DNA from: a virus | Length of the DNA: 15,158 nt | Virus genome (UHGV): UHGV-1773351 | Reading direction: 5' to 3' (one strand) | Shown: piece by piece, positions 1 to 15,158 of the stretch | How the letters are laid out: every line of letters starts with the position of its first letter | How positions within the stretch are numbered: position 1 is the stretch's first letter | Position numbers and translations under genes: made by a program | Notes under the pieces: model-generated | The model's input: the letters and a program-made list of their open reading frames with translations, nothing else | Told to the model about the DNA's origin: nothing | Database searches by the model: none

Positions 1-95
1 AAATAAGTCCAGTCTGGTGCGGCCAGATCACCCGCCGTTAGCTCCACGAAACGGAGCACGTAAAAGGTAAGAGCATTCTCCTGTAACGGGTTCAT
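1..95 (-). CDS. hypothetical protein, N-terminal part only (gene runs off the window start)
   Basis: My own translation of the minus strand: ATG at complement of 93-95, then MNPLQENALTFYVLRFVELTAGDLAAPDWTY with no stop before the window edge. In-frame stop upstream at complement of 183-185. No strong Shine-Dalgarno. Not in the ORF track because it is truncated. Confidence 0.3.
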   Translation of the reverse strand, partial: MNPLQENALTFYVLRFVELTAGDLAAPDWTY

Positions 96-286
96 ATCCC
101 AATCTACAGGTCCACCAAGAATGCTCTTTCCGTTGCGGTGAATGCGGCTAAGCGCACGCGGGGAAATGGTTATATCTGTCCATTATTTCTCCTTGTTTCC
201 ACGTCCACGGTGGATAACCAGCCAAAGGACACCGGGAGGAACCCGGCACCGCAGCTTTTTTATTCGTTAAATAATGGAGTGAGAGG

Positions 287-523
287 ATGCAGAACAATCC
301 GAACAAATGTCGAACGCTATGGGTGCGGTTATATATTTATGCCGTCCTCTGTTTGATTGTGTCACTGGTTCTGTATGTTTGGCTTTTGCCAAATATGATC
401 TCATCTAACAGCACAATACTTGTATTGTTGGGAGTCCTTCTCGCGCTCATTTACCCGGCTTTCGCAGTAGTCTTTTTTCGTGAAAAAACCAGGAAATTAA
501 TTAATGAAAAAAACGTTGATTAG
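287..523 (+). CDS. small membrane protein (78 aa, two hydrophobic helices), probable partner of the downstream SPFH lipoprotein
   Basis: ORF with GGAG 7 nt upstream of ATG 287. Two hydrophobic stretches (YIYAVLCLIVSLVLYVWLL and ILVLLGVLLALIYPAFAVVFF). 3' end overlaps the next gene by 20 nt, suggesting coupling. Confidence 0.4.
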   Translation: MQNNPNKCRTLWVRLYIYAVLCLIVSLVLYVWLLPNMISSNSTILVLLGVLLALIYPAFAVVFFREKTRKLINEKNVD

Positions 524-1331
524 TGCAGCGATTATTTTGGGTTCTTTATGTCTGACCGGATGCGATCGGGTAGAGCCAGGTAACGTAGGGATCAAAGTAA
601 ATAAGCTGGGGGATGATAAAGGTATCGGTGAAGTAGTTGGCGTTGGTCGCTACTGGACAGGCTTGAATACTGAAGTTTATATCTTCCCGACCTTTAAGCA
701 AATGAAGACATACGATGAGCCGTTCAGCTTCCAGATGAGCGACGGAACAACCATTGGTTACCACATCGGCGTAGCCTACAAGGTTGATCCAGCAAAAGTC
801 ACAACGGTATTTCAGACCTATCGCAAAGGTGTAGATGATATTACTGATACCGATCTACGCCAGAAGGTTGCAGATGCTCTGAACCGATTAGCCAGCAAAA
901 TGACCACCGACAAATTTATCGACGGTGGCAAATCTGAATTGCTTGATGCAGCCCTTAAAGACATTCAGGAAGAAATGACGCCAATCGGCATTCAGGTGAT
1001 GAGCCTCTCTTATGTAGGTAAGCCAGAATACCCGCCAACAGTTATTGACAGTATTAACGCCAAAGTCACGGCAAACCAAAAAACCCTGCAACGCGAGCAA
1101 GAGGTCAAACAACGTGAAGCAGAGGCCAACATGCTGCGCGCGGAAGCTGCCGGACAGGCTGATGCTATTCGCACAAAAGCCCAGGCCGAAGCTGATGCCA
1201 TTCGTTTACGTGGTGAAGCTCTGCGCCAGAACCCCGGTGTTATGGACTTGGAAGCGATCAACAAATGGAACGGTACATTACCGCAGTATATGACCAGTAA
1301 TACCGCTGTTCCGTTTGTTCCGGTGAAATAA
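504..1331 (+). CDS. SPFH/band-7 (HflK/C-flotillin-like) family lipoprotein
   Basis: Signal peptide with lipobox (MKKTLISAAIILGSLCLTGC). AGGAA upstream of the ATG. Central SPFH-like region followed by an Ala/Glu/Arg-rich coiled coil (EAEANMLRAEAAGQADAIRTKAQAEADAIRLRGEA). Confidence 0.75.
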   Translation: MKKTLISAAIILGSLCLTGCDRVEPGNVGIKVNKLGDDKGIGEVVGVGRYWTGLNTEVYIFPTFKQMKTYDEPFSFQMSDGTTIGYHIGVAYKVDPAKVTTVFQTYRKGVDDITDTDLRQKVADALNRLASKMTTDKFIDGGKSELLDAALKDIQEEMTPIGIQVMSLSYVGKPEYPPTVIDSINAKVTANQKTLQREQEVKQREAEANMLRAEAAGQADAIRTKAQAEADAIRLRGEALRQNPGVMDLEAINKWNGTLPQYMTSNTAVPFVPVK

Positions 1332-1358
1332 AAGCGTAAGCAAAATTGGCAGTAATCC

Positions 1359-1434
1359 GGCCCTTTAGCTCAGTGGTTAGAGCTGGCGACTCATAATCGC
1401 ACGGTCACCGGTTCAAGTCCGGTAGGGGCCACCA
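1359..1434 (+). tRNA. tRNA with CAU anticodon; overall closest to tRNA-Ile2 (lysidine type, ileX-like), not elongator or initiator tRNA-Met
   Basis: 76-nt cloverleaf folded by hand: 7-bp acceptor stem GGCCCTT/AGGGGCC (one G-U), D arm GCTC-AGTGGTTA-GAGC, anticodon loop CTCATAA (CAT at 1392-1394), T arm ACCGG-TTCAAGT-CCGGT, encoded CCA. D-loop, C4/C5 acceptor pairs and anticodon stem GGCGA match the E. coli ileX pattern as I recall it. Confidence 0.85.
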
Positions 1435-1714
1435 TATTTGGTTGTAACACGGCGTCTGGCACATGCGTCGTTAGCGGTCTGGTGACGTTAAAGGGGTAAC
1501 CTTTCCCCTAGCTCAGGCAACAAACCAGGTAGCCGGAATGTGCAAGCCCCGTTCATAGCGTCGGACTGCGGATTCACCATCTTGGCGATTCGGTGTGACA
1601 GCCGGGAAGAGTCCGGCGAATTAATCCTGATTTTCTGGTGATGACTCATATCGTTAGGAGTGATTTGAGTATGGCGATTATATCTGACATTCAGCACGCC
1701 TGGGTGGAGTGCTA

Positions 1715-3079
1715 ATGTCTGCATCCCCTCTTGAATCCATGCCAAATTCCCTTAGTGCAGAACAAGCTGTACTTGGTGGCTTAATGCTTGATAACTGCCG
1801 CTGGGATGAAGTTGCAGATCGTATAGTTGCTGATGATTTTTATACCAGTGCTCATCGTGAAATTTTCAGTGAGATGGAGAGGTTATTAAGTCATGGCAAA
1901 CCGATTGATTTGATAACACTTGCTGAAGCACTTGAACAGAACGGTAAATTAGAACGCGCCGGTGGTTTTGCGTACCTTGCGGAGATGTCAAAGAACACGC
2001 CCAGCGCGGCAAATATTTGTGCTTATGCGGATATCGTTCGTGAACGCGCGGTTGTTCGTGAAATGATTTCCGTCGCAAATGAAATAGCCGAAGCTGGATA
2101 TGCGCAGGATGGCAGGGGCAGCAATGAATTGCTGGATATGGCCGAGCGCCGCGTTTTTGAAATAGCTGAAAAACGACAAAAGAGCGGTAGTGGTCCAAAA
2201 GATATCGCCAGCATTCTCGATGCAACGGTATCTCGCATAGAAGAGTTGTTTCAGCGACCGCATGATGGTGTAACGGGGCTTGATACCGGATTTACCGATC
2301 TCAATAAGAAGACGGCAGGACTTCAGGCGTCCGATCTCATTATTGTCGCCGCCCGCCCATCGATGGGGAAGACTACGTTTGCGATGAATCTCGTCGAAAA
2401 TGCCGCAGTCCGTAACGATAAGCCCGTATTGGTTTTTAGCCTTGAGATGCCGAGCCACCAGCTGATGATGCGCTCACTGGCTTCTCTTGCACGCGTTGAT
2501 CAGACTCGTATTCGAACAGGGCAACTTAACGACGAGGATTGGGCGCGGGTTTCTGGCGCAATGGGGATTCTGTTGGACAAGCAGAATATTTTTATTGATG
2601 ACTCAAGCGCCCTGACACCTACAGAGCTTCGTTCCCGCGCTCGTCGTGTTTATAAAGAAAATGGTGGTTTGAGCATGATTATGATCGACTACCTGCAACT
2701 TATGCGCGTCCCCGAGCTGCAAGATAACCGAACGCTGGAAATTGCCGAGATTTCTCGCTCACTGAAGGCTTTGGCGAAGGAATTACAAGTACCGGTGGTG
2801 GCATTGTCACAACTTAATCGATCGCTTGAACAGCGTGCGGACAAACGACCGGTAAATTCAGATTTACGTGAATCAGGAGCAATTGAGCAGGACGCAGACC
2901 TGATCATGTTTCTGTATCGCGACGAAGTTTATCACCCGGATAGCGAAATGAAGGGCATTGCCGAGGTGATTATCGGTAAGCAACGAAATGGCCCAATTGG
3001 CACGGTGAGATTGGCTTTTAACGGCCAATACTCACGGTTTGATAACTATGCTGGTGCTGACTGGCAAGAGGATTATTAA
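1715..3079 (+). CDS. dnaB: DnaB-family replicative DNA helicase (phage-borne paralog, P1 Ban-like)
   Basis: Near-collinear similarity to E. coli DnaB over the whole length, including the Walker A segment AARPSMGKTTFAMNLVENAA and LRESGAIEQDADLIMFLYRDEVYH. ATG 1715 has GGAG 5 nt upstream; an in-frame GTG at 1709 is the ORF-track start. Confidence 0.93.
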   Translation: MSASPLESMPNSLSAEQAVLGGLMLDNCRWDEVADRIVADDFYTSAHREIFSEMERLLSHGKPIDLITLAEALEQNGKLERAGGFAYLAEMSKNTPSAANICAYADIVRERAVVREMISVANEIAEAGYAQDGRGSNELLDMAERRVFEIAEKRQKSGSGPKDIASILDATVSRIEELFQRPHDGVTGLDTGFTDLNKKTAGLQASDLIIVAARPSMGKTTFAMNLVENAAVRNDKPVLVFSLEMPSHQLMMRSLASLARVDQTRIRTGQLNDEDWARVSGAMGILLDKQNIFIDDSSALTPTELRSRARRVYKENGGLSMIMIDYLQLMRVPELQDNRTLEIAEISRSLKALAKELQVPVVALSQLNRSLEQRADKRPVNSDLRESGAIEQDADLIMFLYRDEVYHPDSEMKGIAEVIIGKQRNGPIGTVRLAFNGQYSRFDNYAGADWQEDY

Positions 3080-4077
3080 TGCAATGGAATGAGGAAAAGC
3101 CGATGAACATCCTGATCATTGGGCGAAAATTTGAAGCTATCAGTGATGTGAAAACATATACGGAAATGTGGGCTTACAACCTGGCCTGCGCCTTTAGTGA
3201 GGCTGGGGTAACATTGCAATACCATCGTCCATATTCCCCCGGCGTCGAAAGCCCGGAGGATTATGTTGAAGCTGTGTTGACTGCTGCGACCGCATGTTCT
3301 GCGAAGGCCATTTTGGCACCAGGATTGAGGTATTTTACTACGGTGCCCAGGGAAATAGGCGTGCAACTGCGTCGTCGATTCACTGGATGGGTAGCCCAGG
3401 TATACGACGGTTCTATGCTGGATTCGGCACCAGTCGATATTACTTTTACTGTCCGCGATGATACCTGGCGGTACCTGGATAATCCAGGCAGGTTAGAGCG
3501 TCATAATCGCTTTAACAAACATGTTGGATGGGCAGCGAATCAGGATCTGTTCCATCTGGAAACCAAAACAGACGATGTTCTGCGTATTTTTGTAGACCAC
3601 GCTGCATTTGATGTTAGTGGGTTTGATCACTCCTTAAGTATCCTTATGAACCTTCAGCGTCTGACCGTTCCGTATGAGGCCAGAACGTTGACCGATGACG
3701 GATTGATTACCATTGATCCGGGGAATATATCGGTAACCCCATACAGACGGACGCCGGTACCAGCAACCGAATTTGCAGCTGAATTGCGTAAGAGTGACGT
3801 GTTTATCGTTACGCATCCCGAAAGCCTTGGATTAACTGTACTTGAGGCGGCAATGTGCGGGGCGTTGGTATTAACGCCTCCCGATTGCCTTCCGCCAGAT
3901 CGCTTGGCTTTGGTGAACCATATGGTTATCAAGTCGCGGATTGATTGGGATGAGGTTATTGCTCGCGTTGATCGCGTGAAAAATGCTGAAAAGGTCCAGT
4001 GTCACACCTGGTCGGCAATTGCGGAAAAGATGCTTGAGACGTTTATCACGCAGAAACCGTCGTGCGGTAACGGATAA
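3079..4077 (+). CDS. GT-B fold (GT4-like) glycosyltransferase-like protein, in the position of P1 dbn
   Basis: ATG 3079 overlaps the helicase stop (TAATG). Alternative ATG 3103 has an ideal GAGGA 7 nt upstream and gives an N-terminus MNILIIG typical of GT-B enzymes. C-terminal motif HPESLGLTVLEAAMCGALVLTP matches the E-x7-E motif of GT4-type transferases. Confidence 0.6.
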   Translation: MQWNEEKPMNILIIGRKFEAISDVKTYTEMWAYNLACAFSEAGVTLQYHRPYSPGVESPEDYVEAVLTAATACSAKAILAPGLRYFTTVPREIGVQLRRRFTGWVAQVYDGSMLDSAPVDITFTVRDDTWRYLDNPGRLERHNRFNKHVGWAANQDLFHLETKTDDVLRIFVDHAAFDVSGFDHSLSILMNLQRLTVPYEARTLTDDGLITIDPGNISVTPYRRTPVPATEFAAELRKSDVFIVTHPESLGLTVLEAAMCGALVLTPPDCLPPDRLALVNHMVIKSRIDWDEVIARVDRVKNAEKVQCHTWSAIAEKMLETFITQKPSCGNG

Positions 4078-4100
4078 AAAATTGAACCCGTCATAACAGA

Positions 4101-4121
4101 AAAGCCCGAACGCCGGGCTTT
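4101..4121. terminator. bidirectional rho-independent terminator between convergent genes
   Basis: 8-bp stem AAAGCCCG/CGGGCTTT with loop AACGC, T-rich on both sides (TTTCTT on plus, TTTCTGTT on minus). Lies between the plus-gene stop (4077) and the minus-gene stop (4124). Confidence 0.7.
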
Positions 4122-4123
4122 TC

Positions 4124-7234
<3,111 letters not shown>

Positions 7235-8452
7235 TTATCCTTTCCGTTTACGGGCTTCGTTAATTTGTGTCTCAAGAATGCTTCGCGCCTGCGCGGTGGC
7301 AGCGGCCTTGTCCATTCCCTGACTCATGAAAAACTTTATGAGGTTGTTCGCCTGCGTTTGCAGGGCTTTTTTGAGAGCGTCGGCTTCAGCGCGAGCTTGG
7401 GCTTCCCTCACCCGCGATGCTTTTAGTTCGGCATTCTTCCTGTTTGCCGTGGTGCGAGCTTTTTTTAACAACCGGCGAACGTTGTCCGTGGCGCTATCTT
7501 TGGCGCGTAGTTTTTTGCCTAATGCATCCTGAGATTTCAGATATAACTCATACTCACGCGCCGCTTTAGCCTGATCCGTCGTTGTTGTCCGGTTGCGCGC
7601 GAGTGATTTAGCCAGTTCGCCTTTGAAATAGGTTGTTGTCTTCCGCTTGTCATCGCCGAAGGCCACCTGTTCAGCTGCTTTTTCCAGGGCAATAATGATG
7701 GCCTTGTGCCATGTGGGAGACTGAAAACGCGTCATAGCGTGCAATACATGTTTGCAGGCTACACCAGTCAGATCAGGGTTGCGGATCTTGGGGAATGCAT
7801 ACTCTTTTGGCGGCGCGACAGCATAGTTACCAGCCGTGGCCATATAACGATACCAGTATTGATGGCGTCCACAATCACAGTCGAAAGATACCCGGCCCTT
7901 GCAGAGATCGGCAGCGATTCGGGCTTTTTTCGCACCGTCTTCAGCAATTTCCTCAACGGCTTTATCCCATTCCTCAAATCGAATTCTGACACGATGATGC
8001 TGGTGGACCGACTCATCCGAGGCATTAACAGATATCAATGCAAGGTTGTGTTTTAGCCCGAGGAATGTCGCGGCTTTGATCCCTGTGCCATCAGAAACTT
8101 TGTTGTTAGCGCGTTTTATATCAATGCTGGTGGACTGCGCCACCAGCTGAGCATAGGTAATGCCGGGTACCGTGCTCTTGAATTTGGTTTTATGAGCCTG
8201 CCTTGAGGTGTTGAAACTGCGTATATCTTCGGGCGTAAAGTAGGTGCCATCTTTCTTTTTCCCAAGGCTGAGGAATGCCTCAAGTTCGCGGTTACGCATC
8301 CCCATAATCTTTGGGGTGAGTGTACGCCGCGCGTTTCGCCGATTCTGACGCTGCTGTTTACGGATAAGATCGAAGACCTTGTTAAAGTCTTTTGCACTTA
8401 ATCCATCGGTCTGATAGCGACCAAGGTTGTCGCGAGCATATTTAGTTGGCAT
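7235..8452 (-). CDS. basic, coiled-coil-rich protein with a SWIM-like zinc-finger motif (405 aa)
   Basis: AAGGGA 5-6 nt upstream of the ATG. Lys/Arg-rich N- and C-terminal regions. Central FDCDCGRHQYWY ... VACKHVLHA gives a CxC-xn-CxH arrangement. Confidence 0.7.
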   Translation of the reverse strand: MPTKYARDNLGRYQTDGLSAKDFNKVFDLIRKQQRQNRRNARRTLTPKIMGMRNRELEAFLSLGKKKDGTYFTPEDIRSFNTSRQAHKTKFKSTVPGITYAQLVAQSTSIDIKRANNKVSDGTGIKAATFLGLKHNLALISVNASDESVHQHHRVRIRFEEWDKAVEEIAEDGAKKARIAADLCKGRVSFDCDCGRHQYWYRYMATAGNYAVAPPKEYAFPKIRNPDLTGVACKHVLHAMTRFQSPTWHKAIIIALEKAAEQVAFGDDKRKTTTYFKGELAKSLARNRTTTTDQAKAAREYELYLKSQDALGKKLRAKDSATDNVRRLLKKARTTANRKNAELKASRVREAQARAEADALKKALQTQANNLIKFFMSQGMDKAAATAQARSILETQINEARKRKG

Positions 8453-8461
8453 TCAATTCCC

Positions 8462-8839
8462 TTACGCAATGGATAATGTCCCTATTACCTGGCCGTCATA
8501 TTGGAAATGGCGAATCATTTCGCGGATCCAGGTGGCAGGTGGGAGTTTTAATTTTTTGCCAACAGTCATACCCTGAAACTCATCCTCAAGCCCGGCGGCG
8601 AGCGTCACAACCCATCGTAGCTCTGCTATGCCCCACATACGGTAAGCCAGCAAATCCGGGCGATATTGCTCATCGGGAAGAACGTAATAAATCGTCAGAT
8701 TCTTGTCGTTCGATTCACACATAAGCATCACCTCTTTGCGCAGCTCTGCCCTGAGTATTGGATCGGCTATGTTGCGGTCGTCATACCGCGACAGAGGATA
8801 TTGCCGGGTGCTTTGGGTTGTAGTGATTGATGTAGCCAT
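8462..8839 (-). CDS. hypothetical protein (125 aa), first gene of the leftward operon; possible LysM-like fold
   Basis: ORF with ATG at complement of 8837-8839. The segment YYVLPDEQYRPDLLAYRMWGIAELRWVVTLAAGLEDEFQGMTVGKKLKLP loosely resembles LysM / tail-X-type domains. Confidence 0.6.
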   Translation of the reverse strand: MATSITTTQSTRQYPLSRYDDRNIADPILRAELRKEVMLMCESNDKNLTIYYVLPDEQYRPDLLAYRMWGIAELRWVVTLAAGLEDEFQGMTVGKKLKLPPATWIREMIRHFQYDGQVIGTLSIA

Positions 8840-8912
8840 AGTCAGCCTGCCAGAAATATATGATGGTGATTCTACTGCTAGTCATTTGTTGAATATTTAA
8901 CTTAATAAAAGA

Positions 8913-8929
8913 AAATTATTAGTGCAATT
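8913..8929 (-). promoter_or_regulatory. C1-operator-like 17-mer (ATTGCACTAATAATTTT on the minus strand) in the divergent control region
   Basis: 15 of 17 matches to the recalled P1 C1 operator consensus. Lies between the divergent operons starting at 8839 (minus) and 8986 (plus). Confidence 0.4.
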
Positions 8930-8985
8930 CACATTGTGAAATGTATCATTCTGCCATTAAGTAGGTTCTTCACGAGGAAACAAAA

Positions 8986-9231
8986 TTGGCAGAACGTGTT
9001 GATGATGCAGAGCTGAGCATGAATCAGTTAGAAGCTCTCAAAGACATGGCCATCGATAACATCAGAAAGCAGGCACAGGTCGTGAGCCAGGTATTTACAG
9101 GGAAGTGTCGTTACTGCAATGAATCGATTGAATCAGGCATTTATTGTGACGCTGAATGTGCGCAATGGCACAGGGAAGAGCAGGCCGCAAAACAGCGTAA
9201 ATATGGCATGCGACCGGCAGGATTTGACTGA
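8986..9231 (+). CDS. small C4 zinc-ribbon protein (DksA/TraR-like cysteine arrangement) with an N-terminal helical segment
   Basis: TTG start with GAGGA 7 nt upstream; an internal ATG (MNQLEALK) is an alternative. Cysteine motif CRYCNESIESGIYCDAEC. Confidence 0.6.
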   Translation: MAERVDDAELSMNQLEALKDMAIDNIRKQAQVVSQVFTGKCRYCNESIESGIYCDAECAQWHREEQAAKQRKYGMRPAGFD

Positions 9232-9233
9232 TT

Positions 9234-9812
9234 ATGTTGCGCTTTACTGAGGAAGAGTTTCAGGCTTTTAGTGAGCGTCGAAATAAGGGGCGGTCCAGGC
9301 CAAAAACCAAAAAGGATCCATTCTTATCGCTTGCGCCGGTAAAAGAAGTTTCTCCACATGCGAAGGCACTTGCAGCACTGGCAAAGAACCCAGACCTGCG
9401 CGACGGAAATTGCGAGCACTTCGAGCAGGTTTTCATTTTTGATTACTTCGAACGCAAGCACCCTGACATCTATGAGCTGTTGCATGCAACGCCTAACGGA
9501 GGGAAACGTTCAAAAGCAACCGCCGGGAAAATGAAGGCTGAAGGGCAGAAAAAAGGTTATCCGGACATGAGTCTCGATAAAGCATGCGGTATTTATCACG
9601 GCATGCGAATTGAGCTTAAAGAACCAAATGGTAAAGCCCCGACGAAAGAGCAGATCGCCTGGATGCGCAGGCTTAGAGAGGAAGGTTACTACGTCGTTCT
9701 TGCGTATGGTGCAGAACAAGCGATAACCGCCATCCTGGAATACATGAGCCTTAAAAAGGGTGAGGCTATTGAGCATGTATTGAACGGTGACAAGTGTTTG
9801 TACGCTACGTGA
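9234..9812 (+). CDS. VRR-NUC domain nuclease (PD-(D/E)xK superfamily)
   Basis: C-terminal region GYPDMSLDKACGIYHGMRIELKEPNGKAPTKEQIAWMRRLREEGYYVVLAYG matches the VRR-NUC pattern (Asp, then E-x-K, then a helix and beta strand). Start lies 2 nt after the previous stop. Confidence 0.7.
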   Translation: MLRFTEEEFQAFSERRNKGRSRPKTKKDPFLSLAPVKEVSPHAKALAALAKNPDLRDGNCEHFEQVFIFDYFERKHPDIYELLHATPNGGKRSKATAGKMKAEGQKKGYPDMSLDKACGIYHGMRIELKEPNGKAPTKEQIAWMRRLREEGYYVVLAYGAEQAITAILEYMSLKKGEAIEHVLNGDKCLYAT

Positions 9813-9879
9813 AATAATAAATTAATTAGTGCATATGTGTATCTTTGATACAGCGCACATTAACATCGGGAGAATAATC

Positions 9880-10035
9880 GTGTCATCCAAGGCTAATTAT
9901 GAATCGCTGGCATCGATCATGCCGCGTAATGAACAGGAAGCAGATGCTGTAGTGGACCCGGTAATCGCTGAAATGAATGCTCGCCTGGAGGCTGAATTTG
10001 CAGCTGAGAATGAACATACCACCCAGGGCGACTAG
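9880..10035 (+). CDS. small hypothetical protein (about 51 aa from GTG 9880)
   Basis: GGGAGA 7 nt upstream of GTG 9880. The ORF-track start at 9829 is a GTG with no Shine-Dalgarno in an AT-rich spacer. Confidence 0.35.
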   Translation: MSSKANYESLASIMPRNEQEADAVVDPVIAEMNARLEAEFAAENEHTTQGD

Positions 10036-10639
10036 GACTGTTTTTTGTGTCGGTAGCGGTCCGTCACTCACTCGTGAGGACTGTGCTGCTATAGAAAAAA
10101 CTGGCTGTTCAATCATCGCGGTTAACAATTCCTGGCAGATGTTCGATGACATTTATGCCTTATACGCCGGTGATTTGTCATGGTGGAAGCAATACGGATC
10201 CACCATACCGGGAGGGAGATTCCGCAAAGTGACAGCCAACCTGGCGGCGGCGAAATCATTTTCGTTGGAGTACAGGCGATATTGTGGACCGGCTGAAGGG
10301 GTTAATAGCGGCGCGCAGGCTATCAGTCTGGCGGCTGAATCAGGGGCTGAAGTAGTTGTATTAGTCGGCTATGACTGTTCTCTGCAAAACGGCCTTCATT
10401 GGCATGGAGCACACCCTCAAGCACTACGGAATCCAACGCAGGTGTCTATTTCAAAATGGCAACAGCAGTTCCTGGATACCCGCAAAAAACACGCAGATTT
10501 ACATATTTTGAATGCAAGTAGGAGCAGTGCAATTCAATGTTTCCCAAGAATAAATTTAGAGGCAGTGATCGCGTTATTATCGTCGGCAGTGGCCCAAGCG
10601 CCGCAAACTTTGTTGCGCCGCGCGGAGTGCCGATTATAG
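10010..10639 (+). CDS. GT42/DUF115-like (Cst-II sialyltransferase / Maf / MptE-like) putative CMP-sugar transferase, paralog A
   Basis: N-terminal VFCVGSGPSL, then IIAVNNSWQMFDD and NSGAQAISLAAESGAEVVVLVGYD, collinear with Cst-II motifs as I recall them. Start chosen at ATG 10010 to give the same N-terminal length as paralog B; the ORF-track start is 9977. Confidence 0.5.
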   Translation: MNIPPRATRTVFCVGSGPSLTREDCAAIEKTGCSIIAVNNSWQMFDDIYALYAGDLSWWKQYGSTIPGGRFRKVTANLAAAKSFSLEYRRYCGPAEGVNSGAQAISLAAESGAEVVVLVGYDCSLQNGLHWHGAHPQALRNPTQVSISKWQQQFLDTRKKHADLHILNASRSSAIQCFPRINLEAVIALLSSAVAQAPQTLLRRAECRL

Positions 10640-11163
10640 CGGTCAATGGGGCCATAGACTGGCTTAACCGCGCTTCTTATTTTTTCACCCTTGATCCATC
10701 GCCAGACAATATGCGGCGCGTTGGTCGTGGCCGCCGTCGCCGTGGTGTTTGTTATTGCATGGCGCTACCCGATGTTAAAGAACGTGAGGTCAGAGACGGC
10801 GTTCTGTGCTTCCGTCGTGTGGCTGAGCGCGGCACGGAGCCAAAAAATACGAATTCTCCCGAGTGGTGGGCGTGGCGCTGGTCCGCACATTTCGGCCTTT
10901 GCGAAGATGAGAATGAAATTGCCAGCGGCAATAGTGCATATGGTGCTCTGAACCTGGCTTTCCATATCGGATTCAAACATGTCGCCCTGGTGGGCGTTGA
11001 CGCTACACAAGAACCACGCGTTCACTCCGGCGGCACGCCAAAAAATCTAAGTCACCTGCCTTTGTTATTCCAGTCTGCGCGTGAACAGATTGACGTTGTT
11101 TCATGCGGGAAAATGGGAGGTATTCCGCAGATGACTCTTAAAGAATGGCTGAAGAATACATGA
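10537..11163 (+). CDS. GT42/DUF115-like putative CMP-sugar transferase, paralog B
   Basis: [21 protein letters not shown] and [24 protein letters not shown] parallel paralog A. AGGAG lies about 12 nt upstream of the ATG. Overlaps paralog A by 103 nt in another frame. Confidence 0.55.
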
Positions 11164-11837
11164 TGGCACCAACAATTTATCACCGTATCGACGGTACCAA
11201 ATACAGGAATATCTGGGTTGTTGGTGATCTGCATGGTTGCTACAACAGACTGATGTCCGAACTCCATCGTGTGGATTTTGACCCGGCGCAGGATTTACTG
11301 ATATCGGTCGGCGACCTTATCGATCGCGGTACTGAAAATGTCGAATGTCTGGAACTATTGCAGATGCCCTGGTTCAGGGCAGTGATGGGGAACCATGAGC
11401 GGCTGATGATTGATGCGTTAAGTCCAGATGGCAACGTGAATAACTGGCTAATGAATGGCGGACAATGGTTCTTCATGCTGGACACTGATCAGGAAATATT
11501 AGCTAGGGCGCTGGTGGAGCTGGTAAAGCGTCTGCCCTATATCATTGAGTTGAACACCGGGCAAGAAACTATCGTTATAGCCCATGCCGACTATCCGGAT
11601 AATGAATACCAATTCGGTAAGGAGGTGCCGCTTTTCAACGTTGTCTGGGCGCGCGAGCGTATCAGTGATTCGATGGATGATATTGGTGGCGAAATTTCGG
11701 GCGCAGATCGTTTTATCTTTGGTCACACTCCGGTGAAAAGCCCGAAGACATTCTGGAATCAGCATTATATCGATACTGGTGCCGTATTTTGCGGAAACCT
11801 GACATTGATGAAAGTGAAAGGTGATGGTGCAGCATGA
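11145..11837 (+). CDS. Ser/Thr protein phosphatase, lambda PPase (PPP) family
   Basis: Canonical PPP motifs GDLHGCY, GDLIDRG and GNHE, plus near-collinear similarity to lambda phosphatase ([12 protein letters not shown] ... [13 protein letters not shown]). ATG 11160 overlaps the upstream stop in an ATGA arrangement and is an equally plausible start. Confidence 0.85.
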
Positions 11838-12535
11838 AGATTGCTTTAGTTCTTCGCTCTGGTGGTGACTATAACGCTTCCGATGTGCAGTGGCTGGTTA
11901 ATCAACTGCCAAAAGGCTATGAAATTATTTGCCTGACAGACCTGAAGCGTTTACATGTACCTGGCGTCAAAGTTGTCCCATTGATCAACCAGTGGCAAAA
12001 GTGCCGTGGCTGGTGGGCGAAAATCGAGTTGTTCCGACCGGATATAACCGATGATCTGTTCTATCTGGATTTGGACACGGTTATTGCCGGTGATATACGC
12101 CCAATCCTTGAGAATCCACCAACCAGCTTCACCATGCTTAGGGATTTTTACCATCCACAATATCGTGGTAGCGGTGCCCTGTGGATACCAAATAGTGTAA
12201 AAGCGCATATCTGGAGTTCATTCTGGCAAGATCCGGAAGGTTGGATTGCTCGTTGTGTTACTACTGAATGCTGGGGTGATCAGGGGTTTTTGCGGAAGGT
12301 TATGGGTGATGATACACCAGCATTTCAGGATCTGTATCCGGGATGGTTTGTAAGTTACAAGGCCGATGTTGTGGAACCTGGTTCGAAATATGCGAGCGCG
12401 CGTTACTCCAGGGGGAATGGGGCATTACCAAAAGACTGCCGAATAATCTTTTTCCACGGCAAACCGCGACCTCGCGAAGTGTCAGAGGATTGGCTTCCCC
12501 TTATTAGCTCGTTTTTTGAGCGAGAATCAGAATAA
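11834..12535 (+). CDS. hypothetical protein, possible GT-A fold nucleotide-sugar transferase (DxD-like motif)
   Basis: ATG overlaps the phosphatase stop (ATGA). The motif [19 protein letters not shown] resembles the DxD region of GT-A transferases; this is a motif-level guess only. Confidence 0.55.
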
Positions 12536-12536
12536 T

Positions 12537-12553
12537 ATTGCTCTAATAATTCC
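12537..12553 (+). promoter_or_regulatory. C1-operator-like 17-mer (ATTGCTCTAATAATTCC) overlapping a sigma70-like promoter
   Basis: 14 of 17 matches to the recalled consensus. Part of a conserved 30-bp module (ATTGCTCTAATAA-N6-ATTTTTAAAAC) repeated at 14678; within it TTGCTC and TAAAAC are spaced 17 nt apart. Confidence 0.45.
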
Positions 12554-12561
12554 ATATTTTT

Positions 12562-12591
12562 AAAACGTGATGTACACTCATCACGTTTTTT
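12562..12591 (+). terminator. rho-independent terminator after the 11834-12535 gene
   Basis: 11-bp perfect stem AAAACGTGATG/CATCACGTTTT with loop TACACT, followed by a T6 run. Confidence 0.7.
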
Positions 12592-12602
12592 ATTAGAGCA
12601 AT
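12586..12602 (-). promoter_or_regulatory. C1-operator-like 17-mer in inverted orientation (ATTGCTCTAATAAAAAA on the minus strand)
   Basis: 14 of 17 matches. Inverted partner of the 12537-12553 site, giving a roughly 66-bp palindromic unit around the terminator hairpin. Confidence 0.4.
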
Positions 12603-12616
12603 CTATAAGGTGCACT

Positions 12617-12835
12617 ATGTGGCCATTCCGACGGAAATATCACTACTGGCTGATCGCCTTTGTTACGCCGACCGGCGGTATCAGGCATGTCATCACCAGG
12701 TATCGCAACAAGAGACTCTCCTTAGCCAGAATTTTACAGGCTGCCATAGGTGAGGGACTGGATACAAATTGCGTAGTCCTTCCACCTTCATATTTAGGAA
12801 AAATGACCGAAGCACAAGCTAATACGGAACTTTGA
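12617..12835 (+). CDS. small basic hypothetical protein (72 aa), possibly coupled to the downstream gene
   Basis: GGTG 5 nt upstream of the ATG. Its stop TGA lies 1 nt before ATG 12837. Composition is not strongly protein-like, so weak. Confidence 0.3.
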   Translation: MWPFRRKYHYWLIAFVTPTGGIRHVITRYRNKRLSLARILQAAIGEGLDTNCVVLPPSYLGKMTEAQANTEL

Positions 12836-12836
12836 A

Positions 12837-14099
12837 ATGAGCACTTCAGCACAAAACCAATCAATCGAAAATGTATCTATCCCTGACGTCCTTAATGCCG
12901 GTATCCCGGCCATTATCCAGAACATCCGGGCCGCGCAACGCCGCGTTAGTTGTGATGACCTCACAGCACGTTTTTTTGATAATGCGGTTCAGTCAGCGGA
13001 GATGCTTCACGCACAGCTTATTGATGTTTATAACGCAGAAGCTGATAGCCATAACTCCCTGGTAGATGCAGCTGAAAATATGCAGTTGGATCTCGGTCTG
13101 AAGGGTAAAGAAATTGAAGAGCTTCAGCTGCAAATTGAACATTTGAAACGCCAGCAACAGGACGCGATCGACGATGCGACGCATGACGCCAACCAGCGTG
13201 CTGATAATGCCGAACGTATAAGCATTGAGCTGGAAACAAAACTCAATGAAATGACCGCGATGGTTGAACTGCAGAACTCACAGATTTCAACGCTAAAATC
13301 TCAATATAAAGAGATCATGAAACTTGATCCTTTTAACCTTGAGAAACGCTATAACAAAGCTAAAAGCGAGCGACAGGAACTGCGTAAGCAGGTCGCCGAC
13401 CTTAACCAACAGCTCAAAAAAACTATTAAAGATGCAAGCGAAGCGCGCGTGGCATTTGCTAATAAAAAAGCAGAGGTTACCGCGCTGGTTAATGAGAATG
13501 CCAAATTTACGACGCTCAAGAAGGAAATGTATGGCATTACTGAGCGCCGTTTCCCTGCAAGCAAACTTCATCCGACGTTAGGGCAAATCTCCTTCTTCCC
13601 GCGCCTCTTGGCTTATGGGATCTCATCGCCTAAAGAGTTCAATAACGAGCGTCCTTATATCGTGTCTAAGCTGGACTTTGCTTATCAGTTCTGCTGCGAC
13701 ATGGGCTATGCCATTGATATCCGAATCAACGAATGGTTGATGCCAAACTTCCAGCCGTTGGCAATTTTCCGCGAGTTCCAGCCGGAAGGTTGGGTAGAGT
13801 TCTTCCATGAATTGATCTGTAAAGAGATGGAAAGCCGCCGCCCGGAATTGGTCCGTCGAGTTGAGTGGGCGCAAGAGGTTATGTTGGCAGATGCAGAGCT
13901 GCCGTTCGAACCGGAATTCATTGATGATCTGGCAACTAAAGGGTTGCATACCCTGTTTGATGTGGTTACCCGCCGTCATGAGCAGTTGGTTGTCGAATTG
14001 GGTTTAGAGGAAACAGCGGCAAGAAGACTTCTCGATGTTTGCTATGCACGTAGCGATGCATGGGAAAAAGAGAACGGAGGCACTATTTACGTCCGCTGA
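12837..14099 (+). CDS. hypothetical protein (420 aa): N-terminal coiled-coil plus C-terminal globular domain
   Basis: Long ORF. Residues ~60-230 are heptad-like and charged (EELQLQIEHLKRQQQDAIDD ... RQELRKQVADLNQQLKK). C-terminal 190 aa is aromatic/Cys-containing with no motif I recognise. Confidence 0.7.
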   Translation: MSTSAQNQSIENVSIPDVLNAGIPAIIQNIRAAQRRVSCDDLTARFFDNAVQSAEMLHAQLIDVYNAEADSHNSLVDAAENMQLDLGLKGKEIEELQLQIEHLKRQQQDAIDDATHDANQRADNAERISIELETKLNEMTAMVELQNSQISTLKSQYKEIMKLDPFNLEKRYNKAKSERQELRKQVADLNQQLKKTIKDASEARVAFANKKAEVTALVNENAKFTTLKKEMYGITERRFPASKLHPTLGQISFFPRLLAYGISSPKEFNNERPYIVSKLDFAYQFCCDMGYAIDIRINEWLMPNFQPLAIFREFQPEGWVEFFHELICKEMESRRPELVRRVEWAQEVMLADAELPFEPEFIDDLATKGLHTLFDVVTRRHEQLVVELGLEETAARRLLDVCYARSDAWEKENGGTIYVR

Positions 14100-14118
14100 T
14101 AGTTACAGTGTCACTTTT

Positions 14119-14152
14119 AATGCTGGTGGAGTGCGCCCACCAGCATTTTTTT
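14119..14152 (+). terminator. rho-independent terminator after the 420-aa gene
   Basis: 11-bp stem AATGCTGGTGG/CCACCAGCATT with loop AGTGCGC, followed by a T7 run. Confidence 0.75.
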
Positions 14153-14171
14153 CGTCCAATGAGGAGGGCAT

Positions 14172-14678
14172 TTGAGTATTTTCAATAAACATGCACACCA
14201 GGAACGTCCGTATATCGTCATAGTCGATATTGATGGAACAATATCAAAGGCAACTGAAGACAGACTGCATTTGCTTCCGCCACCAGGTAAAGGTGCATTA
14301 ACAAAGGACTGGAACGAGTTTAATCTCGCCTGTGACACCGATACTCCCATCACTCCAGTTATTGATATGGTGCGCCAGTTATTTAACGTTTACACGGTCT
14401 GGTTTGTAACCGGGCGCTGTGAGATCGCAAGGGATAAAACACGAGCCTGGCTGCGGAAGTACGTAACAAACGGGGCTGAGCCTTTGCTATCTATGCGTCC
14501 TGCCACCGATGACAGAAATGACGGCCCAGCAAAGATTGATCTCCTTAAGAAAATTGGTCTAAGTAAAATCGCGTTCGCGCTGGAAGATAAGATTGAAGTG
14601 GCGCGTGTTTTCAGGAGGCACGGCGTGCTTACGTTAATGGTCAGGGAGTATGAAAATGCGCTTCTTCACCAACAATAA
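14172..14678 (+). CDS. HAD-superfamily phosphatase (DxDGT motif; resembles polynucleotide 3'-phosphatase / nucleotidase-type domains)
   Basis: TTG start with a strong GAGGAGG 5 nt upstream. Motif I IVIVDIDGT and motif II-like WFVTGRCE. Confidence 0.7.
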   Translation: MSIFNKHAHQERPYIVIVDIDGTISKATEDRLHLLPPPGKGALTKDWNEFNLACDTDTPITPVIDMVRQLFNVYTVWFVTGRCEIARDKTRAWLRKYVTNGAEPLLSMRPATDDRNDGPAKIDLLKKIGLSKIAFALEDKIEVARVFRRHGVLTLMVREYENALLHQQ

Positions 14679-14707
14679 TTGCTCTAATAAATCTTGATTT
14701 TTAAAAC
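14678..14707 (+). promoter_or_regulatory. C1-operator-like 17-mer (ATTGCTCTAATAAATCT) with overlapping sigma70-like promoter; second copy of the 30-bp module
   Basis: 16 of 17 matches to the recalled consensus. Same 30-bp module as at 12537 (13 + 11 identical positions, same spacing). Confidence 0.5.
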
Positions 14708-14776
14708 AGGGAAAGTGAAAATAAAAACATGCCGCAAGGCGCGGCATGTATCCAATCAATCACAGGAGCTGAAAAT

Positions 14777-14863
14777 ATGAACACGGCATTCAAAATCATT
14801 ATGGCCGCGATCTATTTCTGGCTGTTCTCTATCACTTTTGGCGGCATCGTCGCTCATGGGTAA
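14777..14863 (+). CDS. small hydrophobic peptide (28 aa, MNTAFKIIMAAIYFWLFSITFGGIVAHG), single predicted transmembrane helix
   Basis: AGGAG 8 nt upstream of the ATG. Sits downstream of the operator/promoter module and a perfect 8-bp hairpin (14728-14748). Too short for the ORF track; found by reading the sequence. Confidence 0.4.
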   Translation: MNTAFKIIMAAIYFWLFSITFGGIVAHG

Positions 14864-14942
14864 GGGGAGTATATTAGCCATTTGGAACCCCACGGTCTCT
14901 TGCGGGTTTAATTAAGAACCCGCAAGAAAAACACGAATTGGG

Positions 14943-15158
14943 CTATATTTTTCCGCCTACGCCTTTAAACTTCTCAATAAACGAGACGATTTTCTGGAAA
15001 ACTGCCTGTTTTTTCTTTTTATATTGCGGATTCAACGGACTAAGTTTTGGTAATGTTTCGTTTAATTCTGTGCCATTTTCGGTGGCATATTCGCGTTTTA
15101 AAGACGTGCGAATATAGCGTTTTGCTGCATCTTCATTGAGATTTTCTTCTTTTATCAA
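14943..15158 (-). CDS. hypothetical protein, C-terminal part only (gene starts beyond the window end)
   Basis: Minus-strand ORF open to the window edge, stop at complement of 14943-14945. The M at the edge in the ORF track is a TTG artifact. Confidence 0.4.

Follow-up and report, generated by a model that had tools for sequence, protein, structure and literature searches.

trnI, a very probable tRNA-Ile2 gene, and an adjacent conserved structured element in the ban operon of a P1-like phage-plasmid

A tRNA gene with the anticodon CAU lies between a lipoprotein gene and a helicase gene in a 15,158-nucleotide stretch of viral DNA (UHGV-1773351), the whole of which is referred to here as the window. 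The locus raises two questions: whether this gene encodes a methionine tRNA or a lysidine-dependent tRNA-Ile2 that decodes AUA, and what role such a gene plays inside a protein-coding operon. The window belongs to a P1-like phage-plasmid. It is 98.4% identical to RCS47 over positions 1..14867 and about 98% identical to P1, P7, SJ46 and others across 90-98% of its length, and its gene order is given in Table 1. The closest relative with full context is pE2865-1, which shows 99.6% identity over the first 1800 bases of the window. When Ban was compared with phages by tblastn, no intermediate P1-like lineages were found beyond host-like DnaB. The baseplate gene 5 (4124..4720, minus strand) carries an in-frame deletion of 12 amino acids relative to P1 gp5 (ASGQGEGYVPPE, between two VPPE repeats), and its open reading frame is otherwise intact.

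Table 1. Genes and other features of the window (positions counted from its first base)
Feature	Position	Strand	Remarks
upl (partial)	first in the window	-	followed by the variable cassette, the tRNA gene, ban and dbn
Variable cassette	262..1349	+	1088 bp; fixed junctions at 261/262 and 1349/1350; the P1 slot holds tciA-tciB-tciC, 716 bp
78-aa membrane ORF	287..523	+	20-nt overlap with the SPFH gene; no annotation in the two records inspected (RCS47, pE2865-1)
SPFH/Band-7 lipoprotein gene	504..1331	+	Band_7 match with E = 1e-30; lipobox
9-nt 5' leader, CAGTAATCC	1350..1358	+	common to all cassette types
tRNA gene trnI, very probably tRNA-Ile2	1359..1434	+	76 nt; anticodon CAT; encoded CCA; from ARAGORN, Rfam and identity with P1 trnI
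Conserved structured non-coding element	1445..1628 (conservation from 1435)	+	about 180-185 nt; candidate put-like leader RNA; unannotated in the records inspected
ban	1715..3079	+	DnaB-type replicative helicase; same operon, 3' of the tRNA gene
dbn	3079..4077	+	possible glycosyltransferase; end gene of the plus-strand unit
Genes 5, 6, 24, 7, 25 and 26 (tail/baseplate)	after dbn	-	
pmgL to pmgS, ppp and pap	after the tail/baseplate block	+	

The first-pass annotation had placed a phage-borne tRNA gene with a CAU anticodon at 1359-1434, and two programs agree on it. ARAGORN reports a single tRNA in the window, at 1359..1434 on the plus strand, with the anticodon CAT from position 34 and the isotype label 'Met', and the Rfam tRNA model RF00005 matches 1359..1431 with 64.7 bits (gathering score 29, E = 2e-12). 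The canonical cloverleaf with the anticodon CAU that belongs to a tRNA-Ile2 is present. The trnI gene of P1 (AF234172, 70933..71008; NC_005856) is 100% identical to the window tRNA over 76 nt, and the P1 GenBank record describes it as 'tRNA-ile2 (CAT) gene; 89 pct identical to ileX'. The gene in the window is therefore already known. In both genomes it occupies the same slot of the ban operon, behind the variable cassette and ahead of ban, whereas the upstream cassette is tciABC in P1 and the membrane ORF with the SPFH lipoprotein gene in the window, and a 6-nt indel and several substitutions distinguish the two tRNA-ban spacers. It is very probable that this trnI gene of a P1-type phage-plasmid encodes a tRNA-Ile2. 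The gene itself is an ordinary accessory tRNA gene of existing records; the structured RNA adjacent to it is the only part that goes beyond them.

The transcription of trnI is best described from P1. The P1 record locates trnI within the ban operon, between Pban/Oban and ban. About 2.2 kb upstream are the divalent C1 operator Oban (formerly Op72) and the sigma-70 promoters P1ban and P2ban; next come, in this order, a dicF-like region, tRNA-Asn, tRNA-Thr, the antisense of plp/upl, the cassette, trnI and ban. The ban promoter is beyond the edge of the window. In pE2865-1, a perfect C1 operator pair is found 2.85 kb upstream of the tRNA. The C1 operator matches in the window are confined to 8912, 12537, 12586 and 14678, and neither a promoter-like site nor a C1 operator was found near the tRNA in the window. 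The first-pass annotation had noted that no terminator separates the lipoprotein gene, the tRNA and the helicase gene, and a simple consensus scan of the plus strand likewise detects no terminator-like site from 530 to 2038. A terminator-like hairpin at about 229..262 was judged weak by eye, with a stem of 5 bp and a T-run 9 nt off, and was discarded. The co-transcription that had been proposed as probable is in line with the P1 record, in which trnI and ban are both under the C1-controlled Pban/Oban, and a common transcript of cassette, trnI and ban is consistent with that annotation.

The trnI RNA would start far from its gene, as part of a long ban-operon transcript from the C1-repressed Pban, about 2.2-2.9 kb upstream and outside the window. 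Since Pban is repressed by C1, trnI RNA would be made upon derepression of the prophage. Host RNase P would then free the 5' end of the tRNA from the polycistronic transcript, and 3' end-processing enzymes would mature the other end, whose CCA is already encoded. The plus strand of pE2865-1 carries, at 313..345 of the extracted locus and outside the window, a strong terminator-like hairpin about 170 nt past the C1 operator pair and before the tRNA genes and ban; a dicF-like region is annotated in P1 at a similar offset after Oban. RNA polymerase starting at Pban would therefore have to read through this hairpin to reach trnI and ban, which counts against the proposed transcription. The sets of upstream tRNA genes vary: Asn and Thr in P1 and RCS47, Asn, Tyr and Thr in pE2865-1 (809..1055 of the same locus), and Asn, Thr and Ser(UGA) in phage D6 (1810..2515 of the D6 locus).

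The sequence upstream of trnI is the most changeable part of the neighbourhood. The cassette slot corresponds to 'variable region 7' of P1-like phage-plasmids (PMC9603915), and 9 nt separate its right junction from the tRNA. The gene that had been called a lipoprotein gene is acceptable under that name, as it encodes an SPFH/Band-7 protein with a lipobox. Cassettes were surveyed in 80 IMG/VR loci whose Ban proteins are 99-100% identical, a set of near relatives that is uninformative for distant comparison. The SPFH cassette (1088 bp) is present in 31 loci, the P1 tciABC cassette (716 bp) in 17, and two TerB-like variants of 725 bp and 729 bp in 16 and 10 loci, respectively. One further locus contains an SPFH cassette of 3047 bp with an insertion of the IS21 family, the family being deduced from ORFs of 340 and 260 amino acids. 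Rfam also gives a hit below threshold to the sRNA STnc100, with 38 bits (gathering score 47, E = 3e-6) over model positions 31-147 of 206. This hit is located at 134..253 on the plus strand, in the conserved intergenic region between upl and the cassette, and ends near the left cassette junction.

The tRNA is retained next to these cassettes. It is present in 79 of the 80 IMG/VR loci, with 63 copies identical to that of the window, and it has been kept beside four different upstream cassettes and in the more distant phage D6. The single locus that lacks the tRNA (IMG/VR UViG_3300045988_115882; Ban 99% identical) has a spacer reduced to its last 36 nt. The D6 copy of this tRNA(CAU) gene (3501..3576 of the D6 locus) has C6 and, in the T-stem, a G52.A62 mismatch, and the D6 record leaves it unannotated. 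TerB-like genes precede it, and there is no ban downstream. A genome-wide CRISPRi screen of P1 scored trnI as non-essential, with plating at an efficiency of 1.4 upon knock-down (PMC10695390). Any benefit of trnI should therefore be conditional, small, quantitative or host-dependent.

The comparison with D6 also revealed what lies on the other side of the tRNA. D6 shares with the window only the tRNA and the 184 nt that follow it (window 1359..1618, 95.8% identity), with different flanks, and the conserved element was noticed for that reason. A blastn search of complete E. coli genomes with the spacer returned 2342 chromosomal places, none of them annotated. The prophage form of the element is present in 1375 of 5426 complete E. 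coli genomes and is located between a cI-like repressor gene and yfdP. Among phages, the element was detected in 82 records, which comprise the P1 family, D6, Stx2c phages, mEp460, Ayreon, Uetakevirus (phiV10, TL-2011b, SPN1S and Tyrion), Klebsiella phages and one Stenotrophomonas phage. An invariant 19-mer of the element was found at 24 loci in species-representative genomes, 22 of them in Enterobacterales and the other two in metagenome bins labelled Oscillospiraceae and Bacillota. The element in the tRNA-ban spacer has no match in Rfam 15 at E <= 1. A covariance model of the element (R1) detects exactly one copy per P1-type genome, that of the window at 1445..1628 with 191.9 bits, and no copy in 150 kb of the K-12 chromosome. 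A tRNA-Arg gene (1669..1742 of that locus) stands behind the element in one Klebsiella phage. A stretch of 33 bases inside the element (1465..1497) is 100% identical to a sequence in a CRISPR array of E. coli 2012C-4502 (NZ_CP027440), beside queE/ygcE.

The structure of the element emerged only through comparison with distant copies; the whole tRNA-ban spacer of the window folds no better than shuffled sequences (z = +0.32). The alignments contain long invariant stretches (UGGCACAUG, GGUAGCCGGAAUGUGCAAG, UGGCGAUUCGGUGUGAC and a GGAAGAG loop), and between them lie hairpins whose stems change by compensation. Five helices and a possible invariant pseudoknot are predicted, with changes on both sides in 9 of 34 pairs among 11 sequences from which the structure was itself derived. 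In a model-based alignment of 31 distinct sequences, which was fitted to that structure, both-side changes occur in 13 of 28 pairs, a number matched by none of 500 shuffles, and 90% of the cells are paired as compared with 32-48% when the partners are slid. The modelled fold is thus supported by covariation. Two candidate helices were rejected. One, predicted from five sequences, was a long-range pairing of ACAAACCAGGUA with the first 11 nt behind the tRNA; the 5' strand of this helix shows uncompensated variation when more sequences are aligned. The helix GCCGGA/UUCGGU shows uncompensated changes of U to A.

The position of the element in prophages resembles that of a known class of RNA. In the copies outside the P1 type, the element stands behind an early or moron promoter, a sigma-70-like sequence with operator-like palindromes 3-50 nt upstream, and takes the position that putL has in HK022. 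At one such locus the early-left promoter/operator region is identical to that of HK022 PL at about 40 of 47 bases, and the element occupies the place of putL, just downstream of the early-left promoter. The element also shares with HK022 putL and with the annotated putL-like RNA of HK639 the string CGGCG-N-CAUGCGUCG-NN-AGCG. In putL this string forms stem I and includes the essential U28, the residue that inserts into the zinc-binding domain of the RNA polymerase beta' subunit (PMC9378689). A put-type antiterminator RNA acts in cis to suppress terminators, and mutations in that domain block it. In other respects the two differ. The put RNAs of HK022 and HK639 are about 70 nt long with two stems, whereas the element is about 180 nt long with at least five helices. 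A put RNA stands directly behind its promoter, as do the prophage copies of the element behind an early promoter (of the HK022 PL type in one case), whereas in P1 and D6 it is the tRNA that precedes the element. The covariance model R1 has no match in HK022 or HK639, with which only the stem-I string is shared. Its size, its number of helices, the missing model match and the tRNA ahead of it in P1 and D6 speak against placing the element in the put family.

Our best guess is that the element acts in cis as a leader that alters transcription elongation, in the manner of a put-like antiterminator of expanded form, and that its 5' end in P1 would result from 3' processing of the tRNA. In its fullest form the proposal is tentative and may well prove wrong: trnI would be the first half of a conserved two-part module, and the element, as a new expanded put-type antiterminator leader acting on RNA polymerase and given its 5' end in P1 and D6 by tRNA processing, would let the ban-operon transcript reach ban and dbn.

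The same arrangement suggests a role of trnI itself that is mainly structural. The tRNA might be a processing signal at which RNase P and 3' trimming part the cassette mRNA from the downstream RNA and would also set the 5' ends of the conserved element and of the ban message, with AUA decoding as a by-product. The block of tRNA and 184 nt is the sole thing common to the P1-type phages and D6 here, the element is preceded by a promoter in prophages and by the tRNA without a promoter-like site in P1 and D6, and the dispensability of trnI in the knock-down screen would fit as well. We nevertheless consider this role unlikely as the main one. The determinants for TilS and IleRS are fully kept in trnI, its fold appears to be under compensatory selection, and the AUA usage of the phage is high, as described below. 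Processing and decoding are, moreover, not mutually exclusive, and the G52.A62 mismatch of the D6 tRNA would weaken either role.

The isotype of trnI was assessed by aligning the window tRNA in standard numbering with ileX, ileY, metT, metU and metV of K-12. The first-pass annotation had proposed that its acceptor stem, D-loop and anticodon stem resemble those of tRNA-Ile2 rather than tRNA-Met and had suggested a check of the TilS identity elements, and the alignment bears this out. The window tRNA differs from ileX and from ileY at 8 positions, from metT/metU at 22 and from metV at 32. By the distance criterion of Silva et al. (2006), under which a tRNA-Ile2 is nearer to the tRNA-Ile2 than to the tRNA-Met or tRNA-fMet of the same taxon, it groups with tRNA-Ile2. 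Both positive determinants of E. coli TilS, the acceptor-stem pairs C4-G69 and C5-G68 (PMC2500205, PMC1635315, PMC12514573), are present. The same is true of all determinants in a published list for bacterial IleRS (PMC9976931), namely A73, C4-G69, U12-A23, C29-G41, A37 and A38. With ileX and ileY the window tRNA shares 89.5% identity, the acceptor-stem pairs 1-5, the D arm with its 8-nt D-loop of the tRNA-Ile2 form, the anticodon loop and A73, and its anticodon-stem pairs 28-31/39-42 are identical to those of ileX. It differs from the two host genes in being phage-borne within a protein-coding operon and in having U26, C44, a U6.G67 wobble and a G27.A43 mismatch. The last of these stands at the top pair of the anticodon stem, where the host has G27.U43; it may affect recognition by TilS or IleRS and is counted against the tRNA-Ile2 reading. 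C6 is found in 10 of the 79 relatives and restores a C6-G67 pair. Four of the eight differences from ileX form two compensatory pair swaps in the T-stem (49-65 from G-C to A-U and 51-63 from U-A to C-G), which points to selection on the fold and not to decay.

An elongator tRNA-Met that reads AUG is a very unlikely alternative, although it is the reading to which the CAT anticodon and the ARAGORN label 'Met' lead. MetRS charges tRNA-Ile2(CAU) that is left unmodified, and such a tRNA reads AUG (PMC1635315); any unmodified fraction of trnI would act in this way as a methionine tRNA. The determinants exclude tRNA-Met as the identity of the gene. The pairs U4-A69 and A5-U68 of tRNA-Met, which are determinants for MetRS and antideterminants for TilS (PMC2500205, PMC1635315, PMC12514573), are absent, and two C-G pairs are in their place. 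None of the TmcA determinants C27-G43, C30-G40 and G44, which direct ac4C formation at C34 of tRNA-Met (PMC2500205), is found in the window tRNA (G27.A43, G30-C40 and C44 instead). An initiator tRNA (features from PMC1635315) is equally poorly matched: C1xA72 and A11-U24 are absent (G1-C72 and C11-G24 instead), as are the three G-C pairs at 29-31/39-41 of tRNA-fMet, for which the window tRNA has C29, G30 and A31. The count of 22 differences from metT/metU against 8 from ileX/ileY also speaks against a methionine tRNA, as does the label tRNA-Ile that RefSeq/PGAP assigns to 100%-identical copies on E. coli plasmids.

The prediction that a generic tRNA caller would label the gene Met holds for ARAGORN and for much of the public annotation. 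Twenty phage records that contain the gene at at least 98% identity were surveyed. Eight of them, including those of RCS47, Ro157c2YLVW, 813R1, JL22, 673R5 and a recent P1 record, have the label tRNA-Met, five (P1 and P7 records) have tRNA-Ile, and the gene is not annotated in seven. Labels are inconsistent for related genes as well. The ileZ gene of Stx-converting lambdoid phages encodes a phage-borne CAU tRNA of the Ile2 type with 85.5% identity to the window tRNA, and belongs to an ileZ-argN-argO group upstream of stx. The tRNA(CAU) genes of T4-like and other large phages are also of the Ile2 type and differ from trnI in sequence and genomic setting. Both groups are labelled Met, Ile or not at all. 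The inconsistent labels of trnI matter for counts of phage tRNA repertoires and for models of codon supply.

A tRNA-Ile2 would be of use to the phage if AUA codons are common in its genes. Codons were counted from the annotated CDS of the window, the whole of pE2865-1, 70 kb of P1 and 150 kb of the K-12 chromosome. AUA occurs 11.97 times per 1000 codons in the window (54/4513; 20% of Ile codons), 11.49 times in the complete P1-like plasmid pE2865-1 (309/26902) and 11.88 times in the P1 segment, as compared with 2.87 times in the K-12 sample (119/41516; 4.5% of Ile codons). The odds ratio of element to K-12 sample is about 4, with p from 5e-15 to 2.5e-43. The published genome-wide value for E. 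coli is 4.9 per 1000 codons (PMC12514573) and exceeds the 2.87 of the sample; the excess in the phage-plasmid is therefore 2.4- to 4-fold. The comparison of element with host suggested in the first-pass annotation thus comes out at 4-fold over the 150-kb sample and 2.4-fold over the genome-wide figure. Part of the excess is compositional, because the GC content of the element (46-48%) is lower than that of the K-12 sample (51-52%). AUA ranks second or third among the enriched codons, behind AGG and AGA, which are more enriched and yet have no tRNA-Arg carried by the phage. ACA, the codon of the phage tRNA-Thr(UGU), is 3.1-fold enriched.

Within the window, AUA codons are unevenly distributed. 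The five in-frame AUA codons that had been listed for the helicase gene (1823, 1913, 2084, 2162 and 2237) are all present and are the sole ones in ban, whose density of 11 per 1000 equals the mean of the element; ban is not especially AUA-rich. The densest genes are gene 5 (7 of 197 codons), gene 26 (4 of 124) and gene 7 (6 of 241), and the SPFH gene contains no AUA codon.

In the tRNA-Ile2 reading, which the determinants favour, host TilS would convert C34 of trnI into lysidine and host IleRS would charge the tRNA with isoleucine; both steps are predicted from the sequence determinants. AUA in E. coli is served by only two minor tRNA genes. The mature trnI would add decoding capacity for a codon that the phage uses about four times as often as host core genes, most densely in its tail and baseplate genes. 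That trnI instead acts as a spare tRNA of counter-defence, which would maintain the reading of AUA while the host tRNAs are depleted or cut by a nuclease of the host or of a competitor in the course of infection, is scarcely credible: phage tRNA sets are indeed lineage-variable (Asn and Thr, with Tyr added in pE2865-1 and Ser in D6) and the neighbouring P1 cassette is annotated as TerB-like, 'tellurite or colicin resistance', but the anticodon loop of trnI is the same as that of the host, so that trnI would be cleaved like the host tRNA, no tRNA-Ile2-specific nuclease is known to us, and PADLOC assigns no defence family to the cassette proteins.

Of trnI and the element next to it, the element would be the more important. 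It has so far been left without annotation in the records inspected. Should it prove to be an antiterminator or some other leader that acts in cis, it would rank among the widespread regulatory parts of the temperate phages of enterobacteria, Stx2c phages and P1-type resistance plasmids among them.

Follow-up and report, generated by a model that had tools for sequence, protein, structure and literature searches.

The Ban helicase of bacteriophage P1 is able to substitute for the DnaB helicase of its host, as classical genetics established. The gene downstream of ban was described in the 2004 annotation of the P1 genome (GenBank AF234172) as dbn, “function unknown, possible glycosyltransferase”, and its P7 ortholog (AF503408) as glt, “putative glycosyltransferase”. 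Both ban and dbn are well-established P1 genes, and Dbn has been predicted to be a glycosyltransferase for about 20 years. P1 mutants with dbn, pmgO, pmgP or pmgQ deleted in frame showed no plaquing or antirestriction defect in K-12 hosts (PMC9024508), and in a CRISPRi knock-down of P1 genes these four, as well as ban, were all non-essential (PMC10695390). Because the single deletions were without defect and the knock-downs indicated non-essential genes, no phenotype ties the four genes together. A search of the literature on pmgO, pmgP and pmgQ, on phage DUF115 or WaaZ proteins and on prophage sialyltransferases found no functional study, and the paper on the P1 virion proteome speaks neither for nor against glycosylation. 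In mycobacteriophages, tandem glycosyltransferases together with an O-methyltransferase glycosylate capsid and tail-tube proteins, according to two reports (PMC11600133, PMC11256854, both citing Freeman 2023).

The window analysed here, the whole stretch of 15,158 nucleotides from the viral genome UHGV-1773351, was 98% identical at the nucleotide level over 14.9 kb to RCS47 and to P1, and on this sequence identity it is assigned to a P1-family (Punavirus) phage-plasmid. Its ban and dbn genes are the same as ban-dbn of P1 (AF234172) and ban-glt of P7 (AF503408), with identical order and neighbours, whereas the cargo upstream of ban is an SPFH/Band-7 gene in the window and in RCS47 and tciA/B/C in P1. 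The following features are found in this part of the window:

1359..1434, plus strand: tRNA with a CAU anticodon (ARAGORN), on the same strand as ban and upstream of it.
1715..3079, plus strand: ban, DnaB-family replicative helicase (identity to P1 Ban, Pfam, TIGR00665).
3079..4077, plus strand: dbn as annotated in P1, 332 aa, predicted GT4-like glycosyltransferase of GT-B fold.
3103..4077, plus strand: dbn, probable true frame from Met9, with a GAGGA Shine-Dalgarno sequence at 3091-3095.
3820..3873, plus strand: EX7E segment of dbn (E248...E256, plus H246, G251 and G261), a GT4-type donor-binding signature.

The tRNA is named tRNA-Met by ARAGORN and in RCS47, and trnI or tRNA-Ile2 (CAT) in the P1 annotation.

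The Ban product was identical to P1 Ban in 452 of 454 residues (99.6%) and shared 78% identity with DnaB of E. coli K-12. It matched the Pfam families DnaB_C (359.7 bits, 1e-107) and DnaB (120.9 bits, 2.8e-35) and scored 571.6 bits with TIGR00665, for which the cut-off is 385; its score of 864 lies under the enterobacterial chromosomal equivalog cut-off of 898, as is expected of a phage paralog. Near-identity and synteny both support orthology with P1 Ban. The open reading frame ends at 3079 and may start at 1709 or 1715. The first-pass annotation had rated the helicase as roughly equal to P1 Ban in its closeness to host DnaB; the likeness to DnaB holds, and the comparison was understated, the helicase being Ban itself. 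Both reading frames that it had delimited, 1715-3079 and 3079-4077 on the plus strand, are real and correspond to conserved genes, and the comparison with P1 Dbn that it had suggested gave 322 of 332 identical residues (97%, ten substitutions), so the downstream product is Dbn. Neither the DnaB paralog nor the gene pair is new, since this is the long-annotated P1 ban-dbn pair (AF234172; glt in P7).

In GT4 enzymes, basic residues (Arg/Lys) where the C-terminal domain begins contact the diphosphate of the donor. Dbn can be described as a divergent GT4-like glycosyltransferase of GT-B fold, for which retaining transfer from a nucleotide sugar would be expected. The GT4-type motif that had been noticed in the downstream gene, ESLGLTVLEAAMCGALVL, corresponds to Dbn residues 248-265 (nucleotides 3820-3873), where E248-x7-E256 is invariant among 43 diverse family members and aligns with the ESFG...EAMAAG segment of PimA. 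The earlier proposal hinged on a glycosyltransferase fold for the 3079-4077 product, and a GT4-like GT-B fold with an intact EX7E was indeed predicted. Dbn thus has the two Rossmann-like domains of the GT-B fold and the C-terminal EX7E that characterize CAZy family GT4, and its sequence similarity to GT4 enzymes such as PimA/PimB', BshA, GlgM and WaaG/WaaB is limited to about 40 residues. The Pfam match to Glycos_transf_1 (PF00534) covers residues 229-315 only and, at 25.0 bits, falls under the gathering score of 26.4, which is exceeded by a few other family members (29.9 and 28.4 bits). The N-terminal domain gave no Pfam match, Glyco_transf_4 included, and the whole protein gave no match in NCBIfam. 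Searched against PDB, the single Dbn sequence retrieved nothing significant and the family profile matched the EX7E segment only. At the sequence level, an invariant D173-H174 within “FVDHxxF” occupies the position where GT4 enzymes usually have G-R/K...K-G; because the usual Arg/Lys is replaced by Asp-His, the donor chemistry of Dbn could be atypical.

The Dbn family comprises 377 representative clusters at 50% identity. In members of 520-630 aa the fusion partner is a methyltransferase or a second GT1 domain and not an MptE-like domain, so the fusions are uninformative on a link between Dbn and WaaZ-like proteins. Similarity of Dbn to the alpha-glucosyltransferase (AGT) of phage T4 was no better than to dozens of other GT-B enzymes. 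E. coli WaaS, encoded next to waaZ, was considered as an analogue of Dbn and discarded (hhalign probability of 0.4%).

As annotated, dbn overlaps ban by a single base, its ATG beginning with the last A of the TAA stop (TAATG). All divergent Dbn homologs begin at the position of Met9, and in a P1 sub-lineage with an inserted reading frame dbn begins at the Met9 ATG with its own AAGGAG in front, so that the real start is probably Met9 (3103) and not the overlapping one at 3079. This sub-lineage, with an insert of about 300 bp containing a 101-aa reading frame between ban and dbn, accounts for 25 of approximately 200 P1-type loci (about one in eight). Of 203 P1-type loci that were fetched, counted without de-duplication, 200 contained both genes. 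The P1 relative JK004 encodes a Ban with 82.6% identity followed by five small reading frames and retains PmgQ, and it has no Dbn. IMG/VR scans with two Dbn alignments recovered almost solely P1 clones, and a Dbn scan of genome contigs recovered three loci only. Among 14 non-P1 Dbn contexts, DnaB lay near Dbn in one, a chromosomal locus with reversed gene order. This locus (L213) was evaluated as a second case of coupling and rejected, its dnaB being the chromosomal gene by leucine-biosynthesis genes.

A promoter and terminator scan of positions 1300-4300 yielded nothing above chance and supported neither an independent dbn promoter nor a terminator after ban; the annotated “P2dbn” is the sole 9/12 promoter match, whereas chance alone would give 3.9. 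The two genes are probably co-transcribed. Because the slot downstream of ban carries variable cargo, they do not appear to be functionally coupled. The coupling of dbn to a replication gene put forward by the first-pass annotation is confined to the P1 lineage, where one sub-lineage has an inserted reading frame and JK004 has ban without dbn; outside P1 the linkage is to PmgO/P/Q-type transferases instead.

The adjacency to ban would be explained if Dbn were tied to replication, for instance with phage DNA as its substrate, as for the alpha- and beta-glucosyltransferases of T4, or else the helicase or the helicase loader. The DNA of P1 is of the ordinary Dam/Dcm type and is digested by common restriction enzymes, which counts against its glycosylation, and the window encodes no hydroxymethyl-pyrimidine pathway. 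The overlapping start is probably not real, given the likely Met9 start with its own Shine-Dalgarno sequence; the inserted reading frame, the dbn-less JK004 and the 13 of 14 non-P1 contexts without DnaB all speak against this explanation, and so does the unspecific resemblance to T4 AGT. The deletion of dbn, which had been proposed as a test, was published earlier and caused no plaquing or antirestriction defect (PMC9024508). A role of Dbn in replication is therefore very improbable, being largely refuted by the comparative sequence context.

Further transferase-like genes occur about 6-8 kb from dbn, in a separate transcription unit from the ban operon to which dbn belongs:

8869..8897: LP26/LPpmgL, two divergent late promoters as annotated in P1, matching the P1 feature at 28 of 29 positions.
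8912..8928, minus strand: C1 repressor operator O26, identical to P1.
9819..9835, minus strand: C1 operator Oppp (P7: Op(hdm)), 16/17 identical to the P1 feature.
9977..10639, plus strand: pmgO, putative CMP-ulosonic-acid transferase, WaaZ/Cst-II-like (MptE-like fold), of the phage “O clade” (phrog_4603, 4e-74).
10537..11163, plus strand: pmgP, a paralog of pmgO, of the phage “P clade”.
11145..11837, plus strand: ppp, lambda-type Ser/Thr phosphatase (Pfam Metallophos, 2e-16).
11834..12535, plus strand: pmgQ, predicted GT8-like glycosyltransferase of GT-A fold with an invariant DxD, D79-L-D81 (phrog_1962, “glycosyltransferase”).

According to the P1 annotation, LPpmgL stands at the head of the pmgL-pmgQ operon, and C1 represses the operon that contains ban-dbn. 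Oppp is located just upstream of pmgN-pmgO, and a scan of the window with the C1 operator consensus gave 4 matches against 0.07 expected. The presence of transferases at 10010-12535 had been suggested previously, and it is sustained for PmgO, PmgP and PmgQ, which are transferase-like, but not for 11145-11837, which encodes the Ppp phosphatase. The estimate of at least three and possibly four sugar transferases agrees with the four putative ones recognized here, Dbn included.

Maf enzymes, which have an MptE-like fold, O-glycosylate flagellin using CMP-nonulosonic acids, and to our knowledge all characterised WaaZ/GT42-like members use CMP-activated ulosonic acids. The O/P family profile matched E. 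coli WaaZ, the KdoIII transferase of lipopolysaccharide (LPS), with 66 bits in hmmsearch and 97.5% in hhalign, and Cst-II (1ro7/2drj) with an E value of 5e-6. PmgO and PmgP are thereby homologous at the profile level to WaaZ and to Cst-I/Cst-II of Campylobacter (GT42), with common motifs (GPS/N/D/GxD, conserved in both proteins); they differ in being shorter (about 200 aa) and in forming clades separate from the bacterial WaaZ proteins. Their Pfam MptE-like scores, 23.4 bits for PmgO and 20.9 bits for PmgP, fall under the cut-off of 34.6, so that neither reaches the gathering score of MptE-like/WaaZ_KDO_III, while precomputed MptE-like and WaaZ_KDO_III matches are recorded for O/P homologs that neighbour distant Dbn genes. 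Phage O and P proteins constitute two orthologous clades, with one of each per cassette, and every listed host of the cultured phages with PmgO homologs is Gram-negative, that is, a producer of CMP-Kdo. From this homology and the exclusively Gram-negative hosts we infer transfer of an ulosonic acid; PmgO and PmgP are most likely two non-redundant WaaZ/Cst-II-like enzymes using host CMP-Kdo.

PmgQ had no match in Pfam, including Glyco_transf_8, or in NCBIfam, and its DLD motif is invariant in a family of 135 homolog clusters. The AF2 model (pLDDT of 94.8) gave Skp1 GalT, glycogenin, LgtC and GlyE as top Foldseek matches, with E values of 1e-7 to 1e-8, and on this model PmgQ is predicted to be a GT8-like DxD hexosyltransferase.

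An O/P-family gene was present within the fetched flank in 12 of the 14 non-P1 Dbn contexts, adjoining Dbn in most. Contiguous cassettes were found in three other phage backbones, with the orders O-P-x-Dbn-Q (L004), P-Dbn-Q-O (L005) and, in the cultured coliphage EP_H11, O-P-Dbn-Q; in P1, ppp takes the position that Dbn has in these cassettes between P and Q. By this conserved context, the partners of Dbn are predicted to be PmgO, PmgP and PmgQ, and not the helicase. The trio also occurs in three HK97-type phages (L226-L228), between head-closure and tail-completion genes and often with a methyltransferase, and in phiNP between Rz and terS; in D3 an O-type gene immediately follows the major head gene. 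In P1 and in the window the pmg genes are served by the late promoter LPpmgL and have tail and baseplate genes nearby. In relatives, as many as four glycosyltransferases are accompanied by methyl- or sulfotransferases. Dbn may thus be regarded as the detached fourth member of a PmgO-PmgP-PmgQ module that recurs among the late or structural genes of many unrelated phages. Taken as a whole, the region at 1715-4077 is P1 ban-dbn, encoding a helicase and a GT4-like Dbn; it is likely that Dbn is uncoupled from the helicase and has PmgO, PmgP and PmgQ as partners, in a cassette that is split in P1.

According to the proposed mechanism, PmgO-P-Dbn-Q would represent one cassette that is contiguous in other phages and is split in P1, with ppp at the place of dbn, and the separated dbn and pmgO-Q genes would presumably still act together. 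During lytic growth the four cytoplasmic enzymes would build a short glycan, PmgO and PmgP adding Kdo-type residues and PmgQ and Dbn extending it, on an acceptor that would require no dedicated exporter. In unrelated phages, relatives of the O/P/Q trio are placed in operons of late or structural genes, which suggests glycosylation of virion proteins; virion structural proteins are therefore ranked first as acceptor, a choice held tentatively and at somewhat less than an even chance. The fuller proposal, that P1 and those D3-like, lambdoid and HK97-like phages of Gram-negative bacteria that have the PmgO/PmgP/PmgQ(+Dbn) cassette decorate their own virion proteins with a Kdo-containing short glycan made from host CMP-Kdo, is speculative and somewhat doubtful.

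The lipid A-core of LPS is ranked second and is an unlikely acceptor, yet the main alternative. The enzymes would act on it from the cytoplasmic side of the inner membrane, for instance by a WaaZ-like addition of a further Kdo, followed by hexoses; the terminal glucose of the outer core, which is the P1 receptor, would be altered or truncated, leading to superinfection exclusion or sparing the progeny from adsorption to debris. Bacterial Dbn homologs are located in ABC-transporter polysaccharide loci, and the family can therefore act on lipid-linked glycans, in favour of LPS as acceptor; the lysis-terminase interval of lambdoid phages, moreover, is a classic site of lysogenic-conversion morons. 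Against such remodelling of the cell surface, pmgL-Q are under a late promoter with C1 operators and the operon of ban-dbn is C1-repressed, so that the genes should be off in lysogens, where masking of the receptor would matter most, and LPS newly made late in lytic growth accounts for little of the outer membrane. In HK97/D3-type phages the genes are flanked by head-completion and tail genes, which is atypical of conversion genes, PmgO homologs occur also in strictly lytic jumbo phages, and the bacterial WaaZ proteins form a clade apart from the phage O and P clades.

It is improbable that Dbn and PmgO/P/Q act instead on another cytoplasmic target, such as a host protein, a small molecule or a defence signal, or that P1 dbn is a decaying remnant. 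The lack of a phenotype in any single deletion would fit either case, as would the cargo hot spot around ban, with SPFH here and tciABC in P1; GT4 domains do occur in conflict systems, and a neighbour of one Dbn homolog (L087) has a weak Pfam GT4-conflict match. However, PADLOC gave no defence-system match for Dbn, PmgO, PmgP or PmgQ, and Dbn is intact in approximately 200 P1-type loci, 96-100% conserved and with every family-invariant residue present, unlike a remnant. The multi-enzyme composition of the cassettes, including methyl- and sulfotransferases, points to an oligosaccharide and not to a single regulatory glycosylation.

The useful result of this analysis is a re-framing, in which Dbn is grouped with the PmgO-PmgP-PmgQ module of phages of Gram-negative hosts. 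Since P1 deletion mutants for all four genes exist (PMC9024508), a phage-made glycan on virions or on LPS can be tested for. If virion glycosylation were confirmed, the phenomenon would extend beyond actinobacteriophages, the “pmg/hdm” genes would serve virion glycosylation, and P1, a classic transducing phage, would possess an overlooked post-translational modification, with relevance to phage therapy (immune recognition) and to P1-based delivery tools.

Under the virion-glycosylation reading, Dbn would be an optional fourth enzyme extending the glycan, and the module a Gram-negative counterpart of the mycobacteriophage system. Like the system of Che8 and Corndog/cluster O, it consists of tandem glycosyltransferases, often with a methyltransferase, in or near a structural or late operon, and both are dispensable for plaque formation. 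They differ in that the hosts here are Gram-negative, the enzyme families are putatively WaaZ/Cst-like, GT8-like and GT4-like, and in P1 the genes are split over two operons, with dbn residing in the ban operon.

The window is from a P1-family (Punavirus) phage-plasmid, since a megablast of its whole length against GenBank phages gave 98.4% identity to Escherichia phage RCS47 across 98% of the window and 98.2-98.3% identity to several P1 records, and since its gene order matches P1 map units ~70-85. The order is (upl), cargo, a tRNA gene, ban and dbn, then a minus-strand tail/baseplate block (5-6-24-7-25-26), followed by pmgL-M-N-O-P, ppp, pmgQ, pmgR, pmgS and pap. Matches to P1 or RCS47 stop at 14867, and the last ~290 nt (about 14868-15158) lie beyond them.

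504-1331, plus strand: 275-aa SPFH/Band-7 protein (Pfam Band_7, E 1e-30)
1359-1434, plus strand: tRNA gene, tRNA-Met (CAU) according to ARAGORN
1715-3079: ban (ATG at 1715, TAA at 3079)
3079-4077: dbn
4124-4720, minus strand: gp5 (baseplate/needle)
9234-9812, plus strand: PmgM, annotated "putative morphogenetic"
9977-10639: pmgO
10537-11163: pmgP
14172-14678, plus strand: Pap, annotated "P1 acid phosphatase"

The tRNA is entered as tRNA-Ile2 (lysidine-type CAT anticodon) in the P1 record, and its identity as Met or Ile2 hinges on modification, which is not readable from sequence. Gp5 differs from its P1 counterpart by a 12-aa indel (198 versus 210 aa) and is 91-94% identical to it, as against 98-100% for its neighbours. 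PmgM gave a weak match to the VRR-NUC nuclease domain (21.2 bits, cut-off 23.8). The top Pfam match of Pap was HAD_PNKP (E 4e-12), the HAD (phosphatase) domain of polynucleotide kinase-phosphatase, and not acid phosphatases; this hints at a nucleic-acid 3'-phosphatase role.

The first-pass annotation had described a DnaB paralog coupled to a glycosyltransferase-like gene. Both ORFs are present as described, and the GT4-type motif that it quoted was located at Dbn residues 248-265 (nt 3820-3873). The first product is identical to P1 Ban at 452/454 aa, shares 78% identity with E. coli K-12 DnaB, contains both DnaB Pfam domains and passed TIGR00665, while the second is identical to P1 Dbn at 322/332 aa; the pair is therefore real, yet it is the known ban-dbn pair of P1 (dbn standing for "downstream of ban") rediscovered. 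A glycosyltransferase fold was confirmed for Dbn, which is already "function unknown, possible glycosyltransferase" in GenBank AF234172, "putative glycosyltransferase" (glt) in P7, and "glycosyltransferase family 4 protein" in the RefSeq version of RCS47.

Within the P1 lineage ban and dbn are almost always adjacent, Ban being found in 200/203 fetched P1-type loci (a count that is not de-duplicated), and the annotated dbn ATG shares one base with the ban TAA (TAATG). Divergent Dbn homologs, however, all begin at the position of Met9 of P1 Dbn, equivalent to ATG 3103 in the window, which is preceded by GAGGA. In ~25 of ~200 P1-type loci (among them L172 at 7708-8013, L096, L209 and L220), an insert of ~300 bp with a 101-aa ORF beginning LMQRKLTKRNKNW separates ban from dbn, and in this P1 sub-lineage dbn begins at the Met9-equivalent ATG behind its own AAGGAG. 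Because of these loci, the annotated 332-aa Dbn, starting at 3079, would seem to be 8 codons too long; P7 Glt is annotated as a still shorter protein. In Cronobacter phage JK004, a P1 relative, five small ORFs come after an ortholog of Ban (82.6%); Dbn is absent from the whole genome, though PmgQ is kept at 75%.

Outside P1, contexts of distant Dbn homologs were collected by looking up exact proteins, by scanning metagenomes and genomes, and from the phages in GenBank. DnaB was nearby in only 1/14 of them, whereas an O/P-family gene lay within the fetched flank in 12/14. The single case, a metagenomic bacterial contig (L213, 8001-10767), has a Dbn-like gene (31% identity) directly 5' of a dnaB 46% identical to Ban; this dnaB is bacterial chromosomal, beside leu-type genes, and the order is the reverse of that in P1. 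No further Dbn-DnaB adjacency was seen outside P1, and this one is probably coincidental. On the upstream side of the tRNA and ban, gene content also varies, with the SPFH/Band-7 gene in the window and RCS47 but the TerB-like tciA/tciB/tciC in P1, and this stretch makes a second slot for variable cargo. The SPFH version, annotated as "putative serine protease" in RCS47, was within the fetched flank in 69/203 P1-type loci.

The Met9 start, the inserted ORF, JK004, the non-P1 contexts and the variable upstream gene speak against any functional tie between the two genes; the ban neighbourhood is thus a cargo hot spot in which adjacency is positional, and the "unexpected coupling" to replication is an accident of the slot. 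Between ban and dbn, no promoter or terminator signal rose above chance in a consensus scan; co-transcription is therefore likely, without functional implication. A role of Dbn in replication or DNA glycosylation is very improbable.

Contiguous cassettes uniting Dbn with PmgO, PmgP and PmgQ occur on three phage backbones. A 46-kb contig with lambda-type terminase, gpW and portal (L004) has PmgO-like, PmgP-like, a 189-aa ORF, Dbn-like and PmgQ-like genes; L005 has PmgP-like, Dbn-like, PmgQ-like and PmgO-like genes; and the cultured 111-kb coliphage EP_H11, as well as IME392, has overlapping O-, P-, Dbn- and Q-like genes. In a distant P1-like Citrobacter plasmid (L003), dbn lies a few kb downstream of pmgP-Q-R-S with no helicase beside it. 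In bacterial genomes, the Dbn-like gene comes after a WaaZ/MptE-like gene within polysaccharide loci, as in Brucella pseudogrignonensis (L087: Wza-like, Wzz-like, ABC-2 permease, ABC ATPase, 734-aa GT, 322-aa GT4-like, MptE-like, Dbn-like). The core GT / GT4-like / MptE-like / Dbn-like is common to L208, L210 and L213; L090 includes a Poly_export gene, L093 a hexapeptide acyltransferase, and L221 GT25, DXD-GT, PmgQ-like, Dbn-like and WaaZ-like genes alongside those for three sulfotransferases and two methyltransferases. Some Dbn-family domains are part of fusions, with GT92 in L089 (2999-4528) and, among members of 520-630 aa, with a SAM methyltransferase in P0109 and a second GT1 in P0099, which indicates multi-step glycan tailoring enzymes in bacteria.

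The PmgO/PmgP family profile matched E. coli WaaZ, the LPS KdoIII transferase, with 66 bits (hhalign 97.5%, E 5e-12) and, in the PDB, the CMP-sialic-acid transferases Cst-II and Cst-I (E 5e-6 to 1e-4), followed by MptE and Maf. Both proteins have retained the GPS, N, D and GxD motifs that are invariant across the family. A distance tree separated a bacterial WaaZ clade from two phage clades, O and P, and each phage cassette has one of each, which implies that their roles would be non-redundant. The two genes, read in different frames, share 103 nt, the stretch coding for the C-terminal tail of PmgO, which is not conserved; L004 and EP_H11 likewise have overlapping O/P pairs, and one member lacks GenBank annotation in EP_H11 (L231, 6400-7035) and phiNP (L233, 5989-6591). 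PmgQ, whose D-L-D motif is invariant and whose homologs fall into 135 clusters, was modelled (pLDDT 94.8) with a GT-A fold that most resembles retaining hexosyltransferases of the GT8 type, the nearest structures being Skp1 alpha-GalT, glycogenin, LgtC and GlyE. Between pmgP and pmgQ lies the gene for Ppp, a lambda-type phosphatase, which in P1 fills the slot held by Dbn in contiguous cassettes. The estimate of three, possibly four, sugar transferases was thus right at four, although one gene within 10010-12535 is this phosphatase.

Late or structural placement recurs. The P1 pmgL-pmgQ operon has a late promoter and C1 operators, both conserved in the window (LP26/LPpmgL 28/29, O26 identical, Oppp 16/17), and the equivalent P7 genes are annotated hdmA-D, "head morphogenesis". 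The O-P-Q trio of the lambdoid Citrobacter phage phiNP lies between Rz and terS on the late transcript. Directly 3' of the major head protein gene of Pseudomonas phage D3 is an O-type gene (orf6.5/orf7), with a methyltransferase a few genes downstream. On three HK97-type siphophage contigs (L226-L228), divergent PmgQ homologs follow head-closure/connector genes and precede gp10-like/tail-completion/tail-tube genes, with O- and P-type genes on their flanks and, in many cases, a methyltransferase. PmgO homologs were found in 73 GenBank phage records, lytic jumbo phages among them, and all hosts listed are Gram-negative.

Dbn belongs with PmgO, PmgP and PmgQ to one widespread, putative phage glycosylation module. 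The four glycosyltransferase-like proteins are intact and conserved, linkage among their families is conserved, placement is late or structural, and the module contains no exporter or nucleotide-sugar synthesis genes. PmgO and PmgP would take CMP-Kdo as donor, the only CMP-ulosonic acid that E. coli K-12 is known to make, PmgQ and Dbn would lengthen the product with NDP-hexoses, and the acceptor would be met in the cytoplasm. Virion proteins are tentatively favoured as acceptor because several lineages have these genes set amid those for head and tail, because Maf-type (MptE-like) enzymes are protein O-glycosyltransferases, and because mycobacteriophages offer a precedent. Modification of lipid A-core, the main rival, is less likely: the homology to WaaZ, the GT8 and GT4 families of LPS core synthesis and the polysaccharide loci of bacterial homologs are in its favour, but expression in P1 is C1-repressed and late, and homologs are present in lytic phages. 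Kdo-type glycosylation of P1 virions, which would be new, is conceivable, though rather doubtful.

No functional study of the module was found in the literature, and the P1 virion proteome paper has nothing on glycosylation. The deletion proposed in the first-pass annotation has already been published: P1CMclr100 mutants with dbn, pmgO, pmgP, pmgQ, ppp or pap deleted in frame had no defect in plaquing or antirestriction (PMC9024508), and ban, dbn, pmgO, pmgP and pmgQ scored as non-essential in a CRISPRi screen (PMC10695390). Dbn is here regrouped with PmgO, PmgP and PmgQ, and the target of the module is directly testable with the existing mutants. Mycobacteriophage capsid and tail-tube proteins are reported to be glycosylated by tandem glycosyltransferases plus an O-methyltransferase, and the genes involved are likewise dispensable for plaque formation (PMC11600133 and PMC11256854, both citing Freeman 2023).

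What the first reader, a model, noticed from the sequence alone, without database searches (positions are those of the whole stretch)
8913..14707. Family of P1 C1-operator-like 17-mers marking operon boundaries
Five sites resemble ATTGCTCTAATAAATTT: 14678-14694 (16/17), 8913-8929 minus (15/17), 12537-12553 (14/17), 12586-12602 minus (14/17) and 9819-9835 minus (13/17). All are intergenic and at operon starts or ends. Two are embedded in an identical 30-bp module with a plausible -35/-10 pair. This points to P1-type immunity and means the adjacent cargo genes are probably repressed in the lysogen.
Basis: partly seen in the sequence, partly recalled or inferred. Interest (0 to 1): 0.6.

Follow-up and report, generated by a model that had tools for sequence, protein, structure and literature searches.

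The report
Known phage P1 C1 repressor operators

Summary
The window is about 98% identical to phage P1 (AF234172 69947-84482). A weight matrix built only from ten other P1 operators ranks these five as the top five hits (17.7-25.7 bits; the next hit is 12.6). Chance expectation is 0.02 such hits per window. Operator-like sites sit at the same syntenic places in two diverged lineages (proteins 52-81% identical). The Op86a/b pair keeps its exact 49-nt spacing. Replicons carrying this segment encode C1 (98.9% identical in a close plasmid, 76% in Cronobacter phage JK004). Three corrections apply. The "identical" 30-bp module is 26/30. The flanking genes are conserved backbone, not cargo. The true cargo next to Op88, a type IC hsdR, points against its promoter. 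Minor extras are an unannotated conserved small ORF after Op88 and a conserved terminator-like hairpin between Op86a and Op86b.

The parts
8912..8928 (-). C1 operator O26 (former Op82), ATTGCACTAATAATTTT, 15/17. It lies in the divergent gene 26 / pmgL control region and overlaps the predicted P2pmgL -10 (8911-8916) and P1pmgL -35 (8922-8927). It sits just downstream of the late promoter LPpmgL (-10 at 8892-8897).
   Evidence: Identical to the annotated P1 operator. PWM 24.7 bits. 63 of 68 close relatives are identical, and operator columns vary 0.006 against 0.042 in the flanks.
9819..9835 (-). C1 operator Oppp (former Op83), TATGCACTAATTAATTT, 13/17. It lies between pmgM and pmgN, 13 nt downstream of the predicted PpmgN -10 (9801-9806).
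   Evidence: Same position as the annotated P1 operator, with 1 nt different at position 1 (T against C). PWM 18.1 bits. A site in the same position and orientation exists in JK004 (12.7 bits) and in Salmonella plasmids (18.1 bits).
12537..12553 (+). C1 operator OpmgRa (former Op86a), ATTGCTCTAATAATTCC, 14/17. Its TTGCTC (12538-12543) is the -35 of the predicted PpmgR, whose -10 TAAAAC is at 12561-12566.
   Evidence: Identical to P1. PWM 19.0 bits. 78 of 80 relatives are identical. 15 of 17 columns are invariant across three lineages.
12563..12590 (+). Terminator-like hairpin (AAAACGTGATG / TACACT / CATCACGTTTT, then TT) between OpmgRa and OpmgRb. Its T tract is the 3' end of OpmgRb read on the + strand.
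   Evidence: RNA fold gives -13.4 kcal/mol, with the same fold in JK004 (-14.0). All 33 of 33 cells pair in three lineages, with 2 compensatory pairs and 3 one-sided changes. This is not significant with only 3 sequences: 59 of 500 shuffles did as well. It is not annotated in the P1 record.
12586..12602 (-). C1 operator OpmgRb (former Op86b), ATTGCTCTAATAAAAAA, 14/17. It is inverted relative to OpmgRa, start-to-start 49 nt, and ends 14 nt before the pmgR start codon (12617).
   Evidence: Identical to P1. PWM 17.7 bits. 78 of 80 relatives are identical. 16 of 17 columns are invariant, and the 49-nt spacing is the same in JK004 and in Salmonella plasmids.
14678..14694 (+). C1 operator OpmgT (former Op88), ATTGCTCTAATAAATCT, 16/17. 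It overlaps the predicted promoters P2pmgT (-35 at 14679-14684, -10 at 14702-14707) and P1pmgT (-35 at 14694-14699, -10 at 14717-14722).
   Evidence: Identical to P1 Op88. PWM 25.7 bits. A 16/17 site is at the same place in JK004 and in Salmonella plasmids, the latter lacking pap.
14727..14749 (.). G+C-rich hairpin in the leader between OpmgT and the small ORF. Read on the - strand it is a terminator-like element (followed by TTTTATTTTC) downstream of hsdR.
   Evidence: Terminator scan. A hairpin at the same position but with a different sequence exists in JK004 and in the Salmonella lineage.
14777..14863 (+). Unannotated 28-codon hydrophobic ORF (MNTAFKIIMAAIYFWLFSITFGGIVAHG) with an AGGAG ribosome-binding site. 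It is the first reading frame downstream of the OpmgT promoters.
   Evidence: It is intact in 72 of the 80 close relatives searched. Homologous N-termini are found in JK004 (53 aa) and in a Salmonella plasmid (46 aa). It is not annotated in AF234172, NC_005856 or a PGAP-annotated plasmid. It matches no Pfam or PHROG family.

Best explanation
The five 17-mers are operators of the phage P1 primary immunity repressor C1, in a P1-like phage-plasmid. C1 is encoded elsewhere on the replicon (immC region). It binds each asymmetric 17-bp site. Where a site overlaps or lies just downstream of a sigma-70 promoter, bound C1 blocks RNA polymerase. This would keep four early transcription units silent in the plasmid prophage: pmgL-pmgM; pmgN-pmgO-pmgP-ppp-pmgQ; pmgR-pmgS-pap; and the unit starting after Op88. 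The co-repressor Lxc tightens binding, and the antirepressors Coi and Ant release it. What is shown here is sequence identity and positional orthology to the annotated P1 operators, strong statistical excess, conservation in position across three lineages, and co-occurrence with c1, coi and lxc. What is inferred from established P1 knowledge and the record's annotation is actual C1 occupancy at each site, the activity of the predicted promoters, and repression of these operons in the lysogen.
For: The window is 98.2% identical to P1 AF234172 69947-84482. That record annotates 'phage repressor C1' binding sites O26/Op82, Oppp/Op83, OpmgRa/Op86a, OpmgRb/Op86b and OpmgT/Op88 at exactly the homologous positions. 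Four are identical in sequence and one differs by 1 nt. The consensus ATTGCTCTAATAAATTT and 22 operators per P1 genome are stated in PMC8546580. The leave-out PWM ranks the five as the top five, against 0.02 expected per window. The full-length relative CP099239.1 has C1 (98.9%), Coi (97%), Lxc (100%) and 20 operator-like sites of at least 15 bits. All P1-like phage records carry c1, including JK004 at 76%. In 80 close relatives, four of the five operators vary 2 to 25 times less than their +-100-nt flanks. In JK004 and in Salmonella plasmids (proteins 52-81% identical), sites occur at the same intergenic positions. The Ra/Rb spacing of 49 nt is the same, and 15/17 and 16/17 operator columns are invariant in an otherwise diverged spacer.
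Against: The window itself contains no c1, and its own replicon was not found (best matches 98.4-98.5%). The cognate repressor is therefore inferred from relatives. The promoters that the operators are supposed to control are only 'predicted' in the P1 record. A generic sigma-70 consensus scan did not pick up PpmgR, P1pmgT or P2pmgT, and it found fewer promoter-like sites than shuffles (4 against 10.1). OpmgT varies about as much as its flanks among close relatives (0.027 against 0.033). Taken singly, the three weakest sites score within reach of the null maximum (16, 28 and 38 of 500 simulated windows in the first PWM run). The site upstream of pmgL has the opposite orientation and a different neighbour in the two diverged lineages. 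I could not read the primary binding studies, because Lobocka 2004 is not held and a search on the operator names found nothing relevant.
Confidence: 0.95

Rival explanations
1. The repeated 17-mers are conserved because they are promoter elements (a TTGCTC -35 plus an A/T-rich spacer) of a family of duplicated promoter modules, not because a repressor binds them.
For: The operator's positions 2-7 serve as the -35 hexamer of the predicted PpmgR and P2pmgT. Two modules share 26/30 nt including the putative -10. A T-run at positions 19-25 follows 9 of 20 operators in the relative, against 4% in A/T-rich control windows.
Against: Conservation covers 15-16 of the 17 positions across lineages, far more than a -35 hexamer needs. 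OpmgRb and Oppp are oriented away from the downstream genes and lie downstream of the predicted -10 elements. The putative -10 TAAAAC is not kept in JK004 (TGAAGC), while the operator is. The same 17-mer occurs about 20 times on a replicon that encodes C1. P1 literature reports C1 binding to these operator sequences (PMC8546580).
Confidence: 0.03
2. Only the strong sites (Op82, Op88, perhaps Op86a) are functional operators. Op83 and Op86b are degenerate relics or chance A/T-rich matches with no regulatory role.
For: Op83 and Op86b have 4 and 3 mismatches and the lowest PWM scores (18.1 and 17.7 bits). Their JK004 counterparts score only 12.7 and 12.9 bits. Neither overlaps a -35 element.
Against: Both are annotated operators in P1. 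Op86b is the least variable of the five among 80 relatives (0.0007 against 0.018 in its flanks). It has 16 of 17 columns invariant across three lineages and an exact 49-nt spacing to Op86a. Part of that conservation could instead be due to the overlapping hairpin and T tract. Op83 is retained in position and orientation in all three lineages.
Confidence: 0.15
3. The matches are chance occurrences of an A/T-rich word in A/T-rich intergenic DNA.
For: Intergenic DNA here is A/T-rich and the consensus is 76% A/T.
Against: 0 of 200 dinucleotide shuffles reached 4 matches. 0 of 1000 Markov sequences had 5 hits at the PWM threshold. The sites are identical to annotated P1 operators and are conserved across lineages.
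Confidence: 0.005

Closest known systems
C1-controlled operators of bacteriophage P1 (Op82/O26, Op83/Oppp, Op86a,b/OpmgRa,b, Op88/OpmgT; GenBank AF234172 and NC_005856, Lobocka et al. 2004)
   Same: Same 17-bp asymmetric sequence, same genomic positions, same flanking genes and same predicted promoters. Four of the five sites are identical and one differs by a single base.
   Different: Position 1 of Op83 is T here and C in P1, and the predicted PpmgN -10 is TACGCT here against TATGCT in P1. Downstream of Op88, this element carries a convergent type IC hsdR in place of pmgT-pmgV.
P1-like phage-plasmids (Punavirus; P7, RCS47, SJ46, IncY/p0111 plasmids)
   Same: 98% nucleotide identity over the window. 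More than 400 plasmids and 18 phage records cover at least 80% of it. c1 is present in the phage records.
   Different: No record is identical to the window (best 98.4%). The left end (SPFH gene instead of tciABC) and the right end (hsdR instead of pmgT) fall in the known variable regions 7 and 8 of this group (PMC9603915).
Lambda-type CI/operator immunity
   Same: A prophage repressor occludes early promoters and is countered during induction.
   Different: C1 sites are asymmetric 17-mers dispersed over the whole genome (22 in P1), rather than palindromic sites clustered at one immunity region. Control is tripartite, with Lxc, Coi, and Ant/c4 (PMC8546580). P1 C1 matches no Pfam family.

Membership tests
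P1 C1-controlled operators | Asymmetric 17-bp sequence matching ATTGCTCTAATAAATTT | tested here: met
   13-16 of 17 matches. The five are the top five hits of a PWM trained on ten independent P1 operators, at 17.7-25.7 bits against 12.6 for the next hit. The consensus is confirmed in PMC8546580.
P1 C1-controlled operators | Positional orthology to the catalogued P1 operators Op82, Op83, Op86a, Op86b and Op88 | tested here: met
   Each site maps onto a 'protein_bind: phage repressor C1' feature of AF234172. Four are identical and one differs by 1 nt.
P1 C1-controlled operators | Cognate C1 repressor (with Coi and Lxc) encoded by replicons that carry this segment | tested here: met
   CP099239.1 (98.4% identical over the whole window) encodes C1 at 98.9%, Coi at 97% and Lxc at 100%. 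All P1-like phage records with this segment carry c1, and JK004 carries it at 76%.
P1 C1-controlled operators | C1 repressor encoded on this window's own replicon | not testable with these tools
   The window is 15 kb and has no c1 (tblastn). No identical contig was found in the phage, plasmid, E. coli or IMG/VR collections.
P1 C1-controlled operators | Physical binding by C1 protein (footprint or EMSA) | not testable with these tools
   This needs an experiment. The P1 record cites earlier deposits that define Op88 (M25414, X98146) and Op82 (X87824). From memory, Citron, Velleman and Schuster 1989 showed C1 binding to Op88. I could not read those papers.
P1 C1-controlled operators | Overlap with, or position just downstream of, a promoter, so that binding can repress transcription | tested here: inconclusive
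   All five overlap or abut promoters predicted in the P1 record, and the hexamers are preserved in the window. Those promoters are only predictions, and a generic consensus scan did not find them.
P1 C1-controlled operators | Conservation of the sites at the same positions in related elements | tested here: met
   80 close relatives and two diverged lineages, JK004 and Salmonella plasmids, have sites at the syntenic positions with the same 49-nt Ra/Rb spacing. The site upstream of pmgL has a different orientation in the diverged lineages.

The most novel reading that the evidence does not exclude
The operators themselves are not new, but three unannotated features travel with them, and one or more may be a functional, undescribed part of P1-type early control. 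First, the pmgQ-pmgR spacer is a composite of two inverted C1 operators flanking an intrinsic-terminator-like hairpin. The hairpin's T tract is the end of Op86b, and its 5' arm contains the predicted -10. Read-through from the ppp operon would therefore terminate there, while PpmgR transcripts, which start inside the stem, would escape. Second, Op88 controls a conserved leader hairpin plus a small hydrophobic ORF (28 aa here, 46-53 aa in diverged lineages). These sit at the edge of the main cargo hot-spot and are also found beside type IC hsd loci. Third, in elements like this one, the C1-repressed Op88 promoter points antisense into hsdR, so loss of C1 might damp restriction during lytic growth or on entry into a new host.
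Probability: 0.2. Interest if true: 0.35.

Novelty: already known. Interest (0 to 1): 0.08.

Why it matters
It matters mainly as a correct annotation. It tells a scanner that this window belongs to a P1-type phage-plasmid under C1 immunity, and that the pmgL-pap block is organised as C1-gated early units. P1-like phage-plasmids are common carriers of resistance and defence genes in Enterobacteriaceae, with more than 1000 matching plasmid records. Knowing which insertion hot-spots lie behind C1-repressed promoters helps predict whether cargo is expressed in the lysogen. Here the cargo next to Op88, a type IC hsdR, is oriented against that promoter, so it is not under C1 control by simple read-through. 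No open question is resolved.

Tried and rejected
(1) Reading Lobocka et al. 2004 (PMC523184): the paper is not held. (2) A full-text search for Op82, Op86, Op88, Op72 and Op99 returned only irrelevant hits. (3) The P1vir transcriptome paper PMC8201110 does not mention the pmg, ppp or pap genes, so it gives no expression evidence. (4) I looked for the window's own replicon in phages, plasmids, E. coli genomes and 80 IMG/VR loci. The best match was 98.4-98.5%, with none identical. (5) A scan of species-representative genomes with a PmgS alignment gave only two close E. coli relatives and no extra divergence. (6) A possible sixth site at 3069-3085 (-) (ATTGCATTAATAATCCT, 12.6 bits, at the ban/dbn junction) is rejected. 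Its score equals the mean null maximum, it is coding, and it is not annotated in P1. (7) My first PWM included Omat on its annotated strand, which matches the consensus at only 6/17. The opposite strand matches at 13/17, and the PWM was rebuilt. (8) The second copy of the hairpin-like repeat (12952-12976, inside pmgS) folds weakly (-8.2) and is treated as chance. (9) The small ORF was scanned against Pfam and PHROGs with no significant family. (10) A promoter-like site on the - strand at 9841-9814, with Op83 filling its spacer, is not conserved in JK004 or Salmonella and is within chance expectation for the scan.


Full report
WHAT THE WINDOW IS. A megablast of the whole window against phage records shows 98.2-98.4% identity over 91-98% of its length to phage P1 and its close relatives (P1 AF234172 69947-84482, RCS47, P7, SJ46). 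More than 400 plasmid records and 425 complete E. coli genomes hold at least 80% of it. None is identical (best 98.4%), so the exact source replicon is not in these collections. It is also not among 80 IMG/VR contigs fetched through PmgS (best about 98.5%). The window runs from upstream of ban through dbn, the tail and baseplate genes 5-6-24-7-25-26, pmgL-pmgM, pmgN-pmgO-pmgP-ppp-pmgQ, and pmgR-pmgS-pap.

CHECK OF THE OBSERVATION. The five sites exist with the stated match counts. Four coordinates are exact, and the site given as 8913-8929 is really 8912-8928. A search with up to 3 mismatches found 4 matches against 0.07 expected, and 0 of 200 dinucleotide shuffles reached 4. To avoid circularity I built a weight matrix only from ten P1 operators that lie outside this region: Obana, Obanb, Oc1a-e, Oref, Ossb and Omat. 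In the window the five sites are the five best hits on either strand (25.7, 24.7, 19.0, 18.1, 17.7 bits). The sixth hit drops to 12.6 bits, which is the average best score of random sequence. Among 1000 first-order Markov sequences, the mean number of hits at or above 17.7 bits was 0.020, and none had five. The 'identical 30-bp module' is 26/30 identical (12537-12566 against 14678-14707). All five sites are intergenic, and OpmgT begins on the last base of the pap stop codon.

WHAT THEY ARE. The original P1 record (AF234172, and also NC_005856) annotates 'protein_bind: phage repressor C1' features at exactly the homologous positions:
- O26, former Op82
- Oppp, former Op83
- OpmgRa and OpmgRb, former Op86a and Op86b
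- OpmgT, former Op88
Four window sites are identical to P1. Op83 differs at position 1, with T here and C in P1. PMC8546580 states that 22 such operators are dispersed over the P1 genome. The -35 is TTGCTC inside the operator, followed by a 17-nt spacer and TAAAAC, and all hexamers are preserved in the window.

First, is there a c1 homolog on the replicon? The window has none, and its own replicon is unavailable. However, plasmid CP099239.1 covers 100% of the window at 98.4%. It encodes C1 (98.9% identical to P1 C1), Coi (97%) and Lxc (100%). Every P1-like phage record carrying this segment has c1. Second, what does a weight-matrix scan of a full replicon show? CP099239.1 has 20 sites of at least 15 bits. 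This is close to the 22 reported for P1, and they include the homologs of the five sites. Third, are the sites conserved in related elements? In 80 close relatives, operator columns differ from the window much less often than the +-100-nt flanks:
- Op82: 0.006 against 0.042
- Op83: 0.033 against 0.074
- Op86a: 0.0015 against 0.019
- Op86b: 0.0007 against 0.018
- Op88: 0.027 against 0.033, so no less variable than its flanks

More telling are two diverged lineages: Cronobacter phage JK004, and Salmonella plasmids pCFSAN058588 and p21-SA00706-0. Their proteins in this block are only 52-81% identical to the window's, and JK004's C1 is 76% identical. Both lineages carry operator-like 17-mers at the same intergenic positions:
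- After pmgQ there is an inverted pair with exactly the same 49-nt start-to-start spacing.
- After pap there is a single site. In the Salmonella plasmids, which lack pap, it sits after pmgS.
- After pmgM there is a site in the same orientation.
- Upstream of pmgL there is a site, but in the opposite orientation and with a different upstream neighbour.
In the three-lineage alignment of the pmgQ-pmgR spacer, 15/17 and 16/17 operator columns are invariant while the sequence beyond them has diverged.

HOW IT MOST LIKELY WORKS. By established P1 biology (PMC8546580; annotation), C1 binds each asymmetric site. Lxc strengthens binding, and Coi and Ant antagonise C1. Placement in the window gives the following picture.
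- Op82 covers the predicted P2pmgL -10 and P1pmgL -35. It lies a few bases downstream of the late promoter LPpmgL.
- Op83 lies about 13 nt downstream of the predicted PpmgN -10.
- Op86a supplies the -35 of PpmgR.
- Op86b lies between that promoter and the pmgR start codon.
- Op88 overlaps both predicted pmgT promoters.
Repression of the four early units in the lysogen is an inference; no expression or binding data could be retrieved. The promoters are only predictions, and a generic sigma-70 consensus scan did not recover them.

CORRECTION ON 'CARGO'. The genes next to the operators are backbone. They are syntenic in three lineages, and pmgR and pmgS are among the 21 most conserved genes of P1-like phage-plasmids (PMC9603915). 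Most of them are non-essential for lytic growth in CRISPRi and deletion screens. The exceptions are pmgR, essential by deletion, and pmgN, essential by CRISPRi (PMC10695390). The window departs from P1 at both ends, in the 'highly variable regions' 7 (tciABC) and 8 (pmgT...humD) of that survey. An SPFH-domain gene (504-1331) replaces tciABC. From 14868 on, pmgT is replaced by the 3' end of a type IC hsdR on the opposite strand (14943-15158; PF12008 EcoR124_C, E = 9e-13). The break is exactly at P1 84482. That position is the edge of the homology to sequences downstream of the EcoDXXI and R124 hsd loci noted in the P1 record, a relationship described by Tyndall et al. 1997 (cited in PMC12707154). 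The hsdR cargo is convergent with the Op88 promoters, so it is not driven by them.

THINGS SEEN ALONG THE WAY. (a) Between Op86a and Op86b lies an 11-bp hairpin followed by a T tract (12563-12590, -13.4 kcal/mol). The T tract is the end of Op86b, and the A tract of the 5' arm contains the predicted -10. The fold is kept in JK004 and Salmonella, with 33/33 cells paired and two compensatory pairs. With three sequences this is only suggestive: 59 of 500 shuffles did as well. (b) Downstream of Op88 there is a leader hairpin (14727-14749), then AGGAG, then a 28-codon hydrophobic ORF (14777-14863). The ORF is present in 72 of 80 close relatives, and its N-terminus is conserved in 46-53-aa versions in the diverged lineages. 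It is not annotated in P1, in RefSeq P1 or in a PGAP-annotated plasmid, and it matches no Pfam or PHROG family. (c) In 9 of 20 operators of CP099239.1, a T-run follows at positions 19-25, against 4% in A/T-rich control windows (binomial P about 3e-8).

VERDICT. Interest is low. The residual novelty lies only in the small unannotated features around Op86 and Op88.

Noticed in passing
window 14868-15158 (ORF 14943-15158, - strand): Homology to P1 ends at 14867 (P1 84482). Beyond it lies the C-terminus of an EcoR124-type (type IC) HsdR (PF12008, E = 9e-13), convergent with the Op88 promoters and replacing pmgT-pmgV. 18 of 80 IMG/VR relatives share this end. This matches the known link between type IC hsd loci and P1 DNA (Tyndall 1997, cited in PMC12707154) and 'variable region 8' of PMC9603915.
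   Followed up: partly
window 14777-14863 (+): An unannotated 28-codon hydrophobic ORF (MNTAFKIIMAAIYFWLFSITFGGIVAHG) has a good AGGAG ribosome-binding site directly downstream of Op88. Its N-terminus is conserved in 53-aa (JK004, from L086 8443) and 46-aa (Salmonella L089) versions. It is absent from the P1, RefSeq P1 and PGAP annotations, and it has no Pfam or PHROG match.
   Followed up: partly
window 12563-12590 (+): A terminator-like hairpin with a T tract sits between the inverted operators Op86a and Op86b. The T tract is the end of Op86b, and the 5' arm contains the predicted PpmgR -10. The fold is preserved in JK004 and in Salmonella plasmids with two compensatory pairs (33/33 cells paired, but only 3 sequences). 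It is not annotated in the P1 record.
   Followed up: partly
window 14727-14749: A G+C-rich hairpin lies in the leader between Op88 and the small ORF. On the - strand it reads as a strong intrinsic terminator downstream of hsdR. A hairpin occupies the same position, with a different sequence, in JK004 (L086 about 8390-8411) and Salmonella (L089 about 5979-6000).
   Followed up: partly
CP099239.1 (L004/L005), 20 operator sites; window 12554-12566 and 14695-14707: Many C1 operators are followed, in register, by a T-run at positions 19-25 and then A-A (for example tgaTTTTTAaaac). This holds for 9 of 20 sites against 4% in A/T-rich control windows.
   Followed up: partly
window 9814-9841 (- strand): A promoter-like site (TACACA-16 nt-TATTAT) on the - strand has Op83 exactly filling its spacer. 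This is the same geometry as the C1-repressed P1coi/Oc1d promoter, and it would transcribe antisense to pmgM. It is not conserved in JK004 or in Salmonella plasmids, and it is within the chance expectation of the scan.
   Followed up: partly
window 1-1500 (ORF 504-1331 +; tRNA 1359-1434 +): The left end differs from P1. An SPFH-domain gene, also found in Stx phages and phage P88 at about 87% identity, replaces tciA-tciC ('variable region 7'). The CAT-anticodon tRNA upstream of ban is retained. No C1 operator-like site lies in this segment; the ban operator Op72 lies upstream of the window.
   Followed up: partly
L003 2628-2645 (AF234172 Omat): The operator Omat is annotated on the - strand and as 18 nt. 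It matches the C1 consensus only on the + strand (CATGCACTAATAAATAT, 13/17, against 6/17 on the annotated strand). This is probably a strand slip in the record.
   Followed up: yes
window 9801-9806: The predicted PpmgN -10 hexamer is TACGCT here, against TATGCT in P1. That is one step further from consensus, and it sits next to the one operator (Op83) that also differs from P1.
   Followed up: no
L002 935-1783 (P1 c1): The P1 C1 repressor (283 aa) matches no Pfam-A family at E <= 0.1, so it cannot be recognised by domain scans and has to be found by direct homology.
   Followed up: no

Follow-up and report, generated by a model that had tools for sequence, protein, structure and literature searches.

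Organization of the pmgL-pmgM locus

The window analyzed here, the whole of a 15,158-nucleotide stretch of viral DNA (UHGV-1773351), is DNA of a P1-like phage-plasmid (Punavirus). Its identity to phage P1 is ~98%, and positions 8400-10700 share 97-99% identity with P1, P7, and other P1-like phages. The two adjacent genes considered in this report are pmgL and pmgM, which are already known, hitherto uncharacterized, and dispensable (Table 1). In the original prediction, made from the letters of the DNA, neither the identity of the window as phage P1 nor that of the genes as pmgL and pmgM had been recognized. Its account of the layout, with two open reading frames 2 nt apart at the head of a rightward block, is exactly right in both coordinates and spacing: the TGA stop codon of pmgL (9229-9231) is followed by the two nucleotides tt and then by the ATG of pmgM. 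The pair opens the rightward pmgL...pmgQ block and diverges from gene 26 at the promoter region LP26/LPpmgL. In the P1 record, the late operon that includes pmgL and pmgM adjoins baseplate and tail genes.

The coordinates of the divergent, Lpa-dependent late promoters are an annotation transfer from the P1 record AF234172; in the window this region is 98% identical to P1, with the -22 box and both -10 elements unaltered. The “operator-like site” noticed earlier upstream of the pair proved to be the C1 repressor operator O26 (formerly Op82), which is annotated in P1 and agrees with the C1-operator consensus with two mismatches. Four matches to this consensus were found in the whole window, compared with 0.07 expected by chance. 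O26 overlaps two predicted σ70 promoters, P2pmgL and P1pmgL. A generic promoter and terminator scan called no strong σ70 promoter upstream of pmgL, leaving the weak P1pmgL and P2pmgL uncalled, and no terminator in positions 8800-10000. A further C1 operator, Oppp (formerly Op83), lies between pmgM and pmgN and agrees with the consensus in 13 of its 17 positions, too few for a scan allowing three mismatches. The ribosome-binding site of pmgL ends 6 nt 5′ of its TTG. The P1 record also gives an alternative ATG start for pmgL, at window position 9019, from which translation would produce a protein lacking the acidic tip described below.

Table 1. Features of the pmgL-pmgM locus, in window coordinates
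Feature	Positions	Strand	Description
Gene 26	8462-8839	-	Diverges from pmgL-pmgM
Late promoters LP26 (leftward) and LPpmgL (rightward)	8869-8897	both	Divergent, Lpa-dependent; transferred from AF234172
-10 element of LP26	8869-8874	-	Transferred from AF234172
Shared -22 box of LP26/LPpmgL	8879-8887		Transferred from AF234172
Promoter P2pmgL	8889-8916		Predicted σ70 promoter
-10 element of LPpmgL	8892-8897	+	Transferred from AF234172
C1 operator O26 (former Op82)	8912-8928	-	ATTGCACTAATAATTTT; annotated in P1
Promoter P1pmgL	8922-8949		Predicted σ70 promoter
Ribosome-binding site of pmgL	8974-8979	+	GAGGAA; read from sequence
pmgL	8986-9231	+	TTG start, 81 aa
PmgL acidic tip	9001-9018	+	D6-D-A-E9-L-S11; aligned to TraR D3-E-A-D6-E-A8
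PmgL Cys4 zinc module	9106-9159	+	CxxC-x9-CxxxC; codons begin at 9106 (C41), 9115 (C44), 9145 (C54), 9157 (C58)
Open reading frame, +1 frame	9119-9250	+	43 aa; C-terminus of natural frameshifted pmgL alleles
pmgM	9234-9812	+	ATG start, 192 aa
PmgM catalytic core codons	9414-9653	+	E61, D111, E127, K129, Q140
E61 codon	9414-9416	+
D111 codon	9564-9566	+
E127 codon	9612-9614	+
K129 codon	9618-9620	+
Q140 codon	9651-9653	+
C1 operator Oppp (former Op83)	9819-9835	-	Between pmgM and pmgN; transferred from P1

PmgM is a stand-alone VRR-NUC nuclease

By its sequence and modeled fold, PmgM is a VRR-NUC nuclease (PD-(D/E)xK type) that stands alone and comes closest to psNUC (PDB 4QBL), and the earlier assignment of the second protein to this class is borne out. 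The core of the protein spans residues 57-175, with an N-terminal extension of ~55 residues ahead of it. Comparison with 4qbl by sequence (phmmer) gives an E-value of 8e-17, and in a Foldseek search with the AF2 model (pLDDT 88) the same structure ranks first (E 2.5e-10, target-normalized TM-score 0.83, rmsd 2.3 Å), followed by 4qbn and 4qbo. PmgM matches the phage protein families phrog_2363 (2e-129) and phrog_5702, annotated “Holliday junction resolvase” (5.8e-27). Its score against the Pfam model VRR_NUC (PF08774), 21.2 bits, is slightly below the gathering cut-off of 23.8 bits, and a precomputed table assigns PF08774 to many homologues at 44-74% identity.

The residues expected to carry out catalysis, whose lack of conservation had been named in advance as grounds for abandoning the nuclease assignment, are uniformly retained: all 76 full-length homologues, which are 37-97% identical to PmgM, have E61, D111, E127, K129, and Q140, and they have Q65 as well. 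D111 lies in the motif GYPD, and E127 and K129 in IELKEP. In the alignment with psNUC, PmgM has the same GYPD and ExK motifs and the same glutamine at Q140 (psNUC ...TPAQ...); this VRR-NUC-specific glutamine bonds to the catalytic lysine (PMC4103454).

Comparison with characterized relatives defines the subtype. Like psNUC from Psychrobacter, which was described together with stNUC and saNUC (Pennell et al. 2014, PMC4103454), PmgM stands alone and has the same fold. psNUC is a dimer that binds Holliday junctions at sub-nanomolar affinity and cuts them symmetrically (PMC4103454). Both proteins have a short helical “stalk” between β1 and β2. In the AF2 model of PmgM a single helix of nine residues (94-102) connects strands 83-85 and 112-114, which places the protein in the psNUC “stalk” type, without the dimerization-blocking insertion of the FAN1 type. 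The two differ in that PmgM has the ~55 extra N-terminal residues and a stalk ~10 residues shorter. Eukaryotic FAN1 belongs to the same catalytic domain family and gives weak Foldseek matches (E 0.07-1); unlike PmgM, it is a monomeric, multidomain 5′ flap nuclease in which an insertion of two helices, of ~10 and ~18 residues, blocks dimerization (PMC4103454). The N-terminal extension of PmgM begins with a conserved RF..E(E/W), continues with a basic linker, and includes a helix (residues 41-51); it is kept in homologues that occur without PmgL. The genes of distant PmgM homologues adjoin those for an annealase, a helicase loader, a repair exonuclease, and a methyltransferase, as well as a terminase-like gene.

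PmgL is a divergent relative of TraR

The product of the first gene had been described as a C4 zinc-ribbon protein. Its four zinc-binding cysteines are real and invariant in the 22-24 members of the PmgL family, which share 26-61% identity and in which D6 and G39 are invariant as well; the generic ribbon gives way to a more specific assignment. As judged from profile comparisons, PmgL belongs to the TraR/DksA family as a divergent member with a short loop and is a distant relative of TraR. It matches phrog_54, “DksA-like zinc-finger protein,” at 1.6e-12, as does TraR of the F plasmid (2.2e-20). The PmgL family profile, searched against the PDB, finds TraR (5w1s_M, E 0.0047) as its top match, and hhalign aligns the PmgL and TraR families over 64 columns with 96.1% probability (E 3.1e-9) and the PmgL family and the TraR of VP882 with 93.6%. 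The TraR family model TIGR02419 is matched by 8 of 22 PmgL family members, and not by PmgL itself. Pfam PF01258, which VP882 TraR matches at 2.7e-11, finds neither PmgL nor any of 24 family members, so that this short-loop branch of the TraR family escapes Pfam.

The AF2 model of PmgL (pLDDT 77.7) consists of an N-terminal helix (7-32), the Cys4 module, and a C-terminal helix (56-73) that follows the zinc module and aligns to the TraR C-terminus in the hhalign alignment. PmgL shares with TraR the order of helix, Cys4 module, and C-terminal helix, as well as the location of the acidic tip motif at the very N-terminus, and like F TraR, λ Orf73, P2 Orf82, and VP882 Orf61 (PMC9239242) it is a small protein of a temperate phage or plasmid. 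Transcription is reprogrammed by RNA-polymerase-binding TraR homologues from λ, P2, VP882, and other sources, and Orf73 increases λ yield 3-4 fold (PMC9239242).

In several respects PmgL departs from a canonical TraR. The zinc loop is seven residues shorter than the CxxC-x17-CxxC of TraR, with a second knuckle of the form CxxxC, and the corresponding seven-residue gap in the hhalign alignment drops TraR residues 46-52, including R48, which contacts the rim helices of RNA polymerase, and R49, which contacts β′ Si3 (PMC9239242). The tip reads DxxExS in PmgL, as opposed to DxxDxA in TraR, and is preceded by five residues rather than two, that is, by three extra; the canonical DxxDxA is found in most distant members of the PmgL family. 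In TraR, DxxDxA (D3, D6, A8) is needed for function, and homologues with an imperfect motif are less active (PMC9239242).

Structural searches with the PmgL model gave no significant TraR or DksA match, either against the PDB, where DksA ranked 14th (E 4.7), or against BFVD, where a DksA/TraR-type protein ranked 43rd (E 1.3). The best PDB matches, none significant, were MYND and YacG treble-clef fingers, and those in BFVD were otherwise small uncharacterized phage proteins and a DUF2116 protein. A kinship with the gyrase inhibitor YacG was rejected (hhalign 7%). Pfam/NCBIfam matches of PmgL to VATC (E 0.009) and a crotonase model (E 0.035) are sub-threshold noise, and three long proteins matching PmgL were dropped as spurious, being repeated zinc-finger-like arrays, probably eukaryotic C2H2.

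Conservation of the two genes

A pmgL-like neighbor is present at 23 of 23 IMG/VR loci whose PmgM is at least 75% identical. At the 56 IMG/VR loci with a PmgM homologue of no more than 57% identity, no PmgL-like or TraR-like open reading frame lies within 2.5 kb, and none is present at loci L002-L007, which also carry PmgM homologues. The adjacency of pmgL and pmgM is confined to the P1 lineage, apart from four lineages beyond P1 in which the genes adjoin with a gap of 1-2 nt: L041, L009/L010, L008, and L014, a distant one with identities of 57% for PmgM and 35% for PmgL. Elsewhere, PmgL-like genes adjoin a dUTPase-like gene and other unrelated genes; the loci of two PmgL-like proteins (P0143 and P0145) are on short metagenomic contigs with little gene context.

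Comparisons in which dS is unsaturated, as it is not in most pairwise comparisons of these genes, give dN/dS values of 0.08-0.16 for pmgL and 0.12 for pmgM, showing purifying selection on both. All 23 IMG/VR P1-like loci have an intact pmgL. Public P1-like sequences include pmgL frameshifts at no fewer than six different positions. One of these alleles, a single-A deletion at 9103/9104, occurs in four independent assemblies and in 17 contigs; in five of the six places inspected the 192-aa pmgM beside it is intact, and the sixth contig ends within pmgM. In the assemblies of some frameshifted entries neighboring genes are also broken, and those frameshifts are probably sequencing errors. The recurrence of natural frameshifts in pmgL suggests weak or conditional selection. 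The +1-frame open reading frame that forms the C-terminus of the frameshifted alleles is probably no gene of its own.

Both genes can be lost. In-frame deletions and CRISPRi knock-downs of pmgL and pmgM are viable; the in-frame deletions are in the strain list of the deletion study PMC9024508, and another source, citing that study, gives both genes as non-essential. Among pmg deletion mutants without a plaquing defect anti-restriction activity is unchanged, and morphogenesis requires only pmgA, B, C, G, and R (PMC9024508).

Alternative explanations

Several features could suggest that the two proteins work together, as the original prediction proposed in having the zinc protein regulate or target the nuclease. 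Just 2 nt separate the genes, without an intervening terminator; they adjoin in lineages as distant as L014; and in phage VP882 a cI-repressed TraR homologue and QisA, the product of the adjacent gene, form a complex that arrests host growth (bioRxiv 10.64898/2026.07.27.740977). The VP882 system resembles the P1 pair in being a repressor-controlled phage-plasmid operon in which a TraR homologue is found beside a protein of ~200 aa, with the gene order opposite to that of pmgL-pmgM; QisA was rejected as a relative of PmgM (hhalign 0.08%). The adjacency in four further lineages and the VP882 complex thus leave some room for a functional link. Against it are the absence of any PmgL-like neighbor from the 56 more distant IMG/VR loci and from L002-L007, the occurrence of the PmgM N-terminal extension where PmgL is missing, the unrelated neighbors of other PmgL-like genes, the retention of intact pmgM beside frameshifted pmgL, and the ability of stand-alone VRR-NUC proteins to cut junctions unaided (PMC4103454). 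Taken together, these observations make it unlikely that PmgL works as a zinc-ribbon subunit of PmgM, whether by regulating, inhibiting, or targeting the nuclease, and the earlier proposal is not upheld. Versions of this explanation in which the two act jointly, with PmgL docked on RNA polymerase to tether, recruit, or license the resolvase, perhaps where R-loops form or transcription and replication collide as the phage genome is copied, or in which the pair forms a C1-controlled growth-arrest module like QisA-TraR, have the same adjacency and the VP882 precedent as their rationale and are more doubtful still. Most likely, PmgL and PmgM are functionally independent accessory factors that share an operon by chance.

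A different type of explanation is that PmgL is a decaying relic of a TraR-like gene, no longer acting on RNA polymerase and hitchhiking in the operon. The lost R48/R49 loop, the altered tip, the frameshifts with their widespread single allele, and the non-essentiality of pmgL all fit such decay; the low dN/dS between lineages, the invariance of D6, G39, and the four cysteines at 26-61% identity, the intact genes at the IMG/VR loci, and the probable origin of some frameshifts in sequencing error fit it poorly, and it is unlikely. A role in defense or anti-defense had also been raised for the pair, and in this sense the nuclease PmgM might be toxic or counter restriction, and PmgL might neutralize it or confer its specificity. 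Silencing of both genes by C1 in the lysogen would suit a toxin, and VRR-Nuc catalytic domains are found in toxic T6SS effectors such as TseV (PMC9635880). PmgM, unlike TseV, has no PAAR or other delivery domain and no adjoining immunity-type or defense-type gene; pmgM remains intact where pmgL is frameshifted; neither protein matches PADLOC at E ≤0.01, the PtuA/PtuB values of PmgL (E 0.014-0.028) being noise; and the unchanged anti-restriction activity of the pmg mutants without a plaquing defect points the same way. A defensive or toxic function is accordingly very improbable. The historical name “pmg,” for putative morphogenetic function, implies that the proteins are virion components or assembly factors, as do the late promoter and the late operon with its adjoining baseplate and tail genes; with deletions that cause no plaquing defect, a short list of other pmg genes needed for morphogenesis, and two families whose targets are DNA or RNA polymerase, hardly any likelihood attaches to this implication.

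A model for independent accessory functions

The explanation that accommodates these observations with better than even probability is that pmgL and pmgM are independent accessory genes of a P1-like operon, encoding a resolvase of the psNUC type and a divergent TraR-like factor. We infer that PmgM resolves junctions, that PmgL binds RNA polymerase, and that neither depends on the other. The genes would be co-transcribed, from C1-repressed promoters that are off in the lysogen and from the Lpa-dependent late promoter. PmgM would most likely act as a homodimer on four-way or otherwise branched DNA, introducing paired nicks by means of E61, D111, E127, and K129, with Q140 positioning the lysine. 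It may in this way debranch P1 concatemers that are replicating or recombining, ahead of their headful packaging. This proposed role is like that of λ Rap/NinG, T4 endonuclease VII, and T7 endonuclease I, phage junction-resolving or debranching enzymes of unrelated folds. T4 and T7 depend on their junction enzymes for packaging; pmgM, unlike these, is dispensable, presumably because host resolvases substitute for it.

For PmgL, the most likely course, held with less certainty than that for PmgM, is that the N-terminal helix and acidic tip enter the secondary channel of the host RNA polymerase, so that the protein would modulate host transcription after release from C1, as λ Orf73 does. The absence of the R48/R49 loop and the DxxExS sequence of the tip may leave PmgL with weak or altered activity.

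Implications for P1 biology and the TraR family

P1 is the classic generalized-transducing phage. P1-like phage-plasmids are widespread: of 5426 complete Escherichia coli genomes, 571 contain the pmgL-pmgM region, nearly always on plasmids, some of which carry mcr-1. Both genes appear to be ordinary accessory genes, likely for a debranching resolvase and a divergent TraR-like factor, and neither the resolvase nor the short-loop branch would overturn current understanding. The map of P1 becomes tidier with concrete, testable functions for two of the “pmg” genes that still remained. If PmgM is indeed a debranching resolvase, the efficiency of packaging and of transduction may be affected by it, and PmgL, without the R48/R49 contacts, could reveal which features of TraR are truly needed for regulation through the secondary channel.

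Identity and regulation of the gene pair

The two open reading frames in which a zinc-ribbon protein and a VRR-NUC nuclease had been recognized agree with the original prediction in both coordinates and spacing, being separated by 2 nt (TGA-tt-ATG). A GAGGAA ribosome-binding site can be read from the sequence 5' of the TTG start of the first, the product of which has four cysteines spaced CxxC-x9-CxxxC, and the second encodes the motifs GYPD and IELKEP. A terminator scan of 8800-10000 found no terminator-like site. Positions 8400-10700 are 97-99% identical to phages P1, P7, RCS47, SJ46, and other P1-like phages, and the P1 genome record AF234172 names the genes pmgL and pmgM ("putative morphogenetic function"). 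Both are thus already known as P1 genes and are biochemically uncharacterized; RefSeq labels PmgM a "VRR-NUC domain-containing protein" in P1 and a "Holliday junction resolvase" in P7.

The operator-like site noticed upstream of the pair proves to match the consensus for operators of C1, the P1 repressor (four matches in the window, with 0.07 expected by chance), and is annotated in P1 as the C1 operator O26 (Op82). According to AF234172, this operator overlaps predicted sigma-70 promoters, divergent late promoters LP26 and LPpmgL lie near pmgL, and a second C1 operator, Op83, lies between pmgM and pmgN. Over this regulatory stretch the window shares 98% identity with P1, and the operator is preserved intact. 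The three remaining consensus matches correspond to the P1 operators OpmgRa, OpmgRb, and OpmgT, so that several segments of the "late" region are also directly repressor-controlled.

Features of the pmgL-pmgM region and its surroundings (window positions)
Feature	Position	Strand	Description
C1 operator O26 (Op82)	8912-8928	-	ATTGCACTAATAATTTT; 2 mismatches to P1 C1-operator consensus
pmgL	8986-9231	+	TTG start; 81 aa
pmgL 3' half	9089-9250		span includes the +1-frame ORF 9119-9250, which runs past the pmgL stop
pmgM	9234-9812	+	ATG start; 192 aa
pmgN	9880-10035		
pmgO	9977-10639		
pmgO, pmgP, ppp, pmgQ	9977-12535		same operon as pmgL-pmgM
OpmgRa	12537-12553		C1-operator match
OpmgRb	12586-12602		C1-operator match
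pap	14172-14678		acid phosphatase
OpmgT	14678-14694		C1-operator match

Among the neighboring genes of the operon, pmgO and pmgP encode two paralogous MptE-like (DUF115) sialyltransferase-like proteins, accompanied by a lambda-type Ser/Thr phosphatase and PmgQ (PHROG "glycosyltransferase"). Together with pap, further on, pmgO/pmgP/ppp/pmgQ look like an uncharacterized sugar- or phospho-modification cluster within a "morphogenetic" operon. CRISPRi scored pmgN as essential (efficiency of plating 0.014), whereas deletion showed it to be non-essential; because it overlaps the start of pmgO by ~59 nt, the CRISPRi effect is possibly polar or off-target.

PmgL as a divergent TraR homologue

Neither PmgL nor its family has a significant match in Pfam, but PmgL matches phrog_54, "DksA-like zinc-finger protein," over its whole length (1.6e-12), as does TraR, the RNA polymerase-binding factor of the F plasmid (2.2e-20). 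Searched exhaustively, a set of 1.8 billion representative proteins yielded 29 matches, from which frameshifted P1 alleles and zinc-finger repeat proteins were left out to give a family of ~20 small proteins (67-91 aa) with D6, G39, and the four cysteines invariant and, in most distant members, the canonical DxxDxA start. Compared with solved structures, the family profile matches TraR best (5w1s_M, E 0.0047), in an alignment that runs from residue 1 up to and including the first CxxC. In profile-profile comparison with the F-TraR family, 64 columns align at 96.1% probability (E 3.1e-9; PmgL 4-68/TraR 1-71), and TraR of the phage-plasmid VP882 gives 93.6%. The YacG zinc finger, a control comparison, reached only 7% and was rejected as a relative. 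The NCBIfam TraR model TIGR02419 is matched by 8 of 22 family members, PmgL itself not being one of them.

In the AlphaFold model of PmgL (pLDDT 78), helices at 7-32 and 56-73 flank the Cys module, which is the three-part layout described for TraR (PMC9239242). Foldseek with this model found no significant TraR or DksA match in PDB or BFVD. Several features set PmgL apart from TraR. Its zinc loop has 7 fewer residues, the alignment gap taking out TraR 46-52, including R48 and R49, which contact the rim helix and beta-prime Si3, respectively (PMC9239242); the second knuckle is CxxxC where TraR has CxxC; and the tip reads D6-x-x-E9-x-S11, preceded by 5 residues rather than 2. PmgL is thus a divergent, short-loop TraR homologue in which two functional marks of canonical TraR fail.

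Metagenomic proteins P0143-P0162 and those of related loci L011-L016 form a "short-loop TraR" family of 67-91 aa with a DxxDxA start and CxxC-x9/10-CxxxC; none of its 24 members matches Pfam PF01258, and 7 of the 24 show weak matches to DUF2116, "probable treble clef." The placement of PmgL in this branch of the TraR family, which Pfam misses, is new.

Lambda Orf73, P2 Orf82, VP882 Orf61, and other phage homologues bind RNA polymerase and inhibit rRNA promoters, and Orf73 raises lambda yield 3-4 fold, in a study of phage TraR homologues from which P1 is absent (PMC9239242). The best available hypothesis is that PmgL would act on the RNA polymerase secondary channel.

PmgM as a VRR-NUC nuclease

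PmgM scores 21.2 bits against Pfam VRR_NUC, slightly below the gathering score of 23.8. The VRR-NUC assignment is nonetheless right, as both phmmer and Foldseek lead to the stand-alone VRR-NUC structure 4QBL, that of psNUC. It is the sole phmmer match among solved structures (E 8e-17), with GYPD, the ExK motif, and a Gln matching Q140 identical. It is also the top Foldseek match (E 2.5e-10, target-normalized TM-score 0.83, rmsd 2.3 A) of an AlphaFold model (pLDDT 88) built on 76 homologues, followed by the other two stand-alone VRR-NUC structures and then, with much weaker scores, by FAN1. The catalytic residues, on the conservation of which the original prediction had staked this assignment, do not vary: E61, Q65, D111, E127, K129, and Q140 are invariant in all 76 full-length homologues (37-97% identity).

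The dimeric psNUC has sub-nanomolar affinity for four-way junctions, which it cuts symmetrically to ligatable products, whereas in FAN1 two helices inserted between beta1 and beta2 hold the protein in a monomeric state (Pennell et al., PMC4103454). In the PmgM model a single 9-residue helix is predicted at this point, as in the "stalk" type of psNUC. Unlike psNUC, PmgM carries an extension at residues 1-55, the early part of which is modeled at low confidence; homologues that lack PmgL have it too. Distant homologues adjoin genes for a Sak4-like annealase, a helicase loader, a repair exonuclease, a DNA methyltransferase, and a terminase-like protein, these being settings of replication, recombination, and packaging. 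PmgM is likely a psNUC-type junction resolvase and would most likely resolve or debranch replication and recombination intermediates ahead of headful packaging.

Pairing of pmgL and pmgM

The suggestion that the zinc protein regulates or targets the nuclease finds no support. In 80 IMG/VR loci with PmgM relatives, surveyed by six-frame search with PmgL-family and TraR-family profiles, an intact PmgL gene lies directly upstream wherever PmgM identity is >=75% (23 of 23 loci), versus no PmgL-like or TraR-like ORF within 2.5 kb at any of 56 loci with homologues at <=57%. Other assemblies have PmgL upstream of PmgM at 63% (L008) and 71% identity (L009/L010), and L002-L007 (~50-57%) are without it. 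A distant exception is the metagenomic contig L014, where 1 nt separates a PmgL-like gene (35% identical to PmgL; tip SDEIDRLA) from the PmgM homologue (57%) that follows it. Elsewhere, PmgL-like genes are followed by dUTPase-like or unrelated ORFs. In one natural pmgL allele, loss of a single A at 9103/9104 destroys the zinc module; this allele occurs on 17 contigs from independent assemblies and is followed by an intact 192-aa pmgM in five of the six places shown, the sixth contig ending within pmgM.

Taken as a whole, these findings argue that PmgM can do without PmgL. The pairing is newly recognized as restricted to one lineage, within which the two proteins might still, though less probably, interact. 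In VP882, a cI-repressed TraR homologue complexes with QisA, the product of the adjacent gene, and arrests host growth (July 2026 preprint). Because QisA and PmgM are not related, VP882 offers no more than a conceptual precedent.

Allelic variation and mobility

In public P1-like sequences, +1 frameshifts occur at at least 6 positions in the pmgL 3' half, all with loss of the Cys4 module and overlap of the pmgM start. The single-A deletion lies in GGGAAG, with neighboring genes intact; other alleles, from assemblies with many broken genes, are probably sequencing errors. Deletions in the database proteins P0125 and P0132 join the pmgL N terminus out of frame to mid-pmgM, and in P0001 and P0002 (266 aa; 9780-10035) loss of the pmgM stop gives read-through of the Op83 region into the pmgN frame and a PmgM-PmgN fusion.

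The region is present in 571 of 5426 complete E. coli genomes, where 566 of its 579 places are plasmid-borne. Because ~15% of the E. coli P1-like plasmids (about 85 of the 571 genomes) cover <80% of it, the pmgL/pmgM spot is suggested to be a recurrent site for cargo insertion. In the one example examined, the P1-like, mcr-1-carrying plasmid pSX48-4-mcr-1 (L017), pmgL is gone and pmgM is truncated beside IS elements; pmgL, together with the 5' half of pmgM (~8986-9499 equivalent), has given way to remnants of IS1, IS30, and IS3. In phage phi456, InsB adjoins pmgM. The pmgL...pmgQ block has also been exchanged as a unit among P1-like elements, following the gene 26 baseplate block in P1 and, in L008, L009, and L010 (PmgM 63-71% identity), a ~2250-aa DarB-like protein that carries methyltransferase and helicase domains, along with small ORFs.

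Role in the phage

A part in defense or anti-defense, also raised at the outset, is unsupported: neither protein matches a PADLOC defense model, and Gonzales et al. (PMC9024508), who deleted pmgL and pmgM in frame, reported pmgA, B, C, G, and R as the sole essential genes, the remaining mutants having no plaquing defect and unchanged anti-restriction activity. Likewise, in the CRISPRi assays of Piya et al., pmgL (efficiency of plating 1.3) and pmgM (0.38) were both scored non-essential. Where dS is unsaturated, dN/dS is 0.08-0.16 for pmgL and 0.12 for pmgM, and PmgL evolves faster (dN 0.38-0.63 versus 0.18-0.31). Both genes are real and evolve under purifying selection within their lineage. 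They are accessory; C1 represses them in the lysogen, and a late promoter serves them as well.

Follow-up and report, generated by a model that had tools for sequence, protein, structure and literature searches.

A conserved cassette of DUF115-like and GT8-like transferase genes in phage P1 and other Gram-negative phages, with a possible role in virion glycosylation

Bacteriophage P1, whose receptor is the LPS core, is among the phages most widely used in genetics, yet the function of roughly one in five of its genes has not been established. Among the closest described systems to the locus reported here are the glycosylation genes of mycobacteriophages (Freeman et al. 2023, as summarised in PMC11600133 and PMC11256854) and the LPS core enzymes of Escherichia coli. 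According to PMC11600133, mycobacteriophages of cluster O have a tandem array of three glycosyltransferase genes and an O-methyltransferase gene, whose products modify capsid and tail-tube proteins; PMC11256854 and PMC11600133 report that such virion glycans change antibody recognition. In E. coli, WaaZ is the KdoIII transferase of the LPS core and its induction accompanies truncation of the outer core (PMC6358824); NCBIfam TIGR04437 describes WaaZ in the same way.

The window analysed here is a stretch of 15,158 nucleotides from UHGV virus genome UHGV-1773351. It is 98% identical to phage P1 and belongs to a P1-type phage. An initial annotation had marked four genes at 10010-12535 as two DUF115-type paralogues, a lambda-type phosphatase and a GT-A enzyme with a DxD motif. 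This cluster is real, and its members are P1 pmgO, pmgP, ppp and pmgQ, known in P7 as hdmB, hdmC, ppp and hdmD. Its author knew of no description of such a module in P1-type phages, but the genes were already named in P1 and P7 and two bear RefSeq labels as glycosyltransferases (pmgO, 'alpha-2,3-sialyltransferase'; pmgQ, 'glycosyltransferase'). No functional study turned up in literature searches on pmgO/P/Q, on DUF115 in phages and on Maf-type glycosylation of capsids. The features of the locus are as follows.

3079..4077, plus strand: dbn (P7 glt), GT4-like GT-B glycosyltransferase (weak Pfam Glycos_transf_1 matches)
8912..8928, minus strand: C1 repressor operator (P1 O26/Op82) in a divergent promoter region; consensus match with 2 mismatches
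8986..9231, plus strand: pmgL, DksA-like zinc-finger protein (phrog_54; P1 annotation)
9234..9812, plus strand: pmgM, VRR-NUC nuclease-like (Pfam VRR_NUC, 21.2 bits; phrog_2363, phrog_5702)
9880..10035, plus strand: pmgN, small protein (P1 annotation; phrog_2350)
9977..10639, plus strand: pmgO (P7 hdmB), DUF115/MptE-like, predicted Maf/CstI-like transferase
10537..11163, plus strand, -1 frame: pmgP (P7 hdmC), diverged DUF115 paralogue of pmgO
11145..11837, plus strand: ppp, lambda-type Ser/Thr phosphatase, a metallophosphoesterase (Pfam Metallophos; 1G5B)
11834..12535, plus strand: pmgQ (P7 hdmD), GT8-like GT-A glycosyltransferase (D79xD81, G148-D-Q150, H208-G-x-P-R-P)
12537..12553, plus strand: C1 operator (P1 OpmgRa), one base past the pmgQ stop codon

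The C1 operator consensus is matched 4 times in the window, where chance alone predicts 0.07. An annotated late promoter, LPpmgL, lies at about 8879-8897, just upstream of the operator at 8912..8928, and this divergent promoter region is 98% identical to annotated P1. The operon begins with pmgL, followed by pmgM, both outside the cassette described below; pmgN, directly 5' of pmgO and overlapping it, occurs in P1-type loci only. The OpmgRa operator signals where the following transcription unit, that of pmgR and pmgS, starts. The flanking C1 operators together with the annotated late promoter indicate that the pmg operon is expressed in lytic growth. A scan of positions 8800-12900 for promoter and terminator consensus sequences found sites no commoner than chance. 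Position between the tail genes and pmgR/pmgS, in a late-promoter operon, underlies the P1 and P7 annotations 'putative morphogenetic function' and 'head morphogenesis', under which the products would be non-enzymatic helpers. We regard this as very improbable, since the annotation is based on position only, infectious particles still form under knockouts (PMC9024508) and CRISPRi, and the DUF115 and GT8 motifs, invariant across distant homologues, point to enzymes. A table in the CRISPRi paper, citing PMC9024508, lists pmgO, pmgP, ppp, pmgQ and dbn as non-essential.

In line with the first description, PmgO and PmgP are paralogues that have diverged from each other and that adopt a DUF115/MptE-like fold. 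Their relationship was established by profile comparison with the fusion protein left out of the alignment; BLASTP of one against the other aligns the N-terminal motif alone (E 0.003). Both share the Rossmann-like fold common to Maf, CstI and MptE, and the suggested structural comparison with Maf and sialyltransferases bore out the assignment, the flagellin glycosyltransferase Maf being the best match, with the longest alignment as well (163 residues), ahead of an archaeal pyrophosphokinase and of CstI, a sialyltransferase. The proposed HMM check gave a divided answer: PmgO (23.4 bits) and PmgP (20.9 bits) fall below the Pfam PF01973 gathering score of 34.6 bits, whereas many homologues of each carry precomputed PF01973 matches and a natural PmgO::PmgP fusion, P0171, scores 44.6 bits. 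The GNGPS-type N-terminal motif and the SG...A..G....L.G.D motif are invariant or nearly so in both families, whose two sialyltransferase motifs align to CstII, but at an E value of about 0.14. PmgO further has the conserved motif GYDCSxxxGxHWHGxH, and its H141 and H143, C-terminal to GYD, are invariant.

The DUF115 proteins might instead be pyrophosphokinases, of the MptE or thiamine pyrophosphokinase type, or other metabolite enzymes, and the cassette would then make or consume a soluble glycoside, for instance one that interferes with host metabolism or immune signalling. We consider such a small-molecule or nucleotide pathway decidedly unlikely: the glycosyltransferase Maf outranks the pyrophosphokinase in structure, the sialyltransferase motifs align to CstII, and GT8 and sugar O-methyltransferase genes are the constant partners of the DUF115 genes, by coupling or by fusion, as in glycan assembly. 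The structural-gene context of the cassette would also be left unexplained.

The pmgP frame is always -1 relative to pmgO, with an overlap of 103 nt in the window and 40-109 nt among relatives. A canonical heptamer, A_AAT_TTA, lies in the pmgO frame at 10552-10558 in the window. A programmed -1 frameshift yielding a PmgO-PmgP fusion is not supported, the heptamer being missing in phiNP and several relatives; by our own estimate, it would occur by chance in about 13% of such overlaps.

PmgQ, first described as a GT-A protein with a DxD motif, indeed has a GT-A fold and can be placed more precisely as GT8-like, as its fold is nearest to GT8 structures and its DxD, DQ and C-terminal His motifs are all intact. 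In the PmgQ family D79, D81 and D149 never vary, and conservation is 90% or higher at Q150, H208 and P213. All three motifs align with those of Skp1 GalT, GlyE and glycogenin (E 3.7e-8 to 1.2e-4), to which the PmgQ sequence is closer than to the LPS enzyme LgtC. A Pfam scan at E values up to 1 matched no family, PF01501 Glyco_transf_8 included, while WaaJ and WaaO scored 215-260 bits with the same library; PmgQ was accordingly rejected as a direct member of the Pfam GT8 family.

The limits first given to the module are too narrow, as it probably extends to dbn. Although dbn sits 6 kb from the pmgO-pmgQ cluster, the cassette of EP_H11 (gene order DUF115, DUF115, Dbn-like, PmgQ-like) holds a Dbn homologue with 48% identity (E 6e-107), a Dbn-like gene is also found within the cassette of phage IME392, and the P1-like contig L172 has one 5 kb 3' of pmgQ. 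Dbn is therefore probably the fourth enzyme of the pmgO/pmgP/pmgQ system. The phosphatase, in turn, was correctly recognized but does not belong to the module. Ppp is an orthologue of lambda phosphatase (PF00149, 61.4 bits against a cut-off of 21.5; 1G5B, E 2.3e-94 over residues 11-229; phrog_246, NinI-like). Its gene is a lineage-specific insertion in the pmgP/pmgQ interval of some P1-like loci only, missing from phiNP, from several P1-like contigs of 90-100 kb and from all distant cassettes, and because of this distribution we reject it as a functional part; ppp is a passenger gene in the cassette.

Many phages and prophages share a conserved cassette made up of two DUF115 paralogues and a PmgQ-like GT8 gene, with or without a sugar O-methyltransferase gene. 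The P1 genes themselves were known; the cassette of a DUF115 pair with GT8 in Gram-negative phages is new here, and it supports the idea of a glycosylation module as a phage-encoded set of transferase-like genes. Sampling from the PmgQ side found DUF115 partners in 34 of 72 loci, nearly always nearby on the same strand and mostly just upstream. From the PmgP side, 24 of 25 viral contigs other than P1 have a PmgQ-like gene in the same gene run, and the 25th, L173, stops short of its position. These contigs were obtained from IMG/VR with a distant first sequence as query. Natural fusions join the same functions in several ways (DUF115::DUF115, DUF115::GT8, GT8::DUF115, GT8::DUF115::FkbM, MT24::DUF115 and TylF-like MT::GT8). 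Firmicutes and Actinobacteria are absent from the sources of the 71 genome loci.

Hallmark head or tail genes could be recognised on the same strand in 22 genome loci, and every one of these contains the DUF115 and GT8 pair. The pair is inside or adjoining the head-gene block in some twelve of the 22 and also in the viral contigs L161, L163, L164, L166, L173 and L179. The usual site is 3' of the major capsid gene, often before the head-tail connector gene, which in three loci overlaps the end of the PmgQ-like ORF (ORFs from a crude ORF caller). This context suggests co-expression with head proteins and not an autonomous moron. In the jumbo phage XacN1 a full cassette lies directly 5' of ORF372, which encodes a long Pro/Thr-rich, mucin-like linker, and upstream of other large genes adjoining a tail-sheath gene; XacN1 virions have at least two Schiff-positive glycoprotein bands. 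A comparison of capsid C-termini beside the cassette found no common Ser/Thr-rich extension. Lone PmgQ-like genes occur at sites of the lysogenic-conversion type, for example in phage Chlobot beside int and tail-fibre genes, which suggests that some family members target host structures.

Phage DNA, one of the acceptors first proposed for the module, is an unlikely target. Glycosylation of DNA, which might protect against restriction, is known from other phages; lytic expression of the genes would suit it, and DNA would be a universal acceptor. To our knowledge, though, no known DNA glycosyltransferase belongs to GT8 or DUF115, and routine restriction and sequencing show nothing unusual about P1 DNA. 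None of the window ORFs scanned, the larger ones outside the tail genes, matched the Pfam hydroxymethylase or TET-like families that would supply an acceptor base, and elsewhere the cassette sits among head genes, not replication genes. Moreover, the 24 single-gene pmg/upf knockouts free of a plaquing defect have unchanged antirestriction (PMC9024508). Together these observations leave DNA glycosylation with hardly any likelihood.

Our preferred reading, which we put forward tentatively, is that pmgO, pmgP and pmgQ, probably with dbn, encode a pathway glycosylating the phage's own virion proteins. The frequent location of the cassette beside the capsid gene makes virion proteins the probable recipients of the sugars, and dispensability for plaque formation fits a surface decoration. 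In P1 itself pmgO-pmgQ lie away from the capsid gene, and the argument from context comes from distantly related phages. The literature reports no P1 virion glycan, and the published virion LC-MS/MS was not aimed at glycans.

What the cassette uses as donors and acceptor, and what benefit it brings, we infer. The pathway would be soluble and cytoplasmic, would assemble its glycan during P1 lytic growth and would have as its likeliest substrate at least one virion protein (capsid, decoration or tail). PmgO and PmgP would act as a pair, possibly a heterodimer, and may move an acidic ulosonic sugar off a CMP-activated donor; CMP-Kdo is the only such donor that we know of in E. coli K-12. The earlier proposal of CMP-Kdo has a precedent in E. 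coli WaaZ, a DUF115-like KdoIII transferase; for the phage enzymes this donor is a prediction. Hexoses from UDP-sugars would be added by the GT8-like PmgQ and the GT4-like Dbn, and in many related phages an FkbM/TylF-type enzyme may O-methylate the glycan. The particle would end up coated with short O-linked glycans, like those of mycobacteriophages. In its most extended form the proposal covers P1 together with hundreds of other tailed phages that infect Gram-negative hosts. Their capsids or other virion proteins would be coated with short, often O-methylated O-glycans containing Kdo drawn from the CMP-Kdo pool of the host, built by a hitherto unrecognised cassette of a heterodimeric Maf/WaaZ-like DUF115 pair and a GT8-like enzyme. 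In this form the proposal is speculative and unlikely.

The main rival reading is remodelling of the host LPS inner core. PmgO and PmgP could work as WaaZ does and place additional Kdo on the universally conserved Kdo2-lipid A inner core, with PmgQ and Dbn attaching hexoses in the manner of WaaO/WaaJ and WaaG, so that LPS made in infection would be altered or truncated. This could hide the P1 receptor on infected cells as well as on debris and vesicles, or could make the envelope weaker. WaaZ is itself DUF115-like (PF01973, 29.6 bits, E 6.9e-7), aligns weakly with the PmgP profile (hhalign 52%; 29% with PmgO), and the PmgO::PmgP fusion has a faint precomputed match to PF27901 'WaaZ_KDO_III'. 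The waa locus combines WaaZ with WaaO/WaaJ, GT8 by Pfam, and WaaG/WaaB, which we take to be GT4, the same classes as PmgO/PmgP, PmgQ and Dbn. Kdo2-lipid A would be a universal acceptor, as would suit a cassette kept across very different Gram-negative hosts, and both the outer-core truncation on waaZ induction and the lone PmgQ-like genes at moron sites agree with such remodelling. Against it, cassettes near capsid and connector genes in late structural operons would act too late to replace surface LPS, and the C1 operators keep the P1 operon off in lysogens, where receptor masking would pay. The NCBIfam WaaZ models TIGR04437 and NF007333 match neither PmgO nor PmgP at E values up to 0.01, with WaaZ itself at 479-554 bits, for which reason direct membership of the WaaZ family was rejected; nor does Glyco_transf_8 match the P1 proteins, and PmgQ stands nearer to glycogenin, GlyE and Skp1-GalT than to LgtC. 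On balance we hold LPS remodelling to be possible but somewhat unlikely.

If the P1 particle is glycosylated, virion glycosylation would extend from mycobacteriophages to Gram-negative phages with a different enzyme set, and a genetically tractable model would be at hand because single knockouts already exist. A Kdo-glycan coat, if true, would be the first virion glycosylation system of a model coliphage, and Kdo would for the first time be seen linked to protein; we conjecture that glycan coats on other phages might affect particle behaviour in phage therapy. If LPS is the target, the cassette would be a new phage route to rewriting the conserved inner core during infection. With either target, the conserved DUF115 pairing and its link to WaaZ offer an experimental entry to a transferase family that is still little understood.

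The present cassette and the mycobacteriophage genes of clusters O and F1 (PMC11600133 and PMC11256854) both combine tandem glycosyltransferases with an O-methyltransferase, the mycobacteriophage enzymes being cytoplasmic proteins that the phage can do without and that glycosylate capsid and tail-tube proteins. In contrast, the enzymes here are two DUF115/Maf-like and one GT8-like, with or without a GT4-like one, and the hosts are Gram-negative; glycans are reported for the mycobacteriophages and are a prediction for P1 and its close relatives. Relative to Maf, PmgO and PmgP are minimal (~200 aa) and lack its flanking domains; relative to Maf and CstI/CstII they score under the PF01973 cut-off and form an obligate paralogue pair, and the DCSxxxGxHWHGxH motif is PmgO's own. 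With 233 aa, PmgQ is shorter than the GT8 enzymes glycogenin, GlyE and Skp1 alpha-galactosyltransferase, to which it is 13-16% identical, and it lies outside PF01501. Ppp aligns over its full length with lambda Ser/Thr phosphatase (NinI; PDB 1G5B), at 64% identity according to the P1 record, but its gene is non-essential and lies inside a glycosyltransferase operon instead of the nin region. The E. coli LPS core enzymes WaaZ, WaaO/WaaJ (GT8) and WaaG (GT4) represent the same three classes, and WaaZ is a precedent for a DUF115-like enzyme in E. coli able to use CMP-Kdo; the P1 similarity to them is at superfamily level only (hhalign 29-52%), and the P1 genes differ in being phage-borne and expressed with virion genes.

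Bases 9000-13000 of the window share 98.0-98.8% identity with P1, RCS47, P7 and SJ46, and the P1 gene order is kept: ban and dbn are followed by the minus-strand tail and baseplate genes 5, 6, 24, 7, 25 and 26, and then by pmgL, pmgM, pmgN, pmgO, pmgP, ppp, pmgQ, pmgR, pmgS and pap. The genes considered as candidate members of a glycosylation system are:

3079-4077, dbn (P7 'Glt'), a GT4-like GT-B protein by Pfam
9977-10639, pmgO (P7 hdmB)
10537-11163, pmgP (P7 hdmC)
11145-11837, ppp (also ppp in P7)
11834-12535, pmgQ (P7 hdmD)

The initial annotation knew of no description of such a module in P1-type phages; its genes are named P1/P7 genes with existing RefSeq labels. Position alone underlies the labels first given to them, 'putative morphogenetic function' and 'head morphogenesis', and RefSeq, after PHROGs, lists pmgO as 'alpha-2,3-sialyltransferase' and pmgQ as 'glycosyltransferase'. 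The name 'norphogenetic protein', misspelt in the pmgM note of the P1 record, is now a family name for PmgP/PmgO homologues across NCBI and UniRef. The genes, their dispensability and their database labels are already known; a literature search returned no functional paper on pmgO, pmgP or pmgQ, and none describing a phage cassette of DUF115 and GT8 genes. What appears to be new is the recognition of pmgO, pmgP and pmgQ as a conserved cassette with natural fusions, its position beside capsid genes, the removal of ppp from and inclusion of dbn in the system, and the link to WaaZ. Position 10010, first taken as the start of pmgO, is an in-frame ATG but encodes Met12 of the gene annotated from 9977; PmgO residues 1-15 are disordered in the structure model, and homologues start near Met12. 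Elsewhere in the window, a cargo difference from reference P1 was seen: tciA, tciB and tciC (TerB-like) are replaced by a lipoprotein of 275 aa that carries an SPFH/Band 7 domain (504-1331; Pfam 107.6 bits), then a tRNA with anticodon CAT (1359-1434), annotated in P1 as tRNA-Ile2.

Every motif initially named is present in the proteins. Pfam matched PmgO and PmgP to PF01973 (MptE-like/DUF115), as had been expected, but below threshold, and gave nothing for PmgQ. The two DUF115 proteins, proposed earlier as paralogues, can be taken as true paralogues from their profile-profile comparison (97.7% probability, E 2.5e-12, 163 columns), computed without the fusion protein, which inflates the score. 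A profile of 46 PmgQ homologues matches Skp1 GalT, GlyE and glycogenin by sequence (E 3.7e-8 to 1.2e-4), and the nearly invariant DxD, GDQ and His-...-K/R-P motifs align to those of these GT8 enzymes. By fold alone, a pyrophosphokinase or small-molecule role could also be proposed, which we consider improbable. The pmgP gene begins 103 nt within pmgO in the -1 frame (overlap 10537-10639), and such overlaps of 40-109 nt are kept in enterobacterial relatives. A programmed frameshift at the canonical heptamer A_AAT_TTA (10552-10558, pmgO frame), which would join PmgO to PmgP as in the fusion protein P0171, was rejected because relatives do not conserve this heptamer.

A PmgQ-profile scan limited to a single genome for each species yielded 71 loci; they belong to Proteobacteria, Planctomycetes, Cytophagales and further lineages, and Firmicutes and Actinobacteria are not represented. 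With the lambdoid Citrobacter phage phiNP added, 72 loci were searched with iterated HMMs, and 34 proved to have a DUF115 partner, nearly always close by on the same strand and usually just upstream. In phiNP the pmgO, pmgP and pmgQ homologues are contiguous, with lysis genes on one side and a minor tail protein gene, then terminase genes, on the other. The PmgP-type family comprises 610 clusters (50% identity; E up to 1e-3). An independent sample of IMG/VR, drawn with PmgP instead, yielded 25 non-P1 contigs. A PmgQ-like gene belongs to the same gene run in 24, and the remaining one (L173) stops short of where it would lie; two DUF115 paralogues are present in most contigs, and several also have an FkbM-type methyltransferase. 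An FkbM or Methyltransf_24 gene lies on the same strand in 17 genome loci, mostly adjoining the PmgQ-like gene.

Natural fusions of cassette domains (P-numbers denote homologous proteins)
P0171, DUF115::DUF115
P0300 and P0366, DUF115::GT8
P0381, GT8::DUF115
P0349, GT8::DUF115::FkbM
P0386, Methyltransf_24::DUF115
XacN1 ORF373, TylF-like sugar O-methyltransferase::GT8

Because these fusions join the domain types, they are strong evidence that the components would share one pathway building a glycan, often methylated.

The phosphatase, initially counted as a cassette member, is indeed lambda-type (Pfam Metallophos; full-length match to 1G5B, E 2.3e-94). Its occurrence between the DUF115 and GT8 genes is confined to P1-type loci and a single related lineage (L171, L175, L177, L178), and it is absent from the P1-like 90-100 kb contigs L172, L176, L180 and L181, from phiNP and from all distant cassettes; this restricted distribution marks ppp as a presumed passenger gene. 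In phages EP_H11 and IME392 the cassette itself includes a Dbn homologue (48% identity, E 6e-107): two DUF115 genes come first, then the Dbn-like and the PmgQ-like gene, and the reading frames overlap. Contig L172 has a Dbn-like gene 5 kb after pmgQ; dbn is thus probably part of the system. A GT2-like gene occurs within the cassette of L183. Such variability in gene content is usual in glycan gene clusters.

The DUF115 and GT8 pair is present in all 22 genome loci with recognisable same-strand head/tail hallmark genes. About a dozen share the order terminase, portal, protease, major capsid protein, a small protein in some, DUF115 gene(s), optional methyltransferase, GT8, head-tail connector, tail tube and tape measure, and viral contigs L161, L163, L164 and L166 keep this terminase-to-tape-measure order with the cassette after the major capsid protein; in L173 and L179 it follows portal and connector genes instead. 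In three loci (L016, L017 and L074) the PmgQ-like ORF, as delimited by a crude ORF caller, overlaps at its end with the connector gene. This layout is not that of an autonomous moron. In ten prophages or contigs the cassette is separated from the major capsid gene by a gene for a small protein of 81-98 aa (phrog_2616, function unknown), whose conserved basic tail includes SSASPxxQAS[PR]Q[KT]T; purely speculatively, it could be a glycan acceptor or decoration protein.

Small protein, by locus or contig (others not listed)
L017:6249-6494
L016:7275-7544
L010:7308-7571
L009:6697-6948
L074:6163-6447
L161:5061-5357

In jumbo phage XacN1 (L239) the cassette (ORF375, 374, 373) stands directly ahead of ORF372, past which lie large genes up to a tail-sheath stabiliser. 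ORF372 (L239 6662-9928) combines a PKD-like domain with a long, mucin-like linker rich in Pro, Thr and Ser, and is a plausible O-glycosylation substrate; XacN1 virions give at least two Schiff-positive glycoprotein bands, in which the proteins were not identified. Lone PmgQ-like genes, which may have a different, host-directed target, occur without a DUF115 partner at a moron-type site between int and tail-fibre genes in phage Chlobot (L075 6001-6720), and in non-phage chromosomal neighbourhoods of Rhizobium (L022-L032), there close to a two-component system and a repeat protein that is very large (>1,300 aa) and rich in Thr, Ser and Asp.

Four C1 operator matches were found in the window against 0.07 expected by chance, and those at 8912-8928 and 12537-12553 flank the pmgL-to-pmgQ operon; the operator annotated in P1 ahead of pmgN has more than 3 mismatches here. 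The region ahead of pmgL is 98% identical to annotated P1, where the late promoter LPpmgL is placed. By P1 annotation, the pmgL-pmgQ genes would be off in the lysogen and on in lytic growth. In the same region, pmgL (8986-9231) is DksA-like, pmgM (9234-9812) VRR-NUC-like, and Pap (14172-14678) has a PNKP-type HAD phosphatase domain (Pfam 46.8 bits), not that of a generic acid phosphatase; none of the three co-occurs with the cassette in the other genomes compared. Published data rate pmgN (9880-10035) essential by CRISPRi (EOP 1.4e-2) and non-essential by knockout, a discrepancy that could come from polarity on the operon downstream or from off-target action there. The CRISPRi study rates pmgO, pmgP, ppp, pmgQ and dbn non-essential and cites single-gene knockouts for each. 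Glycosylation of phage DNA, one of the targets initially suggested, is highly unlikely.

We tentatively class the predicted function of the cassette under phage-encoded glycosylation of virion components. Cytoplasmic O-glycosylation of virion proteins is the best-supported specific reading, held tentatively: under it, the two DUF115 proteins would be ulosonic acid transferases, PmgQ and Dbn would attach hexoses, and the methyltransferases of other phages would serve to cap their glycan. E. coli K-12 is not known to make a CMP-ulosonic sugar other than CMP-Kdo, and for this reason, and because WaaZ is DUF115-like (PF01973, 29.6 bits), CMP-Kdo is the proposed donor. WaaZ, described as a KdoIII transferase (PMC6358824; also NCBIfam), gives the earlier suggestion of this donor a precedent. 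The late head-gene context in distant phages, predicted repression of the P1 cassette in lysogens, failure of the P1 proteins against WaaZ and Pfam GT8 models, and the closer sequence affinity of PmgQ to enzymes extending protein-linked glycans all place second, as possible but rather doubtful, a rewriting of the universal Kdo2-lipid A inner core of host LPS. That the phage set could do so follows from the make-up of the host's LPS core pathway, in which WaaZ works beside WaaO and WaaJ, both GT8, and WaaG and WaaB, both GT4. For glycosylation of virion proteins, the closest functional precedent is found in cluster O mycobacteriophages, where three glycosyltransferase genes in tandem, together with one for an O-methyltransferase, are responsible for modifying capsid and tail-tube proteins (PMC11600133).

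What the first reader, a model, noticed from the sequence alone, without database searches (positions are those of the whole stretch)
10537..10639. Tandem paralogs overlapping by 103 nt in different frames
Paralog B starts at ATG 10537 while paralog A runs in another frame to 10639. Both have the GSGPS motif at the same distance from their start, so both starts look genuine. A 103-nt overlap is unusually long, and A's last ~24 residues go beyond the region homologous to B's C-terminus. This could be a recent duplication with a drifted stop, programmed frameshifting, or a sequencing frameshift.
Basis: seen in the sequence. Interest (0 to 1): 0.45.

Follow-up and report, generated by a model that had tools for sequence, protein, structure and literature searches.

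The report
Known overlap of P1 pmgO/pmgP genes
The 103-base overlap is real, but it is the junction of the phage P1 genes pmgO and pmgP, already in the P1 reference annotation, and most of its length is an unselected tail left when pmgO's stop codon drifted downstream.

Summary
The window is a P1-like phage. ORF A (9977 or, more likely, 10010..10639) is pmgO and ORF B (10537..11163) is pmgP. The same 103-nt overlap is annotated in P1 and P7. It is not a sequencing error: 84 other P1-like sequences align over 10010-11163 without a gap. It is not a recent duplication: A and B are remote paralogs (23% identity, hhalign 97.9%), and each also occurs alone elsewhere.

In 12 diverged lineages the A/B overlap is 7, 13, 37, 40, 49, 70, 94, 94, 103, 109 or 157 nt, always with B in the -1 frame. 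In the enterobacterial lineages B's ATG sits at the same place, on A's conserved Cys codon.

Constraint splits the overlap in two. In 10537-10570 A's conserved C-terminus is constrained and B's leader varies. In 10571-10639 B is constrained and A's 22-residue tail evolves freely. Synonymous recoding of B gives an overlap of 103 nt or more in 21% of trials.

A slippery-looking heptamer (T_TTC_CCA, 10540-10546) is not conserved, has no significant RNA structure downstream, and B has its own Shine-Dalgarno sequence and ATG. Programmed frameshifting is therefore unlikely. The finding is ordinary and low in interest.

The parts
10010..10639 (+). pmgO (P7 hdmB), ORF A: MptE-like / Maf-like putative glycosyltransferase. 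The P1 annotation uses ATG 9977; ATG 10010 fits the family better.
   Evidence: identity to P1 79592..80254; phrog_4603, E=3.7e-74. PF01973, below threshold; model pLDDT 94, best fold match Maf glycosyltransferase 5mu5; position of the start.
10537..11163 (+). pmgP (P7 hdmC), ORF B: remote paralog of pmgO, with an 11-residue N-terminal leader before the [10 protein letters not shown] strand.
   Evidence: phrog_2111, E=3.8e-132; hhalign against the A family, 97.9%; stand-alone homologs keep a leader of about 9-12 residues. There is no other ATG, GTG or TTG in frame before the conserved strand (sequence).
10537..10570 (+). Core overlap. It holds the last conserved residues of PmgO (C177[10 protein letters not shown]187) and PmgP codons 1-11. 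B's ATG is built from the last base of the Gln codon plus the TG of A's conserved Cys codon.
   Evidence: the ATG is at the same place in 10 enterobacterial-type lineages; 0 of 34 sites polymorphic in 85 P1-like sequences; between P1 and JK004 or Pantoea, B has no synonymous differences here but 6-7 amino-acid changes, while A stays conserved.
10571..10639 (+). Tail overlap: the lineage-specific 22-residue extension of PmgO ([22 protein letters not shown]) plus its TAG, read across PmgP codons 12-35 ([24 protein letters not shown]).
   Evidence: homologs normally stop earlier; 4 of 5 polymorphisms are silent in B and change A. B's synonymous divergence here (12/22) matches the non-overlapping part (77/141); recoding simulation; pLDDT falls to 82 and then 68.
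10520..10524 (+). AGGAG Shine-Dalgarno sequence for pmgP, 12 nt upstream of the ATG, embedded in PmgO's conserved S-R-S codons.
   Evidence: an SD-like GGAG, AGGAG or AAGGA lies 7-12 nt upstream of B's ATG in 11 of 12 lineages.
10540..10546 (+). T_TTC_CCA heptamer in A's frame. It fits the formal X_XXY_YYZ pattern, and a -1 slip here would enter B's frame at B's codon 2. I judge it incidental.
   Evidence: present in P1/P7, the Pantoea contig (T_TTC_CCT) and L099 only. Absent in JK004, phiNP, L090, L100, L101 and EP_H11; no significant downstream structure (z=-0.54).
9880..10035 (+). pmgN, the upstream gene of the same operon. It overlaps pmgO by 26 nt (10010 start) or 59 nt (9977 start).
11145..11837 (+). 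ppp (lambda-type Ser/Thr phosphatase). It overlaps the end of pmgP by 19 nt, or by 4 nt if it starts at ATG 11160. Its stop overlaps the pmgQ start as ATGA.
11834..12535 (+). pmgQ (phrog_1962, 'glycosyltransferase'), a conserved neighbour of pmgP-like genes.
   Evidence: a PmgQ homolog lies next to the PmgP homolog in 14 of 17 diverged loci.

Best explanation
Two separately translated genes of one operon, pmgO and pmgP, overlap out of frame. They are ancient paralogs with a Maf/MptE-like fold.

The overlap has two parts of different origin. The first 34 nt (10537-10570) is an old, conserved arrangement in enterobacterial phages. pmgP's own SD (AGGAG 10520-10524) and ATG lie inside the codons for pmgO's conserved C-terminal motif N-x-S-R...C-F-x-R-x-x-L-E-x-x-I. 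There pmgO's frame is constrained and pmgP's short N-terminal leader takes whatever sequence results.

The remaining 69 nt is passive. In this phase a stop in pmgO's frame can arise only where pmgP uses rare ATA or GTA codons followed by A or G, in V-I-I-V-G, V-A or I-I-A. P1 has none in V-I-I-V, so pmgO reads on to the next chance, ATT-ATA-GCG giving TAG at 10637. The resulting 22-residue tail is not under selection.

Shown: the anatomy, its conservation, the split of constraint between the frames, and the lack of frameshift signals.

Inferred: pmgP is started de novo at its own SD. Ribosomes translating pmgO would keep the site unfolded, which is translational coupling by unfolding. Termination-reinitiation is unlikely because pmgO's stop is 100 nt downstream and its position varies from 7 to 157 nt between lineages.
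For: Identity with P1 pmgO/pmgP and P7 hdmB/hdmC, with the same annotated overlap.

No indels in 84 other P1-like sequences. Polymorphisms fall at third codon positions in both single-coding parts (42/62 and 53/67), so both genes are under purifying selection.

Overlap series of 7-157 nt, always in the same phase, with B's ATG on A's Cys codon in the enterobacterial lineages.

A-family ends: about 100 homologs stop 7-19 residues after the R180 equivalent.

Core overlap: 0/34 polymorphic sites against 129/1051 in the flanks (Fisher p=0.013). Tail: 4 of 5 polymorphisms are B-synonymous and A-nonsynonymous (share at A's second codon position against the A-only region, p=0.0013). B's synonymous divergence in the tail equals that elsewhere: 55% v 55% against JK004, and 65% v 56% against the Pantoea contig.

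Recoding simulation: the overlap distribution is bimodal, about 40-46 nt or 100 nt and more, with P(103 or more)=0.21.

Stand-alone B genes keep a 9-12-residue leader.

An SD is present 7-12 nt upstream of B's ATG in 11 of 12 lineages.

The literature model fits. Phase-1 unidirectional overlaps cannot be short and arise mostly by 3' elongation of the upstream gene (PMC3887535).
Against: There is no direct expression data. Neither the PmgP start at 10537 nor the PmgO C-terminus has been mapped by proteomics or ribosome profiling, and neither protein was found in the P1 virion proteome (PMC9024508).

The SD-ATG spacer of 12 nt is longer than optimal.

The structure model continues PmgO's last helix through the tail (H183-206) at moderate confidence (pLDDT 82, then 68), so a structural role for the tail is not strictly excluded.

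The polymorphism statistics rest on few sites: 5 in the tail and 0 in the core.

The 12 lineages are related, not independent.
Confidence: 0.85

Rival explanations
1. Programmed -1 ribosomal frameshifting at T_TTC_CCA (10540-10546) makes a PmgO(1-178)-PmgP(2-208) two-domain fusion in addition to the separate proteins.
For: The heptamer fits X_XXY_YYZ in pmgO's frame, and a -1 slip lands exactly in pmgP's frame at its codon 2. The same or an equivalent heptamer occurs in the Pantoea contig L089 and in L099. The two proteins are paralogs that always travel together in phages, so a fusion is biologically conceivable.
Against: The heptamer is absent in JK004 (T_TTT_CCA), phiNP (C_TTT_CAA), L090 and L100 (C_TTC_CCC), L101 (C_TTC_AGA) and EP_H11 (C_TTC_GAG), although the overlap is conserved there. 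Its presence is explained by A's C-F-P over B's M-F-P. There is no significant downstream structure (z=-0.54). B has its own SD and ATG and occurs as a stand-alone gene. A's residues after the site (R180, L183) are conserved and the core has no polymorphism, so full-length A is what selection sees. None of the 120 listed A homologs has the length expected of an A-B fusion; only one is over 230 aa and its C-terminus is not PmgP-like. U_UUC_CCA is not among the efficient E. coli slippery sites (own knowledge).
Confidence: 0.04
2. The long PmgO tail is a selected feature. It could be a helix that contacts PmgP, or a long overlap that tunes the PmgO:PmgP ratio because ribosomes translating pmgO occlude pmgP's start.
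For: Long tails (18-47 residues after the R180 equivalent) recur in several lineages where A overlaps B. The model draws the tail as a continuation of the last helix. Polymorphism density in the tail is somewhat lower than in the flanks (5/69 v 12%), though not significantly (p=0.14).
Against: Tail length and sequence are not conserved; the overlap varies from 37 to 157 nt within enterobacterial lineages, and the only shared residues (L-S-S/L) are dictated by B's I-I-V. 4 of 5 polymorphisms change the tail residue while being silent in B. B's synonymous divergence across the tail is not reduced. The neutral recoding model reproduces the observed bimodal lengths.
Confidence: 0.07
3. Artefact: a sequencing or assembly frameshift, or a decaying pseudogene, produced an apparent overlap.
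For: Frameshifted pmgO variants do exist in some E. coli records (P0002, P0012-14, P0026). pmgO and pmgP are dispensable for plaque formation (PMC10695390; PMC9024508).
Against: 84 other P1-like sequences align over 10010-11163 without gaps. The same phase and ATG position hold in lineages down to 31% (A) and 46% (B) identity. Both genes show third-position-biased polymorphism.
Confidence: 0.01
4. pmgP starts further downstream at a non-canonical codon, so the true overlap is shorter than 103 nt.
For: The SD-ATG spacer of 12 nt is long. In distant relatives (Zhongshania, Brevundimonas) B has almost no leader.
Against: There is no ATG, GTG or TTG in B's frame between 10537 and the conserved strand [10 protein letters not shown]. 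The ATG is at the same position in 10 lineages. Stand-alone homologs have leaders of similar length. Even a start at the strand would leave more than 60 nt of overlap.
Confidence: 0.03

Closest known systems
Phage P1 pmgO/pmgP (AF234172 79592..80254 and 80152..80778) and phage P7 hdmB/hdmC (AF503408)
   Same: The same genes. The window is 97-98.5% identical in DNA, with the same start, stop and 103-nt overlap already in the GenBank annotation.
   Different: Nothing material. The deposited notes call them 'putative morphogenetic'. I found no discussion of the overlap itself in the searchable literature. The P1 genome paper could not be read here.
Long phase-1 unidirectional gene overlaps formed by 3' elongation of the upstream gene (neutral model of Fonseca et al. 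2013, PMC3887535)
   Same: Same strand. [quoted passage not shown] Overlaps in this phase cannot collapse to the 4-nt or 1-nt form, and their length is set by the first available frameshifted stop. The recoding simulation reproduces this.
   Different: At 103 nt it is beyond the 60-nt range that the model treats as selected against. More than 80% of prokaryotic overlaps are under 30 bp (PMC12548453). Here the proximal 34 nt is conserved rather than accidental.
Translationally coupled overlapping gene pairs (ATGA-type, termination-reinitiation)
   Same: Same operon, SD of the downstream gene inside the upstream gene, and neighbouring junctions in this operon of the ATGA type (ppp/pmgQ; probably pmgP/ppp). 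Distant relatives have 7- and 13-nt overlaps.
   Different: In P1 the stop lies 100 nt downstream of the start. Coupling by termination-reinitiation requires an overlap or a very short spacing (Huber et al. 2023, title cited in PMC12548453). Only coupling by unfolding remains plausible. Coupling was not tested.
Programmed -1 frameshift pairs (lambda G/GT, dnaX)
   Same: The downstream frame is -1 relative to the upstream one, and a formal X_XXY_YYZ heptamer is present in the overlap.
   Different: The heptamer is not conserved and there is no stimulatory structure. The downstream ORF has its own start and exists independently.
Overprinted genes (phiX174 E inside D; lambda Rz1 inside Rz)
   Same: The same nucleotides are read in two frames.
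   Different: Neither gene arose inside the other. Both predate the overlap, have homologs outside it, and overlap only at their ends. At each position only one frame is under constraint.
Maf flagellin glycosyltransferase (PDB 5mu5) / Pfam MptE-like PF01973 (DUF115)
   Same: The PmgO model's best PDB match is 5mu5 (E=2.4e-4, prob 1.00, TM 0.60 on the query). It has the G-x-G-P-S N-terminal motif, and many homologs carry precomputed PF01973 hits.
   Different: PmgO and PmgP are single-domain proteins of about 200 aa, against 632 aa for Maf. Their own Pfam scores are below the gathering threshold (23.1 and 20.9 v 34.6). The PHROG label 'alpha-2,3-sialyltransferase' is not backed by sequence similarity to Cst-II (E=0.99). 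Activity and substrate are unknown.

Membership tests
Programmed -1 ribosomal frameshift site | Slippery heptamer X_XXY_YYZ in the upstream frame, conserved among homologs | tested here: not met
   T_TTC_CCA at 10540-10546 is present in P1/P7, L089 and L099. It is absent in JK004, phiNP, L090, L100, L101 and EP_H11.
Programmed -1 ribosomal frameshift site | Stimulatory RNA structure downstream, or an SD-like element at the right distance upstream | tested here: not met
   The fold of 10500-10650 gives z=-0.54, and 53 of 200 shuffles fold as well. The AGGAG lies 15 nt before the heptamer and is explained as B's SD.
Programmed -1 ribosomal frameshift site | The downstream ORF depends on the shift and has no independent initiation | tested here: not met
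   B has an ATG and an SD conserved in position, and occurs as a stand-alone gene in 6 loci.
Unidirectional terminal gene overlap (phase 1) by stop-codon drift | Both genes are independently homologous to non-overlapping genes elsewhere | tested here: met
   A occurs alone in D3-like, PAJU2 and jumbo phages. B occurs alone in Pseudescherichia and Buttiauxella contigs.
Unidirectional terminal gene overlap (phase 1) by stop-codon drift | Stop position of the upstream gene varies between lineages while the start of the downstream gene stays fixed | tested here: met
   Overlaps of 37, 40, 49, 70, 94, 94, 103, 109 and 157 nt share the same ATG position.
Unidirectional terminal gene overlap (phase 1) by stop-codon drift | The extended part of the upstream protein is not under purifying selection | tested here: met
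   4 of 5 polymorphisms are A-nonsynonymous and B-synonymous. B's synonymous divergence is not reduced in codons 12-34.
Translationally coupled gene pair | Translation of the downstream gene depends on translation of the upstream gene | not testable with these tools
   Only the architecture is seen: same operon, with SD and ATG inside the upstream ORF. It needs reporter fusions with a premature stop in pmgO.
Overprinted (de novo) overlapping gene | One frame is evolutionarily novel and confined to the overlap | tested here: not met
   Both proteins have broad homolog families and the same fold.
Pfam PF01973 MptE-like / Maf-type glycosyltransferase domain | Score above Pfam's gathering threshold | tested here: not met
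   A scores 23.1 bits and B 20.9 bits against a cutoff of 34.6. Many A homologs do carry precomputed PF01973 hits.
Pfam PF01973 MptE-like / Maf-type glycosyltransferase domain | Fold similarity to a solved member | tested here: met
   The model has pLDDT 94.2. The top and only hit at E<=0.001 is Maf 5mu5, at E=2.4e-4 and TM 0.60.
Pfam PF01973 MptE-like / Maf-type glycosyltransferase domain | Nucleotide-sugar-dependent transferase activity | not testable with these tools
   No biochemical data were found. Knock-outs and knock-downs show no plaque phenotype.
GT42 sialyltransferase (Cst-I/II), the PHROG label | Significant sequence similarity to Cst-II | tested here: not met
   The profile search of PDB sequences gives 2drj at E=0.99.

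The most novel reading that the evidence does not exclude
In the P1 clade only, the T_TTC_CCA heptamer sitting exactly on pmgP's second and third codons supports a low level of -1 frameshifting. This would yield a PmgO-PmgP tandem-domain fusion alongside the two separate enzymes, making three products from two overlapping paralogous genes.
Probability: 0.04. Interest if true: 0.5.

Novelty: already known. Interest (0 to 1): 0.15.

Why it matters
It matters little for biology at large. It settles that the long overlap in a classic reference phage is genuine. It is not an assembly error or a frameshift signal, and its unusual length needs no special mechanism.

Three practical points follow.
- Gene callers often mis-handle this junction. 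In JK004 and in one P1 record (OP279344) no pmgO gene is annotated, in EP_H11 the pmgP homolog is not called, and in phiNP and two metagenome loci it is called with a late start.
- pmgO's annotated start (9977) is probably 11 codons too far upstream.
- Anyone deleting or recoding pmgO in P1 must keep 10520-10539 to preserve pmgP expression. T10575A would remove the tail cleanly.

A side result may matter more. pmgO, pmgP and pmgQ look like a conserved glycosyltransferase-type module rather than 'morphogenetic' genes.

Tried and rejected
- Slippery-site hypothesis: I noted T_TTC_CCA early, tested its conservation in nine diverged lineages and folded the downstream RNA. Rejected.
- Recent duplication: rejected by the 23% profile-level identity and the separate occurrence of each paralog.
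- Natural in-frame A-B fusions: none of the 120 listed A homologs has the length expected of an A-B fusion. Only one exceeds 230 aa (P0110, 321 aa), and its C-terminus is not PmgP-like. P0019 is a 151-aa fragment from a 454-nt contig and looks like a local sequence error.
- The IMG/VR scan with the B alignment returned only near-identical P1-like loci. These were useful for polymorphism counts but not for divergence.
- The P1 genome paper (PMC523184) is not held.
- The sequence search of the PDB gave nothing significant.
- My first heptamer coordinates (10539-10545, notebook entry 1) were off by one. The correct range is 10540-10546.
- The A-run noted in the notebook as 10481-10487 is in fact 10484-10489.
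- The notebook's 46 nt for the Pantoea locus is 49 nt when computed exactly.

Full report
**What is there.** The window is a P1-like phage (Punavirus). Positions 9800-11300 are 97-98.5% identical to P1, P7, RCS47, SJ46 and other P1-type phages. ORF A (listed as 9977..10639, frame 2) is P1 pmgO, called hdmB in P7. ORF B (10537..11163, frame 1) is P1 pmgP, called hdmC in P7. The GenBank records of P1 (79592..80254 and 80152..80778) and P7 annotate exactly the same 103-nt overlap.

The neighbours are pmgL, pmgM (VRR-NUC), pmgN, ppp (lambda-type phosphatase), pmgQ (a PHROG 'glycosyltransferase') and pmgS.

**Are both genes real and both ends right?**
- Across 85 P1-like sequences (57 haplotypes) the 1154-nt stretch 10010-11163 aligns without a single gap.
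- Polymorphisms fall mainly at third codon positions in the part that codes only for A (42 of 62) and in the part that codes only for B (53 of 67). Both are protein-coding genes under purifying selection, and a sequencing frameshift is excluded.
- B's ATG 10537 is the only canonical start upstream of its first conserved strand, [10 protein letters not shown]. It is preceded by AGGAG at 10520-10524.
- Homologs of B that stand alone in Pseudescherichia, Buttiauxella and other enterobacterial contigs keep an N-terminal leader of about 9-12 residues before the strand. The 11-residue leader in P1 is therefore normal for the family.
- For A, about 110 homologs place the G of the GPS motif at residue 10-14. 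ATG 10010 puts it at 17 and the annotated ATG 9977 at 28.

**Are they paralogs, and is the duplication recent?** BLASTP finds only the N-terminal motif (E=0.003). Profiles of the two families align over almost their full length (hhalign 97.9%, E=5e-13, 23% identity).

The two belong to different PHROGs (4603 and 2111). A occurs without B in D3-like, PAJU2 and several jumbo phages, and B occurs without A in six chromosomal loci. The duplication is ancient.

A structure model of A is confident (pLDDT 94.2). Its only PDB match at E<=0.001 is the Maf flagellin glycosyltransferase 5mu5. This agrees with the weak Pfam MptE-like hits.

**Where does A normally end?** In about 100 homologs A ends 7-19 residues after the conserved Arg (R180 in 10010 numbering). 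P1's A ends 29 residues after it. The conserved domain ends at I187, at nt 10568-10570.

**How is the junction built in relatives?** I collected 12 lineages in which an A homolog is followed by a B homolog.

| Lineage | Overlap (nt) |
|---|---|
| Brevundimonas MAG | 7 |
| Zhongshania | 13 |
| EP_H11 / IME392 | 37 |
| Chimaeribacter | 40 |
| Pantoea alvi | 49 |
| JK004 | 70 |
| phiNP | 94 |
| Metagenome locus L101 | 94 |
| P1 / P7 / window | 103 |
| Metagenome locus L100 | 109 |
| Metagenome locus L099 | 157 |

B is always in the -1 frame relative to A. This is phase 1 in the terminology of PMC3887535. In all ten enterobacterial-type lineages B's ATG is at the same homologous position. It is made of the last base of the codon before A's conserved Cys plus the TG of that Cys codon (xxA-TGy-TTy). 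An SD-like GGAG, AGGAG or AAGGA lies 7-12 nt upstream of B's ATG in 11 of the 12 lineages (none was found in phiNP). In the enterobacterial-type lineages the spacer is 10-12 nt and the element lies in A's conserved S-R codons. So about 37 nt of overlap is an old, conserved feature. What varies is how far A reads on.

**Which frame is constrained where?**
- Core (10537-10570): no site is polymorphic among the 85 P1-like sequences (0/34 against 129/1051 in the flanks, p=0.013). Between P1 and JK004 or Pantoea, B has no synonymous differences here but 6-7 amino-acid changes. A keeps its sequence through A-synonymous changes. Here A is constrained and B's leader is free.
- Tail (10571-10639): 4 of the 5 polymorphisms are silent in B and change A at its second codon position (p=0.0013 against the A-only pattern). 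B's synonymous divergence is the same as in its non-overlapping part (12/22 v 77/141 against JK004; 11/17 v 73/130 against Pantoea). Here B is constrained and A's tail is free.

No stretch shows clear double constraint.

**Why 103 nt?** In this phase a stop in A's frame needs a B codon ending in TA or TG followed by a codon starting with A or G. Given B's sequence, this is possible only at V-I-I-V-G (needing rare GTA or ATA codons), at V-A, and at I-I-A.

I recoded B synonymously with the local codon usage. The resulting overlap distribution is bimodal, at about 40-46 nt or at 100 nt and more, and 103 nt or more occurs in 21% of trials. P1 misses the early chances and stops at ATT-ATA-GCG, which reads TAG in A's frame. 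[quoted passage not shown] It holds even though overlaps of this size are rare overall, since more than 80% are under 30 bp (PMC12548453).

**Frameshifting.** T_TTC_CCA (10540-10546) fits the formal slippery pattern in A's frame, and a -1 slip would join A to B's second codon. The evidence is against a programmed shift.
- The heptamer is present only in P1/P7, Pantoea and L099. It is absent from six other lineages that keep the overlap.
- It follows from A's C-F-P lying over B's M-F-P.
- The RNA downstream has no unusual structure (z=-0.54).
- B initiates on its own.
- A's residues after the site are conserved.
- No A-B fusion is seen among the 120 listed A homologs.

I give it about 4%.

**How it most likely works.** pmgN, pmgO, pmgP, ppp and pmgQ form a tightly packed operon downstream of a C1 operator, and ppp/pmgQ share ATGA. 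PmgP is probably initiated de novo at its own SD while ribosomes translating pmgO pass through and keep the site open. Reinitiation after pmgO's stop is unlikely, because that stop is 100 nt downstream and its position is evolutionarily free. This step is inference, not shown.

Both genes are dispensable for plaque formation (CRISPRi knock-down in PMC10695390; that paper's table records the deletion survey of PMC9024508 as 'NE' for both). The P1 virion proteome paper names neither protein in its main text and reports only PmgC and PmgG as newly found virion proteins (PMC9024508).

**Verdict.** The feature is real, conserved and already annotated. It is not a recent duplication, a frameshift site or an error. 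Its distal two-thirds is a neutral by-product of stop-codon drift. Interest is low (0.15).

Noticed in passing
window 9977-10035: The annotated pmgO start (ATG 9977, 220 aa) is probably 11 codons too long. Homologs place the GPS motif at residue 10-14, which favours ATG 10010 (GPS at 17). The pmgN/pmgO overlap would then be 26 nt rather than 59 nt.
   Followed up: partly
window 10010-12535; loci L003, L004, L005, L089, L091-L100: A PmgQ-like protein (phrog_1962, 'glycosyltransferase') lies next to the PmgP homolog in 14 of 17 diverged loci. This holds where PmgO is absent: it is a convergent neighbour in L091-L095 and lies upstream in L098. With PmgO's Maf-like fold, pmgO-pmgP-pmgQ looks like a glycosyltransferase-type module rather than 'morphogenetic' genes. 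The target is unknown.
   Followed up: partly
window 10484-10489 (A6 run in pmgO): Database proteins from E. coli P1-like elements include frameshifted pmgO variants. One is P0002, which ends ...RKKTRRFTYFECK, as expected from one extra A in this run. P0012-14 and P0026 have other shifts. They are either decaying copies or homopolymer sequencing errors, consistent with the gene being dispensable.
   Followed up: no
window 11145-11163 and 11834-11837: ppp is listed from ATG 11145, a 19-nt overlap with pmgP. ATG 11160 would give a classic ATGA overlap with pmgP's stop and an N-terminus closer to lambda phosphatase. ppp's stop and pmgQ's start share ATGA at 11834-11837.
   Followed up: no
locus L102 (E. 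coli M056 contig ADIK01000011) 506-1934: A PmgO homolog with a 28-residue tail overlaps, by up to 50 nt, an unrelated 293-aa downstream ORF followed by a methyltransferase-like gene. Long C-terminal read-on of PmgO-family genes is therefore not limited to the pmgP junction.
   Followed up: no
loci L003 (JK004), L004 (phiNP), L005 (EP_H11), L100, L101: Gene callers handle this junction inconsistently. JK004 has no pmgO-homolog gene annotated. EP_H11 has no pmgP-homolog gene. phiNP, L100 and L101 have pmgP homologs called with late starts that shrink the overlap.
   Followed up: yes
window 9820-9836: By coordinate transfer from the P1 record, this is the C1 repressor operator Oppp in front of pmgN. 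The pmgN-pmgQ operon would therefore be repressed in the lysogen.
   Followed up: no
window 9880-10035 (pmgN): In the CRISPRi screen pmgN scored as essential although its deletion is viable (PMC10695390). The cause is unexplained there, and pmgO, pmgP, ppp and pmgQ downstream are themselves nonessential.
   Followed up: no

Follow-up and report, generated by a model that had tools for sequence, protein, structure and literature searches.

The 66 bp at positions 12537-12602 of the window (the whole 15,158-nucleotide stretch of the virus genome UHGV-1773351 which was analysed) most probably form the control region between the genes pmgQ and pmgR of a P1-type phage-plasmid, in which two convergent operators of the repressor C1 would repress a predicted promoter, PpmgR, and a hairpin lying between them would terminate transcripts arriving from upstream; we place the probability of this reading at roughly 0.85. 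The result mainly confirms existing annotation, the operators having long had a place on the P1 immunity map. The modest addition made here is comparative evidence for a conserved RNA-level hairpin which overlaps both the predicted promoter and one of the operators, and the element may be seen as a compact example of the sharing of signals. P1-like phage-plasmids are widespread carriers of resistance genes.

The C1 operators and their conservation

The window is approximately 98% identical over some 14.9 kb to P1, RCS47, P7 and SJ46, and the same region is present in 687 plasmid records, mostly from Escherichia and Salmonella. The 66-bp element itself is identical in sequence in the window and in P1, and sits between pmgQ (11834-12535) and pmgR (12617-12835). 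The features of the region are as follows, names in P7 being given in brackets.

11834..12535, plus strand: pmgQ (hdmD), last gene of the upstream unit, with a TAA stop codon at 12533-12535; PHROG 1962, 'glycosyltransferase', E = 7e-128
12537..12553, plus strand: operator OpmgRa, formerly Op86a, ATTGCTCTAATAATTCC; 14/17 to the consensus, the first 13 positions perfect; protein_bind 82152-82168 in P1
12538..12543, plus strand: -35 hexamer TTGCTC of the predicted sigma-70 promoter PpmgR, inside OpmgRa; annotated in P1
12561..12566, plus strand: -10 hexamer TAAAAC of the predicted PpmgR, overlapping the 5' arm of the hairpin; annotated in P1
12562..12589, plus strand: hairpin AAAACGTGATG-TACACT-CATCACGTTTT, 11 bp with 4 G-C pairs and a 6-nt loop; putative intrinsic terminator of rightward pmgQ transcripts
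12586..12594, plus strand: T run TTTTTTATT, candidate U tract of the terminator and also the AT-rich tail of OpmgRb; read from the sequence
12586..12602, minus strand: operator OpmgRb, formerly Op86b, ATTGCTCTAATAAAAAA on the minus strand; 14/17 to the consensus; protein_bind 82201-82217, complement, in P1
12607..12612, plus strand: AAGGTG, ribosome-binding site of pmgR, separated by 4 nt from the ATG at 12617; read from the sequence
12617..12835, plus strand: pmgR (shtA), 72 aa, first gene of the downstream unit; PHROG 3177, E = 8e-47
12837..14099, plus strand: pmgS (shtB), 420 aa; PHROG 1660, 'PmgS-like head morphogenesis', E = 4e-195
14119..14147, plus strand: strong terminator-like hairpin with a T run, after pmgS; 11 pairs, 6 of them G-C, tail TTTTTCGTCC

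The element is built of two inverted repeats, one nested in the other. The outer repeat consists of ATTGCTCTAATAA at 12537-12549 and its exact reverse complement TTATTAGAGCAAT at 12590-12602, arms of 13 nt which are 100% complementary and have 40 nt between them; in the inner repeat AAAACGTGATG at 12562-12572 pairs perfectly with CATCACGTTTT at 12579-12589, giving 11 bp and the 6-nt loop TACACT, and TTATT directly 3' of this repeat extends it into the T run TTTTTTATT at 12586-12594. The window contains one perfect 13-nt inverted repeat whose arms are no more than 60 nt apart, where 300 dinucleotide-preserving shuffles of the same sequence give 0.007 on average. On recheck, the coordinates and sequences of the 13-mers and of the 11-bp-stem hairpin given in the first-pass annotation proved exact, whereas its description of the whole as one long imperfect palindrome was not: the outer repeat is centred on 12569.5 and the inner on 12575.5, and this offset of 6 bp, together with the 12 unpaired nucleotides between the outer and inner arms on the left (there are none on the right), rules out a single long palindrome.

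The C1 protein of P1 binds 22 dispersed operators, for which a 17-bp asymmetric consensus, ATTGCTCTAATAAATTT, has been given (PMC8546580). Both 13-mers correspond to the first 13 positions of this operator, and the full sites, at 12537-12553 on the plus strand and 12586-12602 on the minus strand, each agree with the consensus at 14 of the 17 positions, the mismatches being confined to positions 14-17. Sequences within three mismatches of the 17-mer consensus were found four times in the window where 0.07 would be expected, and sequences within two mismatches of the 13-mer five times (0.48 expected). Two further operators known from P1 were recovered at the expected places and likewise with no more than three mismatches, Op82 at 8912-8928 and Op88 at 14678-14694. 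The equivalent of Op83/Oppp, at 9819-9835 on the minus strand, is the operator of this segment which matches least well: it reads TATGCACTAATTAATTT, with four mismatches, and the P1 version, CATGCACTAATTAATTT, also has four.

In the P1 record AF234172 OpmgRa is labelled as a monovalent C1-controlled operator which controls the expression of pmgR and pmgS, OpmgRb is likewise labelled monovalent, and the GenBank record of P7 names the same two sites Op(sht a) and Op(sht b). The two inverted 13-mers, which had at first been described only as operator-like, match the C1 consensus and coincide with sites annotated in both P1 and P7; going by identical sequence and position, they are the cores of the C1 operators OpmgRa (Op86a) and OpmgRb (Op86b). 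These are already catalogued in P1, and the element is to this extent an ordinary, previously annotated regulatory one; a literature search for Op86 returned only unrelated papers. The c1 gene lies in P1 about 9 kb past the position of the right end of the window, and so outside it, and the relatives which carry the element encode C1 homologues, including the diverged Cronobacter phage JK004, whose homologue is 76% identical.

Conservation of the operators was judged on 78 gap-free IMG/VR loci which were retrieved through the PmgS protein and are in that respect unbiased for operators; a pattern scan of viral contigs, which required both operators to be present, was used only for variation in the hairpin and not for operator conservation. 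None of the 26 core positions varied in the 78 loci (0/13 for each 13-mer), compared with 42 of 136 positions at the 3' end of pmgQ and five of the six in the linker which follows OpmgRb. Two loci had been set aside for indels, and in one of these (L151) OpmgRb carries one mismatch. The two-operator layout is also kept in JK004, the JK004-like contig L209, five Salmonella plasmids and the contigs L210-L213, in all of which the flanks are heavily diverged (PmgS is only 69-75% identical and the flanking genes approximately 70-75%); here too the cores are kept, except for one C-to-T change in the left site of L209 and a variable position 1 in the right site. The cores remain exactly 40 nt apart throughout the lineages examined, bar rare 1-nt indels. 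From the PmgS-retrieved loci, and from the lineages whose flanks are only about 70% identical, it is evident that the operator cores are under purifying selection relative to their surroundings.

Two observations on variation in this region may be added. The linker between OpmgRb and the pmgR ribosome-binding site (12603-12608) is hypervariable among P1-like loci which are otherwise 98-100% identical, and reads CTATAA, CTACAA, TTACAA, ATACAA, CCAAAA, CTGCAA and others. In the phage vB_EcoM-673R5 (ON470615.2) the Op86 region is 98% identical, the best match to the C1 of P1 reaches only 56% identity, and two places in the record match C1; this phage may be a mosaic in which a different immunity repressor faces unchanged operators.

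The hairpin and the predicted promoter

The inner hairpin begins 27 nt past the stop codon of pmgQ, and six U's run directly out of it, so that what is found on the transcribed strand after the stop codon is a stem-loop containing G-C pairs and then a U tract, the arrangement of an intrinsic terminator. On its own it folds with -13.4 kcal/mol (z = -5.1), and folding indicates that in the nascent transcript it is already formed when the outer arm has yet to be synthesized. The T run is invariant across lineages, bar rare 1-nt insertions. Read on the minus strand the hairpin is followed by only four T, and no gene converges on it. A minus-strand ORF of 70 aa with a GTG start (12403-12615) spans the element and is annotated in neither the P1 nor the P7 record.

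Between the lineages the stem changes in sequence. In the JK004 and Salmonella lineages one pair which is G-C in P1 has become A-U and another has gone from A-U to G-C, further changes on one side only yield G.U pairs in 15 cells, and in all 97.2% of the stem cells are paired over 23 distinct variants; the seven unpaired cells are all found in rare variants within the P1 lineage. Cells changed on both sides number 10, against 2.7 +/- 1.3 in shuffles, none of 500 of which reached 10, but all of them come from one deep lineage split and may reflect only one or two events; counted by stem pair, the two pairs with a change on both sides are matched by 318 of the 500 shuffles. As the G.U pairs exist only in the plus-strand RNA, the other strand having A.C at those places, these changes point to a structure in rightward transcripts and not to a cruciform or a protein site. 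The comparative data therefore support the hairpin as a conserved element acting at the RNA level, and we infer that it serves as an intrinsic terminator for rightward transcripts of pmgQ.

The suggestion that the upstream operon could be terminated here, as the first-pass annotation had it, is accordingly one which gains from the comparison, being supported by the hairpin with its U tract, its place just after pmgQ and the compensatory changes. The records of P1 and P7 differ from the reading given here in that neither annotates the hairpin as a terminator, nor does the P1 record mark one at the strong hairpin which follows pmgS. A consensus terminator scan of the window, which gave 28 sites, did not list the hairpin at 12562-12589, presumably because the stem was extended through A-U pairs, leaving TTATTAGA with its four T as the tail. 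No Rfam covariance model scored at its gathering threshold in the region, and the lowest E-value was 1.7.

The hairpin at 14119-14147 lies between pmgS and pap, reads AATGCTGGTGG...CCACCAGCATT followed by TTTTT, and probably marks the end of the pmgR-pmgS unit, which would make this a two-gene unit bounded by terminators. Of its two genes, pmgR has been reported to be essential and to be needed for completion of the head.

The predicted PpmgR is weak by comparison with the consensus, since both TTGCTC and TAAAAC agree at four of six positions, with 17 bp between them, and the latter lacks the final T; a consensus promoter scan of the window listed nothing at this place, and in JK004 the position of the -10 reads TGAAGC. 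The same module is found elsewhere in the window. At Op88, with its predicted promoter P2pmgT, TTGCTC-17 bp-TAAAAC is repeated exactly, as ATTGCTCTAATAA, six nucleotides and ATTTTTAAAAC at equal spacing, and in a P1 genome 8 of 16 operator-like sites have a TAnnnn hexamer 17 bp past the operator -35, with the TA at operator positions 25-26. Written out, Op88 reads ATTGCTCTAATAA-ATCTTG-ATTTTTAAAAC and Op86a reads ATTGCTCTAATAA-TTCCAT-ATTTTTAAAAC, a likeness which suggests either a shared design of C1-controlled promoters or duplication. Transcripts from the predicted PpmgR would start at about 12570-12575, in or beside the loop of the hairpin. The leader beginning there is unstructured (z = +0.7), which would leave the ribosome-binding site AAGGTG (12607-12612) free. 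It had also been proposed at first that the region acts as a repressible start for the downstream unit; this agrees with the annotated C1-controlled PpmgR, itself a prediction only.

Two other promoters were considered and rejected. A leftward promoter using OpmgRb as its -35 would have AGTGTA at the -10 position in the window and ATGATA in JK004, there is no minus-strand gene to the left, and the scan was empty. A rightward promoter using TATAAG at 12604-12609 would depend on a hexamer which lies in the hypervariable linker (where CTACAA, CCAAAA and others occur) and is absent from the diverged lineages.

The element may be envisaged to work as follows. In the lysogen, C1 on OpmgRa would cover the -35 of PpmgR, and C1 on OpmgRb, the two operators pointing towards each other, would lie some 13-29 nt downstream of the presumed start; both bound repressors together would keep pmgR and pmgS off, and on inactivation of C1 PpmgR would fire. 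The hairpin and T run would form an RNA-level intrinsic terminator for transcripts from the upstream pmgL...pmgQ unit, which carry both arms and would stop there. As the -10 of PpmgR lies in the 5' arm, transcripts from PpmgR would start in or beside the loop without that arm and would not be terminated. The T run would have a double role, as U tract and as AT-rich tail of OpmgRb, which may account for the AAAA at positions 14-17 of that operator, where the consensus has ATTT.

More tentatively, and with somewhat less than even confidence, the 66 bp can be regarded as a deliberately interleaved unit, that is, a terminator with a C1-repressed promoter inside it, the distal operator of which doubles as the U tract. 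C1 bound to OpmgRb could then also be a roadblock which strengthens termination in the lysogen. If such an interleaving is real, the essential pmgR-pmgS unit would be insulated from transcription upstream and would have its own C1-controlled timing. As far as the database records were checked, they do not state any interleaving of terminator, promoter and operator, and this is the only part of the present reading which may be unrecorded.

Alternative explanations and comparison with known systems

The hairpin might instead act as DNA, as a spacer or cruciform-prone segment which phases the operators for cooperative bending or looping by C1, possibly with Lxc, termination being incidental. We consider this unlikely. 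The first-pass annotation, on the whole borne out as to operators, repressible start and terminator, had also suggested that a repressor binds cooperatively by looping, and in the form given there this finds no support. The constancy of the 40-nt core gap, with only its rare single-nucleotide indels, speaks for it, as does the T5A4 tract in the spacer between the operators, which can bend DNA; C1-mediated looping is reportedly a property of the Op99 operators. A phasing spacer, however, needs constant length and not complementarity, and in this stem the sequence changes between lineages with the pairing kept; its one-sided changes, moreover, give G.U in the plus-strand RNA but A.C on the other strand and G.T in a cruciform. 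Both sites are called monovalent in the P1 record, and their spacing of 49 bp centre to centre (approximately 4.7 helical turns) is very short for a loop. Rather less probable again is the possibility that the pmgR promoter lies upstream of the hairpin, the latter with its U tract then working within the pmgR transcript as an attenuator in the leader, which damps or conditionally controls pmgR-pmgS. The weakness of the annotated -10 and its lack of conservation in JK004 are in keeping with this, and TAATAA at 12544-12549, within the operator, could be a -10; yet the corresponding -35 would be CGAGAA (12521-12526), a poor match in diverged coding sequence, and no credible promoter was found upstream of 12562. 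The recurrence of TTGCTC-17-TAAAAC at Op88, and of TTGCTC-17-TAnnnn at other C1 operators, also argues for the annotated position, and an essential gene could ill afford a terminator acting constitutively in its leader unless an antiterminator were at hand, and none is evident.

The operator sequences could also pair with each other in read-through RNA, giving a 24-bp hairpin with a 12-nt bulge which might be a double-stranded RNA processing site (e.g., for RNase III) separating the pmgQ and pmgR mRNAs. The full element does fold as one extended hairpin, at -28.1 kcal/mol (z = -5.3) for 12520-12620. Any protein-binding site present in two inverted copies would, however, give the outer pairing as a matter of course; covariation is absent, 10 of the 13 outer pairs being invariant, nothing independent points to processing, and this explanation is held to be highly improbable. 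That the nested inverted repeats arose by chance and have no function, an idea for which only the general AT-richness of the intergenic region could be cited, may practically be dismissed, as it is refuted by the 0.007 repeats expected, by the match to known operators and by a layout which is kept in lineages with flanks only about 70% identical. The reading which we prefer remains that of C1 operators repressing PpmgR, with a terminator for upstream transcripts between them.

With respect to OpmgRa, OpmgRb and the predicted PpmgR of P1, the window is the same in the 66-bp sequence and in position, orientation and flanking genes, and there is no difference in the element itself. The bivalent C1 operators of P1, such as the pair by ban at 64716(+)/64743(-) in OP279344, are likewise composed of convergent 17-bp sites with their AT-rich tails facing each other; this ban-adjacent pair we take to be Op72a/b. 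In a bivalent pair, however, the sites overlap by 6 bp and make one near-palindrome, whereas in the window the two 17-mers have a hairpin between them and are labelled monovalent. A bivalent operator is ruled out here by the spacing, as one 17-mer ends at 12553 and the other begins at 12586, leaving 32 bp between them and no overlap. Op88/OpmgT with the predicted P2pmgT (14678-14710 in the window) shares with the Op86 element the module of an operator serving as -35 with a TAAAAC -10 at identical spacing, but is a single operator and lacks both the second inverted site and the hairpin over the -10.

The hairpin shares with the A-tract/U-tract type of Rho-independent terminator a stem-loop with G-C pairs in it, which has AAAA on one side and TTTTTT on the other and lies just after a stop codon. 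It differs from an ordinary terminator of this kind in that the -10 of a promoter lies in its 5' arm and a repressor operator lies over its U tract. In lac O1/O3, gal OE/OI and lambda OL/OR, too, a promoter lies between two sites for the same repressor, and in this the window element is like them. The lac, gal and lambda loops range from approximately 90 bp to 2.4 kb and are made by oligomeric repressors on symmetric sites, whereas C1 binds asymmetric sites as a monomer, and the Op86 sites are spaced at only 49 bp centre to centre.

Other observations in the window

Some 35 nt downstream of Op88, at 14727-14749 on the minus strand, there is a further terminator-like hairpin, ACATGCCGCG...CGCGGCATGT with TTTTATTTTC, and no obvious leftward gene which would need one. 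Similarity to the reference genomes of P1, P7 and RCS47 ends at about 14867, and only vB_EcoM-673R5 and phi456 match as far as the end of the window (14868-15158); this last stretch could represent a variable or cargo junction. From 14778 there is a short hydrophobic ORF.

At the other end of the window lies an ORF of 275 aa (504-1331), of which 558-1331 has approximately 87% DNA identity to genes described as 'SPFH domain protein / serine protease / lipoprotein' in phage P88 and in Stx-converting phages. Reference P1 covers 91% of the window and RCS47 98%, and the left end thus appears to differ from reference P1. A tRNA gene is present at 1359-1431 (Rfam tRNA, 64.7 bits), in a position which matches that of the P1 gene trnI, annotated as tRNA-Ile2 with the anticodon CAT.

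What the first reader, a model, noticed from the sequence alone, without database searches (positions are those of the whole stretch)
14678..14863. Operator-controlled small hydrophobic peptide with a structured leader: possible toxin or holin-like peptide
A 28-aa peptide with one predicted transmembrane helix has a good Shine-Dalgarno. It lies downstream of the best operator match and a perfect 8-bp GC-rich hairpin (CATGCCGC-AAGGC-GCGGCATG, 14728-14748) in the predicted 5' UTR. This architecture is reminiscent of type I toxin mRNAs or small membrane-targeting phage peptides.
Basis: inference. Interest (0 to 1): 0.5.

Follow-up and report, generated by a model that had tools for sequence, protein, structure and literature searches.

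The report
Phage P1 operator leader, small ORF
This is the known C1-repressor-controlled Op88/pmgT control region of a P1-like phage-plasmid, carrying a very conserved but uncharacterised 28-codon membrane-peptide ORF; nothing supports calling it a toxin or holin.

Summary
The window is a P1-like phage-plasmid. Bases 14678-14694 are P1's annotated C1 operator Op88/OpmgT with its predicted promoters.

The 28-codon ORF (14777-14863) is not annotated in the curated P1 and P7 records. Other records call it 'membrane protein' or 'hypothetical protein'. In P1 its stop lies 9 nt before the pmgT start, so it reads as the first cistron of that operon. Here a convergent type IC hsdMSR locus replaces pmgT..humD.

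The ORF is intact in 139 of 141 P1-like loci, always with AGGAG and ATG. The stretch from the hairpin to the ORF is the most conserved DNA between variable flanks. Substitutions show no significant coding signature (6 synonymous, 11 non-synonymous), and synonymous sites are also conserved. Part of the constraint may therefore act on the nucleotide sequence itself.

No homolog exists outside P1-like elements, and no toxin, holin, defence or Rfam family matches. No convincing antisense promoter was found.

On the minus strand the hairpin is a canonical intrinsic terminator, placed to stop hsdR read-through. On the plus strand it sits at the predicted mRNA 5' end.

Verdict: known regulatory region plus an uncharacterised small ORF. 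Toxin or holin function is unsupported. Modest interest.

The parts
14172..14678 (+). pap, a 3'-phosphatase/PNKP-like HAD protein. It is the upstream neighbour, and its stop overlaps the first operator base.
   Evidence: Annotated Pap in P1. Pfam HAD_PNKP, E = 4e-12. Clear coding signature: 75 synonymous and 65 non-synonymous variants, p = 2e-15.
14678..14694 (+). C1 repressor operator, P1 OpmgT (formerly Op88); called 'Op(hea)' in P7.
   Evidence: 1 mismatch to the consensus and the best of 4 matches in the window. Annotated protein_bind at the homologous position in P1 and P7.
14694..14722 (+). Predicted sigma-70 promoter P1pmgT: -35 TTGATT at 14694-14699, 17-nt spacer, -10 GAAAAT at 14717-14722. 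The implied start is about 14729-14730. A second predicted promoter, P2pmgT (-35 at 14679-14684, -10 at 14702-14707), overlaps the operator.
   Evidence: P1 annotation transferred by alignment. My relaxed scan finds TTGATT-17-GAAAAT at 8/12. The tool's stricter scan does not report it. The P2 -10 is mutated in some relatives. Both promoters are predictions, not mapped starts.
14717..14749 (-). Nine-pair GC-rich stem-loop (14727-14749) followed on the minus strand by TTTTTATTTT (14726-14717). On the minus strand this is a canonical intrinsic terminator. On the plus strand the same stem-loop sits at or next to the predicted 5' end of the operator-controlled mRNA.
   Evidence: Terminator scan hit. 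Folds: -16.3 kcal/mol on plus and -17.2 kcal/mol on minus, z = -4.0 and -4.3. The stem is kept in all haplotypes, and indels occur only in the loop.
14764..14768 (+). Shine-Dalgarno AGGAG, 8 nt before the ATG.
   Evidence: Read directly from the sequence. Invariant in all 141 P1-like loci.
14777..14863 (+). 28-codon ORF encoding MNTAFKIIMAAIYFWLFSITFGGIVAHG, a predicted single-helix membrane peptide.
   Evidence: Intact in 139 of 141 P1-like loci. Annotated 'membrane protein' in SJ46 and 'hypothetical protein' in JL22, phi456 and RefSeq WP_001312275.1. Not annotated in P1 or P7.
14864..14869 (+). Remnant of the pmgT Shine-Dalgarno (TAAGGGGAG) and the junction where homology to P1 ends.
   Evidence: Alignment of the window with P1, RCS47, JL22 and SJ46. 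The match to P1 stops at window 14867.
14899..14926 (.). Stable hairpin just downstream of the hsdR stop, with no U-tract on either strand.
   Evidence: Folds at -19.9 and -19.8 kcal/mol, z = -5.6 and -6.5. The flanking bases can be read.
14943..15158 (-). 3' end of a type IC hsdR gene, convergent with the small ORF.
   Evidence: Pfam EcoR124_C, E = 9e-13. A 99.6% identical plasmid has hsdR-hsdS-hsdM followed by phd-doc.

Best explanation
This is the early, C1-repressed control region that precedes the pmgT ('hea') operon in P1-like phage-plasmids. In the lysogen, C1 bound at 14678-14694 occludes the overlapping or abutting -35 boxes. On induction or infection, transcription starts about 14714-14730, so the 9-bp stem-loop lies at or near the 5' end of the mRNA. 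A strong SD (AGGAG, 8 nt) then drives translation of a 28-residue peptide with one hydrophobic helix and Lys6 on the N-terminal side. In P1, P7, SJ46, RCS47 and JL22 this ORF is the unannotated or 'hypothetical' first cistron. Its TAA overlaps the pmgT SD, and the pmgT ATG follows 9 nt later, so the two are probably translationally coupled. In this window the downstream operon (pmgT..humD) has been replaced by a convergent type IC hsdMSR locus. The small ORF is then the only product of the operator-controlled unit. The same hairpin read on the minus strand (hairpin plus U5AU4) is the first canonical terminator that hsdR read-through would meet. Shown: the identity of the operator, the anatomy, the conservation and the module replacement. 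Inferred: the transcription start, translation of the peptide, its membrane location, the coupling and terminator use. The peptide's biochemical role is unknown; nothing indicates toxicity.
For: The window is collinear with P1 from ban to pap, and the operator and promoters are annotated at the homologous site. The ORF stop lies 9 nt before the pmgT-like ATG in P1, RCS47, JL22 and SJ46. SD and ATG are invariant, and the 28-aa frame is intact in 139 of 141 loci. Indels occur only upstream of ATG 14777. Two independent downstream replacements (the hsd type and L042) break within 0-6 nt after the stop, and L042 keeps a stop as TAG. Non-synonymous variants are mostly rare and lie in the C-terminal third, while synonymous variants at Ala26 and Ile24 are common. 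The peptide is in the top 2% for hydrophobicity. Nucleotide diversity bottoms out at 14717-14866, with pi of 0.000-0.02 against 0.02-0.10 in pap and 0.03-0.3 in pmgT. In P1 RNA folds the pmgT ATG is paired with the last codons of the small ORF, with unpaired probability 0.05. The minus-strand terminator is detected. The hsdR-proximal hairpin lacks a U-tract.
Against: Six synonymous against 11 non-synonymous variants does not differ from neutral expectation (p = 0.17). Segregating sites are spread evenly over codon positions (6/6/5), whereas pap shows 30/18/74. Third positions vary less than in pap, so the constraint may act on RNA or DNA rather than on the peptide. No homolog exists outside P1-like elements. 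The curated P1 and P7 records do not call the ORF. Two loci (L057, L060) have codons 20 onward replaced. The promoters are weak by consensus (8/12) and unmapped here. The predicted coupling stem differs between the two main haplotypes. No expression data were found.
Confidence: 0.55

Rival explanations
1. The conserved stretch (about 14717-14866) is mainly an RNA- or DNA-level element, and the ORF is incidental or only a ribosome-loading leader. Candidates are a structured mRNA leader, a terminator, or a recombination anchor at the edge of a cargo hot-spot.
For: There is no codon-position bias in the ORF. Synonymous sites are conserved: 5 of 27 third positions segregate, against 74 of 168 in pap. 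The first 60 nt of the ORF are invariant in 59 pmgT-type haplotypes. The non-coding leader 14728-14776 is equally conserved. The stretch borders variable region 8 (Fig. 2H) of P1-like plasmids. The peptide has no relatives elsewhere.
Against: The SD/ATG geometry is canonical and invariant. The frame and stop are kept across independent rearrangements, and indels stay outside the ORF. No Rfam family matches; the best hit is GcvB at 20 bits against a threshold of 42. The fold z-score for the whole leader is only -2.4.
Confidence: 0.28
2. It is a type I toxin-antitoxin-like module. The peptide would be a membrane toxin whose translation start is covered by a cis-antisense RNA of about 74 nt. That RNA would start near 14791 on the minus strand and end at the 14749-14717 terminator. 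In hsd-type elements, hsdR read-through could play the same role.
For: The peptide is small and hydrophobic. A canonical minus-strand terminator lies just upstream of the SD and ATG. A CATAAT -10-like hexamer lies at 14803-14798 on the minus strand. The region it would span, including synonymous sites, is extremely conserved.
Against: The -35 candidates match only 3/6 at 15- or 19-nt spacing. No match to Hok, Ldr, Ibs, TisB, Fst or other families or to Rfam antitoxin RNAs was found. The SD is only partly paired, with unpaired probability 0.4-0.6, so the mRNA is not locked in an untranslatable fold. The ORF is already controlled by a protein repressor and sits in an operon with pmgT. The peptide lacks the charged tail common in such toxins. 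An AT-rich -10 box followed by a 5' hairpin will look like a reverse-strand terminator anyway.
Confidence: 0.1
3. It is a holin, antiholin or other lysis-timing peptide.
For: The only support is that the peptide is a small, single-helix, phage-encoded product.
Against: It is under an early C1-controlled sigma-70 promoter, not an Lpa-dependent late promoter, and is not next to lysis genes. At 28 aa it has no charged C-terminal tail. No PHROG or Pfam holin family matches. The surrounding operon genes are non-essential for lytic growth in CRISPRi and knockout data (PMC10695390).
Confidence: 0.02

Closest known systems
Bacteriophage P1 operator OpmgT (formerly Op88) with predicted promoters P1pmgT/P2pmgT; 'Op(hea)' in P7
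   Same: It has the same sequence and the same position directly after pap. Identity to P1 is 97-98% through window 14867.
   Different: Downstream, pmgT..humD is replaced here by a convergent type IC hsdMSR locus that runs up to phd-doc. The curated P1 and P7 records do not annotate the hairpin or the small ORF.
Type I toxins (Hok, Ldr, Ibs, TisB, ShoB, ZorO, DinQ, Fst) and their antisense RNAs
   Same: All involve a hydrophobic single-helix peptide of 19-50 aa with a structured 5' leader. Here a terminator on the opposite strand overlaps the leader.
   Different: There is no sequence or covariance-model match and no credible antisense promoter. Control is by a protein repressor, and in P1 the ORF is co-cistronic with pmgT.
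Bacterial and phage small membrane proteins found by ribosome profiling or tagging (for example AcrZ, MgtS, CydX-type modulators)
   Same: Size, a single helix, a strong SD, and a history of being missed by annotation pipelines.
   Different: There is no homology to any of them and no known partner. This comparison is a resemblance from general knowledge, not a tested membership.
Translationally coupled leader ORFs, in which the upstream stop overlaps the downstream SD
   Same: In P1 the sequence TAAGGGGGATGCATG places the pmgT SD on the small ORF's stop. The predicted fold pairs the pmgT ATG with the ORF's last codons.
   Different: The coupling stem is weak and its shape differs between haplotypes. 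Coupling has no role in this window because pmgT is absent.
Intrinsic (Rho-independent) terminators and 5'-terminal stabilising stem-loops (ompA-type)
   Same: On the minus strand there is a 9-bp GC-rich stem followed at once by U5AU4. On the plus strand the stem begins at the predicted +1.
   Different: Neither role has been measured. In pmgT-type elements no convergent gene is annotated that would need the terminator.

Membership tests
P1 C1-controlled operator/promoter region (Op88/OpmgT) | A 17-bp asymmetric C1 operator matching ATTGCTCTAATAAATTT | tested here: met
   16 of 17 bases match at 14678-14694, and the match count exceeds chance.
P1 C1-controlled operator/promoter region (Op88/OpmgT) | Orthologous position directly after pap, in DNA collinear with P1 | tested here: met
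.
P1 C1-controlled operator/promoter region (Op88/OpmgT) | C1 binding and repression of downstream transcription | not testable with these tools
   This rests on the P1 record's annotation. The primary papers are not held.
Type I toxin-antitoxin system | Small hydrophobic membrane peptide | tested here: met
   28 aa, GRAVY 1.30, best 19-residue window 2.1.
Type I toxin-antitoxin system | Antisense or divergent RNA antitoxin with its own promoter | tested here: inconclusive
   A minus-strand terminator is present. The only promoter candidate is CATAAT with a 3/6 -35 at 15- or 19-nt spacing. No RNA data were available.
Type I toxin-antitoxin system | Homology to a described toxin or antitoxin family | tested here: not met
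   No Pfam, NCBIfam, PADLOC or PHROG match at E <= 0.1. The best Rfam hit is GcvB at 20 bits, below its threshold of 42.
Type I toxin-antitoxin system | Toxicity on expression | not testable with these tools
   This needs inducible expression.
Holin / lysis peptide | Late expression within or beside a lysis cassette | tested here: not met
   The promoter is an early C1-controlled one. The neighbours are pap and pmgT or hsdR, not lysis genes.
Holin / lysis peptide | Membrane helix or helices plus a charged cytoplasmic C-terminal tail; homology to holin families | tested here: not met
   The C-terminus is ...GGIVAHG, without charged residues. No PHROG or Pfam holin family matches.
Genuine protein-coding small gene | Start signals and reading frame conserved across relatives | tested here: met
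   AGGAG and ATG are invariant. 139 of 141 loci keep the 28-aa frame, and indels lie only outside the ORF.
Genuine protein-coding small gene | Excess of synonymous over non-synonymous change | tested here: inconclusive
   6 synonymous and 11 non-synonymous variants, dN/dS about 0.5, p = 0.17. For pap the counts are 75 and 65, p = 2e-15. Power is low because the sequence is nearly invariant.
Intrinsic terminator (minus strand) | GC-rich stem directly followed by a U-tract | tested here: met
   ACATGCCGC-GCCTT-GCGGCATGT followed by TTTTTATTTT, at -17.2 kcal/mol.
Intrinsic terminator (minus strand) | 3' ends of transcripts mapping to the U-tract | not testable with these tools
   This needs Term-seq or 3'-RACE.

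The most novel reading that the evidence does not exclude
The 150-nt conserved stretch could encode a repressor-gated membrane-active peptide together with a cis-antisense RNA that ends at the leader hairpin. That would be a type I TA-like or early host-manipulation module unique to P1-like phage-plasmids. It is present intact in about 10% of complete E. coli genomes and has been overlooked in the reference annotation of a model phage.
Probability: 0.1. Interest if true: 0.6.

Novelty: new member of a known kind. Interest (0 to 1): 0.3.

Why it matters
P1 is a model phage, and P1-like phage-plasmids are common: an intact copy of this region occurs in 564 of 5,426 complete E. coli genomes. If the 28-aa peptide is made, it is an unannotated early P1 gene. 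It sits exactly at the edge of a cargo-exchange hot-spot that carries restriction systems and other accessory genes. The finding also corrects two annotations. The 44-aa start used by PGAP is probably wrong. The leader hairpin also works as a terminator for the convergent hsdR gene in hsd-type elements. None of this changes how P1 regulation is understood, because the operator itself has long been described.

Tried and rejected
- Family scans of the 28-aa and 44-aa products against NCBIfam, Pfam, PHROGs and PADLOC gave nothing; the best was phrog_27041 at E = 0.16.
- Rfam at E <= 10 gave only sub-threshold GcvB and psRNA6 hits.
- Homology searches found only P1-like copies at 92% identity or more. 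These were the word-indexed 5.8-billion set, exhaustive HMMER over 1.84 billion representatives, tblastn against phages, and a degenerate back-translated pattern in species-representative genomes (2 Escherichia hits) and metagenomes (65 hits).
- PmgT homologs are widespread in unrelated temperate phages, so the small ORF is not a companion of the PmgT family. I did not inspect their upstream regions.
- The literature gave nothing. The peptide string is in no held paper. The P1 genome paper is not held. The P1vir transcriptome paper (PMC8201110) does not mention pmgT, and none of the passages shown concerned this region. A search for 'Op88' returned only unrelated hits.
- A first attempt to profile diversity into pmgT failed, because ungapped comparison and single-HSP filtering kept only 3 loci. 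I redid it after typing the downstream modules.
- I compared the leader by eye with two annotated P1 late promoters and saw no match; this was not a formal search.
- I rejected the hairpin as a plus-strand terminator for pap because no T-run follows it on that strand.

Full report
**What the window is.**
- Megablast of 14100-15158 hits 19 P1-like phages (Punavirus: P1, P7, SJ46, RCS47, JL22, phi456 and others) at 94-99% identity.
- The window is collinear with P1 from ban through gene 5, 6, 24, 7, 25, 26, pmgL-pmgS and pap.
- Window 14678 corresponds to P1 84293.
- Homology to P1 itself stops at window 14867. Two phages and many plasmids continue to the window's end.

**Check of the observation.** All four features are real.
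- The operator ATTGCTCTAATAAATCT (14678-14694) has one mismatch to the C1 consensus. It is the best of four matches in the window, where 0.07 are expected by chance. The other three are P1's Op82 and Op86a/b.
- P1 annotates this site as 'monovalent C1-controlled operator OpmgT; former Op88', with predicted promoters P2pmgT and P1pmgT. P7 calls it 'Op(hea)'.
- The hairpin is exactly where stated and has a ninth A-T pair. It folds at -16.3 kcal/mol with z = -4.0.
- The ORF 14777-14863 encodes MNTAFKIIMAAIYFWLFSITFGGIVAHG, with AGGAG 8 nt upstream.
- Only four AGGAG-N(4-10)-ATG combinations occur in the window on both strands. The peptide's GRAVY of 1.30 is in the top 2% of 99 small ATG ORFs.

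**Genomic anatomy in relatives.**
- In P1 the ORF lies at 84392-84475 (stop at 84476-84478) and is not annotated. pmgT starts at 84488.
- The junction reads GGG TAA GGGGGATGC ATG, so the pmgT SD overlaps the small ORF's stop. RCS47, JL22, SJ46 and P7 have the same layout with a pmgT-like first gene.
- SJ46 annotates the ORF as 'membrane protein'. JL22 (gp98), phi456 (Orf75) and RefSeq (WP_001312275.1) annotate a 44-aa 'hypothetical protein' from ATG 14729.
- That upstream ATG lies inside the hairpin and has no SD. A GG insertion in the loop, or a 4-nt deletion at 14753-14756, puts it out of frame in several relatives, while the 28-aa frame is untouched.
- In this window the DNA after TAAGGGGAG differs from P1. 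The window ends in the C-terminus of a type IC HsdR on the minus strand (Pfam EcoR124_C).
- In a 99.6% identical plasmid, hsdR-hsdS-hsdM run up to phd-doc. The hsd locus therefore replaces pmgT..humD, which one survey lists as variable region 8 (Fig. 2H) of P1-like plasmids (PMC9603915).
- Many IncF plasmids carry a fragment (hsdRSM-phd-doc) cut by IS1 at window 14784. This removes the ORF's start.

**Conservation.**
- I collected 156 loci: 80 through Pap in IMG/VR, 65 from metagenomes and 2 from genomes through a degenerate pattern, and the rest from annotated records.
- Of 148 evaluable loci, 141 are P1-like and all have AGGAG plus ATG. Of these, 139 keep a 28-aa ORF, and 119 have the identical peptide.
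- Two loci (L057, L060) have codons 20 onward replaced by AT-rich DNA. Seven are the IS1-truncated fragments.
- The metagenome loci are biased towards intact copies by the search pattern. The Pap-anchored set is not.
- In 89 unique haplotypes covering pap through the ORF, pap shows a textbook coding signature. Its segregating sites by codon position are 30/18/74, and it has 75 synonymous against 65 non-synonymous variants (p = 2e-15).
- The small ORF shows 6/6/5 by codon position and 6 synonymous against 11 non-synonymous variants. This gives p = 0.17 and dN/dS of about 0.5.
- Non-synonymous variants are mostly rare and lie in the C-terminal third. The common variants are synonymous: Ala26 GCN and Ile24 ATT.
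- Nucleotide diversity has a sharp trough over 14717-14866. In pmgT-type elements pi is 0.000-0.002 over 14777-14836. This compares with 0.02-0.10 in pap and 0.03-0.3 in pmgT. The all-type profile agrees.
- The stretch from hairpin to ORF is therefore the most conserved DNA in the neighbourhood, and synonymous sites are included.
- This argues for function. It also means peptide-level selection cannot be shown, and some constraint may act on the RNA or DNA.
- A recombination or hitch-hiking explanation cannot be excluded, because the stretch borders a module-exchange hot-spot.

**The hairpin.**
- The stem is kept in all 15 haplotypes. Changes are confined to the loop or to the closing pair.
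- On the minus strand it is followed at once by TTTTTATTTT and is called as a terminator.
- The hairpin nearest the hsdR stop (14899-14926) has no U-tract on either strand. By the established rules for intrinsic termination, hsdR read-through would therefore end at 14749-14717 after running antisense across the small ORF.
- On the plus strand, the better-conserved predicted promoter is P1pmgT (-10 GAAAAT at 14717-14722). It puts +1 at about 14729-14730, the first bases of the stem. This is the geometry of a 5'-terminal stabilising stem-loop, which is an inference.
- An AT-rich -10 box followed by a 5' hairpin will look like a reverse-strand terminator in any case. The two readings are therefore not independent.
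- No convergent gene is annotated in pmgT-type elements.

**Toxin or holin?**
- No family in Pfam, NCBIfam, PHROGs or PADLOC and no Rfam model matches.
- Exhaustive protein searches find only P1-like copies.
- The best minus-strand promoter candidate is CATAAT at 14803-14798, with 3/6 -35 boxes at 15- or 19-nt spacing.
- The SD is about half accessible in the ensemble, so the mRNA is not locked shut as in hok-type mRNAs.
- The ORF is under an early repressor-controlled promoter and is not in a lysis cassette. The operon genes around it score as non-essential for lytic growth (PMC10695390).
- The type I-like reading stays open at low probability. The points in its favour are the terminator's position and the frozen 14757-14836 core.

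**Coupling.** In P1 RNA folds, the pmgT ATG is paired with the last codons of the small ORF (unpaired probability 0.05). This fits translational coupling. The stem is weak, however, and differs between the two main haplotypes.

**Verdict.**
- The region is the known P1 Op88/OpmgT control region.
- The small ORF is a plausible but unproven early small membrane-protein gene restricted to P1-like elements. Some pipelines already call it 'hypothetical' or 'membrane protein'.
- The toxin or holin label is unsupported.
- An intact copy occurs in 564 of 5,426 complete E. coli genomes, and about 320 more carry the truncated fragment.
- Interest is modest.

Noticed in passing
window 14784-15158, and locus L004 9001-16190: Many IncF resistance plasmids, including ST131-type CTX-M-15 plasmids, carry a P1-derived fragment. 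It starts at window 14784 next to IS1 and continues through hsdR-hsdS-hsdM, phd-doc and one further gene to an IS26. Type IC restriction and Phd-Doc addiction therefore travel together as a P1 remnant.
   Followed up: partly
window 504-1331: A 275-aa SPFH/Band 7 protein (Pfam E = 1e-30) occupies the place where P1 has tciA-tciB-tciC. This is another swapped cargo module.
   Followed up: no
window 1359-1434: ARAGORN calls a tRNA with anticodon CAT as tRNA-Met. The homologous P1 gene is annotated trnI (tRNA-Ile2, CAT).
   Followed up: no
window 14119-14147: A strong plus-strand intrinsic terminator (11-bp stem plus a T-run) lies between pmgS and pap. This implies that pap is not simply co-transcribed with pmgR-pmgS.
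   Followed up: no
window 14172-14675 (pap): pap is unusually polymorphic among P1-like elements, with pi up to 0.12 and alleles at 93-94% and 98-99% protein identity. It contrasts sharply with the near-invariant leader and ORF next to it.
   Followed up: partly
L057 3163-3400, L060, and L042 after the ORF stop: These are rare alternative junctions. In L057 and L060 the ORF is fused after codon 19 to AT-rich DNA with no long ORF. In L042 a different module starts exactly at the stop codon, which becomes TAG.
   Followed up: partly
window 14729-14863: The 44-aa product annotated by RefSeq/PGAP and several phage records starts at an ATG inside the hairpin and has no SD. It is out of frame in relatives that carry leader indels, so the start is probably mis-called.
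   Followed up: yes
window 14899-14926: A 12-bp hairpin (-19.9 kcal/mol, z about -6) lies right after the hsdR stop and has no U-tract on either strand. Its role is unknown.
   Followed up: no
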